Shown here: in pieces, positions 1 through 64,000 of the stretch
How positions within the stretch are numbered: position 1 is the stretch's first letter
Layout: every line of letters starts with the position of its first letter
Notes under the pieces: model-generated
What the model was told of the DNA's origin: nothing
The model's database searches: none
The model's input: the letters and a program-made list of their open reading frames with translations, nothing else
Translations under genes and position numbers: made by a program
NCBI GenBank assembly: GCA_947500875.1
Contig: CANMUN010000007.1
Location: forward strand, 2,244 to 66,243
DNA: 64,000 bases
DNA from: Flavobacteriales bacterium
Lineage (GTDB): Bacteria > Bacteroidota > Bacteroidia > Flavobacteriales_D > Crocinitomicaceae
Direction of reading: 5' to 3'

Positions 1-64
1 ACGTTGGGGTAGGGGGTCCGTTGGTGGATGAGTCCACGCGTGAAGTAAGGATTCCAAGGCTGGG

Positions 65-910
65 TTATTCATCCATCCGAGCTATTTTATCGTCAAATAA
101 TTTGATTTTACGCTGCTTGTACAGTTTGCCAATGGCCTGCTTGAAGGTTTTTTTGCTCATGCGGAATTGCTCGTATATTTCGCTGGCATCGGATTTATCC
201 GTTAAGTAGAGAAATTTGTTTTGGGCTAAATACGCCGCAATTTGATCGACCGCTTCGTCGTATTTTTGGGGAAGGGTGGAACTGATTTTAACATCCACTT
301 TACCATCAGGTCGCACACCACTTACATGCACGGAAAGGGTTTGTCCGAGGGAAACAGGAATCTTACACTCGCTCCGGTACAACATTCCTAGGTATTGTTG
401 GTCCAGTACCCCGCGCCATCCTAGTTCATGATGTTCGGTCACGAGAAACGGTAAGTTCTGGTGCTCAATTTCTGAGTTCGCCATCACCAATTTCTTGTTG
501 ATTTTCATGCTTCCGTAGAGGCGATCCGTCTGCGGGTCGTAGCACAGCATTACGGGATAAGTTTCGCCAATTTCGATGCCTTCGCGTTGTTCAGAGAAAG
601 GAATGAACAAGTCCTTGTCGAGTCCCCAATCAGCGAAAGCACCGTGCATGTTCATTTCAGTGACCGTTAAGAATGCGCAGGTGTTGAGGGTTAATTTGGG
701 GAAATCGCGGACTACCACCCTGCGGTTGTTCGAATCCTTCATGAGAAATGCTTGAACTTCATCACCTACTTGAGGGTTGGTCGGCAGGTACTTTGTTGGG
801 AGCAAAACTTCTTCCTCATCGAGGGTGTTATCTTCTTTTCCAACAACATACGCTCCTTGGGGGGTAAATCGCTCAATTTGAAAGGTGTGTATCTCTCCTA
901 GTTGCATCAT
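65..910 (-). CDS. S1-like RNA-binding domain protein (CvfB/YitL family)
   Basis: Full-length 281-aa ORF with repeated OB/S1-like segments and a basic winged-helix-like tail (KTFKQAIGKLYKQRKI). It has a 4-nt start/stop overlap with the upstream gene. Confidence 0.7.
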   Translation of the reverse strand: MMQLGEIHTFQIERFTPQGAYVVGKEDNTLDEEEVLLPTKYLPTNPQVGDEVQAFLMKDSNNRRVVVRDFPKLTLNTCAFLTVTEMNMHGAFADWGLDKDLFIPFSEQREGIEIGETYPVMLCYDPQTDRLYGSMKINKKLVMANSEIEHQNLPFLVTEHHELGWRGVLDQQYLGMLYRSECKIPVSLGQTLSVHVSGVRPDGKVDVKISSTLPQKYDEAVDQIAAYLAQNKFLYLTDKSDASEIYEQFRMSKKTFKQAIGKLYKQRKIKLFDDKIARMDE

Positions 911-2022
911 GGTTGAGGGGGGCGTCTTCGGTTGCGTTTGTACTTTCCAGTGGTGACGCTCAGTTTATCTGGATTTCTTCGGTCCCACCATTTTTTTTTG
1001 GGGATCACTTCTTCGGGGGTTTCTTCAGCGATTTCAAGTTGTTCGCTTTCGGGGGTTCTTGATACATGGCTGATGTCTCCGGGACGGTTGGGGTCTTCGG
1101 GGTTCACCCACTTAAGTTTATAACTCTGTTTTCGTGGTTGCCCCGTTTTGGGATCGAGCACATAAACGGTAGCCGAACCTTCCTCGGTGGGGTCGTTGAT
1201 CGCAACGACATCTTCCTGTAACACGAAGCGGTCCTCGGCCCATACATACGCATCGTAGGAAAAGTCGGGGACATAAAAGGAGTAAACACCCGTCAACGAA
1301 GGGTTCTCGGGTGAAAGGTGGTCAAAAACGATTCGGTTGCGTTTTTCATCCATGCGCAGGGCCATGTTGCTTTTATCGGAGTATTCGAAAACGACCCTTT
1401 TCAGCACCTTCTTTTTATTGACAAACAGGGGACTACCGAACTTCACCGCATTGCCTTTGAAGCTTAAAACATCGATGATTTTAAAATTACTGCTCGTGGT
1501 GCCGCCGTCCCATCCCAGTAAAACGTATTGGTTTTCACCGTTGTATTCTACGGTAATCATTTTGTAGTAAAGGGCACCGTACCAATTTTTTCCATCGACA
1601 ATGTTCTCGGGGATTGGGGTGTAGGGATCGTTGACGTCGACCAATGGAACAACGGTGGATTTCTCTTCGTCGGGATCATAGCGCACCACAAATCCAGAAT
1701 AGCTGTAAGTGAAGTCGGGGAATTCTAGGTTCCAATGTACGATGCGCACTAGTCCGTCGTCGCTGTGAAGGTCTGCGATGGATTTTAATCGGGTAAAAGG
1801 GTATTGAAACGCTCCGTCTTTTTCAAGGAATTTGTTCATTTCTTGGGTGAATACCGTATTCAGCCGCTGCATTTCTTGTTCGGTTTTAGCAGAACGGAGT
1901 TCGTTTAATTTGACGTTCAGTTGGTCTTCTAATTCGGCCAAATTCTGCCCAAAAGCTCCAGTTGTCCAAAGGAAAATTGCCAGATATAGGTAGCGCATGG
2001 TGCTAAAACGGGGCTTGTACAA
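907..2022 (-). CDS. hypothetical secreted protein
   Basis: Long ORF with an N-terminal signal-like segment (MRYLYLAIFLWTTGAFGQ; the alternative start at that Met is nt 1998) and a basic C-terminal tail. No family recognised. Confidence 0.6.
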   Translation of the reverse strand: MYKPRFSTMRYLYLAIFLWTTGAFGQNLAELEDQLNVKLNELRSAKTEQEMQRLNTVFTQEMNKFLEKDGAFQYPFTRLKSIADLHSDDGLVRIVHWNLEFPDFTYSYSGFVVRYDPDEEKSTVVPLVDVNDPYTPIPENIVDGKNWYGALYYKMITVEYNGENQYVLLGWDGGTTSSNFKIIDVLSFKGNAVKFGSPLFVNKKKVLKRVVFEYSDKSNMALRMDEKRNRIVFDHLSPENPSLTGVYSFYVPDFSYDAYVWAEDRFVLQEDVVAINDPTEEGSATVYVLDPKTGQPRKQSYKLKWVNPEDPNRPGDISHVSRTPESEQLEIAEETPEEVIPKKKWWDRRNPDKLSVTTGKYKRNRRRPPQP

Positions 2023-2027
2023 AATAG

Positions 2028-2681
2028 TTACGTACTTGCAATTTGACGGAGGTTTTGAATGGTGTTTACCGGATTTTCAGCATTGAACACGAAATTTCCA
2101 GCCACGAGGGCTCTCGCACCTGCCTGTCCAAGCAGTACACCGTTGTCCTGATTTACCCCCCCATCCACTTCAATGATTACTTGTGGATTGATTTCTTGGG
2201 CCATTCGCTTTACCTCGGCCACTTTTTTGATGCTTTCTGGGAGAAAGGTCTGCCCACCAAAGCCGGGGTTAACGGACATGATCAACACCACCTCCAAATC
2301 CGCCATCACATGCTGCAAAACGGAAACAGGGGTGTGCGGATTAAGAGCGACTCCCGGGCGCATGCCCAGACTGCGTATCCGTTGCAATGTTCGGTGCAAA
2401 TGCGTGCAGGCTTCGTAATGCACGGTTAAAATATCGGCGCCCGCTTGTTGGAATTCTTCAAGGTAAAGGTCCGCGTTTTGAATCATTAAGTGCACATCAA
2501 GTACTTTATCGCTGTGTTTTCGTACACTTTTCAGGATTGGAAACCCGAAAGAAATATTGGGTACGAAGACGCCATCCATAACATCCACGTGAATCCATTC
2601 AGCTTCCGAGGAATTCAACATTTCAATGTCGCGCTTCAGGTTGCCAAAATCACAAGACAGAATGGAGGGAGATACAATCAT
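2028..2681 (-). CDS. rpe: ribulose-phosphate 3-epimerase
   Basis: The N-terminus SPSILSCDFGNL, HVDVMDG.FVPN, the MSVNPGFGGQ.F motif and a length of 217 aa are typical of Rpe. Confidence 0.93.
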   Translation of the reverse strand: MIVSPSILSCDFGNLKRDIEMLNSSEAEWIHVDVMDGVFVPNISFGFPILKSVRKHSDKVLDVHLMIQNADLYLEEFQQAGADILTVHYEACTHLHRTLQRIRSLGMRPGVALNPHTPVSVLQHVMADLEVVLIMSVNPGFGGQTFLPESIKKVAEVKRMAQEINPQVIIEVDGGVNQDNGVLLGQAGARALVAGNFVFNAENPVNTIQNLRQIAST

Positions 2682-2684
2682 AAT

Positions 2685-4271
2685 TTAAAAGTTGAATTTT
2701 TGAACGTTTTTCAGGGAGTTGAGCAATTGGGAATCCCTTCCATAGATATCGATGTAAAAAACCAATCGATTGGCGGAGGCGCAAACCGTTTGATAATAGA
2801 CTTTTATGGGGATTTTGGTTTTCAGCGGGAAAACGTTGTGTTTGCCCACCCGCAGAAAGGTATCCAAGGTGTCAGGTCGCATCGATTTCTTCCTGCGGCC
2901 TTCTTGGTCGTAGGTGAGGAATTGTTTCCCTAATTCCGCCGGGAATTCACACCGCATACAACCGTGGGAAAAGCTTCTAACCGCTCGGTTGAACAGGGCC
3001 TTTTGGGGTGTGTCGTGCACGTAAACGCTGTGGCGGTTATTGAACTCAAATTTAAGCACCCCAAGGCTGTTCCATTTTCCGGGGCTTTGGACGATGTTGT
3101 ACCCGTTGGAATTGAGGTTGATTTTTGAAACATCCAAAGCGCTGGTATCCCTGTATCCGCGGATCGTATAATGGTGTTTCGCGAGGTAGTTTTTATTTTT
3201 CCGTACTTCGGGCATGATTTCTTTTTTTACAATGCTCGCAGGGACTTTCCAATAGGGGTAAATCACAATGCTCCGGATTTCGGACTCAAGTTCGGGGGTT
3301 TCGTTCGAACGTTTTCCAATCACAACGCGGTGTTTTGCCTTCAAGCTATCGTTGGCATAAAAGTACAGCGTATATTCGGGGAGGTTGATCAACACTAAGC
3401 GACCATAGGAGTTTTTACGGTGTCGAATTTTATCCAAGCTCAAAGCCGCACGGGTGAGTTTTTTAACATTGGATTCGCACAGCGCTTCCACCGTGTAGTC
3501 GTTTAGCTGCAAGGTTGAATCAAGGCCGTTGTGCAATTTGAATAAGAGCAGCGCCGACTCAAATGCAGTATTAGAAGGTTGTTGGGTGTCCAGGTATCCT
3601 TTGTTTTTAAGACTTAATTTTGCCAGCGCGGTCCTTTTTTCTTCGGTGGTAAAATCCTTGGGGGAAAGATTTGAGGTGTCGAGCCGGTACTTCATTCCGA
3701 AGGACAAGATTTGACTGGACAGTTGTTGAAAGAGGGTATCGCTCTTCGGGCCTAAAGCCATCAGGTAGTTTTTGGCGGATTCGAACGTAGTCGCTTTGGT
3801 GAGATAGTTCATGTTGCGAAAAGTGGCCAATGGAGCTACGGTTTTAGGTCGTCCACTGGTGTCTAAAAAACCCTTATCCCGGATCTCTACCATGCGAGCA
3901 AGGTGCACTACTTTTACCATATCCAATTCCAAAGGATGTGCCTTCTTTCCAGGAAGCTCAAGGTATTCGCGGGGTATTCCAAAAGCCAAGGATCGTTCAT
4001 ATAGCTGGCTGAACAGGGAGTCTTTTGAGGAAGCTTGTCCCAACAGGAAGGGGCGATAATCACGTTGTTCGTAGTAGGTCCTAAGCAGTTTTACCTCTCC
4101 TGGAGAGAATGCCTTGCCCATGAGAGAATCGCTTTCCAAATAGCGTTCTATTTTTTCTGCGTTGGATAAATTGGGGTCTTTTAGAAAATTTTTCTCACGC
4201 GCTTGTTTTGGGTTGCAGGAAATCAACACCAAAGAACTTAAAAATAAAAGTAGTGCGATGCGCAAAATCAC
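2685..4271 (-). CDS. L,D-transpeptidase family lipoprotein (YkuD domain)
   Basis: Lipoprotein signal (LVLISC) and a C-terminal catalytic block YVHDTP...RSFSHGCMRC, the His/Cys motif of L,D-transpeptidases. Confidence 0.8.
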   Translation of the reverse strand: MILRIALLLFLSSLVLISCNPKQAREKNFLKDPNLSNAEKIERYLESDSLMGKAFSPGEVKLLRTYYEQRDYRPFLLGQASSKDSLFSQLYERSLAFGIPREYLELPGKKAHPLELDMVKVVHLARMVEIRDKGFLDTSGRPKTVAPLATFRNMNYLTKATTFESAKNYLMALGPKSDTLFQQLSSQILSFGMKYRLDTSNLSPKDFTTEEKRTALAKLSLKNKGYLDTQQPSNTAFESALLLFKLHNGLDSTLQLNDYTVEALCESNVKKLTRAALSLDKIRHRKNSYGRLVLINLPEYTLYFYANDSLKAKHRVVIGKRSNETPELESEIRSIVIYPYWKVPASIVKKEIMPEVRKNKNYLAKHHYTIRGYRDTSALDVSKINLNSNGYNIVQSPGKWNSLGVLKFEFNNRHSVYVHDTPQKALFNRAVRSFSHGCMRCEFPAELGKQFLTYDQEGRRKKSMRPDTLDTFLRVGKHNVFPLKTKIPIKVYYQTVCASANRLVFYIDIYGRDSQLLNSLKNVQKFNF

Positions 4272-4312
4272 GTGCTAATATAGTTATTTTTGACTTGAAT
4301 AAAGAGGATTGT

Positions 4313-4927
4313 ATGGTGCTCTCAGTAGTCTATTTATTGATTCTAGTAGTTTCGTTGGTTACCTATGAGGGTTTTCGACGCGAACATTGGCGAGACTCCT
4401 TACTCTTCAATCCCTATGCTATCGCACAGGGTCAAAAATCCATTGGAATTTTTAGCCATTTTTGGTTTCATGCGGATTGGCAGCATTTAATTTTCAACAT
4501 GCTATCGCTCTACATGCTTGGGGGTGTTTTGGAGTCCTTATGGGTTCTTGAATTTGGGGTGCAAAAAGGATCCATGTTGTTCATTTCGCTTTACCTTTTC
4601 GGCGGAGTTGCAGCAACTATTCTTCCGTATTTTCGCCATCGATACAATCCAAATTATCGTTCGCTTGGGGCTTCGGGAGCCGTTTCTGCGGTGGTTTTTG
4701 CGGCCATTATGTGGTATCCTCAAATGCAATTAGGGCTTTTGTTCTTACCCATTCCGATTCCTGCCTATATCTTCGGTCCGCTCTATTTAGGGATTGAGTA
4801 TTACGCCATGAAGCGTGGCAATACGAACATTGCCAACGACGGTCATATCAGCGGTGCTTTGTTTGGGATTCTCTTTGTATTGCTGTTAGATCCTTCGAAA
4901 TTCACTTTGTTTTTAAGCAATTTTTAA
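4313..4927 (+). CDS. rhomboid family intramembrane serine protease
   Basis: Multi-TM protein with the GASGAVSAV (GxSG) motif and a downstream catalytic-His segment (DGHISGALFG). The start is taken at the internal Met (MVLSVVYLL), because the track start at 4208 would overlap the convergent upstream gene. Confidence 0.85.
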   Translation: MVLSVVYLLILVVSLVTYEGFRREHWRDSLLFNPYAIAQGQKSIGIFSHFWFHADWQHLIFNMLSLYMLGGVLESLWVLEFGVQKGSMLFISLYLFGGVAATILPYFRHRYNPNYRSLGASGAVSAVVFAAIMWYPQMQLGLLFLPIPIPAYIFGPLYLGIEYYAMKRGNTNIANDGHISGALFGILFVLLLDPSKFTLFLSNF

Positions 4928-4929
4928 CC

Positions 4930-5787
4930 ATGTTGTACATTAATAACAACGGCAGAGTTATGCCACGTGAGTCCTTAAGTATCGCCGCAGGAAGCAGAGC
5001 TTTTTTGTACGGTGACGGTGTTTTTGAGAGCATCCGTATCTTCGGTGGTAAGCCGATTCATTTGAATACGCATTTTCAAAGGCTCTTCAAAGGGGCCGAG
5101 ATGTTGCGCATGAGTGTCCCTGAGCATCTCAATGCTTCCTTTTTAGAGGAAAAAATAAACGACCTGATTTCGCTTTCACAAATTAAATCGGGAGGACGAT
5201 GCCGCATTAGCTTGGATAGAGCCGAAGGAGGAACTTATAAGCCAGAGAAAAACGATGCTGTATTTTTTATCGAAGTTATGCCCTTGGAAGAAAATGAGTT
5301 TTTACTCAACTACAAAGGCCTTGAGATTGATATTTACAAAGAAATCAAATTGACCAAATCCTTCCTTTCGCCCTTCAAAACGAAAAACGGTTTAGTAAAG
5401 GTCATGGCAGCTGTTCATGCCACCGAGCAAGGATTGGATGATTTTATTTTGTCCAATGACAAAGGCAATATCATTGAAACGAGCAACAGCAATATTTTTG
5501 TAGTCAGTAACGGGGTATTGTATACGCCGGGTTTGGAGGAAGGATGCATCGCTGGAACCATGCGAATGATGGTGATCAACATTGCTCTTCAGAATAACAT
5601 TCGCGTGTACGAATGCCCCATTTTACCCCATAACTTACTTTCGGCGGACGAGATTTTGCTCACCAACGCGATTTCCGGTATTCGTTGGGTTGGAGGCTAT
5701 CGAACGAAGCGTTACCTCAATACCACGGCACGACGCTTAGTCATGTTGCTCAATGCTCACTGGAACAAGGAATTGGGTTTAGGGTAG
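4930..5787 (+). CDS. aminotransferase class IV (aminodeoxychorismate lyase / branched-chain aminotransferase-like)
   Basis: The RAFLYGDGVFESIRI N-terminal block, the ETSNSNIF..., LYTP and GIAG motifs, and a length of 285 aa fit fold-type IV PLP enzymes. Confidence 0.8.
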   Translation: MLYINNNGRVMPRESLSIAAGSRAFLYGDGVFESIRIFGGKPIHLNTHFQRLFKGAEMLRMSVPEHLNASFLEEKINDLISLSQIKSGGRCRISLDRAEGGTYKPEKNDAVFFIEVMPLEENEFLLNYKGLEIDIYKEIKLTKSFLSPFKTKNGLVKVMAAVHATEQGLDDFILSNDKGNIIETSNSNIFVVSNGVLYTPGLEEGCIAGTMRMMVINIALQNNIRVYECPILPHNLLSADEILLTNAISGIRWVGGYRTKRYLNTTARRLVMLLNAHWNKELGLG

Positions 5788-5788
5788 T

Positions 5789-6304
5789 TTACCAATGGTA
5801 GGCGTGGTCCATCAGCCACTTGTTTTGTACCCTTAAGGTTTGTTCAATCACATCGCGTACCGCACCTTTTCCACCGCAAAAAGGAGAGATGTATTCAGCG
5901 GCTGAACGTGCATCAATGCTGGCATCGAAGGGGGCCGTGGCTAATCCCACTTCGCGCATAACAGGGATGTCGGGAATGTCATCGCCCATGTACAAGCATT
6001 CTTCCGGTTTTAGTAGGTATTCCTCCTTTAATGCTTGAAAAACCGTTAGTTTATTCCTGGAACGCAACCTAACAGCCGTAACGCCTAACGATTCAAACGA
6101 CTTCTTCACGTGTTCCGAATCCCCTCCAGTGATGAGAAAAACGCTGTAGCCAAGTCCGCAAGCATACTGTATAGCGTAGCTATCCCTCGAATGCAGGGTG
6201 CGTAGGTACTCTTTTCCATCGATTAGCACGGTGCCGTCAGTAAGTACGCCGTCCACGTCAAAAAGGAAATGCTGAATGCTGTTGAGCTTTATTTTATAAT
6301 TCAT
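5789..6304 (-). CDS. kdsC: KDO 8-phosphate phosphatase-like HAD hydrolase
   Basis: HAD motif I FLFDVDGVLTDG and a C-terminal YMGDDIPDIPVM block. The 171-aa size is typical of KdsC. Confidence 0.8.
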   Translation of the reverse strand: MNYKIKLNSIQHFLFDVDGVLTDGTVLIDGKEYLRTLHSRDSYAIQYACGLGYSVFLITGGDSEHVKKSFESLGVTAVRLRSRNKLTVFQALKEEYLLKPEECLYMGDDIPDIPVMREVGLATAPFDASIDARSAAEYISPFCGGKGAVRDVIEQTLRVQNKWLMDHAYHW

Positions 6305-7031
6305 GGTGTTTTTGGATGATGAGTTGGCTGATATGGCGGTAAAGTTCTGCCATGGAAGGATCGATGGCTTCCATCATTTGGAGCTGTTCCTCCATCATGG
6401 AACGGTCGTTTCTTCGAGCGGGTCCTGTTTGAAGGTCTTCATGAGCCACGGCGTTTTCAACGGTCTTTTGCAGGAGAGGAAAGAAGGTCTCGATAGCTAA
6501 TTTTTGGGCGCCAAGTTCTAAACCAGACTTCAGGATGAAGTACCCGAAATTGTTGATGAATACGGCTGCAAGGTGGGAGTGAAGCCGCTGTTCTGCGGTT
6601 ACGAGGTGTGCGGTCGCACCGATGGAGGAAAGGAATCGTGCTCCCAACTTTGCCTGCTCTTCGCGGGCATCGATTAAGAACGGAACTTCCTCCAAGCGGG
6701 GCATGCGGTTGATATGGATGCTTTGCAAGGGATACAGGTAGCCGATGTGAAGCAAGTTGCTGCGGTGAAATCCTGCGCATACGAAAACGGGTCGCTTGGT
6801 TGGGAGTTCTGCGATAACACGGTCGATCGCATCGTTTTGAACCGCCACGAGGTAGAAATCGATTCCATGATGTTCTTGCAAAGCTTCGCAGGCATACAGC
6901 GCACAGAATGCGTTGGTTTTGTCGTGGTTCGAACCTTTTACGAACAGGTTGTTCTGAGGGTCTTGGGTGATTTCACGGGCTAAAAAAGCGGCGAGGTTAC
7001 CCGTTCCAATCAGGCCTATTTTCCATGGCAT
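6294..7031 (-). CDS. Rossmann-fold / DUF2520-like protein
   Basis: N-terminal dinucleotide-binding pattern IGLIGTGNLA. Overall similarity by eye to the DUF2520 family. The function is not inferable from the sequence. Confidence 0.6.
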   Translation of the reverse strand: MPWKIGLIGTGNLAAFLAREITQDPQNNLFVKGSNHDKTNAFCALYACEALQEHHGIDFYLVAVQNDAIDRVIAELPTKRPVFVCAGFHRSNLLHIGYLYPLQSIHINRMPRLEEVPFLIDAREEQAKLGARFLSSIGATAHLVTAEQRLHSHLAAVFINNFGYFILKSGLELGAQKLAIETFFPLLQKTVENAVAHEDLQTGPARRNDRSMMEEQLQMMEAIDPSMAELYRHISQLIIQKHHEL

Positions 7032-10000
7032 TGCTTGAATTTTTTACCGCTTCCACAAGGACAGGGATCATTTCGGTTGATTTTGGGTTCCACGACAATC
7101 GGATTTCTTTTTTCAACCGGAGGAGGCATCATGCCTTCGCTCGAAGCGCTGCTGTTTTGAAACCTTGGTGCTTCTCCGGACATGGAAGTATTGGTAGCAG
7201 CTTTGGCATAATTCCGCTGGGTTGCTTCGCTGTTGGTTTGTTTCATGCTTTGGTCAGCCGGAATATCAAGATTCATTAACAATTCAACGGCTTGCTGATT
7301 GATCCGTGAAATCATGCTTTCGAACAGGTTATAGGCTTCCAATTTGTAAATCACCAATGGGTCTTTTTGCTCATAGGTCGCATTGTTCACCGCACTTCTT
7401 AGGTCGTCCATTTCCCTTAAATGTTCCTTCCATTCGTTGTCTATGATGCCGAGCAATATGTGTTTTTCGAATTGTTTGGAAATCAGTTTGCCTTGGCTTT
7501 CATAAGCCTCTTGAAGGTTCACGATCAATTGAATTTCGCGTACTCCATCCGAAAGCGGAAATACGATGTTCTTATACCGATCGGACATGGTTTCATAAAC
7601 CTCCTTGATTTGAGGCATCGTTCGTTGCACAATTTTCTCTTGCTTACGCTGGTATTGCCGCAGCATGGATTCATAAACAGATTGAGTCAACTGATCCGTG
7701 GTGGAGGATTTAAATGAATCTTCATCCACAGGACTTACAATCCCAAGAAGCCGTAACAGCTCCAATTCAAAATCGGAATAATTACCATGTTGAGTACGTT
7801 CAACGCACTGACGGCTTAAGTCATAGAACATGTTGTCGACATCGATGTCTAATCGGTCGCCGTTTAACGCATTTTTTCGAAGCTTGTAGATTTTTTTACG
7901 CTGGGCGTTCATGACGTCATCGTACTCTAACAAGCGTTTACGTATTCCGAAGTTGTTCTCTTCTACTTTTTTCTGCGCCCGTTCGATGGATTTAGAGACC
8001 ATGCTGTGGGTAATGACCTCACCTTCTTTTAGTCCCATGCGGTCCATGATCTTAGCGATGCGCTCTGATCCAAATTTCCGCATTAGGTCGTCCTCCAAGG
8101 AAACGAAAAATTGGGAAGTACCTGGGTCGCCTTGCCGTCCAGAACGTCCTCGGAGCTGACGGTCGACCCTTCGGGAATCGTGACGTTCCGTTCCAACGAT
8201 GGCTAGACCTCCTGCTTCTTTAACACCTTCACCGAGTTTAATATCCGTTCCACGACCGGCCATGTTGGTGGCAATGGTGACCGCACCAGCCTTACCAGCA
8301 TTGGCAACAATTTCCGCTTCTTTTTGGTGGTATTTTGCGTTGAGAACTTGGTGAGGTATTTTTCGGAAATGAAGCATTTTACTGAGCAATTCCGAAATTT
8401 CAACGGTGGTGGTTCCTACAAGCACAGGTCGACCTTCCTCCACCAATTTCGCGACTTCATCGATCACCGCTCCGAATTTTTCACGGGCTGTTTTATACAC
8501 CATATCATTATCGTCTTTGCGTATCACTTTTCGGTGAGTCGGAATCACAACAACATCCAGCGCATAGATGTCGAAGAATTCTTTAGCTTCGGTTTCTGCT
8601 GTTCCGGTCATACCCGCCAATTTGTGGTACATACGGAAGTAGTTCTGAAGCGTAATAGTTGCATAGGTTTGCGTTGCGGCTTCGATGGTGACATTTTCTT
8701 TCGCTTCAATGGCTTGGTGTAAACCGTCGGAATACCTCCTTCCTTCAAGAATACGACCGGTGGACTCATCCACAATTTTCACCTTCCCGTCCAAGATCAC
8801 ATATTCAACTTCTTTTTCGAAGAGGGTATACGCTTTTAATAGTTGGTTGACGGAATGAATTCGCTCGGATTTAATGGAATAATCCCGAACCAAAGCGTCT
8901 TTTTGTTCGATGAAAGCTTCTTGGTTAAGGCCTTGTGATTCAAGCTTTGCGAGTTCTGCACCGATGTCTGGCATGATGAAAAAGTCCTTATCGTCGTTGC
9001 CAGAAATTAAGTCGATTCCTTTGGAGGTAAGCTCGATAGAGTTGTTTTTTTCATCGATTACGAAGAATAATTCTTGGTCGATGACCTTCATGTGTTTTCC
9101 TTGCTCCTGAAGGTAATGGTTTTCTGTTTTTTGAAGGTGTACTTTGACCCCAGGTTCAGAAAGATACTTGATTAATGCTTTATTTTTGGGCAATCCTCGA
9201 TGGGCTCGAAGCAGGGCAATACCCCCTTCTTCCAACATGGTTTTCTCGAGTTTTTTGTCGCTTTGTAATTCACTGAGCACCACTAAATTCTTTTTGGCTT
9301 CGAGCAGGCACTTTTGCACTACTTCCCTTTGGGCATTGACAATGCGTTCAATCCGTGGTTTGAGTGCTTGAAATTCTTGTTCACCTCGTTGGTCGGTGGG
9401 ACCAGAAATGATTAAGGGAGTTCGCGCATCATCGATAAGGACTGAGTCAACCTCATCCACAATGGCAAAGTGATGTTTGCGTTGCACCAACTCGCTTGGG
9501 TGCCCCACCATGTTATCCCGCAGGTAGTCAAATCCGAATTCATTGTTGGTTCCGAAGGTGATATCTGCTAGGTACGCATTTCGTCGAGCTTCGGAATTTG
9601 GCGTGTGTTTATCGATGCAATCCACGCTCAAGCCATGGAATTGATACAAAGGCCCCATCCATTCAGAATCGCGTTTTGCTAAGTAGTCGTTGACGGTTAC
9701 GACGTGAACTCCTTTTCCTGCTAGAGCGTTTAAGTAAACAGGTAAGGTGGCAACCAAGGTTTTTCCTTCCCCCGTTTGCATCTCTGCGATGTTTCCTTTG
9801 TGCAATACGGCACCGCCCATGAGCTGTACGTCGTAATGCACCATGTTCCACACTACTTTATTACCAGCCGCAGTCCATTCGTTCAGCCAAATGGCTTGAT
9901 CGCCTTGCAAATAAATGCCGTCTTTTTTTGGCGCTAATGCTCGGTCGTAGTCACGCGCTGTTACCGTTAGTTGTCCGTTGTTTACCCATCGTTTAGCTGT

Positions 10001-10351
10001 TTCTTTCACCACGGCAAAGGCTTCGGGAAGGATTTTAAGCAATTCTTCCTCAATTAAACCGTCGATTTCTAAGCGAAGTCGATCGATGCGCTCAAAAAGC
10101 TCTTCCTTTTCATTGATTTCAACTTCGAGGCTGGCGGCTTGTTGCTCAATGCTCGCTAATTCTTCTTCTTTCGAAGCAATACTGTTGTTGATTTGCGTTC
10201 GAAAAGCAAAGGATTTTTCACGCAGCCCATCATCGGAAAGTTGTTGTATAGAGCTTTCCGCGGCTAAAACTTGGTCTACAAACGGTTGATATAGCTTCTG
10301 ATCCCTAATGCTTTTATCGCCAAATATTTTTTTGAGAAGGTCTGTAATCAT
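7016..10351 (-). CDS. secA: preprotein translocase ATPase SecA
   Basis: 1111 aa with the MQTGEGKTLVATLP Walker A, the DEVDSVLIDDARTPLIISG DEAD-like box, TNMAGRGTDIKLG, and a C-terminal zinc-binding tail CPCGSGKKFKQCHG. Confidence 0.97.
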   Translation of the reverse strand: MITDLLKKIFGDKSIRDQKLYQPFVDQVLAAESSIQQLSDDGLREKSFAFRTQINNSIASKEEELASIEQQAASLEVEINEKEELFERIDRLRLEIDGLIEEELLKILPEAFAVVKETAKRWVNNGQLTVTARDYDRALAPKKDGIYLQGDQAIWLNEWTAAGNKVVWNMVHYDVQLMGGAVLHKGNIAEMQTGEGKTLVATLPVYLNALAGKGVHVVTVNDYLAKRDSEWMGPLYQFHGLSVDCIDKHTPNSEARRNAYLADITFGTNNEFGFDYLRDNMVGHPSELVQRKHHFAIVDEVDSVLIDDARTPLIISGPTDQRGEQEFQALKPRIERIVNAQREVVQKCLLEAKKNLVVLSELQSDKKLEKTMLEEGGIALLRAHRGLPKNKALIKYLSEPGVKVHLQKTENHYLQEQGKHMKVIDQELFFVIDEKNNSIELTSKGIDLISGNDDKDFFIMPDIGAELAKLESQGLNQEAFIEQKDALVRDYSIKSERIHSVNQLLKAYTLFEKEVEYVILDGKVKIVDESTGRILEGRRYSDGLHQAIEAKENVTIEAATQTYATITLQNYFRMYHKLAGMTGTAETEAKEFFDIYALDVVVIPTHRKVIRKDDNDMVYKTAREKFGAVIDEVAKLVEEGRPVLVGTTTVEISELLSKMLHFRKIPHQVLNAKYHQKEAEIVANAGKAGAVTIATNMAGRGTDIKLGEGVKEAGGLAIVGTERHDSRRVDRQLRGRSGRQGDPGTSQFFVSLEDDLMRKFGSERIAKIMDRMGLKEGEVITHSMVSKSIERAQKKVEENNFGIRKRLLEYDDVMNAQRKKIYKLRKNALNGDRLDIDVDNMFYDLSRQCVERTQHGNYSDFELELLRLLGIVSPVDEDSFKSSTTDQLTQSVYESMLRQYQRKQEKIVQRTMPQIKEVYETMSDRYKNIVFPLSDGVREIQLIVNLQEAYESQGKLISKQFEKHILLGIIDNEWKEHLREMDDLRSAVNNATYEQKDPLVIYKLEAYNLFESMISRINQQAVELLMNLDIPADQSMKQTNSEATQRNYAKAATNTSMSGEAPRFQNSSASSEGMMPPPVEKRNPIVVEPKINRNDPCPCGSGKKFKQCHGK

Positions 10352-10482
10352 GTCGAAATGAATTGGGCGTCAAAGTTACGCAATATCGCGGAAACAAAGT
10401 TGGCTTTATTTGGAGAGATTAAAAATTGGCTTGGAGCGCCTGTTATTCCGCATCACGGAGCAAAATAAATGTAATTTTGCAC

Positions 10483-12009
10483 ATGCATGAAACGATACTG
10501 ATTTACGATTTTGGTTCTCAATATACCCAGCTCATAGCACGAAGAATACGTGAAATGAATGTGTTTTGCGAAATTCTACCTTGGTCCAAATGGGGAGAAC
10601 CCGTGGAAGCCAAAGGGATCATTCTTTCGGGAAGCCCTTTTTCGGTTAGAGAACCCCAGTCACCCCAACCAAATTTAGCCCTCTTGAAAGGCAAGATGCC
10701 AATATTGGGGATATGCTACGGGGCACAATTATTGGCGCATCAATTTGGCGGAGAAGTATCTGCCTCCAATACCCGAGAGTACGGTCGTGCGATGTTCGCT
10801 CCATCCTCTGAGGTTGATTTACTGCGGGGAATTTCCAAGTCAACCCAAGTATGGATGTCCCATGGCGACTCGATCAGTCGTTTACCAAATAACGCCGTGT
10901 GCATTGGCAGCACGGAAGATGTCGTGAATGCCGCCTACCGTTTTAGGGATGAAGCCACTTTTGGTGTACAGTTTCACCCCGAAGTGTACCATTCTTTGGA
11001 AGGAATGCAGTTGTTAAAGAATTTTGTGCTCGGTGTTTGTGGATGTTCAGGTGATTGGACTCCTGGTGCTTTCATTGAAGAGCAAGTTGCGGCCTTGCGT
11101 GCCAAAATAGGTTCCGATAAGGTTATCATGGGATTGTCGGGCGGAGTGGATTCATCCGTAGCCGCCATGTTGTTACATCGCGCCATAGGAGACCAATTGC
11201 ATTGCATTTTTGTGGATAATGGGTTACTTCGCAAAAACGAATATCAACAGGTTTTGGAGTCCTATCAGCACATGGGACTGAACATTAAAGGAGTGGATGC
11301 TTCGGAAAAATTTTACCAAGCACTGAGCGGTTTAACGGATCCAGAAGCAAAAAGGAAAGCCATAGGCAGGGTATTCATAGAGGTTTTTGACGAAGAATCG
11401 AGCGCCGTGGAACAGGCCCGTTGGCTTGGTCAGGGTACGATTTACCCAGACGTCATTGAATCAATTTCGGCGACAGGTGGTCCATCTCAAACCATTAAAT
11501 CGCATCATAACGTGGGTGGCTTACCGGATTTTATGAAGCTCAGCGTGGTTGAACCGTTACGCAGCCTGTTTAAGGACGAGGTGCGACGGATTGGCGCAGC
11601 GCTGGAAATGGATGCGAATTTGTTGGGAAGGCATCCGTTTCCCGGACCAGGTTTGGGTATACGAATTTTAGGGGAAGTGACGGCTGAAAAAGTACGCTTG
11701 CTGCAAGAGGCGGACGCCATTTTTATTGGGCACCTAAGAAAAGAAGGATTGTACGATTCGGTTTGGCAGGCAGGGGTGATTTTGCTCCCCGTTCAATCGG
11801 TGGGAGTCATGGGCGATGAACGAACCTATGAAAACGCAGTGGCCCTGCGAGCTGTTACTTCCACTGATGGGATGACAGCCGACTGGTGCCATTTGCCGTA
11901 CGATTTTCTTGCGGAAGTGTCCAATAGAATCATCAATCAAGTAAGGGGAATCAACCGTGTCACTTACGATATCAGTTCAAAGCCACCGGCAACCATCGAA
12001 TGGGAATAA
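10483..12009 (+). CDS. guaA: glutamine-hydrolysing GMP synthase
   Basis: N-terminal GATase ([30 protein letters not shown]) and the ATP-PPase loop [10 protein letters not shown]. The C-terminus ends in the canonical ...PPATIEWE. The start is taken at the ATG at 10483 (MHETIL). Confidence 0.96.
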
Positions 12010-13781
12010 AGATAAAAGTACTGCTCCTCATAGGGATTGGATGGAATTCCTTTGCCCAGGATTGGATCCCCTTAGTGGATCAAAAAGGTAAAGTGTACCA
12101 TGCGGTGAGTTTCAAGCCGGGTATGAGCCTTGTTGCGGTGTTGCAGTCAACGAACACTCCATCGGACACTTTTAAATTGGACAATCCTTTGATCAACGAT
12201 GAAGTGGTTGAAGGAGCGATTCTGTATTTTCGAGTTGAACGCAAAGACCAAAGATATCTCGTGGCCAGCGGCGATACGCCTTATGCCATTGCTAAAAAAT
12301 TTGCAATTTTTTTGGATACCTTGTATGCGAGCAATCCGGAAATACGGAGTGTACCCTTAAAAGTGGGGCAGCAAGTAAGCATTAAGGGTGGGGTGGTTCG
12401 GTATCCAAGTTCGTTATTCTGGGTTCCCAACCTAACGGATGAATCGACGGGAGAACCGGTTACGGAAGAGGTTTACCGCAGGTTTTTATTTGAGGATACC
12501 GTTCTGATGTATCAGGTGCGAAATGGAGAAAGCCTATCCATGGTGGCAAAACGCTTTCTAACAACCCCCAAAAAATTAAAGGCCTACAACGGTTTATCCG
12601 GGAATGGCCTCAAGGCAGGAATGACCCTTAAAATACCATTAATTAAAGATTCAATCAATCCTCCAATGGGAGTAATGCCTACGGCCGATAAGCGTTTCAA
12701 AGCTCCGCTCATTCAGCCTGCGTCAAACGCTCCGTTTAGGATGCCCACAAAAAAAGAAAAAACCTTCAGAATCGGCATATTTTTACCGTTGGGGGGGGAT
12801 ACATGTCAGTCGCCTTTACGCGGTATGCCTAAAGTTGCGCTTGAATTTTATATGGGGGCAATGTTGGCAGTTGATTCATTGAATCGGCTCGGTTGTCGAG
12901 GCGAAATTCGATTTTTTGACTATTGGTCTAGGCATGAATCCGTGAACAAGGTTATCGCGTCGGGGGTAATTTCGTCCTTGGATTTGGTGTTAGGTCCTTT
13001 GCATCCAGCGGAATCAGAGCTCTTAGCCCAGCATTGTCAATCGCTTGAAGTCCCCATCGTATTGCAGCTCCCAACCTTGAATTCAACGCTAAAAGAAAAT
13101 CCTGTTGCGTTCGGGATTGCGACGGAAATGGACCTGCAGATTGAGCAAATGGCAGCTTTGGCGGTCAAGCGAGCTCCCGTTGACCAGGTGATCTTATTCA
13201 CTACTAAACTTCCTGCAGATACGGCTCGAGAAAACATGTTCGTTCAACAATTCAAGCAAATGAACTTGGGGAGTAAGCGTTTGATTGTTGCCGACGCGTC
13301 CATGCTTAAAGCGTTGTTGCAGAGTGGAAAACCCTCCTTAATTTTCAGTGTTTCTCTCGATAAAACCAAAGTCGCTGAAGTAACAACGTGGGTAAAAAAG
13401 GCCGATCTAACCTATAAACTCGTCGGACTGAAGGAGTGGACGGATTGGAAAGAAATCAATGGAAATATCCAACAAGAAAGCGATTTTTATTATTTCAGCA
13501 CCGGTTGCGTTGATTATAATGATCGCTCCCTTAAGGCGGTTCACAAACGCTTTCGTTCCGCCTATCAGACCGATTTTACTCGATATGCCATGCTGGGATT
13601 TGATGAGGTACTCGGTTTTGGCTCATGGTTATCGGGATGTGGTCCGAATTTCCCTTACCAAGGTGTGATGATGCATTTTGATTACCGTAAAACAACGCAA
13701 AAGTATCATAGCAATTACGGACTTCAAAGGTGCCGTTTTAGGAATTTTAAAACAGAAAAAAATGCCAATTTTGACGAGTGA
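12000..13781 (+). CDS. LysM-domain protein with periplasmic-binding-protein-like C-terminal region
   Basis: Signal peptide and two LysM-like repeats ([16 protein letters not shown]...; [16 protein letters not shown]...). A type-1 PBP-like region starts at [12 protein letters not shown]. Confidence 0.7.
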
Positions 13782-14658
13782 ATTCATATCGCATAGTTTT
13801 CTTGAATTGCAAGCATTTATTGTTAAAGAATTGGAAAATACTGACGGTCAATCGCGTTTTATAAGCGATGAATGGGTGCGGGAAGAAGGCGGGGGAGGAA
13901 GGACCATGATCATCGGTGAAGGAGCGAAAATCATTAAGGGAGGAGTGGCTTTTTCGAAAGTAGAAGGAGAGATAACCTCCTTGATGCGTGACCAGATGGG
14001 GATGCAAGGCCAGCGTTTTTTAGCGACGGGTGTTTCCATTGTGATCCATTCCCGTCATCCAATGCATCCTACCATGCACATGAATGTTCGGTATTTTGAA
14101 ACCGATCAAGGAGAGCATTGGTTTGGAGGAGGCATTGATTTGACCCCTATCTACGTTGATATAATGCTCGCTAAAACCTTTCATCAATCCCTCAAATTAG
14201 CGTGCGATGCTTACGCCGAAAAAGCCTATCATCAATACAAGGCATGGGCTGATGATTATTTTTACTTACCACATCGCAACGAGACGAGGGGTGTCGGGGG
14301 TATTTTCTTTGACCATGTGAAACCCGGCAATGAGGAAGAAAAAGAACGCGTTTTTGCGTTTTGTTTGGAGCTAGGAAGGCTTTTTCCAGTGTTGTATGCC
14401 GCTCAAACAGCAACTGAATTCTCCAAACCTACTGACCAACAATTGACTTGGCAAGCTTTGAGATGGTCACGTTACGTTGAATACAACCTGTTGTTCGATC
14501 GTGGAACCCGTTTCGGAATCATTTCCAATGGACGTACTGAATCTATTCTTTTAAGCATGCCTCCTGTGGCGCATTGGAAGTATAATTACCATCCGGAAAA
14601 GGGAAGCGCTGAGTTACAAACATTGCAGTACTTAAAAAAGGACGTTGTTTGGTTATGA
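13762..14658 (+). CDS. hemF: oxygen-dependent coproporphyrinogen III oxidase
   Basis: The W.REEGGGGRT, GVS.V.H..HP..PT.H.N.RYFE and HR.E.RG.GG.FFD blocks are characteristic of HemF. The start is taken at the ATG at 13762 (MPILTSEF). Confidence 0.92.
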   Translation: MPILTSEFISHSFLELQAFIVKELENTDGQSRFISDEWVREEGGGGRTMIIGEGAKIIKGGVAFSKVEGEITSLMRDQMGMQGQRFLATGVSIVIHSRHPMHPTMHMNVRYFETDQGEHWFGGGIDLTPIYVDIMLAKTFHQSLKLACDAYAEKAYHQYKAWADDYFYLPHRNETRGVGGIFFDHVKPGNEEEKERVFAFCLELGRLFPVLYAAQTATEFSKPTDQQLTWQALRWSRYVEYNLLFDRGTRFGIISNGRTESILLSMPPVAHWKYNYHPEKGSAELQTLQYLKKDVVWL

Positions 14659-14710
14659 GTAAAGGATATTTTTTGTTTACCTTTGCGAGGAAATTTTCTA
14701 AACAGCGCAA

Positions 14711-17700
14711 ATGTTTCAAAAAATACTCGGTGCCATTGCACTAACCTTGGTCGGTGTAGCACATAGCCAAACCCCGGTTCCCAGTTTTAGTTCTGTTCCT
14801 GCCGCGGTGGGGGGTACTATCACGATATGCCAGGGACAAACCATTACGTACAACAATACCTCAAACCAAACCTTAGCAGGGGCCACCTATGCTTGGTCTT
14901 TTGGGGTTGGGGCCGTTCCTTTCAACTCGAACGCCGTTGGTCCACATACGGTTACGTACAATACTCCAGGAGCAACAACGGTTTCGTTAACGGTTAATAA
15001 TCAAAACGGAACAGGGGGTCAGGTTTTCACCCGAAACATTGTAGTAGTTGCCACGCCAAATTCAGCTTTAACACTTGTCTCATCGGGAGGTGGTTACGGT
15101 ACTTCAACGCAAAACGGCCAAACCGTCTTTAGGAATTGCGGTTCGATTGATTCTGCGTTGTTTACGTTCAATGCAGCGGTGAATAATACGGTTTCACAAA
15201 CGTTTAACTGGGGCGACGGTTCTTCCTCAACGAACCTTGCCATGGTAGGTACCCAGATAACCCATGATTATCCTCAGGGTCAATTCGTGATGACACATAC
15301 CGTCACTCAAAACGGTTGCTCAAGTACTTCGACGTACATTGTGTTCAATGGCAGTGCACCGCAGGTGACAGTAACCGCCATAGGTTCGAATACGTGTCTT
15401 CCTTCCCCTTATTCGATTGATATATTGTCCAACGATGTTCCAATTACCTACACGGTCAGTTTTTCGGACGGAACGCCAAACCTGGTGTTCACAACGGCCA
15501 ATGATACGACCATTGACCACATTTTTACCACCTCCTCCTGCGGAGTAGATTATGTCATAGCTCCTGGTTTGCCTCCTATTCCTAATGCCTATTCTGCTGC
15601 TGTTATTGCTCAGAATATTTGTTCCAATAATGGAATTCCTACGGTTATTACGGTAGGTCCCATTATCATTTCTACGGGGACTACTCCGGATTTTAGTTAT
15701 ACACCACAATCCCCTGTTTGCGTACTAGAGCCTGTTACCTTCAACAACGAGTCCATTGCCGGAGAAACGGTGAGTCAAGCCGGTTGCGATACCACCTACG
15801 GTTATTATTGGGCCATAACTCCGAATACGTTTACTCTGAACAGCGGTTCTTTGGGATCTTCGAACGGTTTTACGGGTGCGAATTATGATTACACCCAGTG
15901 GACGAACGGTTCTTATGACATGGAGGTCTTGTTCAGTCAGCCCGGCACGTATTACGTAACCCTTTACACCGGTGAGTTTTGCGGCTATGATTCCATTGTT
16001 GACTCGGTGGTTATTAAACCAGAAGCGCATTTAACTTTTTCGTTGTACCAACAAACCATTTGCAGCGGCGATTCCTCGGCTTTGTTTACGATGACTGCAG
16101 ACCAACCAAACTATGTAATCAATTGGGATATTACGGATACTACCAACATTAGCAATATCACGGTGTTGTCGGGTAGCGGGGTCACGCCTGTTACGTTTAA
16201 TGCATTGGTGCCGCAAAACAACACCAACGAAGTCGGAACGATTGAAATTACGGCAACGGTGGAATGTTCCAACGATTCGGCAGATGTTCATACCATCACC
16301 GTTAACCCTCAAGCTAATGCAACGGTCGACCCAACCTTTTATCAAATTTGCTCAGGTGAGACGACGGACATCGATATCGAAAGCAATTTGGACAATGTTG
16401 GTTTTTCATGGACCGCAACAGCACCGGGAACGATAACCGGTCATTCGAATGGAACGGGGGCGAATATCGCTCAGACCTTGAATAATTCGGGTACCACCAT
16501 GGATACGGTTGAATACATTATTACGGTTTTGAATGCCCAGTGTCCGGGAGATACTGCGGTGGTTTCGGTAGCGGTGCAGCCCGAACTTACCTTTAACGCG
16601 AATCCCGACTTCACCGTTTGTCCAGGTTTCCCGATAGATCCGGACGATTACATTACCAGCCCACCCAATGCTACCATTACATGGACCAACACCAATACGA
16701 ACATCGGGTTAGGGGCATCGGGTAACGGGAATGTTCCAACGTTTACTTCTGGAAATAATACTTCCGGCAGTACCATTAGCGGTACGATTGAAGTAACCAT
16801 GCAGTTGAACGATTGTCCAGCCGTAACGGATCAGTTTGTCGTGAATGTCAACTCGGCTCCGGATTTTGACTACACTACCACTCCTCAAAACGGGTTGGAT
16901 TGTATTACGGGCATTGGTGTTATCAACGGTGTGGTGAACCCCAACAACTCCTCGGCTACGTGGTCAGGACCGGGAATTGTATCGGGCGGGAATACCTTCA
17001 CTCCCGTTATCAACCAGCCTGGACAGTACACGGTTGAGTTAATTAACAATAATAACGGTTGTATTTCCAATTTTGCCGTAACCATCGAACCGCCGACACT
17101 CATCAACATTACTTCGGTAAATATTACGAATGTGTCGTGTTTTAACGGGTCCAACGGAACGATAAGCATTAATACGGATAACGGGAACGGCTCCAACATT
17201 AACTATGATTGGACGCCCTCTTTAGCGAATTCGGCGAATGTGAACGGACTTAGTTCGGGAACTTACTCCGTGGAGGTGACAAATGAAGACGGGTGCATCG
17301 ATGATACAACCGTGGTGATTACACAACCAACGCAAATTACCATTGCTCAAATTGATTCAACAGGTTCGGAGTGCTTGGAGGCTAACGGTAGTTTGACCGT
17401 GGTTGCAGCTGGAGGACAGGGAGGTTATTCTTACAGTTGGTCTTCTGGAAATAACGGTCCTACAGCCAATAACATTGATGCCGGGACCTACACGGTAACG
17501 GCAACGGATGCCGCTGGATGTTCCGTTTCTGAGAGCTATGATTTGGGATGTACACCGTTGATTCCAATTGTAATTCCTCAATTCCTTTCTCCTAATGGAG
17601 ATAATTTAAACGAACTTTGGATTATTCAAAATATAGAACAGTATCCAGACATTAAAGTAAAAGTATACAACCGTTGGGGTAATGAAGTATTTGAATCAAG

Positions 17701-17839
17701 GCCTTACAACAACGACTGGAATGGGCATTTGAGGGGAACTCATCCGAATCCGTTACCTGCAGGAACGTATTTCTACTTAGTGGATACGAATAAGAAGTCA
17801 CAGGATATTTACCAAGGATATATTGAAATTCAGCCATGA
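14711..17839 (+). CDS. large cell-surface protein with PKD/Ig-like repeats and a T9SS type B (gliding-motility-associated) C-terminal domain
   Basis: Signal peptide and Thr/Asn/Gly-rich repeats. SprB-type repeats (NVSCFNGSNGTISI..., GGQGGYSYSWS) are present. The C-terminal block is PQFLSPNGDNLNELW...VKVYNRWGNEVFE...YFYLV. Confidence 0.85.
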   Translation: MFQKILGAIALTLVGVAHSQTPVPSFSSVPAAVGGTITICQGQTITYNNTSNQTLAGATYAWSFGVGAVPFNSNAVGPHTVTYNTPGATTVSLTVNNQNGTGGQVFTRNIVVVATPNSALTLVSSGGGYGTSTQNGQTVFRNCGSIDSALFTFNAAVNNTVSQTFNWGDGSSSTNLAMVGTQITHDYPQGQFVMTHTVTQNGCSSTSTYIVFNGSAPQVTVTAIGSNTCLPSPYSIDILSNDVPITYTVSFSDGTPNLVFTTANDTTIDHIFTTSSCGVDYVIAPGLPPIPNAYSAAVIAQNICSNNGIPTVITVGPIIISTGTTPDFSYTPQSPVCVLEPVTFNNESIAGETVSQAGCDTTYGYYWAITPNTFTLNSGSLGSSNGFTGANYDYTQWTNGSYDMEVLFSQPGTYYVTLYTGEFCGYDSIVDSVVIKPEAHLTFSLYQQTICSGDSSALFTMTADQPNYVINWDITDTTNISNITVLSGSGVTPVTFNALVPQNNTNEVGTIEITATVECSNDSADVHTITVNPQANATVDPTFYQICSGETTDIDIESNLDNVGFSWTATAPGTITGHSNGTGANIAQTLNNSGTTMDTVEYIITVLNAQCPGDTAVVSVAVQPELTFNANPDFTVCPGFPIDPDDYITSPPNATITWTNTNTNIGLGASGNGNVPTFTSGNNTSGSTISGTIEVTMQLNDCPAVTDQFVVNVNSAPDFDYTTTPQNGLDCITGIGVINGVVNPNNSSATWSGPGIVSGGNTFTPVINQPGQYTVELINNNNGCISNFAVTIEPPTLINITSVNITNVSCFNGSNGTISINTDNGNGSNINYDWTPSLANSANVNGLSSGTYSVEVTNEDGCIDDTTVVITQPTQITIAQIDSTGSECLEANGSLTVVAAGGQGGYSYSWSSGNNGPTANNIDAGTYTVTATDAAGCSVSESYDLGCTPLIPIVIPQFLSPNGDNLNELWIIQNIEQYPDIKVKVYNRWGNEVFESRPYNNDWNGHLRGTHPNPLPAGTYFYLVDTNKKSQDIYQGYIEIQP

Positions 17840-18747
17840 TGAAAAAGATTGCCATATTATTTTACGTTGTTCTAGCCAGTACGGCCCTTTGGAGTCAGCA
17901 AGATGCGCAGACCTCCATGTACTTTTTCAATCCTTTACAATTCAATCCGGGTTATGCCGGAAGTCGGGGTACGTTTAACGTTACCGGGGTCACTCGTGCG
18001 CAGTGGATTGGATGGGAAGGTGCACCGAATACCCAGTTTTTATCGTTCCACGGACCGGTTTTACGCCAGAACATTGGATTAGGTGGGAACATTGCTTACG
18101 ATCGAATTGGTTCGCGAACTGCGCTGAATGCCATGGCGAATTTCGCATACCATTTGCGCTTGAACGAAGACAATATGCGTTTGTCGCTTGGATTGTCAGG
18201 GGGAATTCAACAATACGGTTATGATTTCTCGGGATTGATTGTAAATGATCCAACCGATGCGAACTATTTGAATTCGTTCCGTCAAACCAAGGCGAATTTT
18301 GGTTTTGGTGCGTATTTCTACGATAATAACTTTTATGCGGGCTTGTCCATTCCTAGACTCATCAAACGAAGCATAGATAACAGTACCGGAAATTCCTATC
18401 TGCAACGTCATATTTACTTGACAGGGGGGTATGTGCACAGTTTTGGGTCGACCTTCGACATCAAGCCTTCTGTTTTAGTGAAGTATACGGGCAGTGGTCC
18501 AATTATAGCCGATTTGAACCTTAGCGTTCATTTGTATAAACGTTTTTGGATCGGTGGTTTGTACCGTACTACGGATTGCGCAGGATTTAATTTTGCCTAC
18601 CAAATCAAGGATTGGTGCATGGCAGGATATGCCTTCGATTTCCCGCTGAATGGAAAAATGGTGAATCAATGGGCCACCCACGAACTCATGATTTCTTTTG
18701 ATTTACGTGGAAAAAATAATGCGATTCAAAGCCCTAGATATTTTTAA
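17836..18747 (+). CDS. PorP/SprF family type IX secretion system membrane protein
   Basis: The N-terminal QQDAQTSMYFFNPLQFNPGYAG signature and a beta-barrel-like composition. It has a 4-nt overlap with the upstream type B CTD gene. Confidence 0.85.
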   Translation: MMKKIAILFYVVLASTALWSQQDAQTSMYFFNPLQFNPGYAGSRGTFNVTGVTRAQWIGWEGAPNTQFLSFHGPVLRQNIGLGGNIAYDRIGSRTALNAMANFAYHLRLNEDNMRLSLGLSGGIQQYGYDFSGLIVNDPTDANYLNSFRQTKANFGFGAYFYDNNFYAGLSIPRLIKRSIDNSTGNSYLQRHIYLTGGYVHSFGSTFDIKPSVLVKYTGSGPIIADLNLSVHLYKRFWIGGLYRTTDCAGFNFAYQIKDWCMAGYAFDFPLNGKMVNQWATHELMISFDLRGKNNAIQSPRYF

Positions 18748-18748
18748 T

Positions 18749-21022
18749 ATGAAAGCGACAACTATCCTCATTCTTGCGTGTCTATTGTGCTCTTTCCAAG
18801 GTTGGGCACAAGAGTACAAAATTAATTATGCCAAAGAACTGTCTTCGGAGTACCGATTTTCTGAGGCCCTTCCCGTTTGGGAGGAATTATTGCTTATTGC
18901 CGATAAGAAAAAGTACAAAGAATACTTTATTTTAAGCAAAACTCTTGAGGCTTCATATTTTTCGGAGAATTATTCGAAAACGGTTTATTGGTTTTCTAAG
19001 AAACGCAATTGGTTAAACGCGCAAAAGGCGGATAGCACCGAAAAAGAATGGGTTTATTATTTAAACGCGTTACGTTATTGTAATTTGGGCTCGAGATTTC
19101 AAGGGGCTTTGGATTCTGCGCTTTCAGCGAATCCCAATTCAACCATTCTAAATGCAAGAAAGGATGGATTTGCTGATTATTTGACGAATGCGGTACGTAT
19201 TTCCGATTATCAGGTGCGCATGTATAAAAAAGGTTCGAAGGGGGAGGAGTACGGTGCCTTTCCTTACAAAACGGGTATTTTGTTCGTCTCCAACGAATTC
19301 AACCATAATGCGATCAATCGAAATTACCCGCGCACCGGTCAATACTATTCGGATGTCGCTTTTTACGACTCTCTGCAGGCACTTCAAAAGTACAAGGTTT
19401 ATCAAAAGCCTTTTTGGATTGATTTTATCTACAAAAACCGCTGGAGAGAGTTGGACCGAAACCGTTCGCATGATGGTCCTGTTTCGTTTAGTCCTGATAA
19501 AAGTTTACTGTTTGTCACCACCAATTTCAGCGAAAAGGATAAAACGGATACGGTGAAATACCGTCGATTGCAACAGCACGTTTACCGCATGGATGGAGAA
19601 GAGATGGTTCAAATTGAATTCCCTTTCAATTCGCCGCAATTCAGCACGGGACATGCCACAATGGACCTCGATGGCAATGTTTATTTTACCTCCGATCGAC
19701 CCGGTAGCATGGTAAAGTGGACGTCTTGGAATGGTAAAAAAGTTGATACGGTTTACAGTACTGATATATGGAAAACTACCTATGTCGATGGAACATGGTC
19801 TGCTCCTGAAAATCTTGGAGCAACCATTAATACGGTAGGTGATGAGATGTTCCCGTTCATCTCCAATTGGGGGGTGTTATATTTCAGCTCAAGCGAATGG
19901 GGAAGCATGGGCGGATTGGACATTTTTAGTTCCGAGTTGGACGGAAGGAAACCAGAACACATTGGAGCTCCTTTAAATTCTACGTCGGATGATTTCTCCT
20001 ACTACGTCGATGAAGAAACGGGCAACGGTTATTTTTCAACGAACCGGGATAAACTTGCCGACCGCATCTACGCATTCAAGAAACCGGTTTTCAAAGCTGA
20101 TTTAGTGGTTTCGCTGGCCGATTGTAAAGGTAAAGCCCTCAAGAATACGGAAATAACCATTACCGACTTGAACAACGGTGAAGCAACGGTTTTGGCTACC
20201 CTCGACAACGGTCAAACAGAAGCATTGGCGTTGAAACGAAATCATGAGTATAAGATTGTTTACGTAGGTACGGACGTTTTGACGGGAGATTCTACGACGT
20301 ATAAAGCCACTGAGTCCATTAGCGAGATGGTCAATTTCACAACGTATTATAAACGTTTCATTTCAAAAGTAACGGTATTGGACAGCGTTTCTAAACCAAT
20401 GGATAATGCAGTTTTTGAAATTTACAGGTCGAATGGTTCTTCTTTTTCCATTAATTCAGACAAAACAGGTTCATATTCTTGGAGAAATGAAGGTGTAGAT
20501 AAAGTTGATTCATTGGTGGTTAGTGCGATAAATTACGTGAATGGTAGCTTGGCGATACCCAGTGTTGAAAACAATAATTGTATTGATACGGTATACTATA
20601 CTATTGCCATGAAAACGATTTCCAAAGAGAATTTCATCAATATAAAGAGAATCCTATACAATTTTGATAAGTATTTCTTGCGTCCAGAGGGCAAACAGGA
20701 ATTGGATAAGTTGGTTGCATTCATGAAGGCACACCCCAAGTATCGAGTTGAACTTTATTCGCATACCGATTCCAGAGGTTCCGATAAATACAATATGAAA
20801 CTTTCGAAGAATAGGGCTAAAAGTTGTGTAGATTATATCGTAAGTAAGGGGATAAGCAAAGATTTAATAACTGCCTTTGGTTTTGGCGAAACCCAACTGG
20901 AGAATCATTGTTCAAACGGTGTTCCTTGTTCAATAGAAGAACATCAAAATAATAGAAGGACTATTCCCAAGTTATTCACTCAATCGAATGAAGCTCTTGA
21001 CAATAACAAGTTAAAGGAATAA
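18749..21022 (+). CDS. OmpA-family protein with TolB-like beta-propeller region
   Basis: Signal peptide at the internal Met (MKATTILILACLL). WD40/TolB-like repeats (YFTSDR, YFSSSEWG..GGLDIF, YFSTNR). The C-terminal OmpA block is YNFDKYFLRPEG...LYSHTDSRGSDKYNMKLSKNRAKS. Confidence 0.85.
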   Translation: MKATTILILACLLCSFQGWAQEYKINYAKELSSEYRFSEALPVWEELLLIADKKKYKEYFILSKTLEASYFSENYSKTVYWFSKKRNWLNAQKADSTEKEWVYYLNALRYCNLGSRFQGALDSALSANPNSTILNARKDGFADYLTNAVRISDYQVRMYKKGSKGEEYGAFPYKTGILFVSNEFNHNAINRNYPRTGQYYSDVAFYDSLQALQKYKVYQKPFWIDFIYKNRWRELDRNRSHDGPVSFSPDKSLLFVTTNFSEKDKTDTVKYRRLQQHVYRMDGEEMVQIEFPFNSPQFSTGHATMDLDGNVYFTSDRPGSMVKWTSWNGKKVDTVYSTDIWKTTYVDGTWSAPENLGATINTVGDEMFPFISNWGVLYFSSSEWGSMGGLDIFSSELDGRKPEHIGAPLNSTSDDFSYYVDEETGNGYFSTNRDKLADRIYAFKKPVFKADLVVSLADCKGKALKNTEITITDLNNGEATVLATLDNGQTEALALKRNHEYKIVYVGTDVLTGDSTTYKATESISEMVNFTTYYKRFISKVTVLDSVSKPMDNAVFEIYRSNGSSFSINSDKTGSYSWRNEGVDKVDSLVVSAINYVNGSLAIPSVENNNCIDTVYYTIAMKTISKENFINIKRILYNFDKYFLRPEGKQELDKLVAFMKAHPKYRVELYSHTDSRGSDKYNMKLSKNRAKSCVDYIVSKGISKDLITAFGFGETQLENHCSNGVPCSIEEHQNNRRTIPKLFTQSNEALDNNKLKE

Positions 21023-21023
21023 C

Positions 21024-21542
21024 ATGTCTTCCGAAGAATCGCAGACGCGGATGAATGCTAGGCCTCCTAAGAGTTTAATGGTTTTATTGGTCCTTACATG
21101 GGTTAATACCTTGTTTTCCATCGTTACAACGATTTTCACTTTGATTTTTATGCGCCCAAGTGCTCAGGACCTCGAGCAAGAGAAATTGGAAATGGCCAAA
21201 TCCATCGTGGAGCTGAAAAAGTTAGGCATGGACTCGTTCGTTAGTCTTTTGGAACGTCTTCAGGCAATGACAGAAGCCATGCAACCTTATTTTGTTCAAA
21301 GCAATTTGGTCAATGTTCTAGTGTTGGCAGGCGGTGCTGTTGCAGCTTGGTTCATGTACCAGAGAAATCAGCTTGGATTTCATCTTTACATTATTTATAA
21401 TCTAGCCTCAGTAGGTTCGATATACCTGTTCATCTCACCCTCCCTGATTCCTTCGGTTATCATCTTGGTTAACAGCTTACTTTCCGTGGTTTTTGTCCTC
21501 CTTTACGCCAAACATTTACCTTGGTTGAAGGACCAGGATTAA
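21024..21542 (+). CDS. hypothetical membrane protein
   Basis: 172-aa ORF with several hydrophobic segments. No family recognised. Confidence 0.5.
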   Translation: MSSEESQTRMNARPPKSLMVLLVLTWVNTLFSIVTTIFTLIFMRPSAQDLEQEKLEMAKSIVELKKLGMDSFVSLLERLQAMTEAMQPYFVQSNLVNVLVLAGGAVAAWFMYQRNQLGFHLYIIYNLASVGSIYLFISPSLIPSVIILVNSLLSVVFVLLYAKHLPWLKDQD

Positions 21543-22936
21543 AAAATCTTCCCTGGGTTTAAAATTCCTTTAGGGTCGAATACCCGTTTGATTTCCCGCA
21601 TCAGTTGTAAGGTTACTTCCGGAAAGGCAATGGGCATATAGGGCTTTTGCACGTATCCAATCCCGTGTTCCCCAGAGAGGGTACCCCCAAGTCGCACAAC
21701 CTCTTCGAAAATCTCCGTAATCGCTTTCGGAAGCTCTTGAGTCCATTGCTCTTCGCTCAAAGCTCCTCGAATAATATTGACATGCAAATTCCCATCACCA
21801 GCATGACCGTAGCACACCGATTTAAACCCGTAACGCTCCCCCACCGATTTTACGTGGGTTAGCAAATTGGGCAGTTGGTATCGCGGAACAACGGTATCTT
21901 CCTCTTTATACACCGATTGGGTTTTCACCGCTTCGCCCACTTTCCTGCGCAAATTCCATAAGGCGGCCTTTTGCGCCGCGGAATCGGCAAATAGGATTTC
22001 ATCGGTATCGAAAGATTCCAGTACCCCAAACAAGTGTTCCGCTTCGCGTTGAAGTTGTTCCTCGTCGAATCCGTCCAATTCAATCAGTAAATGTGCTTGA
22101 TGGTTTTCCGCTACGGGAACTGATTGATCCTGGGTAAAATCCTTAGCCCAAAGTAAGGCATCCCGTTCCATGAACTCCATGCCACTGGGAATGATGCCGG
22201 CTTTGAATATCGCAGGTACCGACTCGCATGCCACTCGAGCGTCAAAAAATGGTACAAGGAATAGCACGTCGTGGGTGGGATGGGGGAGAAGGCGTAAAAC
22301 AATTTTCGTGATAATCCCTAAGGTGCCTTCCGACCCCACCATGAGTTGCGTGAGGTTGTAACCGGTGGCGTTTTTAAGGACATTGGCGCCCGTCCAAATG
22401 ATTTCTCCCGTGGGCAAGACCACTTCGAGGTTCAAAACGTAGTCTTTGGTTACGCCATATTTTACGGCTTTTGGGCCTCCCGAATTTTCGGATACATTCC
22501 CTCCGATGAAACAGGAACCACGGCTCGCAGGATCAGGAGGGTAGAACAATCCAACTTCTTTCACGACTTGTTGAAGGACCTCCGTAATCACTCCAGGTTC
22601 GGTAGTTACTTGAAGGTTGTCGGTATCAATATTTAGAATCTTGTTGAATTTCTCCATAGAAACCAAAATCCCACCGTGTAAAGGCAAACAGCCGCCGCTC
22701 AGTCCGGTTCGAGCTCCCGCAGGTGTCACCGGAATACCTTCATGGTGACAATACTTTACAATTGCCGAAATTTCCTCCACCGTCGTCGGCAACAACACCA
22801 ATTCGGGAGGGAAGACATAATCTTCGGTTTCGTCATGACCGTATTCACGAAGTTGTTCCGGATCATGGTGGCTCTTTATTCCCAAGGATTGGAAAAAAGT
22901 ACGATGCGTTTCGTTCAAGTGTACCATATAGTGCAA
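21539..22936 (-). CDS. FAD-binding oxidoreductase (GlcD / D-lactate dehydrogenase-like)
   Basis: FAD_binding_4-type N-terminal half (PAGARTGLSGG, blocks around GNVSENSGG) and a C-terminal GG..SGEHG.G block. Confidence 0.88.
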   Translation of the reverse strand: MHYMVHLNETHRTFFQSLGIKSHHDPEQLREYGHDETEDYVFPPELVLLPTTVEEISAIVKYCHHEGIPVTPAGARTGLSGGCLPLHGGILVSMEKFNKILNIDTDNLQVTTEPGVITEVLQQVVKEVGLFYPPDPASRGSCFIGGNVSENSGGPKAVKYGVTKDYVLNLEVVLPTGEIIWTGANVLKNATGYNLTQLMVGSEGTLGIITKIVLRLLPHPTHDVLFLVPFFDARVACESVPAIFKAGIIPSGMEFMERDALLWAKDFTQDQSVPVAENHQAHLLIELDGFDEEQLQREAEHLFGVLESFDTDEILFADSAAQKAALWNLRRKVGEAVKTQSVYKEEDTVVPRYQLPNLLTHVKSVGERYGFKSVCYGHAGDGNLHVNIIRGALSEEQWTQELPKAITEIFEEVVRLGGTLSGEHGIGYVQKPYMPIAFPEVTLQLMREIKRVFDPKGILNPGKIF

Positions 22937-23011
22937 AAGTGGGAATAAATATTCAATTAACTTCCCCCGATATCTTGGCCTTTTTGCCTATTTTTACCTT
23001 AAATTATTGCT

Positions 23012-24220
23012 TTGAAAGATACTTTTATCATTGATGGAATTCGCACTCCCATAGGAAATTTTGGGGGAGCTCTATCATCGGTGCGAGCCGACGATTTGCT
23101 AGCCCATGCGATGAAGGCGCTTCTGGAACGGCATCTCAATTTGGATCAATCTTCCATTGAAGATGCGCTCATGGGCTGTGCGAACCAAGCGGGAGAAGAC
23201 AACCGAAACGTCGCCCGAATGGCCACCTTACTTGCAGGTTTACCGACGTCCATTGGTGGCGAGACCGTAAACCGCCTGTGCGCATCTGGAATGGCGGCTG
23301 TTGTGAACGCTTCACGTGCCATCAAAGACGGTGCAGGAGAATTATACCTTGCAGGGGGCGTTGAACAAATGACCCGAGCACCTTTTGTGCTTTCCAAAGC
23401 TGGGGCTGCCTATGGTCGTGATCAACAATTGTTCGATTCTTCCTTTGGATGGCGTTTCGTTAATCCAATGATGGAACGCCTATACGGGGTCGACAGCATG
23501 GGGATGACCGCTGAAAATCTCGCCCAAATACACCATATTTCCCGGGAAGACCAAGATGCCTTTGCTTTTTGGTCGCAGCAAAAAACCGCCTTAGCACAAG
23601 AAAAGGGCTTTTTTAACGGGGAGATCATCCCTATAAGCATTCCTTCGAAAAAAGGATATCCAACGGTGGTATCCCACGATGAATTTCCGAAAGCCACGAC
23701 CACCCTCGAAAAACTTGGATCTTTGCGTCCTGCCTTTAAAAGTACGGGAACGGTAACTGCGGGAAATGCGTCCGGATTGAACGACGGTGCAGCCTGCTTA
23801 CTCATTGGTTCTTCTGAAGGAGTTTCGCTCTCCGGTGCCTCGCCGCTAGCTCGTATTGTGAGTGCGGCCATCAGTGGGGTAGAGCCACGCATCATGGGCA
23901 TTGGTCCGGTAGAGGCTTCCAAAAAAGCCTTGCAACGCGCAGGACTTACCTTGGATCAGATGGATGTGATTGAATTGAATGAGGCCTTTGCCGCCCAAGT
24001 GTTGGCGTGCACGCGTTCGTTGGGTCTTGGCGATAATGACCCGCGGATCAACCCGAACGGAGGTGCAATTGCTTTGGGACATCCGCTAGGAATGTCAGGA
24101 GCACGAATTTTATTAACCGCGGCGCGTCAGCTTAAGGCTACCGGAAAACGTTATGCGTTGGTTTCCATGTGCATCGGCGTTGGACAGGGTTATGCAACTA
24201 TTATAGAAAGCGCGTCATGA
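23012..24220 (+). CDS. acetyl-CoA C-acyltransferase (thiolase)
   Basis: TTG start. The active-site Cys block [31 protein letters not shown] and the C-terminal CIGVGQG are present. Confidence 0.93.
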
Positions 24221-25797
24221 AAGCGGGGTTGATGTTACTTGGAATGCTCCTGGTGTTGGTTAACTGCACCAAAAAACCAACTCGATGGGAGGTGGACCTT
24301 GGAGCACCCTTGATTAATGATACCTTGGATTTGAGCCGATTAACTTCCGACAGCGTCTTGGTAGCGAATGCCCAAGGAACCTTGGATTTGGATTTTACCA
24401 AGACTTTACTTGATATAGGGTTGGCGGATTTGATCTCGATTCCTGACACCCAGGTGGTTCAGACGTTCCATTCCAACTTTGCGGTAAATGTGCCTCCCGG
24501 TTTCAACGTTTTCAATCAAAGCGAGACCCATACCATTGAACTTCCCGGAGTGCAATTAAAAAAAGTTCGCGTGTTCAGCGGAGGCATACAGTTAACGGTG
24601 TACAATCCCTTGCCCACCGCAGTGACGTTTGATGTGAGCTTGCCAGGGGTTAGCCTTAACGGGATTACCTTTCAACAAACCGTTACGGTGGCCGCAGGGG
24701 ATAATGTAAACCCCACCCCAGGAAATGCGAATTTCGATTTGGCAGGGTATGAAATGGACCTTCGAGGTCCGAATGCGGTAGATTATAACGTGCTTCAGGC
24801 CAGCGTCACCGCAGTATCGGATCCGAATGGGCCGACAGTGAATGTAACCCCTGCCCAGGAGTTCAAGGTCGAGGCCACTTTGAAGGATATTGCCTTGGAT
24901 TATGCTCGAGGTTATTTTGGCAATCAGCTGTTCAGTGATACCGTGCTATTAGACCTTCCGATCATGGAAAAAGTGGAGTCAGGATTAGTGGATATTCAAT
25001 CGGTTCTATTGGGATTGAGCTTTTCCAACGGAACTAAAGTGCCCATTCGAGGTGCAATAACTCAAATCGCGAACATTAATCCAACGGGGAGCACGGTTGC
25101 CTTGAACGCTCCGGTCATCGGGCAGGATTTATATTTAGCTCCTGCCACGGGTTCTTGGAATTCTTTGAATCCTTCGACCCAACAAGTTCAGGTGAATTCT
25201 GGCAACAGCAACATTGAACAAGTGATGGAAAACCTCGGCTCGAAATTTCAAGCCGGATATGCGATTGAAATAAATCCCAACGGTAATTTAAACGCGGGTT
25301 GGGACGAGATTTATTCTACGAGTAGGATCAAGGTGGTATTGCATGCTCAAATGCCCTTGCAGCTCCAAGCGGATCAATTGACCTTGGCGGATACGTTTCA
25401 GGTTTCCCTAAAACAGAACGGGGCAAAAACCCGTGTGGTTGGCGGTTATTTTCAACTCGATGCGGCCAATGCATTTCCAATGCAAGCGCAATTCAAACTG
25501 AGTTTCCTAAATGCACAGAAGTCCGTCATTGACGAGTCGGTGGGAGACGCCCTGGTGTTGAGTTCTCTGGCGGGCATGCCTAATGCAAGCGGGATTTTAG
25601 TGAAAAATTCTACAGTTCGATTTTATGTGTCGGAAAACTTGATGCAGCACATCAACGAATTGAAATTCCTTCGGGTTGAAGCCATTTTAAATACGCCCGT
25701 CGCTTCTGGCGCATCGAACCAAGTGGTGGCAATTCCAGTAGGGGCGTTTATGCAGGTAAAGGTACAAGCGGCATTGAAAACTGAAATCGTGTACTGA
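24217..25797 (+). CDS. hypothetical lipoprotein
   Basis: The ATGA overlap with the thiolase stop places the start at [17 protein letters not shown], which carries a lipobox-like LVNC. No family recognised. Confidence 0.6.
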   Translation: MKAGLMLLGMLLVLVNCTKKPTRWEVDLGAPLINDTLDLSRLTSDSVLVANAQGTLDLDFTKTLLDIGLADLISIPDTQVVQTFHSNFAVNVPPGFNVFNQSETHTIELPGVQLKKVRVFSGGIQLTVYNPLPTAVTFDVSLPGVSLNGITFQQTVTVAAGDNVNPTPGNANFDLAGYEMDLRGPNAVDYNVLQASVTAVSDPNGPTVNVTPAQEFKVEATLKDIALDYARGYFGNQLFSDTVLLDLPIMEKVESGLVDIQSVLLGLSFSNGTKVPIRGAITQIANINPTGSTVALNAPVIGQDLYLAPATGSWNSLNPSTQQVQVNSGNSNIEQVMENLGSKFQAGYAIEINPNGNLNAGWDEIYSTSRIKVVLHAQMPLQLQADQLTLADTFQVSLKQNGAKTRVVGGYFQLDAANAFPMQAQFKLSFLNAQKSVIDESVGDALVLSSLAGMPNASGILVKNSTVRFYVSENLMQHINELKFLRVEAILNTPVASGASNQVVAIPVGAFMQVKVQAALKTEIVY

Positions 25798-27038
25798 TGG
25801 GGAATAGAATCATTTGGTGCAGTATTTTTTTCGCGGTTTTCGGAGCCAAGGCCCAGCTTCTTCGCAACTACGATTTTGATACCACGGTCAGCGCTCGCCA
25901 GTTGTTGCTGGTGAACGGTTCTTTGGAATACGGTGGTTCGGCCATGGAAAATGGCATATTCAATGCCTTGATTTTTGGAGGGTTCATCGATAGTTTAGCG
26001 AAAGAAGCTTCGTTGGAAAACCATAAATCGGTCAATGTGGTTGGCTTTGAAGGCACGGCCAATGCACGCTATTATTGGAGTCCAAAGTTCAAGAACGAAC
26101 GCTATAAGCATTTCATGGTTGGGCTTCGTTACGGACAAAATTACCTTGGATCGTTAGCTTACACCTCCGACCTGTTTCGATTTGCCTTTTACGGCAATAC
26201 CCCTTTTTTAGGAAAGTACGCTGATTTTTCAGGTTCCGAAATACGTTTTATTGGCTTTCAAACCTTGGGATTCAGTGTGTTGGATAAACGATCTCAGTCG
26301 TCGCTAAGTTTGAATTTAGTGGGTTTGACTTCATACGTACGCGGTTCCTTGGGAGATCAGAATCCCATGAAGTTTTATTACTCGGAATCCGGCGATAGCC
26401 TTTACGGAATTTGCAGTGGTGCCATAGAACGCGCCGCGTCGCCTGCCTATTTCAAAGGTCTGGGCATGAGCGTTGATTTTGATTACCGTTTTAATGCTTT
26501 AGGAGAGGAGAGCGGTCGGGTGCACACGATGCAATTCAGCGTGAGTAATTTGGGCTTCGCCTTCAGCAACCGATATACTTCTCAACGCATCGATACTTCG
26601 TTCGCCTTCGGCGGATACAGCATCAACGATATCATCGACCGAAACGGTTTATTGGCTCCCGGCTATTCTTTTGAAGACAGCTTAACCACCGTTAGTTCTT
26701 CAAGCAAGTGGATTTTGTTGCCCATGACCTTACAATTGAATAATGTAGTTGGACTTCAGGCAAAGCAGATTTTGCAGCCAACCTATGGTTTTCGATTGAC
26801 CTTTATTCAAGGGTTTATTCCTCACGTTTATGCGGGATTAAATGCAAGAATAGTAAAAGGCCTTCACTTCGGAATGTGCGCCAGTTATGGTGGATTTTCC
26901 GGCATTAAGATGAATACTTCGCTGGTGTATCACCGTTCCAAGTTTTACGTGGGTCTTGGCAGCGATAACGTATTGGGCTTGTTGTCGAAACGAGCCTTTG
27001 GACAAGCTCTTTCAATCCGTTTACGATGCGATATTTAG
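25797..27038 (+). CDS. hypothetical secreted / outer-membrane-like protein
   Basis: Signal peptide and beta-strand-rich alternating composition. It is start/stop coupled to both neighbours. Confidence 0.55.
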   Translation: MGNRIIWCSIFFAVFGAKAQLLRNYDFDTTVSARQLLLVNGSLEYGGSAMENGIFNALIFGGFIDSLAKEASLENHKSVNVVGFEGTANARYYWSPKFKNERYKHFMVGLRYGQNYLGSLAYTSDLFRFAFYGNTPFLGKYADFSGSEIRFIGFQTLGFSVLDKRSQSSLSLNLVGLTSYVRGSLGDQNPMKFYYSESGDSLYGICSGAIERAASPAYFKGLGMSVDFDYRFNALGEESGRVHTMQFSVSNLGFAFSNRYTSQRIDTSFAFGGYSINDIIDRNGLLAPGYSFEDSLTTVSSSSKWILLPMTLQLNNVVGLQAKQILQPTYGFRLTFIQGFIPHVYAGLNARIVKGLHFGMCASYGGFSGIKMNTSLVYHRSKFYVGLGSDNVLGLLSKRAFGQALSIRLRCDI

Positions 27039-28459
27039 TGTACTTCTTCTTCATGCTGAGCACCTGGGGAGCTGCGGCTCAGATGAGCTTTTACCGCCAA
27101 TATTCCGGGTCGGAATACGATTTTGGTCAGGGGGTTGTACAATTGCCGGATAGCAGTTATGCCATCACAGGGAGAAGCGGAAGTTGGGGGCTCAATTCCG
27201 AGGCTTTTATTTTAAAAGTTCACAAAGACGGTTCGTACGATTGGAGCCAGCATTACGGGGGGGCAGAATTCGATCAAGGAAGAAGGATTTTATCCCTTCC
27301 CAATCAAGGATATTATCTTGCGGGAAGTTCTTTATCCGATCCGGTGGCAGCATACGACGTTTATCTCGTTAAAACGGATTTAATCGGTGAATTGCAATGG
27401 GAAAAAAGGGTAGATTTAGGCGCATGGGATTTTGTTGCCGATGCGGTTCTTGCTGCAGATTCAGGAGTGCTATGTGTAGGTTATTCTCAGGCTTCTTCTT
27501 CAAATGTTACCCGAGGTTTTGTGCTTCGATTGGATCAAAACGGCGATACTCTGTGGTCACGTTATGTGGGCACTCAAGCGCACAACTCGGTGAATGCAGC
27601 GTTGTTGTTGAACGATACTACCCTCGTAGTTGCCGGAACCTATTACAACCTTGATTCCACCTTGAATAAAGGGTTTTTAGCCGCATATCATGTCAACGGC
27701 AATCCCTTGTGGTTTACGTCGATTGGCGATAACGGTGCTTTTGGTATTACCGACCTTACCCTCAACCAAAACCGCTATAATTTAACGGGATGGAAATACT
27801 ATGCAGCCCTAGGCGAACACGATAATTATTCGGGCAGGTATGAGTTGAACGGCAGTTTGTTTTATGAATCCGTGTATGTGAATCCCGGAGATGTCATCCT
27901 CGACGAAATTACCCTTAACGGAGCCCAAACGAAGTTGTACGTCGGTTACCGCAACGAAAATTTGATCGATGCTACATTTGGGATGGACGTAACTCTGGGA
28001 AGATTTAATACCAATTACGATTGGGACAACGGACCGATTTACATCAACCATGGCGGCGATGAGAAAGTAGAACAGTTCATTCCTACTTCCGACGGTGGGG
28101 CACTGGCCGTTGGCTGGATTACCTATCCCATGAACGGTGGTAATTCCATTTTTCTGATGAAAATAGGTCCCAACGACGAATTCCAAACGGTGATGGGGAA
28201 TGAAACGTTTTTGCCTCTGGTGGAAAATCCAGACCTAACGTCCTTACCTTTTACCTTGTATCCCAATCCGGTAGAGGATTACCTTCATCTGTACCTTCCA
28301 TCAGCCATCGACGCGATGCGCATGGTTGATGCCCAAGGTCAACTGCTGCTGGAACAGCCCTTAGCGATTGGATCTCATACCTTGGATGTGAGCCATTTGC
28401 GTGCTGGAATGTATTTCATTCAATGCGGTCAAACCACACGTAAATGGGTGAAACGATGA
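27026..28459 (+). CDS. secreted protein with T9SS type A C-terminal sorting domain
   Basis: Signal peptide. The C-terminal tail LYPNPVEDYLHLYL...GMYFIQ... is typical of the Por secretion tail. Confidence 0.75.
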   Translation: MRYLVYFFFMLSTWGAAAQMSFYRQYSGSEYDFGQGVVQLPDSSYAITGRSGSWGLNSEAFILKVHKDGSYDWSQHYGGAEFDQGRRILSLPNQGYYLAGSSLSDPVAAYDVYLVKTDLIGELQWEKRVDLGAWDFVADAVLAADSGVLCVGYSQASSSNVTRGFVLRLDQNGDTLWSRYVGTQAHNSVNAALLLNDTTLVVAGTYYNLDSTLNKGFLAAYHVNGNPLWFTSIGDNGAFGITDLTLNQNRYNLTGWKYYAALGEHDNYSGRYELNGSLFYESVYVNPGDVILDEITLNGAQTKLYVGYRNENLIDATFGMDVTLGRFNTNYDWDNGPIYINHGGDEKVEQFIPTSDGGALAVGWITYPMNGGNSIFLMKIGPNDEFQTVMGNETFLPLVENPDLTSLPFTLYPNPVEDYLHLYLPSAIDAMRMVDAQGQLLLEQPLAIGSHTLDVSHLRAGMYFIQCGQTTRKWVKR

Positions 28460-30204
28460 TTCGATGGTTCTTGTTCGCGCTTTGGGCGGTACCTTGTTAC
28501 GGACAAGTCTTGCCAGCGAACCGAGCGGTGGATTGGACTGTCGCGGGATTGAACGATACTAACACCATAGGATTTACCTATTACAATGTGGTTCAAGAAG
28601 GCGCTGTGAACGATGGGATTACTCCGGTAAATGCCGTTGTTGATAGCTTATTGGCCTTGAATCAGCCAGTGGGAGTGCATCTTCATTTTCCGGCAGGGAG
28701 TTATTTTTTCAATCAACCGTTATCGCTTCCCAGCAATACCCGGATCAGTGGTGCAGGAGCGGATGCAACGCATTGGATTTTCGATTTGGGAGGGTCCGGT
28801 CATTCCGTGCAAACTTCAGGAAGCTTGGTGAGTGCTGATAGCAGTTCTCTAACGGTCGCTGGGGTGAAAGGAAATACGTGGATTGTGGTAGCTAATGCCA
28901 ACGCATTCTTTGCGGGCGCTTGGGTTCGAATTCGTCAGCAGGATGCAGATTTAGTGACCTCGAATTGGGCCTTGAACAGCGTAGGGCAATTGGTGAAAGT
29001 CGATAGCGTTGGCGGAGATACCCTTTACTTGCACAGCGCTTTGCGCTTGGATTATCCCTTGAACCGTTTACCCAAGGTGGTGCGTATTACCATGAAACGC
29101 AACATTGGGTTGGAGTGTTTGTCTTTTGAGCGTATGGACAATACCGCTCCGGAACAAGCAAGCGTAATTCATTTTACCTATGCGGAAAATTGCTGGTTCA
29201 GCGGCTTGGAATCCAACAAAACGACGTTTGGGCATGTGGAATTTGAAAGCGTGGCCAATTCAAAAGTCGAAAAGAGTTATTTCTACGATGCCTTTGACTA
29301 CGGAGGCGGGGGAAGGGGCTATGGGGTGGTCATGCATTTCACAACGAATGAATGTTTAATTGAAAATAACGTGTTTAAGCATTTGCGCCACAGCATTATA
29401 CTGCAAGCGGGTTCCAATGGAAATGTTGCTGCCTTTAACCATTCCACCGATCCCTATTGGACCAATGCCAATCCCTTATTGGGAGGGAACTCAGCAGGCG
29501 AATTAGTGCTTCACGGCAATTATGTGTACGCGAATCTATTCGAACAGAACGACGTCCAAAACATTGTGATTGATAATTCGCATGGTGGAAACGGTCCCTA
29601 CAATACCTTCTTACGGAATCGGGCCTCCTTGTATGGGATATTTTTCTCCGACAATACCAGCCCTTCGCAGAACTTCATAGGCAATGAAATTCCGAATACC
29701 GGTTTTCCTTACAGCACAGTGAATTACAATATTCTAGGCAACGATCAGTTCAGTTACGGCAATAACAACAAGGGAACCGCAGCTCCCGCTGGAACATCGA
29801 ATTTACTGGACACTAGCTATTACTACGCGGTAAAGCCAGACTTTGTGCAAGGCTACCAATGGGGAAGAATCGGTTTGCCGAATGCCATGAACAGTGCTAA
29901 AGTTCCCGCAACGAACCGCTTTGAGGGCAACGATATTTTTGCTGGAGCCTGTGGCAAGGAAGATTATTATGCAGGTTTGTCGGAACGTGTTAAGCATTCA
30001 ATTTACCCCAATCCCGTGAGCGAAACCCTGTGGGTTCGAGCTGCTGGGCATGGGGAAATGTACCGAATTTTCGACCTGCAAGGAAGGTTGTGGATGGGAG
30101 GAGTTTTAACCACGGACTTACAAGCGATTTCGGTGAGTCACTTGCCGCAAGGAATGTACCTGTGGTCCTGTGGCGAAAGGGTAGACCGCTTCGTTAAAAA
30201 CTAA
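28456..30204 (+). CDS. right-handed beta-helix-like secreted protein with T9SS type A C-terminal sorting domain
   Basis: The ATGA overlap with the upstream stop suggests the start at 28456. Signal peptide and parallel-beta-helix-like repeats are present. The C-terminal tail is IYPNPVSETLWV...GMYLW. Confidence 0.75.
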   Translation: MIRWFLFALWAVPCYGQVLPANRAVDWTVAGLNDTNTIGFTYYNVVQEGAVNDGITPVNAVVDSLLALNQPVGVHLHFPAGSYFFNQPLSLPSNTRISGAGADATHWIFDLGGSGHSVQTSGSLVSADSSSLTVAGVKGNTWIVVANANAFFAGAWVRIRQQDADLVTSNWALNSVGQLVKVDSVGGDTLYLHSALRLDYPLNRLPKVVRITMKRNIGLECLSFERMDNTAPEQASVIHFTYAENCWFSGLESNKTTFGHVEFESVANSKVEKSYFYDAFDYGGGGRGYGVVMHFTTNECLIENNVFKHLRHSIILQAGSNGNVAAFNHSTDPYWTNANPLLGGNSAGELVLHGNYVYANLFEQNDVQNIVIDNSHGGNGPYNTFLRNRASLYGIFFSDNTSPSQNFIGNEIPNTGFPYSTVNYNILGNDQFSYGNNNKGTAAPAGTSNLLDTSYYYAVKPDFVQGYQWGRIGLPNAMNSAKVPATNRFEGNDIFAGACGKEDYYAGLSERVKHSIYPNPVSETLWVRAAGHGEMYRIFDLQGRLWMGGVLTTDLQAISVSHLPQGMYLWSCGERVDRFVKN

Positions 30205-30656
30205 GCGGATTCTTGCACTGAACCTTTCTTGGATTTTCGATAGAGGTAGGTCTCATAAATGAAGCGTTTAGCAAAGCGGACCTGTTTATCGGAGTTGACG
30301 AGTTTTTTAAATACGTTGGCATTCACACCGAAATACTCATAGGTATCGCCGTTCGTAAACGTGATTTCCAACAAGAGTCCTTTGTGCTTGTAATCCGCAA
30401 TGCCGCATTCGGCGATGGTAGCGGTATATTCTGCCAAATTCGCTTCTTTGGTTTCTGGGGCGATGCTCACGAGGAAATGATAACCATCGGTTATTTCACG
30501 GCCCATAACGGTAGCCTCCGCATGCATGGGGTCGTCCTCTTGGAATTTATCGGGATGCCATTGCTTGACTAGTCGGCGGTAGGTGCTTTTAAGGGGGGCA
30601 AGTTCGATAGAACCTTCAATCTCGAATAGTTTTTTGTACTGGTTGATGCGTTTCAT
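30201..30656 (-). CDS. J-domain protein fused to a KTSC-like domain
   Basis: J-domain HPD motif (LVKQWHPDKF) followed by a KTSC-like block (LEITFTNGDTYEYFGV....F..L). The start is taken at MKRINQYKK. The track start at 30731 is a less likely extension. Confidence 0.7.
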   Translation of the reverse strand: MKRINQYKKLFEIEGSIELAPLKSTYRRLVKQWHPDKFQEDDPMHAEATVMGREITDGYHFLVSIAPETKEANLAEYTATIAECGIADYKHKGLLLEITFTNGDTYEYFGVNANVFKKLVNSDKQVRFAKRFIYETYLYRKSKKGSVQESA

Positions 30657-30830
30657 TGGAGGAGGAGAAAAAAAGATATTAGAATAAGTGTCCGCTAGTC
30701 GGGTGCAAAGATAGGCATAGATTTTCGGCAAAACCTTATCCTAGATGATAATTAATAGAGGGGTACTTTCTAGTCGTTTTTTCGTGTGAGCCTCTATTTT
30801 TTACTACATTTATCGTACAAAAATGAGGTC

Positions 30831-31205
30831 ATGAAAACAGAATATAAAATAATTCAATCTCCCTACACTATAGAATTAAGCTTGGAGGTTGAGAAGATGC
30901 TCAACGCGGGTTGGACTTTGGTGGGGGGATTAAGTGCACAGGATGGATTTTTTTATCAAGCGATTGTGCGTAAAGCCTTTACTGGGGCGGTTAAATTAGT
31001 TGATGCTGGTCCAAATAAGCTAGCTATTGTTAAGTTGGTTAAAGATTTTACTGGATTCGATTTAAAAGAGGCCAAGGATTTAGTCGATGGTGCTCCAGCG
31101 ATCATTGAAGGCCGAACGGTAGGCAATTTAACGCGGCCTTTCACCGAGGAGGAAGAACGTGAATTTCGAAGTCAATTGTTGGAAGCTGGAGCGAACATAG
31201 AGTAA
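30831..31205 (+). CDS. small two-domain protein: DUF1737/DUF4177-like N-terminal domain fused to a ribosomal bL12 (L7/L12) C-terminal-domain homologue
   Basis: The C-terminal 75 aa ([39 protein letters not shown]...LLEAGANIE) aligns by eye with E. coli bL12 ([38 protein letters not shown]...LEEAGAEVE). The N-terminus is MKTEYKIIQ...[11 protein letters not shown]...YQAIV. It is the first gene of the RT operon and ends 22 nt before the RT start. Confidence 0.75.
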   Translation: [124 protein letters not shown]

Positions 31206-31227
31206 GTTCACCATACAGAGGCTTATT

Positions 31228-39298: not shown

Positions 39299-39754
39299 TT
39301 AATCCTCCAACTTGGGATAAACGCAAAAATTGTAAAGGGTTGAGGTTCTACCGTCCATGGCGTGTCGAAACGAAATGCAATCCAGTGTACCCCGAATTTC
39401 ATCAATGTAAATTCCTCTTTTGGTGGTGCGTGATGTGGGTTGAAAATGCATCATCTGCATGAGCTGATAGAACCCTGTAACTCCCAGTTCGGTTAACGGA
39501 TCACTTTCCTTAAGGCCTTTCCCCATGCACAATTGACTACACCCCACTGCAAGGATCTTGAGTTCTTCGGGGTCGGTGGTTTTGGGTTCATTGAAAAAAT
39601 CCGTAGATCGGTAGGTTTCGGTCCCTTGTTCCAAGAAAAGCGCTGCCTTGGTGAAGAGGTAGGGGAATTGCTGTTCGAGCGCATGAAGCTGATCGCTTTC
39701 GGACAGGTTGTCCATGACTTCGTCCAACGATTGGTGTGGTGGGTTGTTTTCCAT
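39299..39754 (-). CDS. hypothetical protein
   Basis: 151-aa ORF with no recognisable motif. It is followed by the shared terminator. The overlapping alternative ORFs in the track are shorter and less plausible. Confidence 0.45.
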   Translation of the reverse strand: MENNPPHQSLDEVMDNLSESDQLHALEQQFPYLFTKAALFLEQGTETYRSTDFFNEPKTTDPEELKILAVGCSQLCMGKGLKESDPLTELGVTGFYQLMQMMHFQPTSRTTKRGIYIDEIRGTLDCISFRHAMDGRTSTLYNFCVYPKLED

Positions 39755-39834
39755 AGGTTTAAAAGTAGCAATTTTAGGACTTGTTACTTTTGCTGTGCGA
39801 TAAATGGCTAGTTTTGATGTGTTTAAACTAAACC

Positions 39835-40281
39835 ATGGAAAAAATACTATTCAACGGACTCGAAGAAGGGGGGACATATCAGATGCGGACCAGCGAATTT
39901 AAACCCAAGCAAGGGTATCAATCCATTTTACAAGAGTTTGATTCCCTCTATGAAAGCTATCAAGGCTCAGGCAAGCTATTTTCGGTACATGGACAGGATG
40001 CTGTGGTTGTTTTGGCGGATACCCATACATTAGCCCTAGTTTTAAATGACCTGGATTTTACCGATTACAGCGCTTTTGCTGAGAATTTATCGCAATTAAA
40101 GGATTACTTATCGAAGGTTGGAATTTCGGCCGAAACGAGCGCAATGTTGGTTCGAATGTTGGAAAACGAGGATTTATCGGTAGGGGGCATCATAGGACAA
40201 CTTGCTGAACCTGGACAAACCATCACGGTCCAATGTATGGATTCCTTGTACGGGAATAACGAATACGAAATAAATGTTTGA
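39835..40281 (+). CDS. hypothetical protein
   Basis: 148-aa acidic ORF, divergent from the previous gene. No recognisable motif. Confidence 0.45.
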   Translation: MEKILFNGLEEGGTYQMRTSEFKPKQGYQSILQEFDSLYESYQGSGKLFSVHGQDAVVVLADTHTLALVLNDLDFTDYSAFAENLSQLKDYLSKVGISAETSAMLVRMLENEDLSVGGIIGQLAEPGQTITVQCMDSLYGNNEYEINV

Positions 40282-40317
40282 GCCTTAGAAAGGCGTTTGA
40301 TGATGGGTTCTGTTTAT

Positions 40318-42354
40318 CTAATTCAACAGCAAATCAACCATCAACCGTTGATGTACTTGGATGTCTTGGAATAACCATTCTTTCCCCGCATCTCGAAGAT
40401 CTGCATTGTCTTTACATTGTTGTAGCATGATCAAGAATTTGAGCGATGCAACGCTTACTTGCCGAATCTTGCCGGAGGCATCGAGGTAATGTTCCCTTTT
40501 GACCCGCGGAGTCCAATTGGATGCCGAGCTGTTGACATCGCTACCAATCATAGCATAGTTGCCGAAGCAATTGATCTGTTCTTGGGTGGGATCACCATTG
40601 ACCCCTTTGGCATTTGCTTGAGGAAAATAATGCTCTAAACTTCGTCGCGTTCGCGAGAAATAGAAGTGATGGAACATGTTGAGGTCAAACTTGGTACACC
40701 CCATGCGGTCAAAAAAAGCGGAGACGACTTCATCGTTTTTAGCCGGATCGCCGCGCAAATCCTCAAAATATCGGTGCCAAATCGCATAATCCAGGTAATT
40801 GAAAACAAACAAGGGAATTCCCTTCGTTATGGCTGATCCATCGCCGAAAACCGCATTAAAATCAAGGTGCGTATTGCGGATTTGTTCATCGATTTTCCAA
40901 ATTCCAGATTCATCCTTCACGAGTAAAGTAGCGTCAAATGAACCGGGTTTAGGGACGTTGATGTCGTTTAAATTTTCTGGATTCAGGTAAACGTCCTTGA
41001 GGTATTTGTCCGCGAGGCGAAGTACAAAATTGCAGTAATCATCAACGTTTATGCACTGTATGTTTTCCTGACGAAAGAAATAAAACAGGCAATAAAACAG
41101 GTAGTTCTTACGCTGCCTTGCGGTAAATGAAACCTCAAACATGGAAAGAAGGTGCACCAATTTAAATTGCGCTTCGTCCTTTCCACCGCTGTTTTTCAAA
41201 TAGCCGCTCTTTTCCTCTTTATACCAGTGTTGGAGTTTCCATGGGTTGTTGTCTAGCGTATCTTCTTCGTTGGAATGGTGCACGACATAATTATCGAGTA
41301 AGAATTTGGCTTTTAGCAGGTTATAACCAAATTGCCTCACGAAATCCTCGGTCAATTCCCCTAATTCATCGAACTCGTTCAGTAAGCTTTTATCGTCCAA
41401 CGTGAATTTTATCGGATCGAAGGAAGCGTCGTTGGGGTCAGAAATTCGGGTGATTTTGAGCACGATTAATAAAAAATTGGAGAAATCAAGGATGGGCTGA
41501 AACGCATCAATCTCATGTGCGGTGTTTTCGGTTTTTTCCGCGCTGGATGCTGTTAAAATATCCTTGATACTAACCGTTTTTTGGTCGGAAGCAGCTGCTG
41601 CTGTAACAGAGGGAAGGTCTCCAAATTCCTTCGGCTTAAAGGTGCATAAGTTATTTCCAAAAATCTTTGGGTCGTTGTATTTTTGTTGAATGTAAACGTT
41701 CATCTGACTGCAGAATTCCCAGAGCTGATGGAATGTGTTTTTGTCTGCATCGCTTGAGAGCTTTTCGATCAATCGTGCCTTAACGATTTCGTGTTTTTCC
41801 AACTGTTCTCCTCTGGAGTTCATGATTTCAAAATAATGATTCAAGTCAACTTCCCTTGGAACTTGATAGTGGATGATGTGGACCTTGTTCAAGAAATAGG
41901 AGCAGAAGTTTGCTGTGTCGTGTACAGGGACAATTTCCTTCAGGGATGCTTCGGCGGACTGAAAGCCATCAACAATTCCGGCGTCCTTTTGGTCGATGTT
42001 AAAATGGGGAATGCTCCGGATGCTGTCATTCGATTTTTTGCGTGCACGGTAGGTGAGTTGGTTGTTCAATGGTATGCCCAAAGCATTGAGAATCAAGTTA
42101 AGAGTGGTCAAGCGTTGTTGTCCATCGATTACTTCAAATACGTTACCGCCTTTGTGAAATGAAACCAATGTGCCGATATAGTAGTTTTCTTTTCGGTGGA
42201 TCATGGAATCGTAAACATCCTGTATTAGCGTTGCAATTTCTTCCTTTTTCCAAGCGTAATTTCGCTGATAAATAGGCACCTCATAGGTGGCATTTGCTCC
42301 GTTAAAGAGTTCACCAATGGTCAAACTTTTGAGGGGTAAATCGGAATTACTCAT
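40318..42354 (-). CDS. DUF262 + DUF1524 protein (GmrSD-like type IV restriction enzyme family)
   Basis: N-terminal YEVPIYQRNYAWKKEEI, VIDGQQRLTTL and FEIMNSRGEQL, the DUF262/ParB-like NTPase motifs. The C-terminal His-Me finger-like block is SLEHYFPQ...FGNYAMIGSDVNSSASN. Confidence 0.85.
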   Translation of the reverse strand: MSNSDLPLKSLTIGELFNGANATYEVPIYQRNYAWKKEEIATLIQDVYDSMIHRKENYYIGTLVSFHKGGNVFEVIDGQQRLTTLNLILNALGIPLNNQLTYRARKKSNDSIRSIPHFNIDQKDAGIVDGFQSAEASLKEIVPVHDTANFCSYFLNKVHIIHYQVPREVDLNHYFEIMNSRGEQLEKHEIVKARLIEKLSSDADKNTFHQLWEFCSQMNVYIQQKYNDPKIFGNNLCTFKPKEFGDLPSVTAAAASDQKTVSIKDILTASSAEKTENTAHEIDAFQPILDFSNFLLIVLKITRISDPNDASFDPIKFTLDDKSLLNEFDELGELTEDFVRQFGYNLLKAKFLLDNYVVHHSNEEDTLDNNPWKLQHWYKEEKSGYLKNSGGKDEAQFKLVHLLSMFEVSFTARQRKNYLFYCLFYFFRQENIQCINVDDYCNFVLRLADKYLKDVYLNPENLNDINVPKPGSFDATLLVKDESGIWKIDEQIRNTHLDFNAVFGDGSAITKGIPLFVFNYLDYAIWHRYFEDLRGDPAKNDEVVSAFFDRMGCTKFDLNMFHHFYFSRTRRSLEHYFPQANAKGVNGDPTQEQINCFGNYAMIGSDVNSSASNWTPRVKREHYLDASGKIRQVSVASLKFLIMLQQCKDNADLRDAGKEWLFQDIQVHQRLMVDLLLN

Positions 42355-43807
42355 TGATTTCCATGAATTTATTCAACTTAAAAAAGTACAAGTAATGCTG
42401 ATAGGTTCCGTCGGCATCCTGTTCCTCCAGCTTTTGCAAATTGGCTTTAATTCTTTTAAGCGGTACAACCGATAATTGTTCGGAAAGCAGGCCGAATAAA
42501 TGCGTCGGAGAATCTGATTCAAGGATGGATTTATAAAGGTTCATGGAATTCGTAACTTGTTCCTTCCCGAGGATGTAATTCTGTGCTGATTGCCATCCTA
42601 AATTGGTGTACTGAGCGCGCAGGGAGTAGGCCCAAACAAAAGCGAAAACTACGAATTGATCGAGCATTTTTAAATCGTTTTGCGTGGGATGAATGGGACA
42701 AAACCTATCAACGTATAGGAGAACAGAGGTATCAAAAAGTAAACGGGCGATTCGGTTACCTACACCGGTTTTGTACTTGCGCAAATCGAGCGTTTTTACC
42801 AGAAAATTATCGTTGATGAAATAGCCCACGTATTTGCTGTTGTCTTGAACATCTTTGAGGATTTCATAATAGTGCTTGGTGTATTCAAAAAAAGGTTTTC
42901 CAGACAAGATGGGCGCTTCTAACTGAAAAGGTTTTAAATCGGTAAATCCCGTAACCGACGGAATGGGCGATTGATTGATCATGTTCGCGTAGGCGTAGGC
43001 TCCTTTGAAATACTGAGCGAAGGGAAAGGTACCTGATTTTGCCAGTCCTTTGAACAGGTGGATGTTGTTTTCATTCAGTTCCGATGCTCGATTTCCTTTG
43101 GTCCATTCTTTCAGTCGGTAGAGGTACTCACTGAATAACAGCGACAGCTGTTGCTGATCTAAATCTTCCCAATTTTTCACCAAATCTTCGATTTCGTCCG
43201 AGCTTAGGTGGTTCATTTCCCGCAGGTGATAGGCTTTCAATAGGTCATGCGGGTAGAGTTTCTTACCCCGAGCGTTTTGCGCATCAAAAAACTGAAAAGC
43301 TTCGGAGATATCATGGGTAATAACCACCATGAATTCACAGTGGCATTGGAGGTATTTCAAAAGATCGTCGCGATCGAATTTTTCTAAATTTCCGAGCCTT
43401 CTTTCCAGTGCCCGATAGTTGGAGGAAATGTTTCGACGGTTGATGGAAATGTTCGACAACGGTTGTTCTAACAACGGTAATTCATGAATGCCCATGGCAT
43501 GAAGTACCAAGGAAAAGGTGATGGTTCGTTGTTGTCCATCAACCATGTTGTAAACCCCTGGTTTTCGTACATCGTGGTGGAGAATGAGGCTTCCAACGCG
43601 GTAAACCTCTTTCTTTTGATTTCGGGCATCGATGATGTCATCCAACAGCTGAAGAGCATTTTTGGCGGTCCATTTATACGGCCTTTGGTAGTTGGGGATG
43701 CGAAGTTGGATGCCTTGAACGCTATTTTTCGTATCCACTCGTGTAATCTTGTGGTTCAACAACAGGTCTTCTACTGTTGTAATACCAAGGGTAAGACTTG
43801 AAGCCAT
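42347..43807 (-). CDS. DUF262 domain protein (no recognisable nuclease domain)
   Basis: The LRIPNYQRPYKWTAKNA, MVDGQQRTITF and FFDAQNARGKKL motifs. It has an 8-nt overlap with the downstream DUF262/DUF1524 gene. Confidence 0.8.
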   Translation of the reverse strand: MASSLTLGITTVEDLLLNHKITRVDTKNSVQGIQLRIPNYQRPYKWTAKNALQLLDDIIDARNQKKEVYRVGSLILHHDVRKPGVYNMVDGQQRTITFSLVLHAMGIHELPLLEQPLSNISINRRNISSNYRALERRLGNLEKFDRDDLLKYLQCHCEFMVVITHDISEAFQFFDAQNARGKKLYPHDLLKAYHLREMNHLSSDEIEDLVKNWEDLDQQQLSLLFSEYLYRLKEWTKGNRASELNENNIHLFKGLAKSGTFPFAQYFKGAYAYANMINQSPIPSVTGFTDLKPFQLEAPILSGKPFFEYTKHYYEILKDVQDNSKYVGYFINDNFLVKTLDLRKYKTGVGNRIARLLFDTSVLLYVDRFCPIHPTQNDLKMLDQFVVFAFVWAYSLRAQYTNLGWQSAQNYILGKEQVTNSMNLYKSILESDSPTHLFGLLSEQLSVVPLKRIKANLQKLEEQDADGTYQHYLYFFKLNKFMEINE

Positions 43808-44028
43808 TTGTACCGTATAAACGTGAATGTTGCGCTCAGTAATTGTTTATTGCCGTGCAATCCAAGCACTAAGATACTCGATTTTTGGATTGCTGTCCTT
43901 TTCCGCTCCTCAGAACCGAGTCACCCAGATTGGAATTTTCTCCATGGAGGTTAATGTGACGATGAAGAAAGGGAAAAGTATCCTTGGCAGTAACCCGTTC
44001 GGTACAAGGTAGATCAATGACATTGGGC

Positions 44029-44931
44029 TCAATCAAATAAATCCATGGCCCATCGAAAGGTATTGCAATGCGCCTCTACGATGACATTGATATCCGGAGA
44101 ATACCCGCCGCCAAGCGCAACAGCCACGGGGATTTCGAGGTTCTTTAAGGTTTTGAATACAAATTCATCCCGATGCTTACAATCCGCTAAGCTCACTTCA
44201 AGACGTCCAAATTTATCGGTATTTAAGATATCGACTCCTGCTAAGTAAAAGGCGAAGTCGGGTTTAAACGACTCAATAATTTTTGGAAGATGTTCAGCTA
44301 AAAGGGCTAAGTAGGTCTCTCCGGTAGTGCCGTTTTCAAGTTCAACATCGAGGTCGGATCGCTCTTTATGAAAGGGATAATTCGTTCTTCCGTGCATGCT
44401 AAACGTGAACACCTGTGGATTATTTTCCATCAACTTGGCGGTGCCGTTCCCTTGATGCACATCGAGATCAATGATCAGGACTTTTCGACAATGGTTGTTC
44501 TTCAATAAATAATTTGCTGCAACGGCCATATCGTTTAACAAACAAAACCCCTCACCGCGTTCGGCGAAGGCATGGTGGGTACCACCGGCGATGTTCAATC
44601 CTGCACCATGCTCTAATGCATGCAGGGCAATGTCAATGGTCCCTTGGGTAATGACTAGTTCTCGGTTCACCAGTTCAGGTGATTGCGGAAATCCGATTTT
44701 TCGTTGTTCGGAAGGACTTAATTGTTGTGAAATCAACTTTTCAAAATAACCCGGATTGTGCGTCCATAGCACCACTTCCTGCTCACAGGGATTGGGTGCG
44801 AAAAAATGCGCTGGTGTGCAGGTTCCTTCATGGAGCAGTTGCTGCGGAATCAGTTCATACTTGAGCATCGGAAACCGATGGTTTTCGGGCAGGGGGTGCG
44901 CATAAATCGGGTCAAAAGCAATTTTTATCAT
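44029..44931 (-). CDS. histone deacetylase-family (AcuC/Hda-like) deacetylase
   Basis: N-terminal DPIY..H.LPENHRFPM.KY. Catalytic blocks GGTHHAF...GEGFCLLND and IIDLDVHQGNGT. C-terminal GGGYS. Confidence 0.9.
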   Translation of the reverse strand: MIKIAFDPIYAHPLPENHRFPMLKYELIPQQLLHEGTCTPAHFFAPNPCEQEVVLWTHNPGYFEKLISQQLSPSEQRKIGFPQSPELVNRELVITQGTIDIALHALEHGAGLNIAGGTHHAFAERGEGFCLLNDMAVAANYLLKNNHCRKVLIIDLDVHQGNGTAKLMENNPQVFTFSMHGRTNYPFHKERSDLDVELENGTTGETYLALLAEHLPKIIESFKPDFAFYLAGVDILNTDKFGRLEVSLADCKHRDEFVFKTLKNLEIPVAVALGGGYSPDINVIVEAHCNTFRWAMDLFD

Positions 44932-45219
44932 ACGCGTTACAAACGAAGCATCTAAGCTTCTAAATCGTTATTATTCACTTGGGACTTGATTAATACCTTG
45001 ACGTAGTGACGGTTTCGTCGTTCTTTCTTGGCATTGGCCCGTTTAGCTACGCGTTTATCCGTTACGATGAGGTTGAGATCGTTCAAATCGGATAATTCCC
45101 GCACGTCGTTGATGGAAGTTCGTTTAGGCACCCATTAAAAACATGCAAGGTCAAGAAATGTTTGAGCTGCGTTCTGGGTGGCTTTGTTATCTAATTGGGC
45201 TTAATTCCGTATCTTTAAA

Positions 45220-46107
45220 GTGCAGATGAACCAGCAAAAAATATCCATTCGTTTTTTTAATGACCGTGAGGTTCGTGCGGTTTGGGACGAGGAAAATTCC
45301 AAGTGGTGGTTCAGCGTATTGGATATTGTTTCGGTGCTAACTGATCAAGACGATTATACCAAAACAAGAAACTATTGGAAATACCTAAAAGCCAAACTTA
45401 AAAAGGAAAACAGTGAAGTGGTTAGTGTTACTACCCAGTTGAAAATCCTTGCTCCTGATGGAAAAAAACGATTAACTGATATGTTGGACCAAAAGGGAAT
45501 TGTTGCTTTGGGTAAAGAATTTCCAGGTAAGAAAGCGAATCGGTTTATAGAATGGTTTACCTACAGCGATGAAAGTATTGATGGAAAAAGTAAATCGAAA
45601 GCATATGCGTTATATGAGAGTTCATTTATCGAGAGTATTGAAGTTGGAACAACCAAGGGCTTACAACAAATCCATGCGTATCTTTTTGGTGGATTGTATG
45701 ATTTCGCTGGTCAAATTCGACAAAAGAACATTTCAAAGGGTGGTTTTCAATTTGCGGTATCTCGCTTTTTAGGGGATACACTACAACAAATTGAGGAAAT
45801 GCCAGAAAGCACCTTTGATGACATCATCGATAAATATGTGGAGATGAACATCGCGCATCCATTCATGGAAGGTAACGGTAGAAGTGCGAGAATTTGGTTG
45901 GATTTAATATTAAAGAAACGACTTAAAAAATGTGTGGATTGGAGTTTAATTTCCAAGCGCGATTACATGAATGCCATGGTTATAAGTCCTACCAACAGTC
46001 AAGTGCTTAAACTCACTATCCAACACGCCCTTACCGACAAAATCAATGACCGAGAAATGTACATGAAGGGAATCGATTACTCGTATTATTATGAAGAAAA
46101 TGAGTAG
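45220..46107 (+). CDS. Bro-N domain / Fic family protein
   Basis: N-terminal Bro-N-like block ([31 protein letters not shown]). The C-terminal Fic motif is [14 protein letters not shown]. The track start is GTG at 45220, and an ATG two codons later (45226) is equally plausible. Confidence 0.88.
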
Positions 46108-46120
46108 TTGGGAATTACTT

Positions 46121-46166
46121 CCCCTGGGTGCACCCTTCGATACCTCCTTCGGACTACTCAGGGTGC
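46121..46166. repeat. intergenic repeat, copy A (inverted relative to the right arm of copy B)
   Basis: CCCCTGGGTGCACCCTTCGATACCTCCTTCGGACTACTCAGGGTGC is the near-exact reverse complement of 47213-47258 (about 42 of 46 positions by eye). Confidence 0.8.
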
Positions 46167-46235
46167 TGGTAAAACTATAATTTCGGCAACCATCTTTACT
46201 CCCAGAGACACCCCGGGCAATACTAGTGAGTAGTG

Positions 46236-47123
46236 TCAGCTGGAAATATTCGCCGCTACCTCGCGAAGTAGATCCTTCACAGAATCCGCATGGAGTTTGG
46301 TGAAGGCAAACCACTTTTTTCCGAGGTCTTTGAGCGATGCTCCGAGGTGATACACTTCATTGTGGTCAATGATTAAAAAGCGGTCGTGGCTTTTGGAAAA
46401 GGGAATTACTTCGAAGTTGTTGTATTGTTCGTTGGCTTTTTTCAGGTCCAGTGCTAATTGCTTGCTGGCATTGTTTTCTCCTCTAATAGAAGTTTTGGTG
46501 AGGATGGAAACCCGAACATCAGGTTCTTTTTTCGACAATTGGGTAAAGGTTTGTTCATCGATGTAGTTATCGATTAACACGATGCGCTGTTTAGCGGAAC
46601 GAATTATCCGAGAGGTGAGTTCATAGGCATCGAAGACTTGTCCGTCCATATAGACACCTTGTGTTGGAATTAGTTTCGTGTTTATTTGAAGGTCAATTTG
46701 ATCCACTTTTTTCGTTAAACCCACTAGATGATCTTCGAGGCGGTTTATGCGGTTGTTCACAGCAAAGCCTTTAAGTAGATAGTTTTTTAATACGCTGTTT
46801 GCCCAAATTCGAAATTGGGTACCTTGAATAGACTTTACACGATAGCCCACAGAAATAATTATATCGAGATTGTAGAATTCTATCTTTCGTTTAACCTTTC
46901 GATTTCCTTCCAATTGAACTATCAAGTATTCCTTGACAGTTGAATTTTTTTCTAATTCTTTCTCTTTAAAACAATTTTGGATATGAAGGCTTATATTTTG
47001 TTTTGTTTGGTTAAAAAGTATAGCCATTTGTTGTTGTGAGAGCCAAACCGTTTCATCTTCCATTTTCACTTCAATCCGCTCAGTAAGGTTATCGGGGTGG
47101 TAAATTATTATCTCGTTTTTCAT
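46236..47123 (-). CDS. RhuM-family / ORF6N-like protein
   Basis: N-terminal half WLSQQQMAILFNQTKQNISLHIQN...ISVGYRVKSIQGTQFRIWANSVLK is typical of RhuM. The C-terminal half carries SHDRFLIID...YHLGASLKDLGKKWFAF. Confidence 0.8.
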   Translation of the reverse strand: MKNEIIIYHPDNLTERIEVKMEDETVWLSQQQMAILFNQTKQNISLHIQNCFKEKELEKNSTVKEYLIVQLEGNRKVKRKIEFYNLDIIISVGYRVKSIQGTQFRIWANSVLKNYLLKGFAVNNRINRLEDHLVGLTKKVDQIDLQINTKLIPTQGVYMDGQVFDAYELTSRIIRSAKQRIVLIDNYIDEQTFTQLSKKEPDVRVSILTKTSIRGENNASKQLALDLKKANEQYNNFEVIPFSKSHDRFLIIDHNEVYHLGASLKDLGKKWFAFTKLHADSVKDLLREVAANISS

Positions 47124-47178
47124 GGGTTATGGTTGAATGCCTAAGAAAACGTAGAGAATGGGTTTTCAGTATTATTTC

Positions 47179-47258
47179 CTCTGGGTGCGCCCTTCGATTT
47201 CCCATGGGTACAAAGCTCCCTGAGTAGTCCGAAGGACGTGTCGAAGGGTGCACCCAGT
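47179..47258. repeat. intergenic repeat, copy B (self-complementary, long hairpin)
   Basis: The arms CTGGGTGCGCCCTTCGA (47181-47197) and TCGAAGGGTGCACCCAG (47241-47257) are complementary except for one G-U position. The left arm matches copy C, and the right half matches the reverse complement of copy A. Confidence 0.8.
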
Positions 47259-47595
47259 GGAGAATCATGTCCCTTAACCATGCAACAAAAACTTCATTTT
47301 TGAATTAAAGCGGTCCCTGAGCCTGTCGAAGGGCCGCTTTACATCCCAAAGGCACGGAAAATATAATCTTTAAATTAAACATAAGCTCAGCTCTCCCCTT
47401 GAGGGGAGATTAAGAGGGGTGACCAAATTCAGAGGCACTTGGATGTTCCGGTTTTTGAGCCGTGCTAAGCCTCGTCTTTTTGGCGGAAGTCGCAGAATCA
47501 CCGTCAAAACATAGGCTTAGGAGGTGAGAAAATGCTTCGGTTTGTCTTATGATTTAAAATAGAATTATAAATTACCGAAGCAAGGATAAATCCAG

Positions 47596-47639
47596 GCCTT
47601 TCGCTTGCGCTGAAGCTTCAGCGAAGGCGCAGATTTTTT
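47596..47639 (+). terminator. terminator-like hairpin containing a 16-nt perfect palindrome
   Basis: CGCTGAAGCTTCAGCG (47608-47623) is a perfect palindrome. It is extended by GCCTT / AAGGC (47596-47600 / 47624-47628) and followed by a TTTTTT run. No upstream + strand gene is evident. Confidence 0.3.
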
Positions 47640-47683
47640 GTTTCTTTTGTATCAAGACAAAAGAAAATAATACCTTTATCCAT

Positions 47684-48115
47684 ATGAAACAAATCTCCGT
47701 AGTAGCTGCCGTTATTGAAAAGGAAGGCAAAATCCTGTGCGTGCAGCGCGGACCTTCTTCCCTGGAGTACATCTCGCAGAAATGGGAATTCCCCGGAGGA
47801 AAAATAGAGGCTAACGAAACGGAGCAAGAGACCATTGTGCGTGAAATACGCGAAGAGCTGCACATGCAGTTTGAAGTAGGGGAGAAGCTGATGGTGGTGG
47901 AGCATGCCTACCCCGATTTTCACCTGACCATGCACACCTACCGCGGAACCTCCGCCGATGAACCCACCCTTACCGAACACCTGGCCTACCGTTGGCTCGA
48001 TCCCGAGGCCTTAGCCTCCTTGGATTGGGCGGAAGCGGATGTGCCGATTGTTAAGATTTTATGGAACGAACCTGTGCCAATTACTGCTAACTTCAATAAT
48101 CCAACAATGAAATAA
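47684..48115 (+). CDS. NUDIX hydrolase, MutT-like (8-oxo-dGTP / (d)CTP diphosphatase family)
   Basis: Nudix box WEFPGGKIEANETEQETIVREIREEL. The N-terminal VVAAVIEKEGKILCVQR and the 143-aa size fit MutT. Confidence 0.88.
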   Translation: MKQISVVAAVIEKEGKILCVQRGPSSLEYISQKWEFPGGKIEANETEQETIVREIREELHMQFEVGEKLMVVEHAYPDFHLTMHTYRGTSADEPTLTEHLAYRWLDPEALASLDWAEADVPIVKILWNEPVPITANFNNPTMK

Positions 48116-48213
48116 AGTTATTTTGATGTTGAAGGCATAGCCACATGATATTTTTTCATAAAAATAAAAATAATTCTAACAAAATTCAACAAGTATTTTC
48201 CTATTTTTGATAC

Positions 48214-48816
48214 ATGTTAGAAAAGGTTCAGTATGGAATTGACGAAAGCGTAGTAACTACTGCATATTTGAAAGTAAAGTCAGTTTCAGTATTTGACGAC
48301 GAAAAAATTCTATCCACGTTGAACAATCCGAAATATCCAATTGCTTTTGAAAATGATTTTCTTCTATTGAAATTAAAGTTATGGATGGGCAGCGTTGGGG
48401 TCCAAGGCAGTGTTAGTTTATTGCTTCCACCTATCGATTTCGATATTGATGATCTTTGGGATTTTTGTCGAAAGGCAGGAATGTGGGATGTGTGGTCGTT
48501 CTTGTCTTTTCAATATCAGTATGACCAGAACTTAAATTCATTCATTGTAATGAATTACAACAGAGGGAACTTTTTTGAAAATGATTTAATGATTTATCAG
48601 AGCATTAGGTTGGATGAGCTGATTGTAGAGGAGGAGTCTTTTGATTCAATTGACGATCTTTTATCCTCTTCCCCGCAAGAATTTGAATTCCCAGAGGGAG
48701 TAACAGATGATTTTTATTACAAAGGATTTTATGCCAAGGCAATTACAGAGAATTTTCTAAATGTTTTAATGCGAATTTGGGAATTTGAGGTAATTGATAA
48801 TCCGATGGAGGCTTAA
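48214..48816 (+). CDS. hypothetical protein (first gene of the sspA-side operon)
   Basis: 200-aa acidic ORF in AT-rich DNA. Its stop lies 2 nt before the cysteine desulfurase start. No recognisable motif. Confidence 0.5.
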   Translation: MLEKVQYGIDESVVTTAYLKVKSVSVFDDEKILSTLNNPKYPIAFENDFLLLKLKLWMGSVGVQGSVSLLLPPIDFDIDDLWDFCRKAGMWDVWSFLSFQYQYDQNLNSFIVMNYNRGNFFENDLMIYQSIRLDELIVEEESFDSIDDLLSSSPQEFEFPEGVTDDFYYKGFYAKAITENFLNVLMRIWEFEVIDNPMEA

Positions 48817-48818
48817 CT

Positions 48819-49886
48819 ATGAACGAGACTAAATTACCTAAGTATCTTGACGCTGCCGCAACAACCCCTGTTGATCCTAGGGTTGTGGATGCAATGCTTC
48901 CTTATTTTACAGAGATTTTTGGAAATGCGAGCAGTAATCATGTTTATGGTAAACAAGCAAAACGCGCTATTGAAGTGGCTCGTAATCATATTGCTCAACT
49001 TCTAAATTCGGATTCAAAAGAGATTTATTTTACATCAGGGGCAACGGAAGCAATCAATTGGGCACTCAAGGGTTTTTTAGAGGCAAATCCTGAAAAAGGA
49101 AATCACATAATTACGGTAAAAACGGAGCACAAAGCCGTTTTAAATACGTGTGAATATCTTGAAACGAAAGGATACGAAGTAACTTACTTAAATGTTGATG
49201 AAAACGGATTAATCAGCTTTGAAGAATTGCAGCAGGCAATTTCATCTCAAACTGCCTTGATATGTATCATGTATGTGAACAATGAAATTGGTGTAATTCA
49301 GGATATACCTGAAATTGGTAAAATTGCTCAAGAAAATAATGTAACATTTTTTTGCGATGCAACACAAGCCATTGGTAAAGTTCCAGTTGATGTAGTCTTA
49401 GACAAAGTTGATATGCTTTGCTTATCTGCGCATAAATTCAATGGACCAAAGGGAATTGGCGCCTTGTATGTCAGAAAAGGGATAAGAATCAATCCTCTTA
49501 TACACGGTGGAGGGCAGGAGAAAGGGCTTAGAGCAGGGACCTATAATACGCCCTTAATTGTTGGGCTTGGCGAAGCGTCAAAAATGGCAAAAGATGAGTT
49601 CGAAGGGCGTGTTGAGCAATTGAAAATCAAACGATCCGAAATCGAGAATTACTTTGTTTCAAATAATTATGGAACAATTAACTTCAAAAACCAGCTAACG
49701 GCCCCGCATATATTAAGCGTATCGCTGAATGAGCAGGACGCCGAGGACTTTCTGATTGAGAAAAATCAGGAGTTCGTGGCATCAACGGGGAGTGCGTGTA
49801 ATTCTAATGTTATTATGCATTCACATGTATTAAAAGCGATGAAAATAAATGATCTTGTTAGGTTTTTAAGGATTAGTTTAAAATAA
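48819..49886 (+). CDS. sspA: cysteine desulfurase (class V aminotransferase; SspA/DndA-like)
   Basis: N-terminal YLDAAATTPVDPRV, the PLP-lysine block SAHKFNGPKG and the catalytic Cys block STGSACNS. The gene lies in the same AT-rich block as sspBCDE. Confidence 0.8.
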   Translation: MNETKLPKYLDAAATTPVDPRVVDAMLPYFTEIFGNASSNHVYGKQAKRAIEVARNHIAQLLNSDSKEIYFTSGATEAINWALKGFLEANPEKGNHIITVKTEHKAVLNTCEYLETKGYEVTYLNVDENGLISFEELQQAISSQTALICIMYVNNEIGVIQDIPEIGKIAQENNVTFFCDATQAIGKVPVDVVLDKVDMLCLSAHKFNGPKGIGALYVRKGIRINPLIHGGGQEKGLRAGTYNTPLIVGLGEASKMAKDEFEGRVEQLKIKRSEIENYFVSNNYGTINFKNQLTAPHILSVSLNEQDAEDFLIEKNQEFVASTGSACNSNVIMHSHVLKAMKINDLVRFLRISLK

Positions 49887-49890
49887 AAAT

Positions 49891-51603
49891 ATGATAGAAA
49901 ATAAAGAAACAGAATTTGAGATACACGGATTTGTAGAACAAGACACCGCTTTAGAGAGTATGAGAGCGTCAGATTTCGATTGCTATTCAGCTTATGGTGA
50001 GGTAATTGATAACTCGATTCAAGCGAATGCGACGGATATTCGACTTCAATTCGAGGAGCGAAAAGATAGACAAAACACTACCTCAAAAAAAATAGGAAGG
50101 GTTTTATTTGCTGATAATGGTCATGGAATGGATGTTGACCTTCTACATAAATGTTTAAAATTGGGTCATTCAAGTCGATATAATGATCGATCAGGAATAG
50201 GAAGATTTGGAGTCGGAATGACTTTAGGAGCAATTCATGAATGCAGAAGGATTGAGGTTTATTCGAAAATAACTTCTGGAAATTGGCACTACACATACCT
50301 AGATCTAGATGAAATAAAAGATGGGAAATTGAAGTTTCTGCCAAGTCCGATTCCCAAAAAACCGGATGAAGAATTAGCCGAATATATAATCGACTCAGGT
50401 ACTCTTGTAATATGGAGTAAATATGACAAGCAATTCGAGAAATACGAAAATATAATCAATCAAAGTGAATTCTGGATAGGCAGAACGTTTAGGAAGTTTA
50501 TTTGGGGAGAAGCCAAAGGTTATGACTCTGTAATAATTAGAATGAATGGTAGGATAATAAAAGCATTTGACCCATTATTTGTAACAAAAAAATTGACAGG
50601 TTTCGAAGAAGAACCACAAGCACAATTATTACCAACTCAAGTTATTTCATGGTCCGTCCCAACGGAAGCGAATTCGAGTAAACAGAAATCTGATATTGAT
50701 ATTAAAGTTTCATTACTTCCAGATGAGTATCGAAGAGATGCAGGCCAAGGAGGTGATAAATTCTCTCAAGAGAGATATATACATGAAAATGAAGGGATAT
50801 CAATTTTAAGAAATGATAGAGAAGTTTTCTATGGTCATATTCCGCATACTGTGAAATTAGGAAATAGTGAAGCAGATCAAATGGTCAATAGATTTATTGG
50901 ATGTGAAATTTCTTTTGATGCGGAATTAGACCTTGAATTTGAAGTTAAGAACATAAAAAGAGGTGCAAAACCTGTCCGCGAATTAAAAGAGAAAATAGTT
51001 GAACAAATTGCACCTACTTTCAGAAGCTTACGTGAGCAAATTCGAAATAGATGGAATGAAAGGAAAAGGGAAGATGAAGCCAATGTATCGAACGAAAATG
51101 CCGAAATAGGCGTATCGGGTACACATAGTTTAACAAATAAATTTTTAAAGGAAACAAAGGAAACTTTACTGAAAAATAACAAAGCTAACAAAGTAGAAAA
51201 TGATGAAAAAATTGCAAAAAAGGTAAATCCTGAGGCGGATGGTGATCAAATTCAGCAAGTTATCGAAGCATTGAAACAAAATGGTATTACTATCGATGAG
51301 AGAGAATTTATCGGTGATGCTTTTATTGATATTGAACACGGGAATCAGTTAAAGACTATTTTTTATAATACTAATTCAACCTTTTTTAAGGCCTATAGTG
51401 AAATCCTTGATGAATTAAAAGGCGAAAATGCTGAGCTTGCCAATAAGTATAGAGTGCTAATGGATTTAATTTTTGTTGGCTACATGTTAGCCGAATCAAC
51501 AATTGATCCTAATGAAAAAATGGATGGAGCGACATTTACTGATGAGATTAAACAATATTGGTCGATTAACTTATCCAAGATTTTAAAGAAATGGAACAGT
51601 TAG
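49891..51603 (+). CDS. GHKL-type ATPase (HATPase_c_3 / MORC-like)
   Basis: Bergerat-fold motifs: N box EVIDNSIQANA, G1 box DNGHGMD, G2 box GRFGVGMTLGA. It is the first gene of a three-gene ATPase/helicase/PLD set. Confidence 0.8.
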   Translation: MIENKETEFEIHGFVEQDTALESMRASDFDCYSAYGEVIDNSIQANATDIRLQFEERKDRQNTTSKKIGRVLFADNGHGMDVDLLHKCLKLGHSSRYNDRSGIGRFGVGMTLGAIHECRRIEVYSKITSGNWHYTYLDLDEIKDGKLKFLPSPIPKKPDEELAEYIIDSGTLVIWSKYDKQFEKYENIINQSEFWIGRTFRKFIWGEAKGYDSVIIRMNGRIIKAFDPLFVTKKLTGFEEEPQAQLLPTQVISWSVPTEANSSKQKSDIDIKVSLLPDEYRRDAGQGGDKFSQERYIHENEGISILRNDREVFYGHIPHTVKLGNSEADQMVNRFIGCEISFDAELDLEFEVKNIKRGAKPVRELKEKIVEQIAPTFRSLREQIRNRWNERKREDEANVSNENAEIGVSGTHSLTNKFLKETKETLLKNNKANKVENDEKIAKKVNPEADGDQIQQVIEALKQNGITIDEREFIGDAFIDIEHGNQLKTIFYNTNSTFFKAYSEILDELKGENAELANKYRVLMDLIFVGYMLAESTIDPNEKMDGATFTDEIKQYWSINLSKILKKWNS

Positions 51604-51664
51604 TAATCGAGGACCAAATAGAATTAACATTGGATATTGTAAATCAAAGAAATTCTCGCGGACT

Positions 51665-53281
51665 ATGATATTGAAGCAATTAAATTTCAGTTATTTAACT
51701 AAGCATTTAGGTGTCGATATTTTTAATCTATTCAAATCTACCTTCGAAGCTGTTTCCGAAGATGGACACTTTGAAAACAATTTTGGAGATAAGGAAATAG
51801 CTTGCTTGTTGTTTGAACAAACAATTCCTGATAATTTTTTTGAATCTAAAACCAACTTGAGTTTATTCTGTAATGCTTTACCAGAAATTACCCAGAAGAA
51901 AATCAGTGGTGATCTGAATTGTCACAGAATCGAGGATCTTAAATGGAACAAAGAAACATCAAACTATTTTATCACTGTATTAGGTCTAAATTCAAAATTC
52001 GAATTAAAAGAAGATAAGATAGAAAATGAATTAATCGGCACAGCAATGACATTTGAAAAGCCTGACTTTTCCTTTAAATCCCTAAAGGAATATCAGGCTG
52101 GTGTTTTTTATCCTGTTTATGAATATATAAGTCAAACACCGTATGCGAGGTGCATAATCCAAATGCCTACAGGTTCTGGAAAAACAAGAACAGCAATGGA
52201 AATAGTTTGCGCAACTATAAATGACAAACAAAGAGATGTCATTTGGCTTGCAAACACCCAAGAGTTATGTGATCAAGCATTTTACACCTTTACAGAAATT
52301 TGGACTTTTCTCAGAAAAATAAGGTCTAGGGCAGTCAATCATATGAGGTTAGACTCTAAGCTTGAAGAATCTCCCTTACCGACTTTTCATGTTTCCTCTC
52401 TGCAAGGTTTAAAACCTGAATCAATTGAAGAGAAATTGAGGCAGAAAGGAATTGATAGAGATAATCTTGAGTTAGTAATTGTGGATGAAGCACATATTTC
52501 CATAGCGCCGACATATAGAAAAACAATAGAGTATTTGATACAAGGTGGTGCTAAATTAATTGGATTAACAGCCACCCCAGGAAGACAATTAAAAAGCTCC
52601 GGAAATGATGAAAACAAGTTGTTGAGCGATTTTTATTTCAATAAACTTTTTGAGCTCAGTACAGGAGATGAATTGCCTATTGATTATCTGAGATCAAAAG
52701 GAATTTTAGCAAATGCTAAATTCATTTCAATTGAAGGCACAAAAGTTGAAAATATCCTAACATTGAATGAAATATCTAACTGGAAAGAAAATAAAGTAAT
52801 CCCGAAGAAAATAGAGACATTGTTAACTAATGATGTAAATAGGAATGCGGTTATTTTTGATGAATTAGTGCAGCTTCTTAATAAGGGTAAGAAGATTATT
52901 TTCTTTGCAACATCTATAGAACATTCTAAATTAATAACAACATTATTGAATATCAAAGGATTTAAAGCTCAACATTTGGATGGAAACAGCGGCAAATATC
53001 GATCGCAAATCATAAAAAGTTTTAAAAATAATGAAACACAAATTCTTTCTAATTATGGTGTATTAAGTACTGGATTTGATGATCCGAAAATAGATGTTGT
53101 ATTTATGGCAAGACCAACAAATTCAATAGTTCTATATAGTCAAATTATAGGACGAGGATTAAGAGGCCCCATAATTGGAGGGACCGATTATTGTGAAATC
53201 TACACAGTTTTTGATAATATACTTGATCTTCCAGAAAACAACGAAATCTATTCATATTTTGACGATTATTTTCAAGAATAA
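51665..53281 (+). CDS. SF2 (DEAD/DEAH-like, ResIII-type) helicase
   Basis: Motif I MPTGSGKTRTA, motif II VIVDEAH, motif III GLTATPGR, and motif VI QIIGRGLRG. Confidence 0.85.
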   Translation: MILKQLNFSYLTKHLGVDIFNLFKSTFEAVSEDGHFENNFGDKEIACLLFEQTIPDNFFESKTNLSLFCNALPEITQKKISGDLNCHRIEDLKWNKETSNYFITVLGLNSKFELKEDKIENELIGTAMTFEKPDFSFKSLKEYQAGVFYPVYEYISQTPYARCIIQMPTGSGKTRTAMEIVCATINDKQRDVIWLANTQELCDQAFYTFTEIWTFLRKIRSRAVNHMRLDSKLEESPLPTFHVSSLQGLKPESIEEKLRQKGIDRDNLELVIVDEAHISIAPTYRKTIEYLIQGGAKLIGLTATPGRQLKSSGNDENKLLSDFYFNKLFELSTGDELPIDYLRSKGILANAKFISIEGTKVENILTLNEISNWKENKVIPKKIETLLTNDVNRNAVIFDELVQLLNKGKKIIFFATSIEHSKLITTLLNIKGFKAQHLDGNSGKYRSQIIKSFKNNETQILSNYGVLSTGFDDPKIDVVFMARPTNSIVLYSQIIGRGLRGPIIGGTDYCEIYTVFDNILDLPENNEIYSYFDDYFQE

Positions 53282-53289
53282 TCAAACAT

Positions 53290-54249
53290 ATGCTCTTCAA
53301 AAGTGGACATAATTTAGATCGTTCGGTAAAAGGATTTATCGAAGCAAATGATCAAATAACGATTTTTTCAGCCTACATAAAACTTGATCAATTAGAAGCG
53401 TACAATTTTAAAGGAAATATTGATAGAATTGTGGTTCGTTGGGAGGTTGAAGACCTTGTTAAAGAGGTGTCTGATTTTCAAGTTCTATATGAATTTTGCA
53501 AGAATTATAATATTGCTCTGTATCGCAATACAAGAATTCATCTTAAAGCTGTATGGAATAACGAGAATTCAGTTCTTTTTGGTTCTGCCAACCTAACTGG
53601 TAAAGGAATGGGGGAGAGGGGAACAAATTTCAATTATGAATTAGCAGGTATTGCCAATCCAATTTCATTTGATGATTTTTCATATTTAAATCACATCATC
53701 CAAGTAAGCGAACTAGTTAATGATAAACTTTTTCTTGAGTTAAAGAATATCGTAGATGAAATTGAATTACCCACAATTGATATCCCCGTGCTACCGACAA
53801 AAAAGAGTATGGAGGATGAGTTTTTATTATCGCAGTTACCTATGACCGCATCACCAAGTGTGTTCCTTGAAATTCTGGCGGACCCTTATACTTTTTGCCT
53901 TGAGGATCAATTAAAAGCAGCGCATGATAAGGCGCTGTATGAGGTGAATATCCAAGCCTCAACAACTGAAATGTATTCACAATTGAAAGAGAAATTTAAC
54001 AGTATGTCCATAATCAGAAAATTGAAGACGGACATTATGGAAAGTCCGAGAAATTCAATGGGATATGGTCAAGTTGTACGGTGGATTCAGGAAAATACTA
54101 CATCTGTTCCTACACCCATGAGCTGGGAGATCAAAAAAGAACAATTTGTTAATAATTTATACGAATGGATGTGTATCTTTGACAGTAGCTTTTCATGGGA
54201 AACTCCATCACATTCTCAAATTATTTATTATTGTCAATTAGAAGGCTAA
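53290..54249 (+). CDS. PLD-family (HKD-motif) nuclease-like protein
   Basis: A single HKD-like motif HLKAVWNNENSVLFGSANLT at nt 53539-53592. This is HxK(x)4N(x)6GSxN, with Asn at the usual Asp position. Confidence 0.7.
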   Translation: MLFKSGHNLDRSVKGFIEANDQITIFSAYIKLDQLEAYNFKGNIDRIVVRWEVEDLVKEVSDFQVLYEFCKNYNIALYRNTRIHLKAVWNNENSVLFGSANLTGKGMGERGTNFNYELAGIANPISFDDFSYLNHIIQVSELVNDKLFLELKNIVDEIELPTIDIPVLPTKKSMEDEFLLSQLPMTASPSVFLEILADPYTFCLEDQLKAAHDKALYEVNIQASTTEMYSQLKEKFNSMSIIRKLKTDIMESPRNSMGYGQVVRWIQENTTSVPTPMSWEIKKEQFVNNLYEWMCIFDSSFSWETPSHSQIIYYCQLEG

Positions 54250-56409
54250 CTATCCCTTTAAACTAGTCAATTCTTTTTGAAGTTCAGTTTTCAATTCTTC
54301 AAATCTTCTTTCCAAAACTCGTTTATAAAAATCTTGTTCAAGTTCTTGCGGACCTTTTGTGAATACTGTTTCGACGGGTAGAGGCAAACAATGACCAAAT
54401 CTGGCGGCAGCAGAAATAAAGGATAAATAATGTAGTGGCTCGTGAGTTCCTATCTCACGATTTGAAGTTTTTGAAATGAAAGTTCTATTTAGTGGACTGT
54501 TTAAAATATGTTTTTTATCCAATCTTAATTCTTTGGTGGATTCATATATGGATTTAGAGCTATTTAATGGACAAATATGATGATCCTCAATTGTCAACTC
54601 CCTTTCCTCACCTTTGTACGTGAATTTTTTATTAGATACAATATCCCACGAATTTAAACGAACGACATTTCCGTTTTCTAAGAAGTCATATGGTTGTTTA
54701 CTAATTATAAATTGAAGTATTGCATTGTGAATGTTGGTATTTATATCAACTTCACTATTGTTTCTTAGTAAAACCTCTTTATCCGAATAATCTTCAACAT
54801 TAAGTATTTTATCATATCTCTTTTCTATTGCTTGATTACTTTTCCTTAAATGTTCTTTGAGTGTAACCATATCTTCTTTCGATTGCTGATTCTGATCCAT
54901 TCGATAATATCCGCCAAATAAAGAAGTCCAATACCAATACTCAATTTTATCGATTGCCTTTTTATTCTGCCATGTTTTATCATTTGCCAAGCAATACGCA
55001 ATGGGTAAAAGCATCAATTTATAAGGAATTTTTTCGATTGAAACAACTCCACATCTGAAATGTAAAAAGGAATATGCCCTCAGTACGCTAGTTATCGCAA
55101 GTTGATAATTATCATTAATCTGTTTTTCATTTAATTCTAGAATTTTATTTCTTTTCAAATGGTCAATAGTGATTTTAGCTTTCGACTCATCTAGTCCACA
55201 ATGCGAAATCACTGATAGCATCTGTAGAAATCTAGATTTCAAATCAGTCGTTAAAGAATTATCTTCAATACATCCTATCAAAACAGGGTTATATTTCGTT
55301 GGCTTGTCACCTTGAATTGTTGATGTAATTGACTTTGGTAAATCGAAACCTAATCTTACCTCTTCAACCAGCCTATATGTCAACTGTTTTAATACTCTAT
55401 TTCTTGCCGATTTTGCAACTACCAAATCATATTCATCCAAAGGAGTTCCGGGTTGATTAATAACTTCAAATATAGCAAACGCACGCCCGATTTCTTTACT
55501 TTCAAGCTTCATTTCTACTACTGTATTATTTATTAGTCCAAGGAAAAAATCTGTGGTTTCTTTGATCCAAGCAGCTTTTAAAGAACTCCATGTATCTCTT
55601 ATTTTTTCTTCATCCTTATTTTCTAAATAATCCTTTATTGAATCATCTATTCCTGTTAGAATATCTATTATCATTGATTCATTCCCTTCAACTTCGGCTT
55701 GTATTTCTTCAAGCCGTTTTGAGGCAATTTTAGTGATAACTAATTTTATTAACTTATGGCCATTAACATTAGATATGTCATAAAGTGGAATCAAGAAGTC
55801 CTCAGACAATTTATCTGCAATTTTCAATCTTCTTTCAGCTGAAGTACAATAGTTTTTTTTATCTTTTTTAGGGTTGTATCCAGGGTGAAAATATTTTTGT
55901 GAATCTTTCGAGTATATAGCCTTTTGCTCAATAAAAGGTTCAAGCATAGAGGGTTCTAAATTAAAAAACACTTCTTTTTCAAACCTAAGTGAGCTTAAAC
56001 CGAAATAGTCTATTCCATTTTTGCAACTAACGTTTAAGTATGACCTATATTTAAGATCTTTATATAAGTTATCCCAAACCTGTCTCCAATTTTCGGGTTT
56101 ATCCTCATCGTAAAGATTAAAGAATGTGTTTTTCAAAGTAGAAAATCTTTGTTGTCCATCAAGCAAGTATACACAACTATTAGCAGCGTCAATATCGTTG
56201 TTATAACAAACAGCCCTAGCTGCAAAATCATCATTCTTCCCTTCGAGACTCAAGAAATTACCTGTAGGTAAATTAACGATAAATGATGATAATAATGTTT
56301 TTTGTTTTTCTGATTTCCAAACAAAATCTCTTTGAAAATTAGGTAATACGAACTCGTTGTTTTCGCTTCTATCTATCAATGAACTGAGTGTTGGTTCTTT
56401 TACTTCCAT
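54250..56409 (-). CDS. sspE: SspE-like PT-sensing restriction component (DUF262 + DUF1524/HNH-like)
   Basis: N-terminal FVLPNFQRDFVWKSEKQ and LLDGQQRFSTL. C-terminal EDHHICPLNS...NSPLNRTFISKTSN. It is the last gene of the sspBCD operon. Confidence 0.8.
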   Translation of the reverse strand: MEVKEPTLSSLIDRSENNEFVLPNFQRDFVWKSEKQKTLLSSFIVNLPTGNFLSLEGKNDDFAARAVCYNNDIDAANSCVYLLDGQQRFSTLKNTFFNLYDEDKPENWRQVWDNLYKDLKYRSYLNVSCKNGIDYFGLSSLRFEKEVFFNLEPSMLEPFIEQKAIYSKDSQKYFHPGYNPKKDKKNYCTSAERRLKIADKLSEDFLIPLYDISNVNGHKLIKLVITKIASKRLEEIQAEVEGNESMIIDILTGIDDSIKDYLENKDEEKIRDTWSSLKAAWIKETTDFFLGLINNTVVEMKLESKEIGRAFAIFEVINQPGTPLDEYDLVVAKSARNRVLKQLTYRLVEEVRLGFDLPKSITSTIQGDKPTKYNPVLIGCIEDNSLTTDLKSRFLQMLSVISHCGLDESKAKITIDHLKRNKILELNEKQINDNYQLAITSVLRAYSFLHFRCGVVSIEKIPYKLMLLPIAYCLANDKTWQNKKAIDKIEYWYWTSLFGGYYRMDQNQQSKEDMVTLKEHLRKSNQAIEKRYDKILNVEDYSDKEVLLRNNSEVDINTNIHNAILQFIISKQPYDFLENGNVVRLNSWDIVSNKKFTYKGEERELTIEDHHICPLNSSKSIYESTKELRLDKKHILNSPLNRTFISKTSNREIGTHEPLHYLSFISAAARFGHCLPLPVETVFTKGPQELEQDFYKRVLERRFEELKTELQKELTSLKG

Positions 56410-56421
56410 TATTAAGATTTA

Positions 56422-57540
56422 TTATACAAAACAACTTGCACAACCTTCTCCATCGGCGTCCAAAATCTGGTCCTGCCATGATTTCGATTGGTTATTACGA
56501 TTAATACGAAGGTAGTGTTCTCTTTTGATATTGGCAATTCGAATTGGATTACGTAATTCCTCTAACGTTTCAGAATCCATCCATGAATAGCCATCTTTTT
56601 CATATTCCATGGCCTTTTCAAATAAATCAGCATGATGCTCAAGTAACCAGACCCATTCAATTTTTTGTTGGTAAAAACAAAAGAAACAACCGGATCGGCT
56701 TCTGCTATAGGTTCCTTTTTTCAGTTCCCCATTGATCTCAACTTCATATTCCAAAGGCTTATAGTAAGCAGGAATCCCAACACCCGAGTCTTCAAGAATT
56801 TTAAAAATATCCTCCAATACCAAGTTGTCCTCATTATCAACTAGTGGGAAATGATCAAGCTTTCCGACGGGATAATCCGTTGATTTAAGCATTTCAAAAA
56901 CAATTTTATTGTACGACGAGACCGAAATGTCTAATAGGGCATTCAGTTTTTGCTTAAGAGAAAAAGTAGGCGAAATAGGTTTTTCAGCAAATTCCAAAAA
57001 TCGGTTCACAAAATGCGTTGGAATATTGGTTTTTACATGTTCACAGAATGTGCCTAGTTTACCGTTAGACAGGACCAATTTATTTACATCCTCACTCCAA
57101 ATATTTCTTCTAAAAGGAAAGATGGATTGTACCGTCTGTTTTTTGGAAATATAACCGTCTCTATCCTCATCACCTCTAATGCCCACGTAGGAAATAGTAG
57201 GCAATTCCCCAATGTAATTTTCAAAGGGTTCTAATTTCAGTTTTTTGGTGCACCACCTAGAAGTAGAAGAGGGTAGATACCCACCGTACATAGAAAGAAA
57301 ATGATCGAAGGGACTTTTATCAGCTACGTTATGTAAATCAACGGCATCCAATTTTTTAATGGATTTGCCCATTTTACTTTCAAGCCGGTCAATCAGTTTA
57401 TAGGTTTCGTCAAGTTCTCGACCGGTATCACTGGTGTAATATTCAATGTCTAGCTCAGGATACAAAGCATTCAAATAAATAGCTAACGCAGCACTGTCTT
57501 TACCTCCGGAAATCCCTAATATGTGTCTTACCTTTGTCAT
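56422..57540 (-). CDS. sspD: PAPS-reductase-family ATP pyrophosphatase (SspD-like)
   Basis: PP-loop ILGISGGKDSAA and Cys clusters (SGCFFCFYQ, GEGCASCF). Its start overlaps the stop of the upstream ATPase gene by 4 nt. Confidence 0.85.
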   Translation of the reverse strand: MTKVRHILGISGGKDSAALAIYLNALYPELDIEYYTSDTGRELDETYKLIDRLESKMGKSIKKLDAVDLHNVADKSPFDHFLSMYGGYLPSSTSRWCTKKLKLEPFENYIGELPTISYVGIRGDEDRDGYISKKQTVQSIFPFRRNIWSEDVNKLVLSNGKLGTFCEHVKTNIPTHFVNRFLEFAEKPISPTFSLKQKLNALLDISVSSYNKIVFEMLKSTDYPVGKLDHFPLVDNEDNLVLEDIFKILEDSGVGIPAYYKPLEYEVEINGELKKGTYSRSRSGCFFCFYQQKIEWVWLLEHHADLFEKAMEYEKDGYSWMDSETLEELRNPIRIANIKREHYLRINRNNQSKSWQDQILDADGEGCASCFV

Positions 57541-60500
57541 TTAACAATGATTTTTTTAAGGGCATCAATAAGTGCTGCCTTGGATACATTCTTTTGATCC
57601 TTTTCTAACAGTGATTGAATCTGCTTGCTTAGCGATTGAATCGTTTTTTCTTCCGCTTGATTTACAAAAATGTTTTCATTGATTTTGTCGCTTGCGTCAC
57701 CGTTTAGTATGGAAATCTGGTACGCATTTCCAGTGGAGGAACCTTGCAACTTATTTAAGTCAATTAAATTGTTCAAGTCATCCAATAGCGCTTTTAAATT
57801 ATCAATAAATACAGGGATGTCTTCATCAGTGCATTTGTCCAATTTTTTACCTAAAACGGCATCGCAAATGGATTCCCAGTAAGCTTTCTTAATATCGAGG
57901 GGCGAAGTTAGTCGCGTTAGTAATAGCTTTAATTGAGGGTTCAGAATTCGATTTTTATTGATGGTTCCAAATCGATCTAAAATAGCTGATTTTAATACGT
58001 CAAAAGATTCAGCTTCTATGGTTAAATGATGACTTATTTCCTGCTCAATAGATTCAATGAGTACATCATATGCGGTTCTAATTTCGCGAATCGCTTGTTT
58101 CAAGGATGTAATGAATTCAACTGAATTATCTTTTCTACTTAATTCCTCAAAATAACCCAGAGCCTCTGGTATTTGGGAGAAAAGAGCTGATTCTGGGTCC
58201 TTCGCATGTGCAATCGCTTGCCGAACACCAATTCCTTCCTTGGACAAGTTCTTTGTTTTTTTACTATAGTCATCAAGTCCCCTGTAAAACCTCAAGAAAT
58301 TTCCATAAATCGAAATATAACTTGATTGCAGTCCTTTAACATTGGTTTCATTAAAGCCTACCATTTCTTTGTAGGAATCTAAATAACTGACATTAATTCC
58401 CTTCGAGGAAAGGCCTTTGATGAAGTACTTTTTCGGGTGTTTATAAACAAGGTCCAATACTTCAGGAGTTATCTGGGGGATATACTCACCATCATCGTAA
58501 TATAATGAATACTCTTCCTTTTGAATAATCATGAAAATGGGTATCCAATAGTCTAGAAATCCTTTTTTCAAACCAAAAGGTTTTTCTTTCAGTACATCGT
58601 ACAAATCTTGAACTGAAGTTTTCCGATTAGTCGAGTCTTCTAAAAGTACTCTGCTTTGATTCCATAATTTAGAAAAACTGGCATCTAGAGGTTCAAAAAA
58701 ACCAACGCGTTCTCCTTCTTTTCTGTGAATTCCAGTTTGTTTGAGTAGGGATAAATAAATGGTTTTTTCTGGTGGAAATTTTGAAGGTTCAAATCCTAAG
58801 TCAATCAAATCGCCATGTTCAATGATTGCTTTGATGAGTTGTTTTCTAGCGGTTAATATTGGCGTTGAAATCGTATTTCTGTTAACCATTTCATTCTTGT
58901 AGATAGGAGCATCATTAAACCAAGAAATACACAGTACGCTTATAATTTTATTTAAATCTGTAATTGAATTTACATTGGTTTTTTCTCCGTTTACAAACCA
59001 CTCAAAATGTCCAAGTGAGAAAGACTTTTCTTCAAAATATGCATTAATTAAATCAATCCGATGAGAAATATCCTCATTGATGATTCTTAGAGCGGGCTTG
59101 TCATCCAGATATTTAACCTGGATATTCATTAATTTCTCAAGCTCAATTAGGTTGTATTTTACCGAATTATCTTTTTTAGCCGAGGCAATTACAAGAGGTT
59201 TTATGCTCGATTTTATGGTGCTTAATTCTGATTCAGTTAGATCTTCAAATAAATAAATTATTTCACCATCGTAATTACTGTTTAAGTCTAGTAACTCTGT
59301 TTTGTCTTTGAAAACACAATTAAAAATCCTTGGAATACCATTGGTATAATAAGCCCGTTTGGCGAAAATACGTGGCAAGATTATGAGTTCCTTTAAGCGG
59401 GAAATCACATTGAAATCATGATCTATTTGATTGTTTGCAAGTACTAACTCTTCCTCGAGATTTAAATCTGTAGCTTCTTTGAAAATGTATCTATTTTTTA
59501 CCCTTGAGTAAACGATAATATTTGAACTTTCTAATAATGCTATTAATTCAATGCTATTGTGGAATTTTCCTGTCGCCTTAAAATACTTTTCTATAAAGGT
59601 TTTGTCAAGTATACAAGCGTTGTTAGCGAAAATCGAGGTTATACAAATGAATTTAATGATGGAGGACAATTCATGGTAGTTGGAGCTAAATTCAATTTCT
59701 ATACGGTCATTAATTTTCAATGCAGCTTGCCAAATGGATTTATTTGAATTCCGAATAGGATCTTCAATAGCTGAGTAATGGTATTTTATCAGATAATCAA
59801 AAATATTTTCTATGGTGAATATTTCGTGGTTTTTAATAAAACCATAGCAATAATCGGAATCCAAAAATCCAAAAAGTGATCTTTCATTTTGGCCATATTT
59901 TTGCAAACTTTTGGTAAGTAATTCGGCTGCAAAGGGGTCAAGTGGATATAAAAGCTCAAGTTCTTTCTGCTGTTTTTTATTTTTGACTTGAATAGCGCGA
60001 TGTTGCGCCAACAAATCAAATAAAGGGTTTAAGTCCTTTTTATTTCGAATCCTCTTTGCTCCAAGTTTTTGGGCGGCGAAAAATAGCAATTGCTCAATTG
60101 GCTCATCAAATGGAATTTCCATCATTCGGCCTTGTACCTTCTCCCATTCTGAACGCTGTGCTACGCTCAGGTTGTGAGCGTAAGCGTTTATGTTTTGATG
60201 GAGTGTAGTAATAAAAAGTACATTTCTCAAGGGGTCATTTAAAAATTCACAAAGCTCCTGAATGAAATACATTTCTTCGGGATTTTTCTGTGCAATGAAC
60301 TCTAAATGCTTACCAAATTCATCTACAATAATTACAAGACCAATGTGTTTATCATTCAACTCCTCTAAGAGAAAATTGAAATTCTTCAATATTACTTTAT
60401 TCGTAGCGTCAATATATGTTGTTAATCCGAAATGTTCGCAGAAAGTAGCTTTAAATGAAATTGATTCACCTATAATCTTAACAAATTGATATTGATTGGA

Positions 60501-60755
60501 AATGTCTTGTTTGTTATTAAAGAAGAAGTTTTCTTGCAGGTGCTGTTCAAATGCCCAGAGAAAAGTTGATTTTCCAGTGCCGTAAGATCCAATCAAAGTG
60601 AAGCAATTTTGGCCTCGCTCGTGATTGTAAATAACTCGTTCAAATACTGCATTTGAATTGGCTGTAGGGATAAAATCTATGTCTTTGTCTTGATCCCTAA
60701 TAATATTGGTAGAAACAAGCATAGTTTTATTCATAGTGTAAACGTAATATTTCAA
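57537..60755 (-). CDS. sspC: large P-loop ATPase (SspC-like)
   Basis: N-terminal Walker A LIGSYGTGKST and Walker B-like LVIIVDEFGKH. The 1072-aa protein sits between the DUF4007 and PAPS-reductase genes. The start may be one of the internal Mets (60734 or 60722), which would reduce the overlap with sspB. Confidence 0.8.
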   Translation of the reverse strand: MKYYVYTMNKTMLVSTNIIRDQDKDIDFIPTANSNAVFERVIYNHERGQNCFTLIGSYGTGKSTFLWAFEQHLQENFFFNNKQDISNQYQFVKIIGESISFKATFCEHFGLTTYIDATNKVILKNFNFLLEELNDKHIGLVIIVDEFGKHLEFIAQKNPEEMYFIQELCEFLNDPLRNVLFITTLHQNINAYAHNLSVAQRSEWEKVQGRMMEIPFDEPIEQLLFFAAQKLGAKRIRNKKDLNPLFDLLAQHRAIQVKNKKQQKELELLYPLDPFAAELLTKSLQKYGQNERSLFGFLDSDYCYGFIKNHEIFTIENIFDYLIKYHYSAIEDPIRNSNKSIWQAALKINDRIEIEFSSNYHELSSIIKFICITSIFANNACILDKTFIEKYFKATGKFHNSIELIALLESSNIIVYSRVKNRYIFKEATDLNLEEELVLANNQIDHDFNVISRLKELIILPRIFAKRAYYTNGIPRIFNCVFKDKTELLDLNSNYDGEIIYLFEDLTESELSTIKSSIKPLVIASAKKDNSVKYNLIELEKLMNIQVKYLDDKPALRIINEDISHRIDLINAYFEEKSFSLGHFEWFVNGEKTNVNSITDLNKIISVLCISWFNDAPIYKNEMVNRNTISTPILTARKQLIKAIIEHGDLIDLGFEPSKFPPEKTIYLSLLKQTGIHRKEGERVGFFEPLDASFSKLWNQSRVLLEDSTNRKTSVQDLYDVLKEKPFGLKKGFLDYWIPIFMIIQKEEYSLYYDDGEYIPQITPEVLDLVYKHPKKYFIKGLSSKGINVSYLDSYKEMVGFNETNVKGLQSSYISIYGNFLRFYRGLDDYSKKTKNLSKEGIGVRQAIAHAKDPESALFSQIPEALGYFEELSRKDNSVEFITSLKQAIREIRTAYDVLIESIEQEISHHLTIEAESFDVLKSAILDRFGTINKNRILNPQLKLLLTRLTSPLDIKKAYWESICDAVLGKKLDKCTDEDIPVFIDNLKALLDDLNNLIDLNKLQGSSTGNAYQISILNGDASDKINENIFVNQAEEKTIQSLSKQIQSLLEKDQKNVSKAALIDALKKIIVK

Positions 60756-61587
60756 TAGGTGTTAATTCTGGAGAAACTTGGACCTCGTATCTTCCAGCAT
60801 CTTCCTTTTTCGTTAAATAACCTAACGATTCTAATTGATTTAATTTGCTTTCAGTACCTTCTCGGTTGCACAAGAATAATTCTGAAACTTCATTCTGAAT
60901 GTCAAGAATAGATATCGAAGCAGAAGCTGGGAATTTCACTTTAATTGCATACAGTAAAATCTCAGGTGGTAATGATTCTTTTGTATTGTAATTAAATTTC
61001 AAGACCGGTTCATTGTCAATATATACTTGTTCTAGTTCTTGAATAAGATTTATCTCAGTAAACAAGGTAGTGGTATCTTCTTCAATCGACTTAATATTGA
61101 TTTTGGTAGACCTCAAGTAATTCTTGATAAATACTTTTGCATCAGTAGAGAGGGTTGTTTGACTTATAGAAATGTTATTTCGCAAACAATAGCGAATTAA
61201 AAAATCCGAAAATTGGGTTAAAGTAAATTCATTTCCAATTTTTGATTTACGAAATTCTGTAAAACCTAGTTTATAAATAGACGAGTAATTGGTGTTTAAT
61301 AAATGAAAATGAAGGAGCCATATTGTTCCGAGGTCCTCTAAGTACGGATCAAATCCAGATTCATTAAGTAATGCCTTTGACCAATCAGAAACGCCATCTT
61401 CATCTTCCAATCCAATTGCCTTCACCCAATGTGATATTGAGGCAACCATGTTTTTACCAACCCCTAATTCAATTAACGCGTCATTCGATTTAAAATCACG
61501 ATTATTTGTAATGAAATCAAACCCTTTTTTTATCCAGAATGATTTGCAATGAAAAGTTTCGTGACCAGAAAATCTAAAATTTGACAT
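60727..61587 (-). CDS. sspB: DUF4007-family protein (SspB-like)
   Basis: The N-terminal signature FRFSGHETFHCKSFWIKKGFDF is, as I recall it, the DUF4007 hallmark. It is the first gene of the four-gene minus-strand operon. Confidence 0.8.
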   Translation of the reverse strand: MSNFRFSGHETFHCKSFWIKKGFDFITNNRDFKSNDALIELGVGKNMVASISHWVKAIGLEDEDGVSDWSKALLNESGFDPYLEDLGTIWLLHFHLLNTNYSSIYKLGFTEFRKSKIGNEFTLTQFSDFLIRYCLRNNISISQTTLSTDAKVFIKNYLRSTKINIKSIEEDTTTLFTEINLIQELEQVYIDNEPVLKFNYNTKESLPPEILLYAIKVKFPASASISILDIQNEVSELFLCNREGTESKLNQLESLGYLTKKEDAGRYEVQVSPELTPIEILRLHYE

Positions 61588-61714
61588 AGTTTCAAAATTA
61601 CATTGATTTATTATGTGTTAATTTGAAAAAATCACATCAACATGTAAAAGTTTTACACAAATTTCACTCGTAAAATCCTATTCTATTTACGTTCAGTCTT
61701 CCTTCGATTTATTT

Positions 61715-62521
61715 TCACACCATCCCCTCCACGGGCCTCAGGTCGTTTACTTCTACTTCGAGCACGTAGCGGTCGAGTTTGGTATGGTATCGCGTAAAGG
61801 GTGCAATCAGGGGATAGCGGTCTTTAAGCAGCAGGAAGTCTTTAAAGGTCAATTCCAAGCGCAGTGGGTATTTATTACCGGAAAAGGCAAAGCCAAAGAC
61901 ATCGGGAATTTGTTGTTCATGGAGTGTTTCGTATTTAAATAAAGTTCCGGTAAATTCTACCGCTCCAATGCGGTCAATGTTATAGGTTTTATTTTTTTGG
62001 GTACTTGGTTCAAAGGCCATCACGGTGTGGTAGTTTTCGGTGAAGCCAAAGGGTTCCACGAGGCGGTCGGAGATGCTTTCGGAGTTGATGGATTGGTATT
62101 TTTTGAGTACCACTTGTTCTTTATTCATCATGGCCTTCGTGAGGCGTTCCACGGCTTTCCCGTTCTTGGCATGGAGCAGGTGGGTGGCCACCATCGGGAG
62201 TTCAGAACTCATATAGATTTTGCTGAGCAAGGAATCCTTCAATTTGGAAGATTTTCCGGTACTTAACACGAGTGCTTTCAGGAGATCGGCCTCTTCTGGC
62301 GTAAAATAAATGCCATCGGTAGGCTGCTGTTCAATGTAGTAGCGCTGGTTGTGGTCTTTATGGAGATCAAACCCACATTCTCGGAGCAGGTCGAGGTAGC
62401 GATACACGGTACGTTCGGTGGAGTCGAGAAAAGTAGCGAGTTGGTTAATGGTTTTATGGGGAGTTTCTTGCAGGTAGCTAATGAGTTGCAGCACGCGCAA
62501 GATCTTGCGTTGGTTAAGCAT
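61715..62521 (-). CDS. HTH + WYL domain transcriptional regulator (YafY/BrxR-like)
   Basis: N-terminal wHTH (ILRVLQLISYLQ...INQLATFLDSTERTVYRYLDLLRECGF) and a WYL-like core (KTYNIDRIGAVE). The start is taken at the internal Met (MLNQRK). Confidence 0.8.
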   Translation of the reverse strand: MLNQRKILRVLQLISYLQETPHKTINQLATFLDSTERTVYRYLDLLRECGFDLHKDHNQRYYIEQQPTDGIYFTPEEADLLKALVLSTGKSSKLKDSLLSKIYMSSELPMVATHLLHAKNGKAVERLTKAMMNKEQVVLKKYQSINSESISDRLVEPFGFTENYHTVMAFEPSTQKNKTYNIDRIGAVEFTGTLFKYETLHEQQIPDVFGFAFSGNKYPLRLELTFKDFLLLKDRYPLIAPFTRYHTKLDRYVLEVEVNDLRPVEGMV

Positions 62522-62605
62522 GGGGTAGGGTTTGTGGCAAAGAACAAAAAAAGGATTTAATCCCACAACTTTTTGACCCGAGCTGTCAGGGGAAAATTTG
62601 GAAAA

Positions 62606-62628
62606 CCTCTGGGTGCGCCCTTCGATTT
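62606..62628. repeat. intergenic repeat, copy C (partial)
   Basis: CCTCTGGGTGCGCCCTTCGATTT is identical over 23 nt to 47179-47201, the left arm of copy B. Confidence 0.8.
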
Positions 62629-62629
62629 A

Positions 62630-62661
62630 CTCCGGGTGTGGGTTTAAACCCACACCCGGAG
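62630..62661. repeat. 32-nt perfect palindrome
   Basis: CTCCGGGTGTGGGTTT | AAACCCACACCCGGAG was checked base by base. It sits between two minus-strand genes, directly abutting repeat copy C. Confidence 0.9.
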
Positions 62662-62685
62662 GAGACACACTAAACAATCGAATAA

Positions 62686-63378
62686 TTAATAATTCAAAAT
62701 TTTAGTGATTTTCTCTTCCACAATGGGCATGCGCTCCTCGAGCATAATGGGGTGAATATGTGCCATTAAAAGCTCTGTTAGCATTCCTTGTTGGATTATT
62801 TCGTTCAGTTGATGTTTGATAAAATTGGAAATATCTACTTCTGCTTTAGCGATCTCTTCAACGATCTTTATGCGGTTGTCGATAATATAAATAATGTCCT
62901 CGATGTCATGACTGGTTCTATAATCTGAACCTCTGTCATTAAAGGCTTCAAACTTGGTTGCTAAATAGCATGGGGCAGCCAGAATTTGAATTTCTTGTTC
63001 TTTTGCCATAGCAGTCCATAGATTTTTAAACCCAATTTTGTACCATCGGTTTGCTGAACCTAAGGGTCCATCTTCTGCAGCCATTATATCTACCGGGATA
63101 TCTTTATACTTGAAACTACATATTGCATGACCATAAGGATCGGGATGAAAGCCAAGTGATGCCAATTTCTCATTGATTTGTTGCCAGTGATTTAAATTGA
63201 CAATGTTCAAGGTCATATCTATGTCCTTCGTTGGGCGAATTTCATCTGCTGCAGGATCATCCGTATATAGACTAACCACTGCACCGCCAACGAATACAAT
63301 TTCTTTTTTTAATTCACCCAATGCTTTTGCAACTTCTGCAACTACTCCGATATTGATGATTTTATTTTCCAAGGTCAA
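62686..63378 (-). CDS. nucleotidyltransferase-fold protein (AbiEii-like candidate toxin)
   Basis: N-terminal NTase-like pattern VFVGGAVVSLY...RPTKDIDMTL, matching GG...DxD. It has a 17-nt overlap with the upstream wHTH gene. Confidence 0.5.
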   Translation of the reverse strand: MTLENKIINIGVVAEVAKALGELKKEIVFVGGAVVSLYTDDPAADEIRPTKDIDMTLNIVNLNHWQQINEKLASLGFHPDPYGHAICSFKYKDIPVDIMAAEDGPLGSANRWYKIGFKNLWTAMAKEQEIQILAAPCYLATKFEAFNDRGSDYRTSHDIEDIIYIIDNRIKIVEEIAKAEVDISNFIKHQLNEIIQQGMLTELLMAHIHPIMLEERMPIVEEKITKILNY

Positions 63379-63895
63379 ATCGCTTTTTAAGTGCTACAAT
63401 GGCAATTTCTTTTTCTCTTGCTCTTCCAACTCGTAAAGCATCAGTTAATGCAAGAAGTTCGTGTAATTTCAGATCTTTTAAAGCTGCTTCGGGTACAGTT
63501 GGATATAACGGAATAATGCTATGTCCGCGAACGGTTCCTTTACCGTATGGCCAAACATAAATTTCATTACTCTGAATTTCTGCATTCAAGGGTGCTGCTG
63601 CATGAGAAGTTGGAATCCCCCTTACTATTGCCCCAGGTTGTTGTGGGAACGTATAACGCAGTCCATATTGCAAAAACTCAATGAATGCCATCTTCATTAC
63701 CGTTTTACCATCAGGAGCTAATAGTCCTGAAAATTTGCAACGCGCAACTGCTTCGCTGACTTCCGACTGGCTCAAACTTAACGATTCTGCCATAGGTTTT
63801 TGATTCCATGAAGGGTTATTGTCGCTTACTATTTTAAGTAATAGCACCACGTCTTGTGGTTTTAAATGTTGACGTTGAGTTTTCATTTTAATCAA
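63362..63895 (-). CDS. winged-helix DNA-binding protein (candidate antitoxin/regulator)
   Basis: HTH-like segment (KPMAESLSLSQSEVSEAVARCKFSGLL). It lies upstream of and overlaps the NTase gene. Palindromic sites lie immediately 5' of it. Confidence 0.5.
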   Translation of the reverse strand: MIKMKTQRQHLKPQDVVLLLKIVSDNNPSWNQKPMAESLSLSQSEVSEAVARCKFSGLLAPDGKTVMKMAFIEFLQYGLRYTFPQQPGAIVRGIPTSHAAAPLNAEIQSNEIYVWPYGKGTVRGHSIIPLYPTVPEAALKDLKLHELLALTDALRVGRAREKEIAIVALKKRFDLGK

Positions 63896-63896
63896 T

Positions 63897-63918
63897 ATTG
63901 CGTATCGCGATATGCAAT
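63897..63918. promoter_or_regulatory. operator-like 22-nt palindrome abutting the wHTH gene start
   Basis: ATTGCGTATCG|CGATATGCAAT has one mismatch between the arms. It begins 2 nt upstream of the start codon at 63895. Confidence 0.5.
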
Positions 63919-63960
63919 ATTAAGAATTAAAATTCAATTATACAAGGAGATAGGAGTTAA

Positions 63961-63986
63961 ATATCGCGTATTGCGATACGCGATAT
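63961..63986. promoter_or_regulatory. operator-like inverted repeat (11-bp arms, 4-nt spacer)
   Basis: ATATCGCGTAT-TGCG-ATACGCGATAT has perfect arms. It shares the TATCGCG/CGCGATA core with the site at 63897-63918. Confidence 0.5.
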
Positions 63987-64000
63987 AGGTGTAAAGTATT

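Follow-up and report, generated by a model that had tools for sequence, protein, structure and literature searches.

Why should the factor-docking domain of a ribosomal stalk protein be encoded directly upstream of a retron-type reverse transcriptase (RT)? The question is raised by a 64,000-nucleotide stretch of a Flavobacteriales genome (the window), in which an earlier note, made from the sequence alone, had described a stand-alone C-terminal domain (CTD) of bL12 fused to an unrelated small domain. We examined this bL12-like gene and its neighbours (Table 1) with profile and structure searches and by comparison with related loci. Our reading, which is tentative and to which we give a probability of about 0.42, is that the protein is not ribosomal and serves a candidate conflict (anti-phage) system as a clade-specific adaptor or bait that is optional to it.

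Table 1. Features of the locus around the bL12-like gene, with positions in the window.
Feature	Position	Strand	Evidence or remark
J-domain + KTSC protein, divergent	30201..30656	-	Pfam KTSC E=1.5e-12, DnaJ 23.5 bits
Divergent promoter region, DnaJ/KTSC gene to bL12-like gene	30657..30830	.	Alignments
bL12-like gene, 124 aa, DUF1737-fold N-domain + bL12 CTD	30831..31205	+	ORF, Pfam, AF2/Foldseek, dN/dS
N-domain, aa 1-52, beta-alpha-beta-beta, motifs EYK(I/V), GW.L.GG, FYQA	30831..30986	+	Profile and structure matches
CTD helices 4-5, aa 60-89	31008..31097	+	Translational-GTPase docking face in ribosomal bL12
Family-specific 8-residue insertion EGRTVGNL, aa 93-100	31107..31130	+	Alignment, AF2 model
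Retron-type RT + LRR/DUF4116 extension, 1420 aa	31228..35490	+	PADLOC, Pfam
LRR protein, 421 aa	35500..36765	+	Pfam LRR_8, LRR_4
MoxR-like AAA+ (AAA_5), 381 aa	36762..37907	+	Pfam
DUF2201_N zincin-like peptidase + VWA-like domain, 389 aa	37914..39083	+	Pfam, motifs
Conserved 151-aa gene downstream of cassette	39299..39754	-	Homologues beside other cassettes
Two GmrSD_N (DUF262-type) genes	40318..43807	-	ORFs; homology to L099

A bL12 CTD joined to a DUF1737 fold

The ORF starts with ATG and is a genuine coding gene; dN/dS between its diverged, cassette-bearing alleles is 0.13-0.14. Its description as a bL12 CTD depended on a significant profile match, and there is one: residues 54-124 match Pfam Ribosomal_L12 (PF00542) with 52.2 bits (E=7.6e-14; cut-off 25.9). 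E. coli bL12 CTD chains, for example 1ctf, are matched with E ~1.5e-7. The earlier note had proposed comparing a predicted structure with solved bL12 CTDs, and in Foldseek the AlphaFold2 (AF2) model (pLDDT 81.7) matched 1ctf, 3j9y_7, 8yeq and 8phj_W with target-normalised TM scores of 0.80-0.86 and an rmsd of 1.6-2.4 A. ClpS was a distant runner-up (E ~0.1). The rest of the stalk protein is lacking, as had been claimed for its dimerisation/bL10-binding domain and hinge. Ribosomal_L12_N (PF16320), present in all canonical bL12 matches, was absent from a Pfam scan of the protein, and the score against the NCBIfam L12 equivalog TIGR00855 was 40.4, under the cut-off of 84.4. With the hinge also missing, residues 1-52 instead carry a DUF1737 fold. 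The gene lies outside the rplK-rplA-rplJ-rplL-rpoB context, the canonical arrangement that we saw in locus L097; its neighbours are the DnaJ/KTSC and RT genes.

Likeness to canonical bL12 is greatest in helices 4-5 of the CTD. These have a mean identity of 87% to 14 canonical Bacteroidota bL12 proteins, and the remaining CTD 31-42%. Compared with one canonical Bacteroidota rplL, 28 of the 31 amino acids are identical at a nucleotide identity of just 81%. In alleles followed by the RT cassette, Sd is 9-10 and Nd is 1 across the helices (dN/dS ~0.03), and the factor-docking face of these alleles is under very strong purifying selection. The earlier note was thus right to single out this region as the best conserved. 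Some family members have T at the position of E. coli K70, and N, R or H at that of R73. Recent gene conversion from rplL as the source of the conserved helices is ruled out, because nucleotide identity to canonical rplL (72-81%) resembles that of two canonical genes to each other (82%). Relaxation of the helices in the family as a whole (14 of 30 columns variable) was not significant (p=0.05-0.2). Among alleles with known context, the helix 4-5 changes sit in those without the cassette, and those with it are strongly constrained.

An insertion before the last helix had been put at about 10 residues. Its place is right and its length is 8 (residues 93-100), for which the AF2 model predicts an extra beta-hairpin. 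Residues 94-100 are invariant across 13 aligned family members, and invariance within the family extends through the C-terminal part to residue 111.

Selection on the whole gene differs between one cassette-bearing allele (L001) and one cassette-less allele (L099), a contrast made up of 13 substitutions in a single allele pair (Nd=12, Sd=1). For two neighbouring genes in the same pair of loci, Nd/Sd is 2/11 and 28/53 (Fisher p ~1e-4 to 2e-4). About 9 of the 12 changes were assigned to the cassette-less branch, four of them in helices 4-5. At low divergence dN/dS is inflated, as seen between the window and L005, both cassette-bearing, with Nd 4 and Sd 1.

The N-terminal domain had been called DUF1737/DUF4177-like. 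DUF4177 did not hold up, with a single weak match (probability 0.23) in the structure search. The DUF1737 fold did. Against Pfam DUF1737 (PF08410) the domain scores 20.3-23.4 bits, slightly under the cut-off of 24, and 16 of 20 sequences (the domain and its 19 nearest small relatives) matched the profile at E<=0.01, the best at 3.6e-8. PHROG 21831 is matched with E=4.5e-8. The model superimposes on phage DUF1737 proteins with TM 0.77-0.86 and an rmsd of 0.7-2.1 A, and BFVD matches to annotated DUF1737 phage proteins gave TM 0.79-0.82 and 1.6-2.1 A. Its AF2 topology, with strands at residues 4-10, 29-37 and 40-47 and a helix at 13-25, fits the DUF1737 fold of one helix and a three-stranded antiparallel sheet in ~50 aa. 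Matches in giant proteins were discarded as spurious sums of weak matches to Big_4 repeats. Proteins with DUF1737 are mostly single-domain and belong to phages or prophages. In gp84 of phage phi24B, six copies of the domain make up a ring that blocks the pores of major-capsid-protein hexons (bioRxiv 10.64898/2026.04.10.717836). Capsid binding by DUF1737 comes from this one preprint, on a member distant from our domain, and by analogy only might it apply here. Finding a domain type that can form rings and bind capsids in phages nevertheless changes the range of plausible mechanisms.

The RT cassette and its variable 5' slot

The bL12-like gene and the RT gene share a strand and are 22 nt apart, and nothing resembling a terminator was found between them. 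The same arrangement is present in loci L001-L006, and the earlier description of the gene as the first of the RT operon holds within this clade. The gene is probably co-transcribed with the cassette. The region upstream, shared with the divergent J-domain/KTSC gene, has TAnnTTTG-like motifs that may be Bacteroidetes promoters. In locus L016, ~68 nt preceding the ATG accompany the gene, the boundary falling at window position 30763. A J-domain/KTSC copy, 82% identical, flanks a related cassette in L011 within another genomic neighbourhood.

Four genes make up the cassette. In the first, the RT domain (aa ~37-350, with NAxxH, VTG and YSDD motifs) is followed by an extension of ~1070 aa. Foldseek searches with residues 351-1000 returned only weak LRR matches, all of them with E above 0.001, and did not reveal an effector domain. 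The 421-aa LRR protein is present in every related cassette, and the MoxR-like AAA+ protein is 62-78% identical across them. In the zincin/VWA protein the HExxH (H72, E73, H76) and MIDAS DxSxS (D267-S271) motifs are invariant. Hypervariability and a mosaic make-up mark two regions, the RT protein's C-terminal extension and the N-terminal end of the LRR protein. DGR-type diversification was rejected as their origin, since there are no direct repeats of at least 30 nt in 30000-40500. The MoxR-like AAA+/DUF2201 pair is conserved in ~80 loci, and the wider AAA-DUF2201 module is repeatedly found beside LRR proteins. No description of the four-gene cassette (RT-LRR, LRR, MoxR-like AAA+, zincin-VWA) was found in the literature searched.

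Downstream, the 151-aa gene has copies beside the cassettes of L013 (47% identical) and L020 (40%). The region beyond it has 96.6% nucleotide identity to L099, whose genes have GmrSD_N matches. The two GmrSD_N genes of the window resemble type IV restriction genes and point to a defence island. No phage genes were found near the bL12-like locus.

Whether the RT belongs to a retron was considered separately. It matches the PADLOC models RT_III-A (E=8e-68) and Ec107-like (8.3e-67), and the motifs in its translation (NANFH, QTVTGIVVN, YSDD) fit a retron-clade RT with NAxxH, VTG and YxDD. No known retron effector type was found, no accessory protein matching PADLOC. A search for an msr-msd ncRNA gave no Rfam match within 30000-40500. 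In the window, L011 and L013 the upstream regions folded no better than shuffled sequences (z = +0.4, -1.7 and -0.4), and the L013 and L019 gaps show little conservation. The one 9-nt inverted repeat (30631/30815) has no compensatory change in L001 and lies partly within the KTSC gene.

Carriers of the bL12-like gene comprise 17 protein clusters and one GTDB genome, all in a single narrow clade in which synteny largely reflects vertical inheritance. The earlier note had made its case depend on conservation of the gene beside the RT, and this is so in part: it is kept in L001-L006 and absent from seven more distant cassettes whose RT is 32-44% identical (L011-L015, L019 and the P0126 locus). 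Because all more distant relatives examined lack it beside the RT, it counts as an accessory of one clade and not as a conserved component. None of the cassettes whose RT identity is 44% or lower has the gene, so the system does not need it. In other cassettes the slot on the 5' side of the RT is taken by VWA_2 plus AAA+, by unrelated proteins of 350-450 aa, or is empty. A theme of translation mimics for this slot was suggested by a weak MA3 match (22.4 bits) in the first gene of L012 and dropped, as the match was not seen in the L015 homologue.

In two close relatives, L016 and L099, the bL12-like gene is intact and the four-gene RT cassette is lost; the 151-aa gene stays adjacent to it in both. 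The gene could thus act alone or with other neighbours. However, L016 still has the spacer and the RT ORF's initial 10 nt, which argues for loss of the cassette from an operon and against its insertion next to a free gene. IMG/VR yielded no relatives. Phage-collection matches to the CTD at E<=1e-3 were mostly host rplL within phage-labelled records. Proteins with an L12 CTD are encoded by crAss-like phages.

Possible roles of the protein

Domain identities, gene order, the variable slot, the pattern of selection and the loss variants are observations; co-transcription, the binding partners and the defence role of an adaptor or bait we infer as follows. The CTD would be an exapted copy of a Bacteroidota stalk-protein CTD, its helix 4-5 face for EF-Tu, EF-G, IF2 and RF3 nearly unchanged, and the DUF1737 fold would take the place of the bL10-binding dimerisation domain. 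With a promoter of its own, the gene would be the first cistron of a transcript that runs on into the four-gene cassette, itself a candidate conflict system within a defence island, and the protein would fill a variable slot 5' of the RT as an optional, clade-specific component. It would present a stalk-like docking surface, probably multivalent through DUF1737, and possibly a capsid-binding surface too. With these surfaces it may either catch a protein or structure of an invader or link a translational GTPase to the LRR/MoxR/VWA-zincin proteins. One specific form of this is a long shot: a DUF1737 hexameric ring bound to hexons of an infecting phage's assembling capsid would cluster six stalk-mimic CTDs and recruit EF-Tu or EF-G to the MoxR/VWA-zincin proteins for cleavage or sequestration, leading to abortive infection. 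It would follow the logic of Gol, EF-Tu and Lit in T4 exclusion with unrelated parts, attached to a retron-type RT/LRR sensor.

In favour of the adaptor or bait reading are the close spacing to the RT and the selection contrast, which couple the gene to the cassette. The retron-type RT, the hypervariable regions, the GmrSD-like neighbours and the recurrence of the AAA-DUF2201 module beside LRR proteins favour a conflict system. Against the reading count the lack of the gene in distant cassettes, its survival in L016 and L099, its confinement to one narrow clade, the small number of substitutions behind the selection contrast, the K70 and R73 changes, the DUF1737 score under the cut-off and the negative ncRNA search.

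Four other explanations compete with this reading. The gene may be autonomous, perhaps derived from a phage, and act alone or with its J-domain/KTSC and 151-aa neighbours, the RT cassette being merely downstream. We consider this rather unlikely. Its promoter region moves along with it, it is intact without the cassette in L016 and L099 and missing from all distant cassettes, most DUF1737 proteins consist of that domain alone and come from phages or prophages, and crAss-like phages do encode L12-CTD proteins. Yet an independent gene would explain neither the 22 nt spacing to the RT without a terminator, nor the remnant in L016 that points to deletion from an operon, nor the sharp excess of amino-acid changes in the cassette-less allele, and neither IMG/VR relatives nor nearby phage genes were found. 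The early suggestion of a decoy that titrates translation factors also deserves comment. The bL12 CTD touches the factors only weakly and transiently, and few proteins are as abundant as EF-Tu; for these reasons simple titration is the weaker of the two mechanisms that the earlier note had offered. A related explanation is a dominant-negative effector which, once activated and possibly as a stalk-imitating DUF1737 hexamer, draws EF-G, EF-Tu or IF2 off the ribosomes, shutting down translation at the cost of the infected cell. The retained docking face would suit it, hexamers like those of phi24B gp84 would supply avidity, and the gene lies 5' of the RT, the side on which small retron effectors are often found (as in retron Sen2). 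Even so it is improbable: titration would require very high expression, the gene is missing from most cassettes, and it is tolerated with its own promoter in genomes without the cassette, where a toxin lacking its controller should not persist. Dominant-negative modules have been proposed in MoxR-vWA systems (Kaur et al. 2020, PMC7159879), a point in favour of such an effector.

That the L12/ClpS fold and DUF1737 do no more than multimerise or assemble the LRR/MoxR/VWA complex, with no link to translation or capsids, seems to us quite improbable. The fold is common to ClpS-like adaptors, and the invariant residues 94-111 suggest a new interface. A generic scaffold would have had no need to keep 28 of 31 canonical docking-helix residues while the rest of the CTD fell to 31-42%, and dimerisation of bL12 is a property of its N-domain, missing here, and not of the CTD. 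The L12/ClpS domain in vWA proteins has, on the other hand, been called "multimerizing" by Kaur et al. (PMC7159879), in line with a scaffold. Least credible is an alternative stalk protein, incorporated into ribosomes only in certain conditions. The CTD is present, but the bL10-binding N-domain and hinge are not, the equivalog score is under the cut-off, the gene is outside the rplKAJL-rpoB context and its range is confined to one narrow clade.

If the adaptor or bait reading is correct, the factor-docking head of the ribosomal stalk has been detached, fused to a phage capsid-binding module and coupled to a candidate immune cassette. Bacteria would then have an equivalent of the integrated decoys in plant LRR immune receptors, and the known links between stalk and immunity, currently exemplified by Cami1, would gain another. 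Natural controls make the case testable, as the cassette is present beside some alleles and missing beside others, and the bL12-like gene likewise accompanies only some cassettes. The four-gene RT-LRR/LRR/MoxR-like AAA+/zincin-VWA cassette may be the more general discovery.

Comparison with known systems

The protein shares fold and sequence family with the CTD of ribosomal bL12, including the 87% identity of helices 4-5 to Bacteroidota bL12. Unlike bL12, it lacks the stalk N-domain and hinge, has the additional 8 residues, is 31-42% identical in the rest of the CTD and is encoded outside the rplJ-rplL operon. With phi24B gp84 and the single-domain phage DUF1737 proteins it has in common the small fold of one helix and three antiparallel strands. 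In contrast to gp84, our domain is chromosomal, is fused to a bL12 CTD instead of an esterase and falls 0.9-3.7 bits under the Pfam cut-off.

The likeness to retrons of type III-A or Ec107-like lies in the RT matches (E ~1e-67), the NAxxH/VTG motifs and a small accessory gene beside the RT. The cassette differs in having no PRTase or other known effector and no detected msr-msd, and in the ~1070-aa LRR/DUF4116 extension of its RT. The retron classification of Mestre et al. 2020 (PMC7736814) does not include L12, LRR, MoxR or vWA. Our literature searches on retrons with L7/L12, on DUF2201 and on stand-alone L12 CTD paralogues returned nothing relevant.

Cami1, a CARF-RelE protein of type III CRISPR (PDB 8phj), is likewise a defence component that acts through contact with the bL12 CTD. 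Its partner is the bL12 of the ribosome itself, whereas our candidate defence locus encodes the domain as a free copy. Chain 8phj_W is one of the best structural matches to our CTD. The Lit protease, the Gol peptide and EF-Tu bring about exclusion of phage T4. The ingredients there are the same, namely a cue from a capsid protein, one of the translational GTPases and a zinc peptidase with HExxH; the proteins are non-homologous, and any resemblance would be one of logic only.

A published precedent corrects the earlier note, whose author was not aware of such a domain in a described defence system. In Bacteroidetes, L12/ClpS domains sit as insertions within the vWA protein of beta-propeller MoxR-vWA conflict systems of the ternary kind (Kaur et al. 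2020, eLife, PMC7159879, section 22). As far as can be compared by description only, theirs lies inside the vWA protein and ours is a separate 124-aa fusion with DUF1737. In our locus the vWA protein is of the DUF2201/zincin type and the third components are LRR proteins, one with a retron-type RT; no match to VMAP, iSTAND, FtsH or a beta-propeller, the third components of the four described MoxR-vWA subsystems, was found in the cassette. Kaur et al. (PMC7159879) also described "decoy" modules borrowed from cellular systems. The two sets of loci share the type of domain, the phylum, a MoxR AAA+ paired with a vWA gene and this theme of the borrowed decoy.

Anatomy of the 124-residue protein

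The product of the bL12-like gene ends in a bL12 C-terminal domain (CTD), as the earlier note had read it. Residues 54-124 match the Pfam Ribosomal_L12 CTD profile at 52.2 bits (E=7.6e-14, cut-off 25.9) and, at an E of about 1.5e-7, chains from solved structures of the E. coli bL12 CTD. The C-terminal half of an AlphaFold2 model (alignment of 27 sequences, pLDDT 81.7) fits the structures 1ctf, 3j9y_7, 8yeq and 8phj_W, with target-normalised TM-scores of 0.80-0.86 and an rmsd of 1.6-2.4 Å. ClpS is a distant next structural match (E only about 0.1). Relative to Bacteroidota bL12 there is an insertion of 8 residues (aa 93-100), which the model predicts to form an extra hairpin. The bL12 N-domain, reported as missing by the same note, was not found in Pfam or NCBIfam profile searches, and the NCBIfam L12 equivalog score of 40.4 is under the cut-off of 84.4. 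The protein is not a ribosomal bL12. No canonical rplL is encoded within the 64-kb window; for contrast, L097, another locus, has one in the order secE-nusG-rplKAJL-rpoB.

Residues 1-52 score 20.3-23.1 bits against DUF1737, slightly under the cut-off of 24. A phmmer search of 1.84 billion representative proteins with this N-domain returned only 24 matches, mostly stand-alone proteins of 46-91 aa. A Pfam scan of the N-domain together with 19 of these small relatives gave a DUF1737 match for 16 of the 20. The N-domain also matches PHROG 21831 (E=4.5e-8), and its model aligns with annotated phage DUF1737 proteins at TM 0.79-0.82. Because of these Pfam, PHROG and phage structural matches the label DUF1737-like is retained; its companion in the first reading, DUF4177-like, is dropped. 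The roughly 3000 DUF1737 proteins are mostly single-domain and from phages or prophages, and in phi24B gp84 the domain, one helix and three antiparallel strands, forms a hexamer that occupies the pore at the centre of major-capsid-protein hexons (bioRxiv 10.64898/2026.04.10.717836).

Helices 4 and 5 of bL12 are known to contact EF-Tu, EF-G, IF2 and RF3 (Kothe et al. 2004; Diaconu et al. 2005; both cited in PMC12179292). In the window protein, identity to 14 canonical Bacteroidota bL12 sequences is 87% over aa 60-89 and only 31-42% in the flanking CTD parts. Equivalents of E. coli K65, K70, L80, E82 and K84 are retained; R73 is replaced by K, which Bacteroidota bL12 also has. Compared with a canonical rplL, 28 of 31 residues in the helix 4-5 segment are identical at a nucleotide identity of only 81%, and two canonical rplL genes share 82% over the same segment. 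Selection has thus preserved these residues since an ancient duplication; the same nucleotide identities rule out recent gene conversion from rplL as the source of the likeness. Within the bL12-like gene, pS between L001, a related locus, and either the window or L005, another such locus, is 0.45-0.50 in helices 4-5 (31008-31097) and 0.09-0.20 elsewhere. This uneven synonymous divergence suggests recombination within the gene.

The cassette, its surroundings and its distribution

Genes in and around the cassette in the window
Gene	Position	Strand	Description
J-domain/KTSC	30201-30656	-	divergent, upstream of bL12-like gene
bL12-like	30831-31205	+	ORF, 124 aa
RT protein	starts 31228	+	1420 aa; retron-type RT in first ~350 residues, LRR and DUF4116 in remaining ~1070
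LRR protein		+	second cassette gene, 421 aa
MoxR-like AAA_5 ATPase	36762-37907	+	third cassette gene
DUF2201_N/DUF2201	to 39083	+	fourth cassette gene; HExxH and MIDAS DxSxS both invariant
151-aa	39299-39754	-	conserved, downstream of cassette
148-aa	39835-40281	+	downstream of 151-aa gene
GmrSD_N (DUF262-type) 1	40318-42354	-	
GmrSD_N (DUF262-type) 2	42347-43807	-	

The RT ORF begins 22 nt after the stop codon of the bL12-like gene, with no terminator-like site in that gap, and the 174-nt spacer towards the KTSC gene looks like a divergent promoter region. PADLOC matches the RT to RT_III-A (E=8e-68) and Ec107-like (8.3e-67), and NAxxH, VTG and YSDD motifs can be read in its translation. An Rfam search, with folding and alignment of the regions around the cassettes, found no msr-msd RNA. 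In the AAA+ protein the Walker B stretch (residues 117-126) is LLLDDINRAD, its D-D invariant in all six aligned homologues; the usual form in MoxR-type ATPases is D-E. Neither the 151-aa nor the 148-aa protein has a Pfam match. The cassettes of L013 and L020 have homologues of the 151-aa gene alongside (47% and 40% identical, respectively), and the dN/dS of this gene between close alleles is high, 0.75-0.79. The two GmrSD_N genes directly downstream look like type IV restriction genes, which places the locus in a defence island.

The RT domain (aa 61-360) of the window is 92-100% identical to that of L005; identity falls to 48-75% in RT-protein residues of about 960-1080 and 1200-1380 and in the N-terminal 125 aa of the LRR protein. 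Hypervariable mosaic patches fall at about 33950-34550, 34850-35300 and 35600-35900 of the window. Since synonymous divergence within them is also high (pS 0.4-0.7), they reflect allele exchange and not positive selection alone. A search for a DGR-type template repeat for these patches was negative.

Gene order is unchanged in close relatives (bL12-like protein 92-97% identical), but so are the flanking genes, and the synteny is thus vertical inheritance. Seventeen homologues of the RT protein were found, 32-83% identical to it. In seven distant loci inspected (RT 32-44% identical), the RT, LRR, AAA and VWA genes are all present (7/7; AAA 62-78% identical). The bL12-like gene is absent from these seven by tblastn, and when every six-frame ORF from 96 loci was searched with an HMM, without filtering, it was again missing from distant cassettes. 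The slot 5' of the RT instead holds VWA_2 and Mg-chelatase-like AAA+ in L011, one protein family of 350-407 aa in L012, L015 and the P0126 locus (another cassette locus), and, in L014, an unrelated protein 452 aa or more in length; it is empty in L013 and L019. The contents of the slot thus vary, and the bL12-like gene is an occupant specific to one clade. A J-domain/KTSC copy, 82% identical, is kept beside the L011 cassette in a different neighbourhood, so this protein may be part of the system. Its position is taken in cassettes with the 350-407-aa first gene by a divergent upstream pair, an ECF-sigma-like gene and a conserved 207-aa gene (L012 5519-6731 and L015 5451-6662, both on the minus strand).

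The four-gene cassette occurs in Flavobacteriales/Crocinitomicaceae MAGs (L011-L015, L018-L021; RT identity 32-83%) in varied genomic neighbourhoods, and no description of it was found in the literature searched. Many other loci have the AAA-DUF2201 pair without an RT, repeatedly adjoining LRR proteins. In five of these (L028, L060, L068, L071, L073) AAA identity is 49-59%. Among the LRR neighbours are one of 1390 aa, accompanied by a DUF4116-repeat protein of 401 aa; one of 907 aa, whose gene separates the AAA gene from the VWA gene; and a HU (Bac_DNA_binding)-LRR fusion. AAA_5, DUF2201 and LRR together look like an undescribed LRR-type MoxR-vWA ternary system.

Alleles without the cassette

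Two close relatives, L016 and L099, have lost the cassette and retained the bL12-like gene, which in both adjoins the 151-aa gene (L099 1993-2976). L016, the sole GTDB genome with the bL12-like gene, joins window 31237 to 39189; it still has the 22-nt spacer followed by the opening 10 nt of the RT ORF and is therefore a deletion derivative. Most of its KTSC gene and the segment equivalent to window 39764-44026 are also gone. The L099 junction runs from window 31207 to 39175 via different filler sequence.

In cassette-bearing pairs (window/L001, L001/L005) the bL12-like gene has a dN/dS of 0.13-0.14, with Sd 9-10 against Nd 1 in helices 4-5. L001 with the cassette versus L099 without gives Sd=1 and Nd=12, compared with Sd 11 and Nd 2 for the KTSC gene (Fisher p=2e-4) and Sd 53 and Nd 28 for the upstream 586-aa gene (p=1e-4). 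About nine of the 12 changes lie on the L099 branch (A49G, A53E, E58K, A65T, I66V, K79I, A81V, E93A, K122L), and A53E, K79I and E93A are common to L099 and L016 despite a dS of 0.35 between them. Canonical-invariant positions vary among 13 family members (K68T in two, K71N/R/H in seven), these changes falling in cassette-less alleles where allele context is known. The pattern fits functional coupling of the gene to the cassette, with selection relaxed or redirected after its loss. The L001/L099 counts are small and do not separate positive selection from neutrality (p=0.17), and dN/dS is inflated between very close alleles (window versus L005, Nd 4, Sd 1).

Proposed role and known systems

Given this anatomy and these evolutionary patterns, we put at about 0.42 the probability that the 124-aa protein is an adaptor or bait for the cassette, with partners that we infer throughout. 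It would display a stalk-like docking face, possibly multivalent through DUF1737, and possibly a capsid-binding face as well, and this display would serve the LRR/MoxR/VWA-zincin/RT cassette. The earlier note, whose observation is confirmed, had offered a decoy titrating translation factors or an adaptor; that interpretation is only partly supported. Pure titration is the less likely role because the contact between CTD and factor is weak, EF-Tu is abundant, and the gene persists alone with its own promoter. A bridge from capsid to translation factor, following Lit/Gol/EF-Tu logic, would use three real ingredients of the locus and seems a long shot.

Bacteroidota phages too encode L12-CTD proteins, such as gp031 of the crAss-like cr126_1, in the replication module (NC_055884.1; L100 5533-6459). 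It has 308 aa, a bL12 CTD at aa 158-220 (Pfam 46.4 bits) 41% identical to that of the window, and a gene between primase and JAB/ThiF-like genes. Others in BFVD come from cr50_1, Ralstonia phage RSJ5 and uncultured Caudovirales phages. P0030 (L008 10001-10579) is a 192-aa bL12 CTD protein without the N-domain, with two CTD stretches and a signal-peptide-like N-terminus; its gene lies beside one for a serine recombinase, at the border of an integrative element with primase, helicase and integrase.

Joined to a retron-RT/LRR/MoxR/zincin-VWA cassette, DUF1737 plus bL12 CTD is a new architecture on a known theme, in one narrow clade. The gene is unusual and directly testable, if rare and accessory, and its role is a candidate one. 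Unlike the window cassette, the retron classification (PMC7736814) does not have L12, LRR, MoxR or vWA among the partners. Cami1 is a known defence effector working through the bL12 CTD. The best parallel comes from MoxR-vWA ternary systems in Bacteroidetes, whose vWA proteins can carry L12/ClpS insertions; such systems are proposed to borrow inactive cellular modules as decoys (Kaur et al. 2020, PMC7159879).
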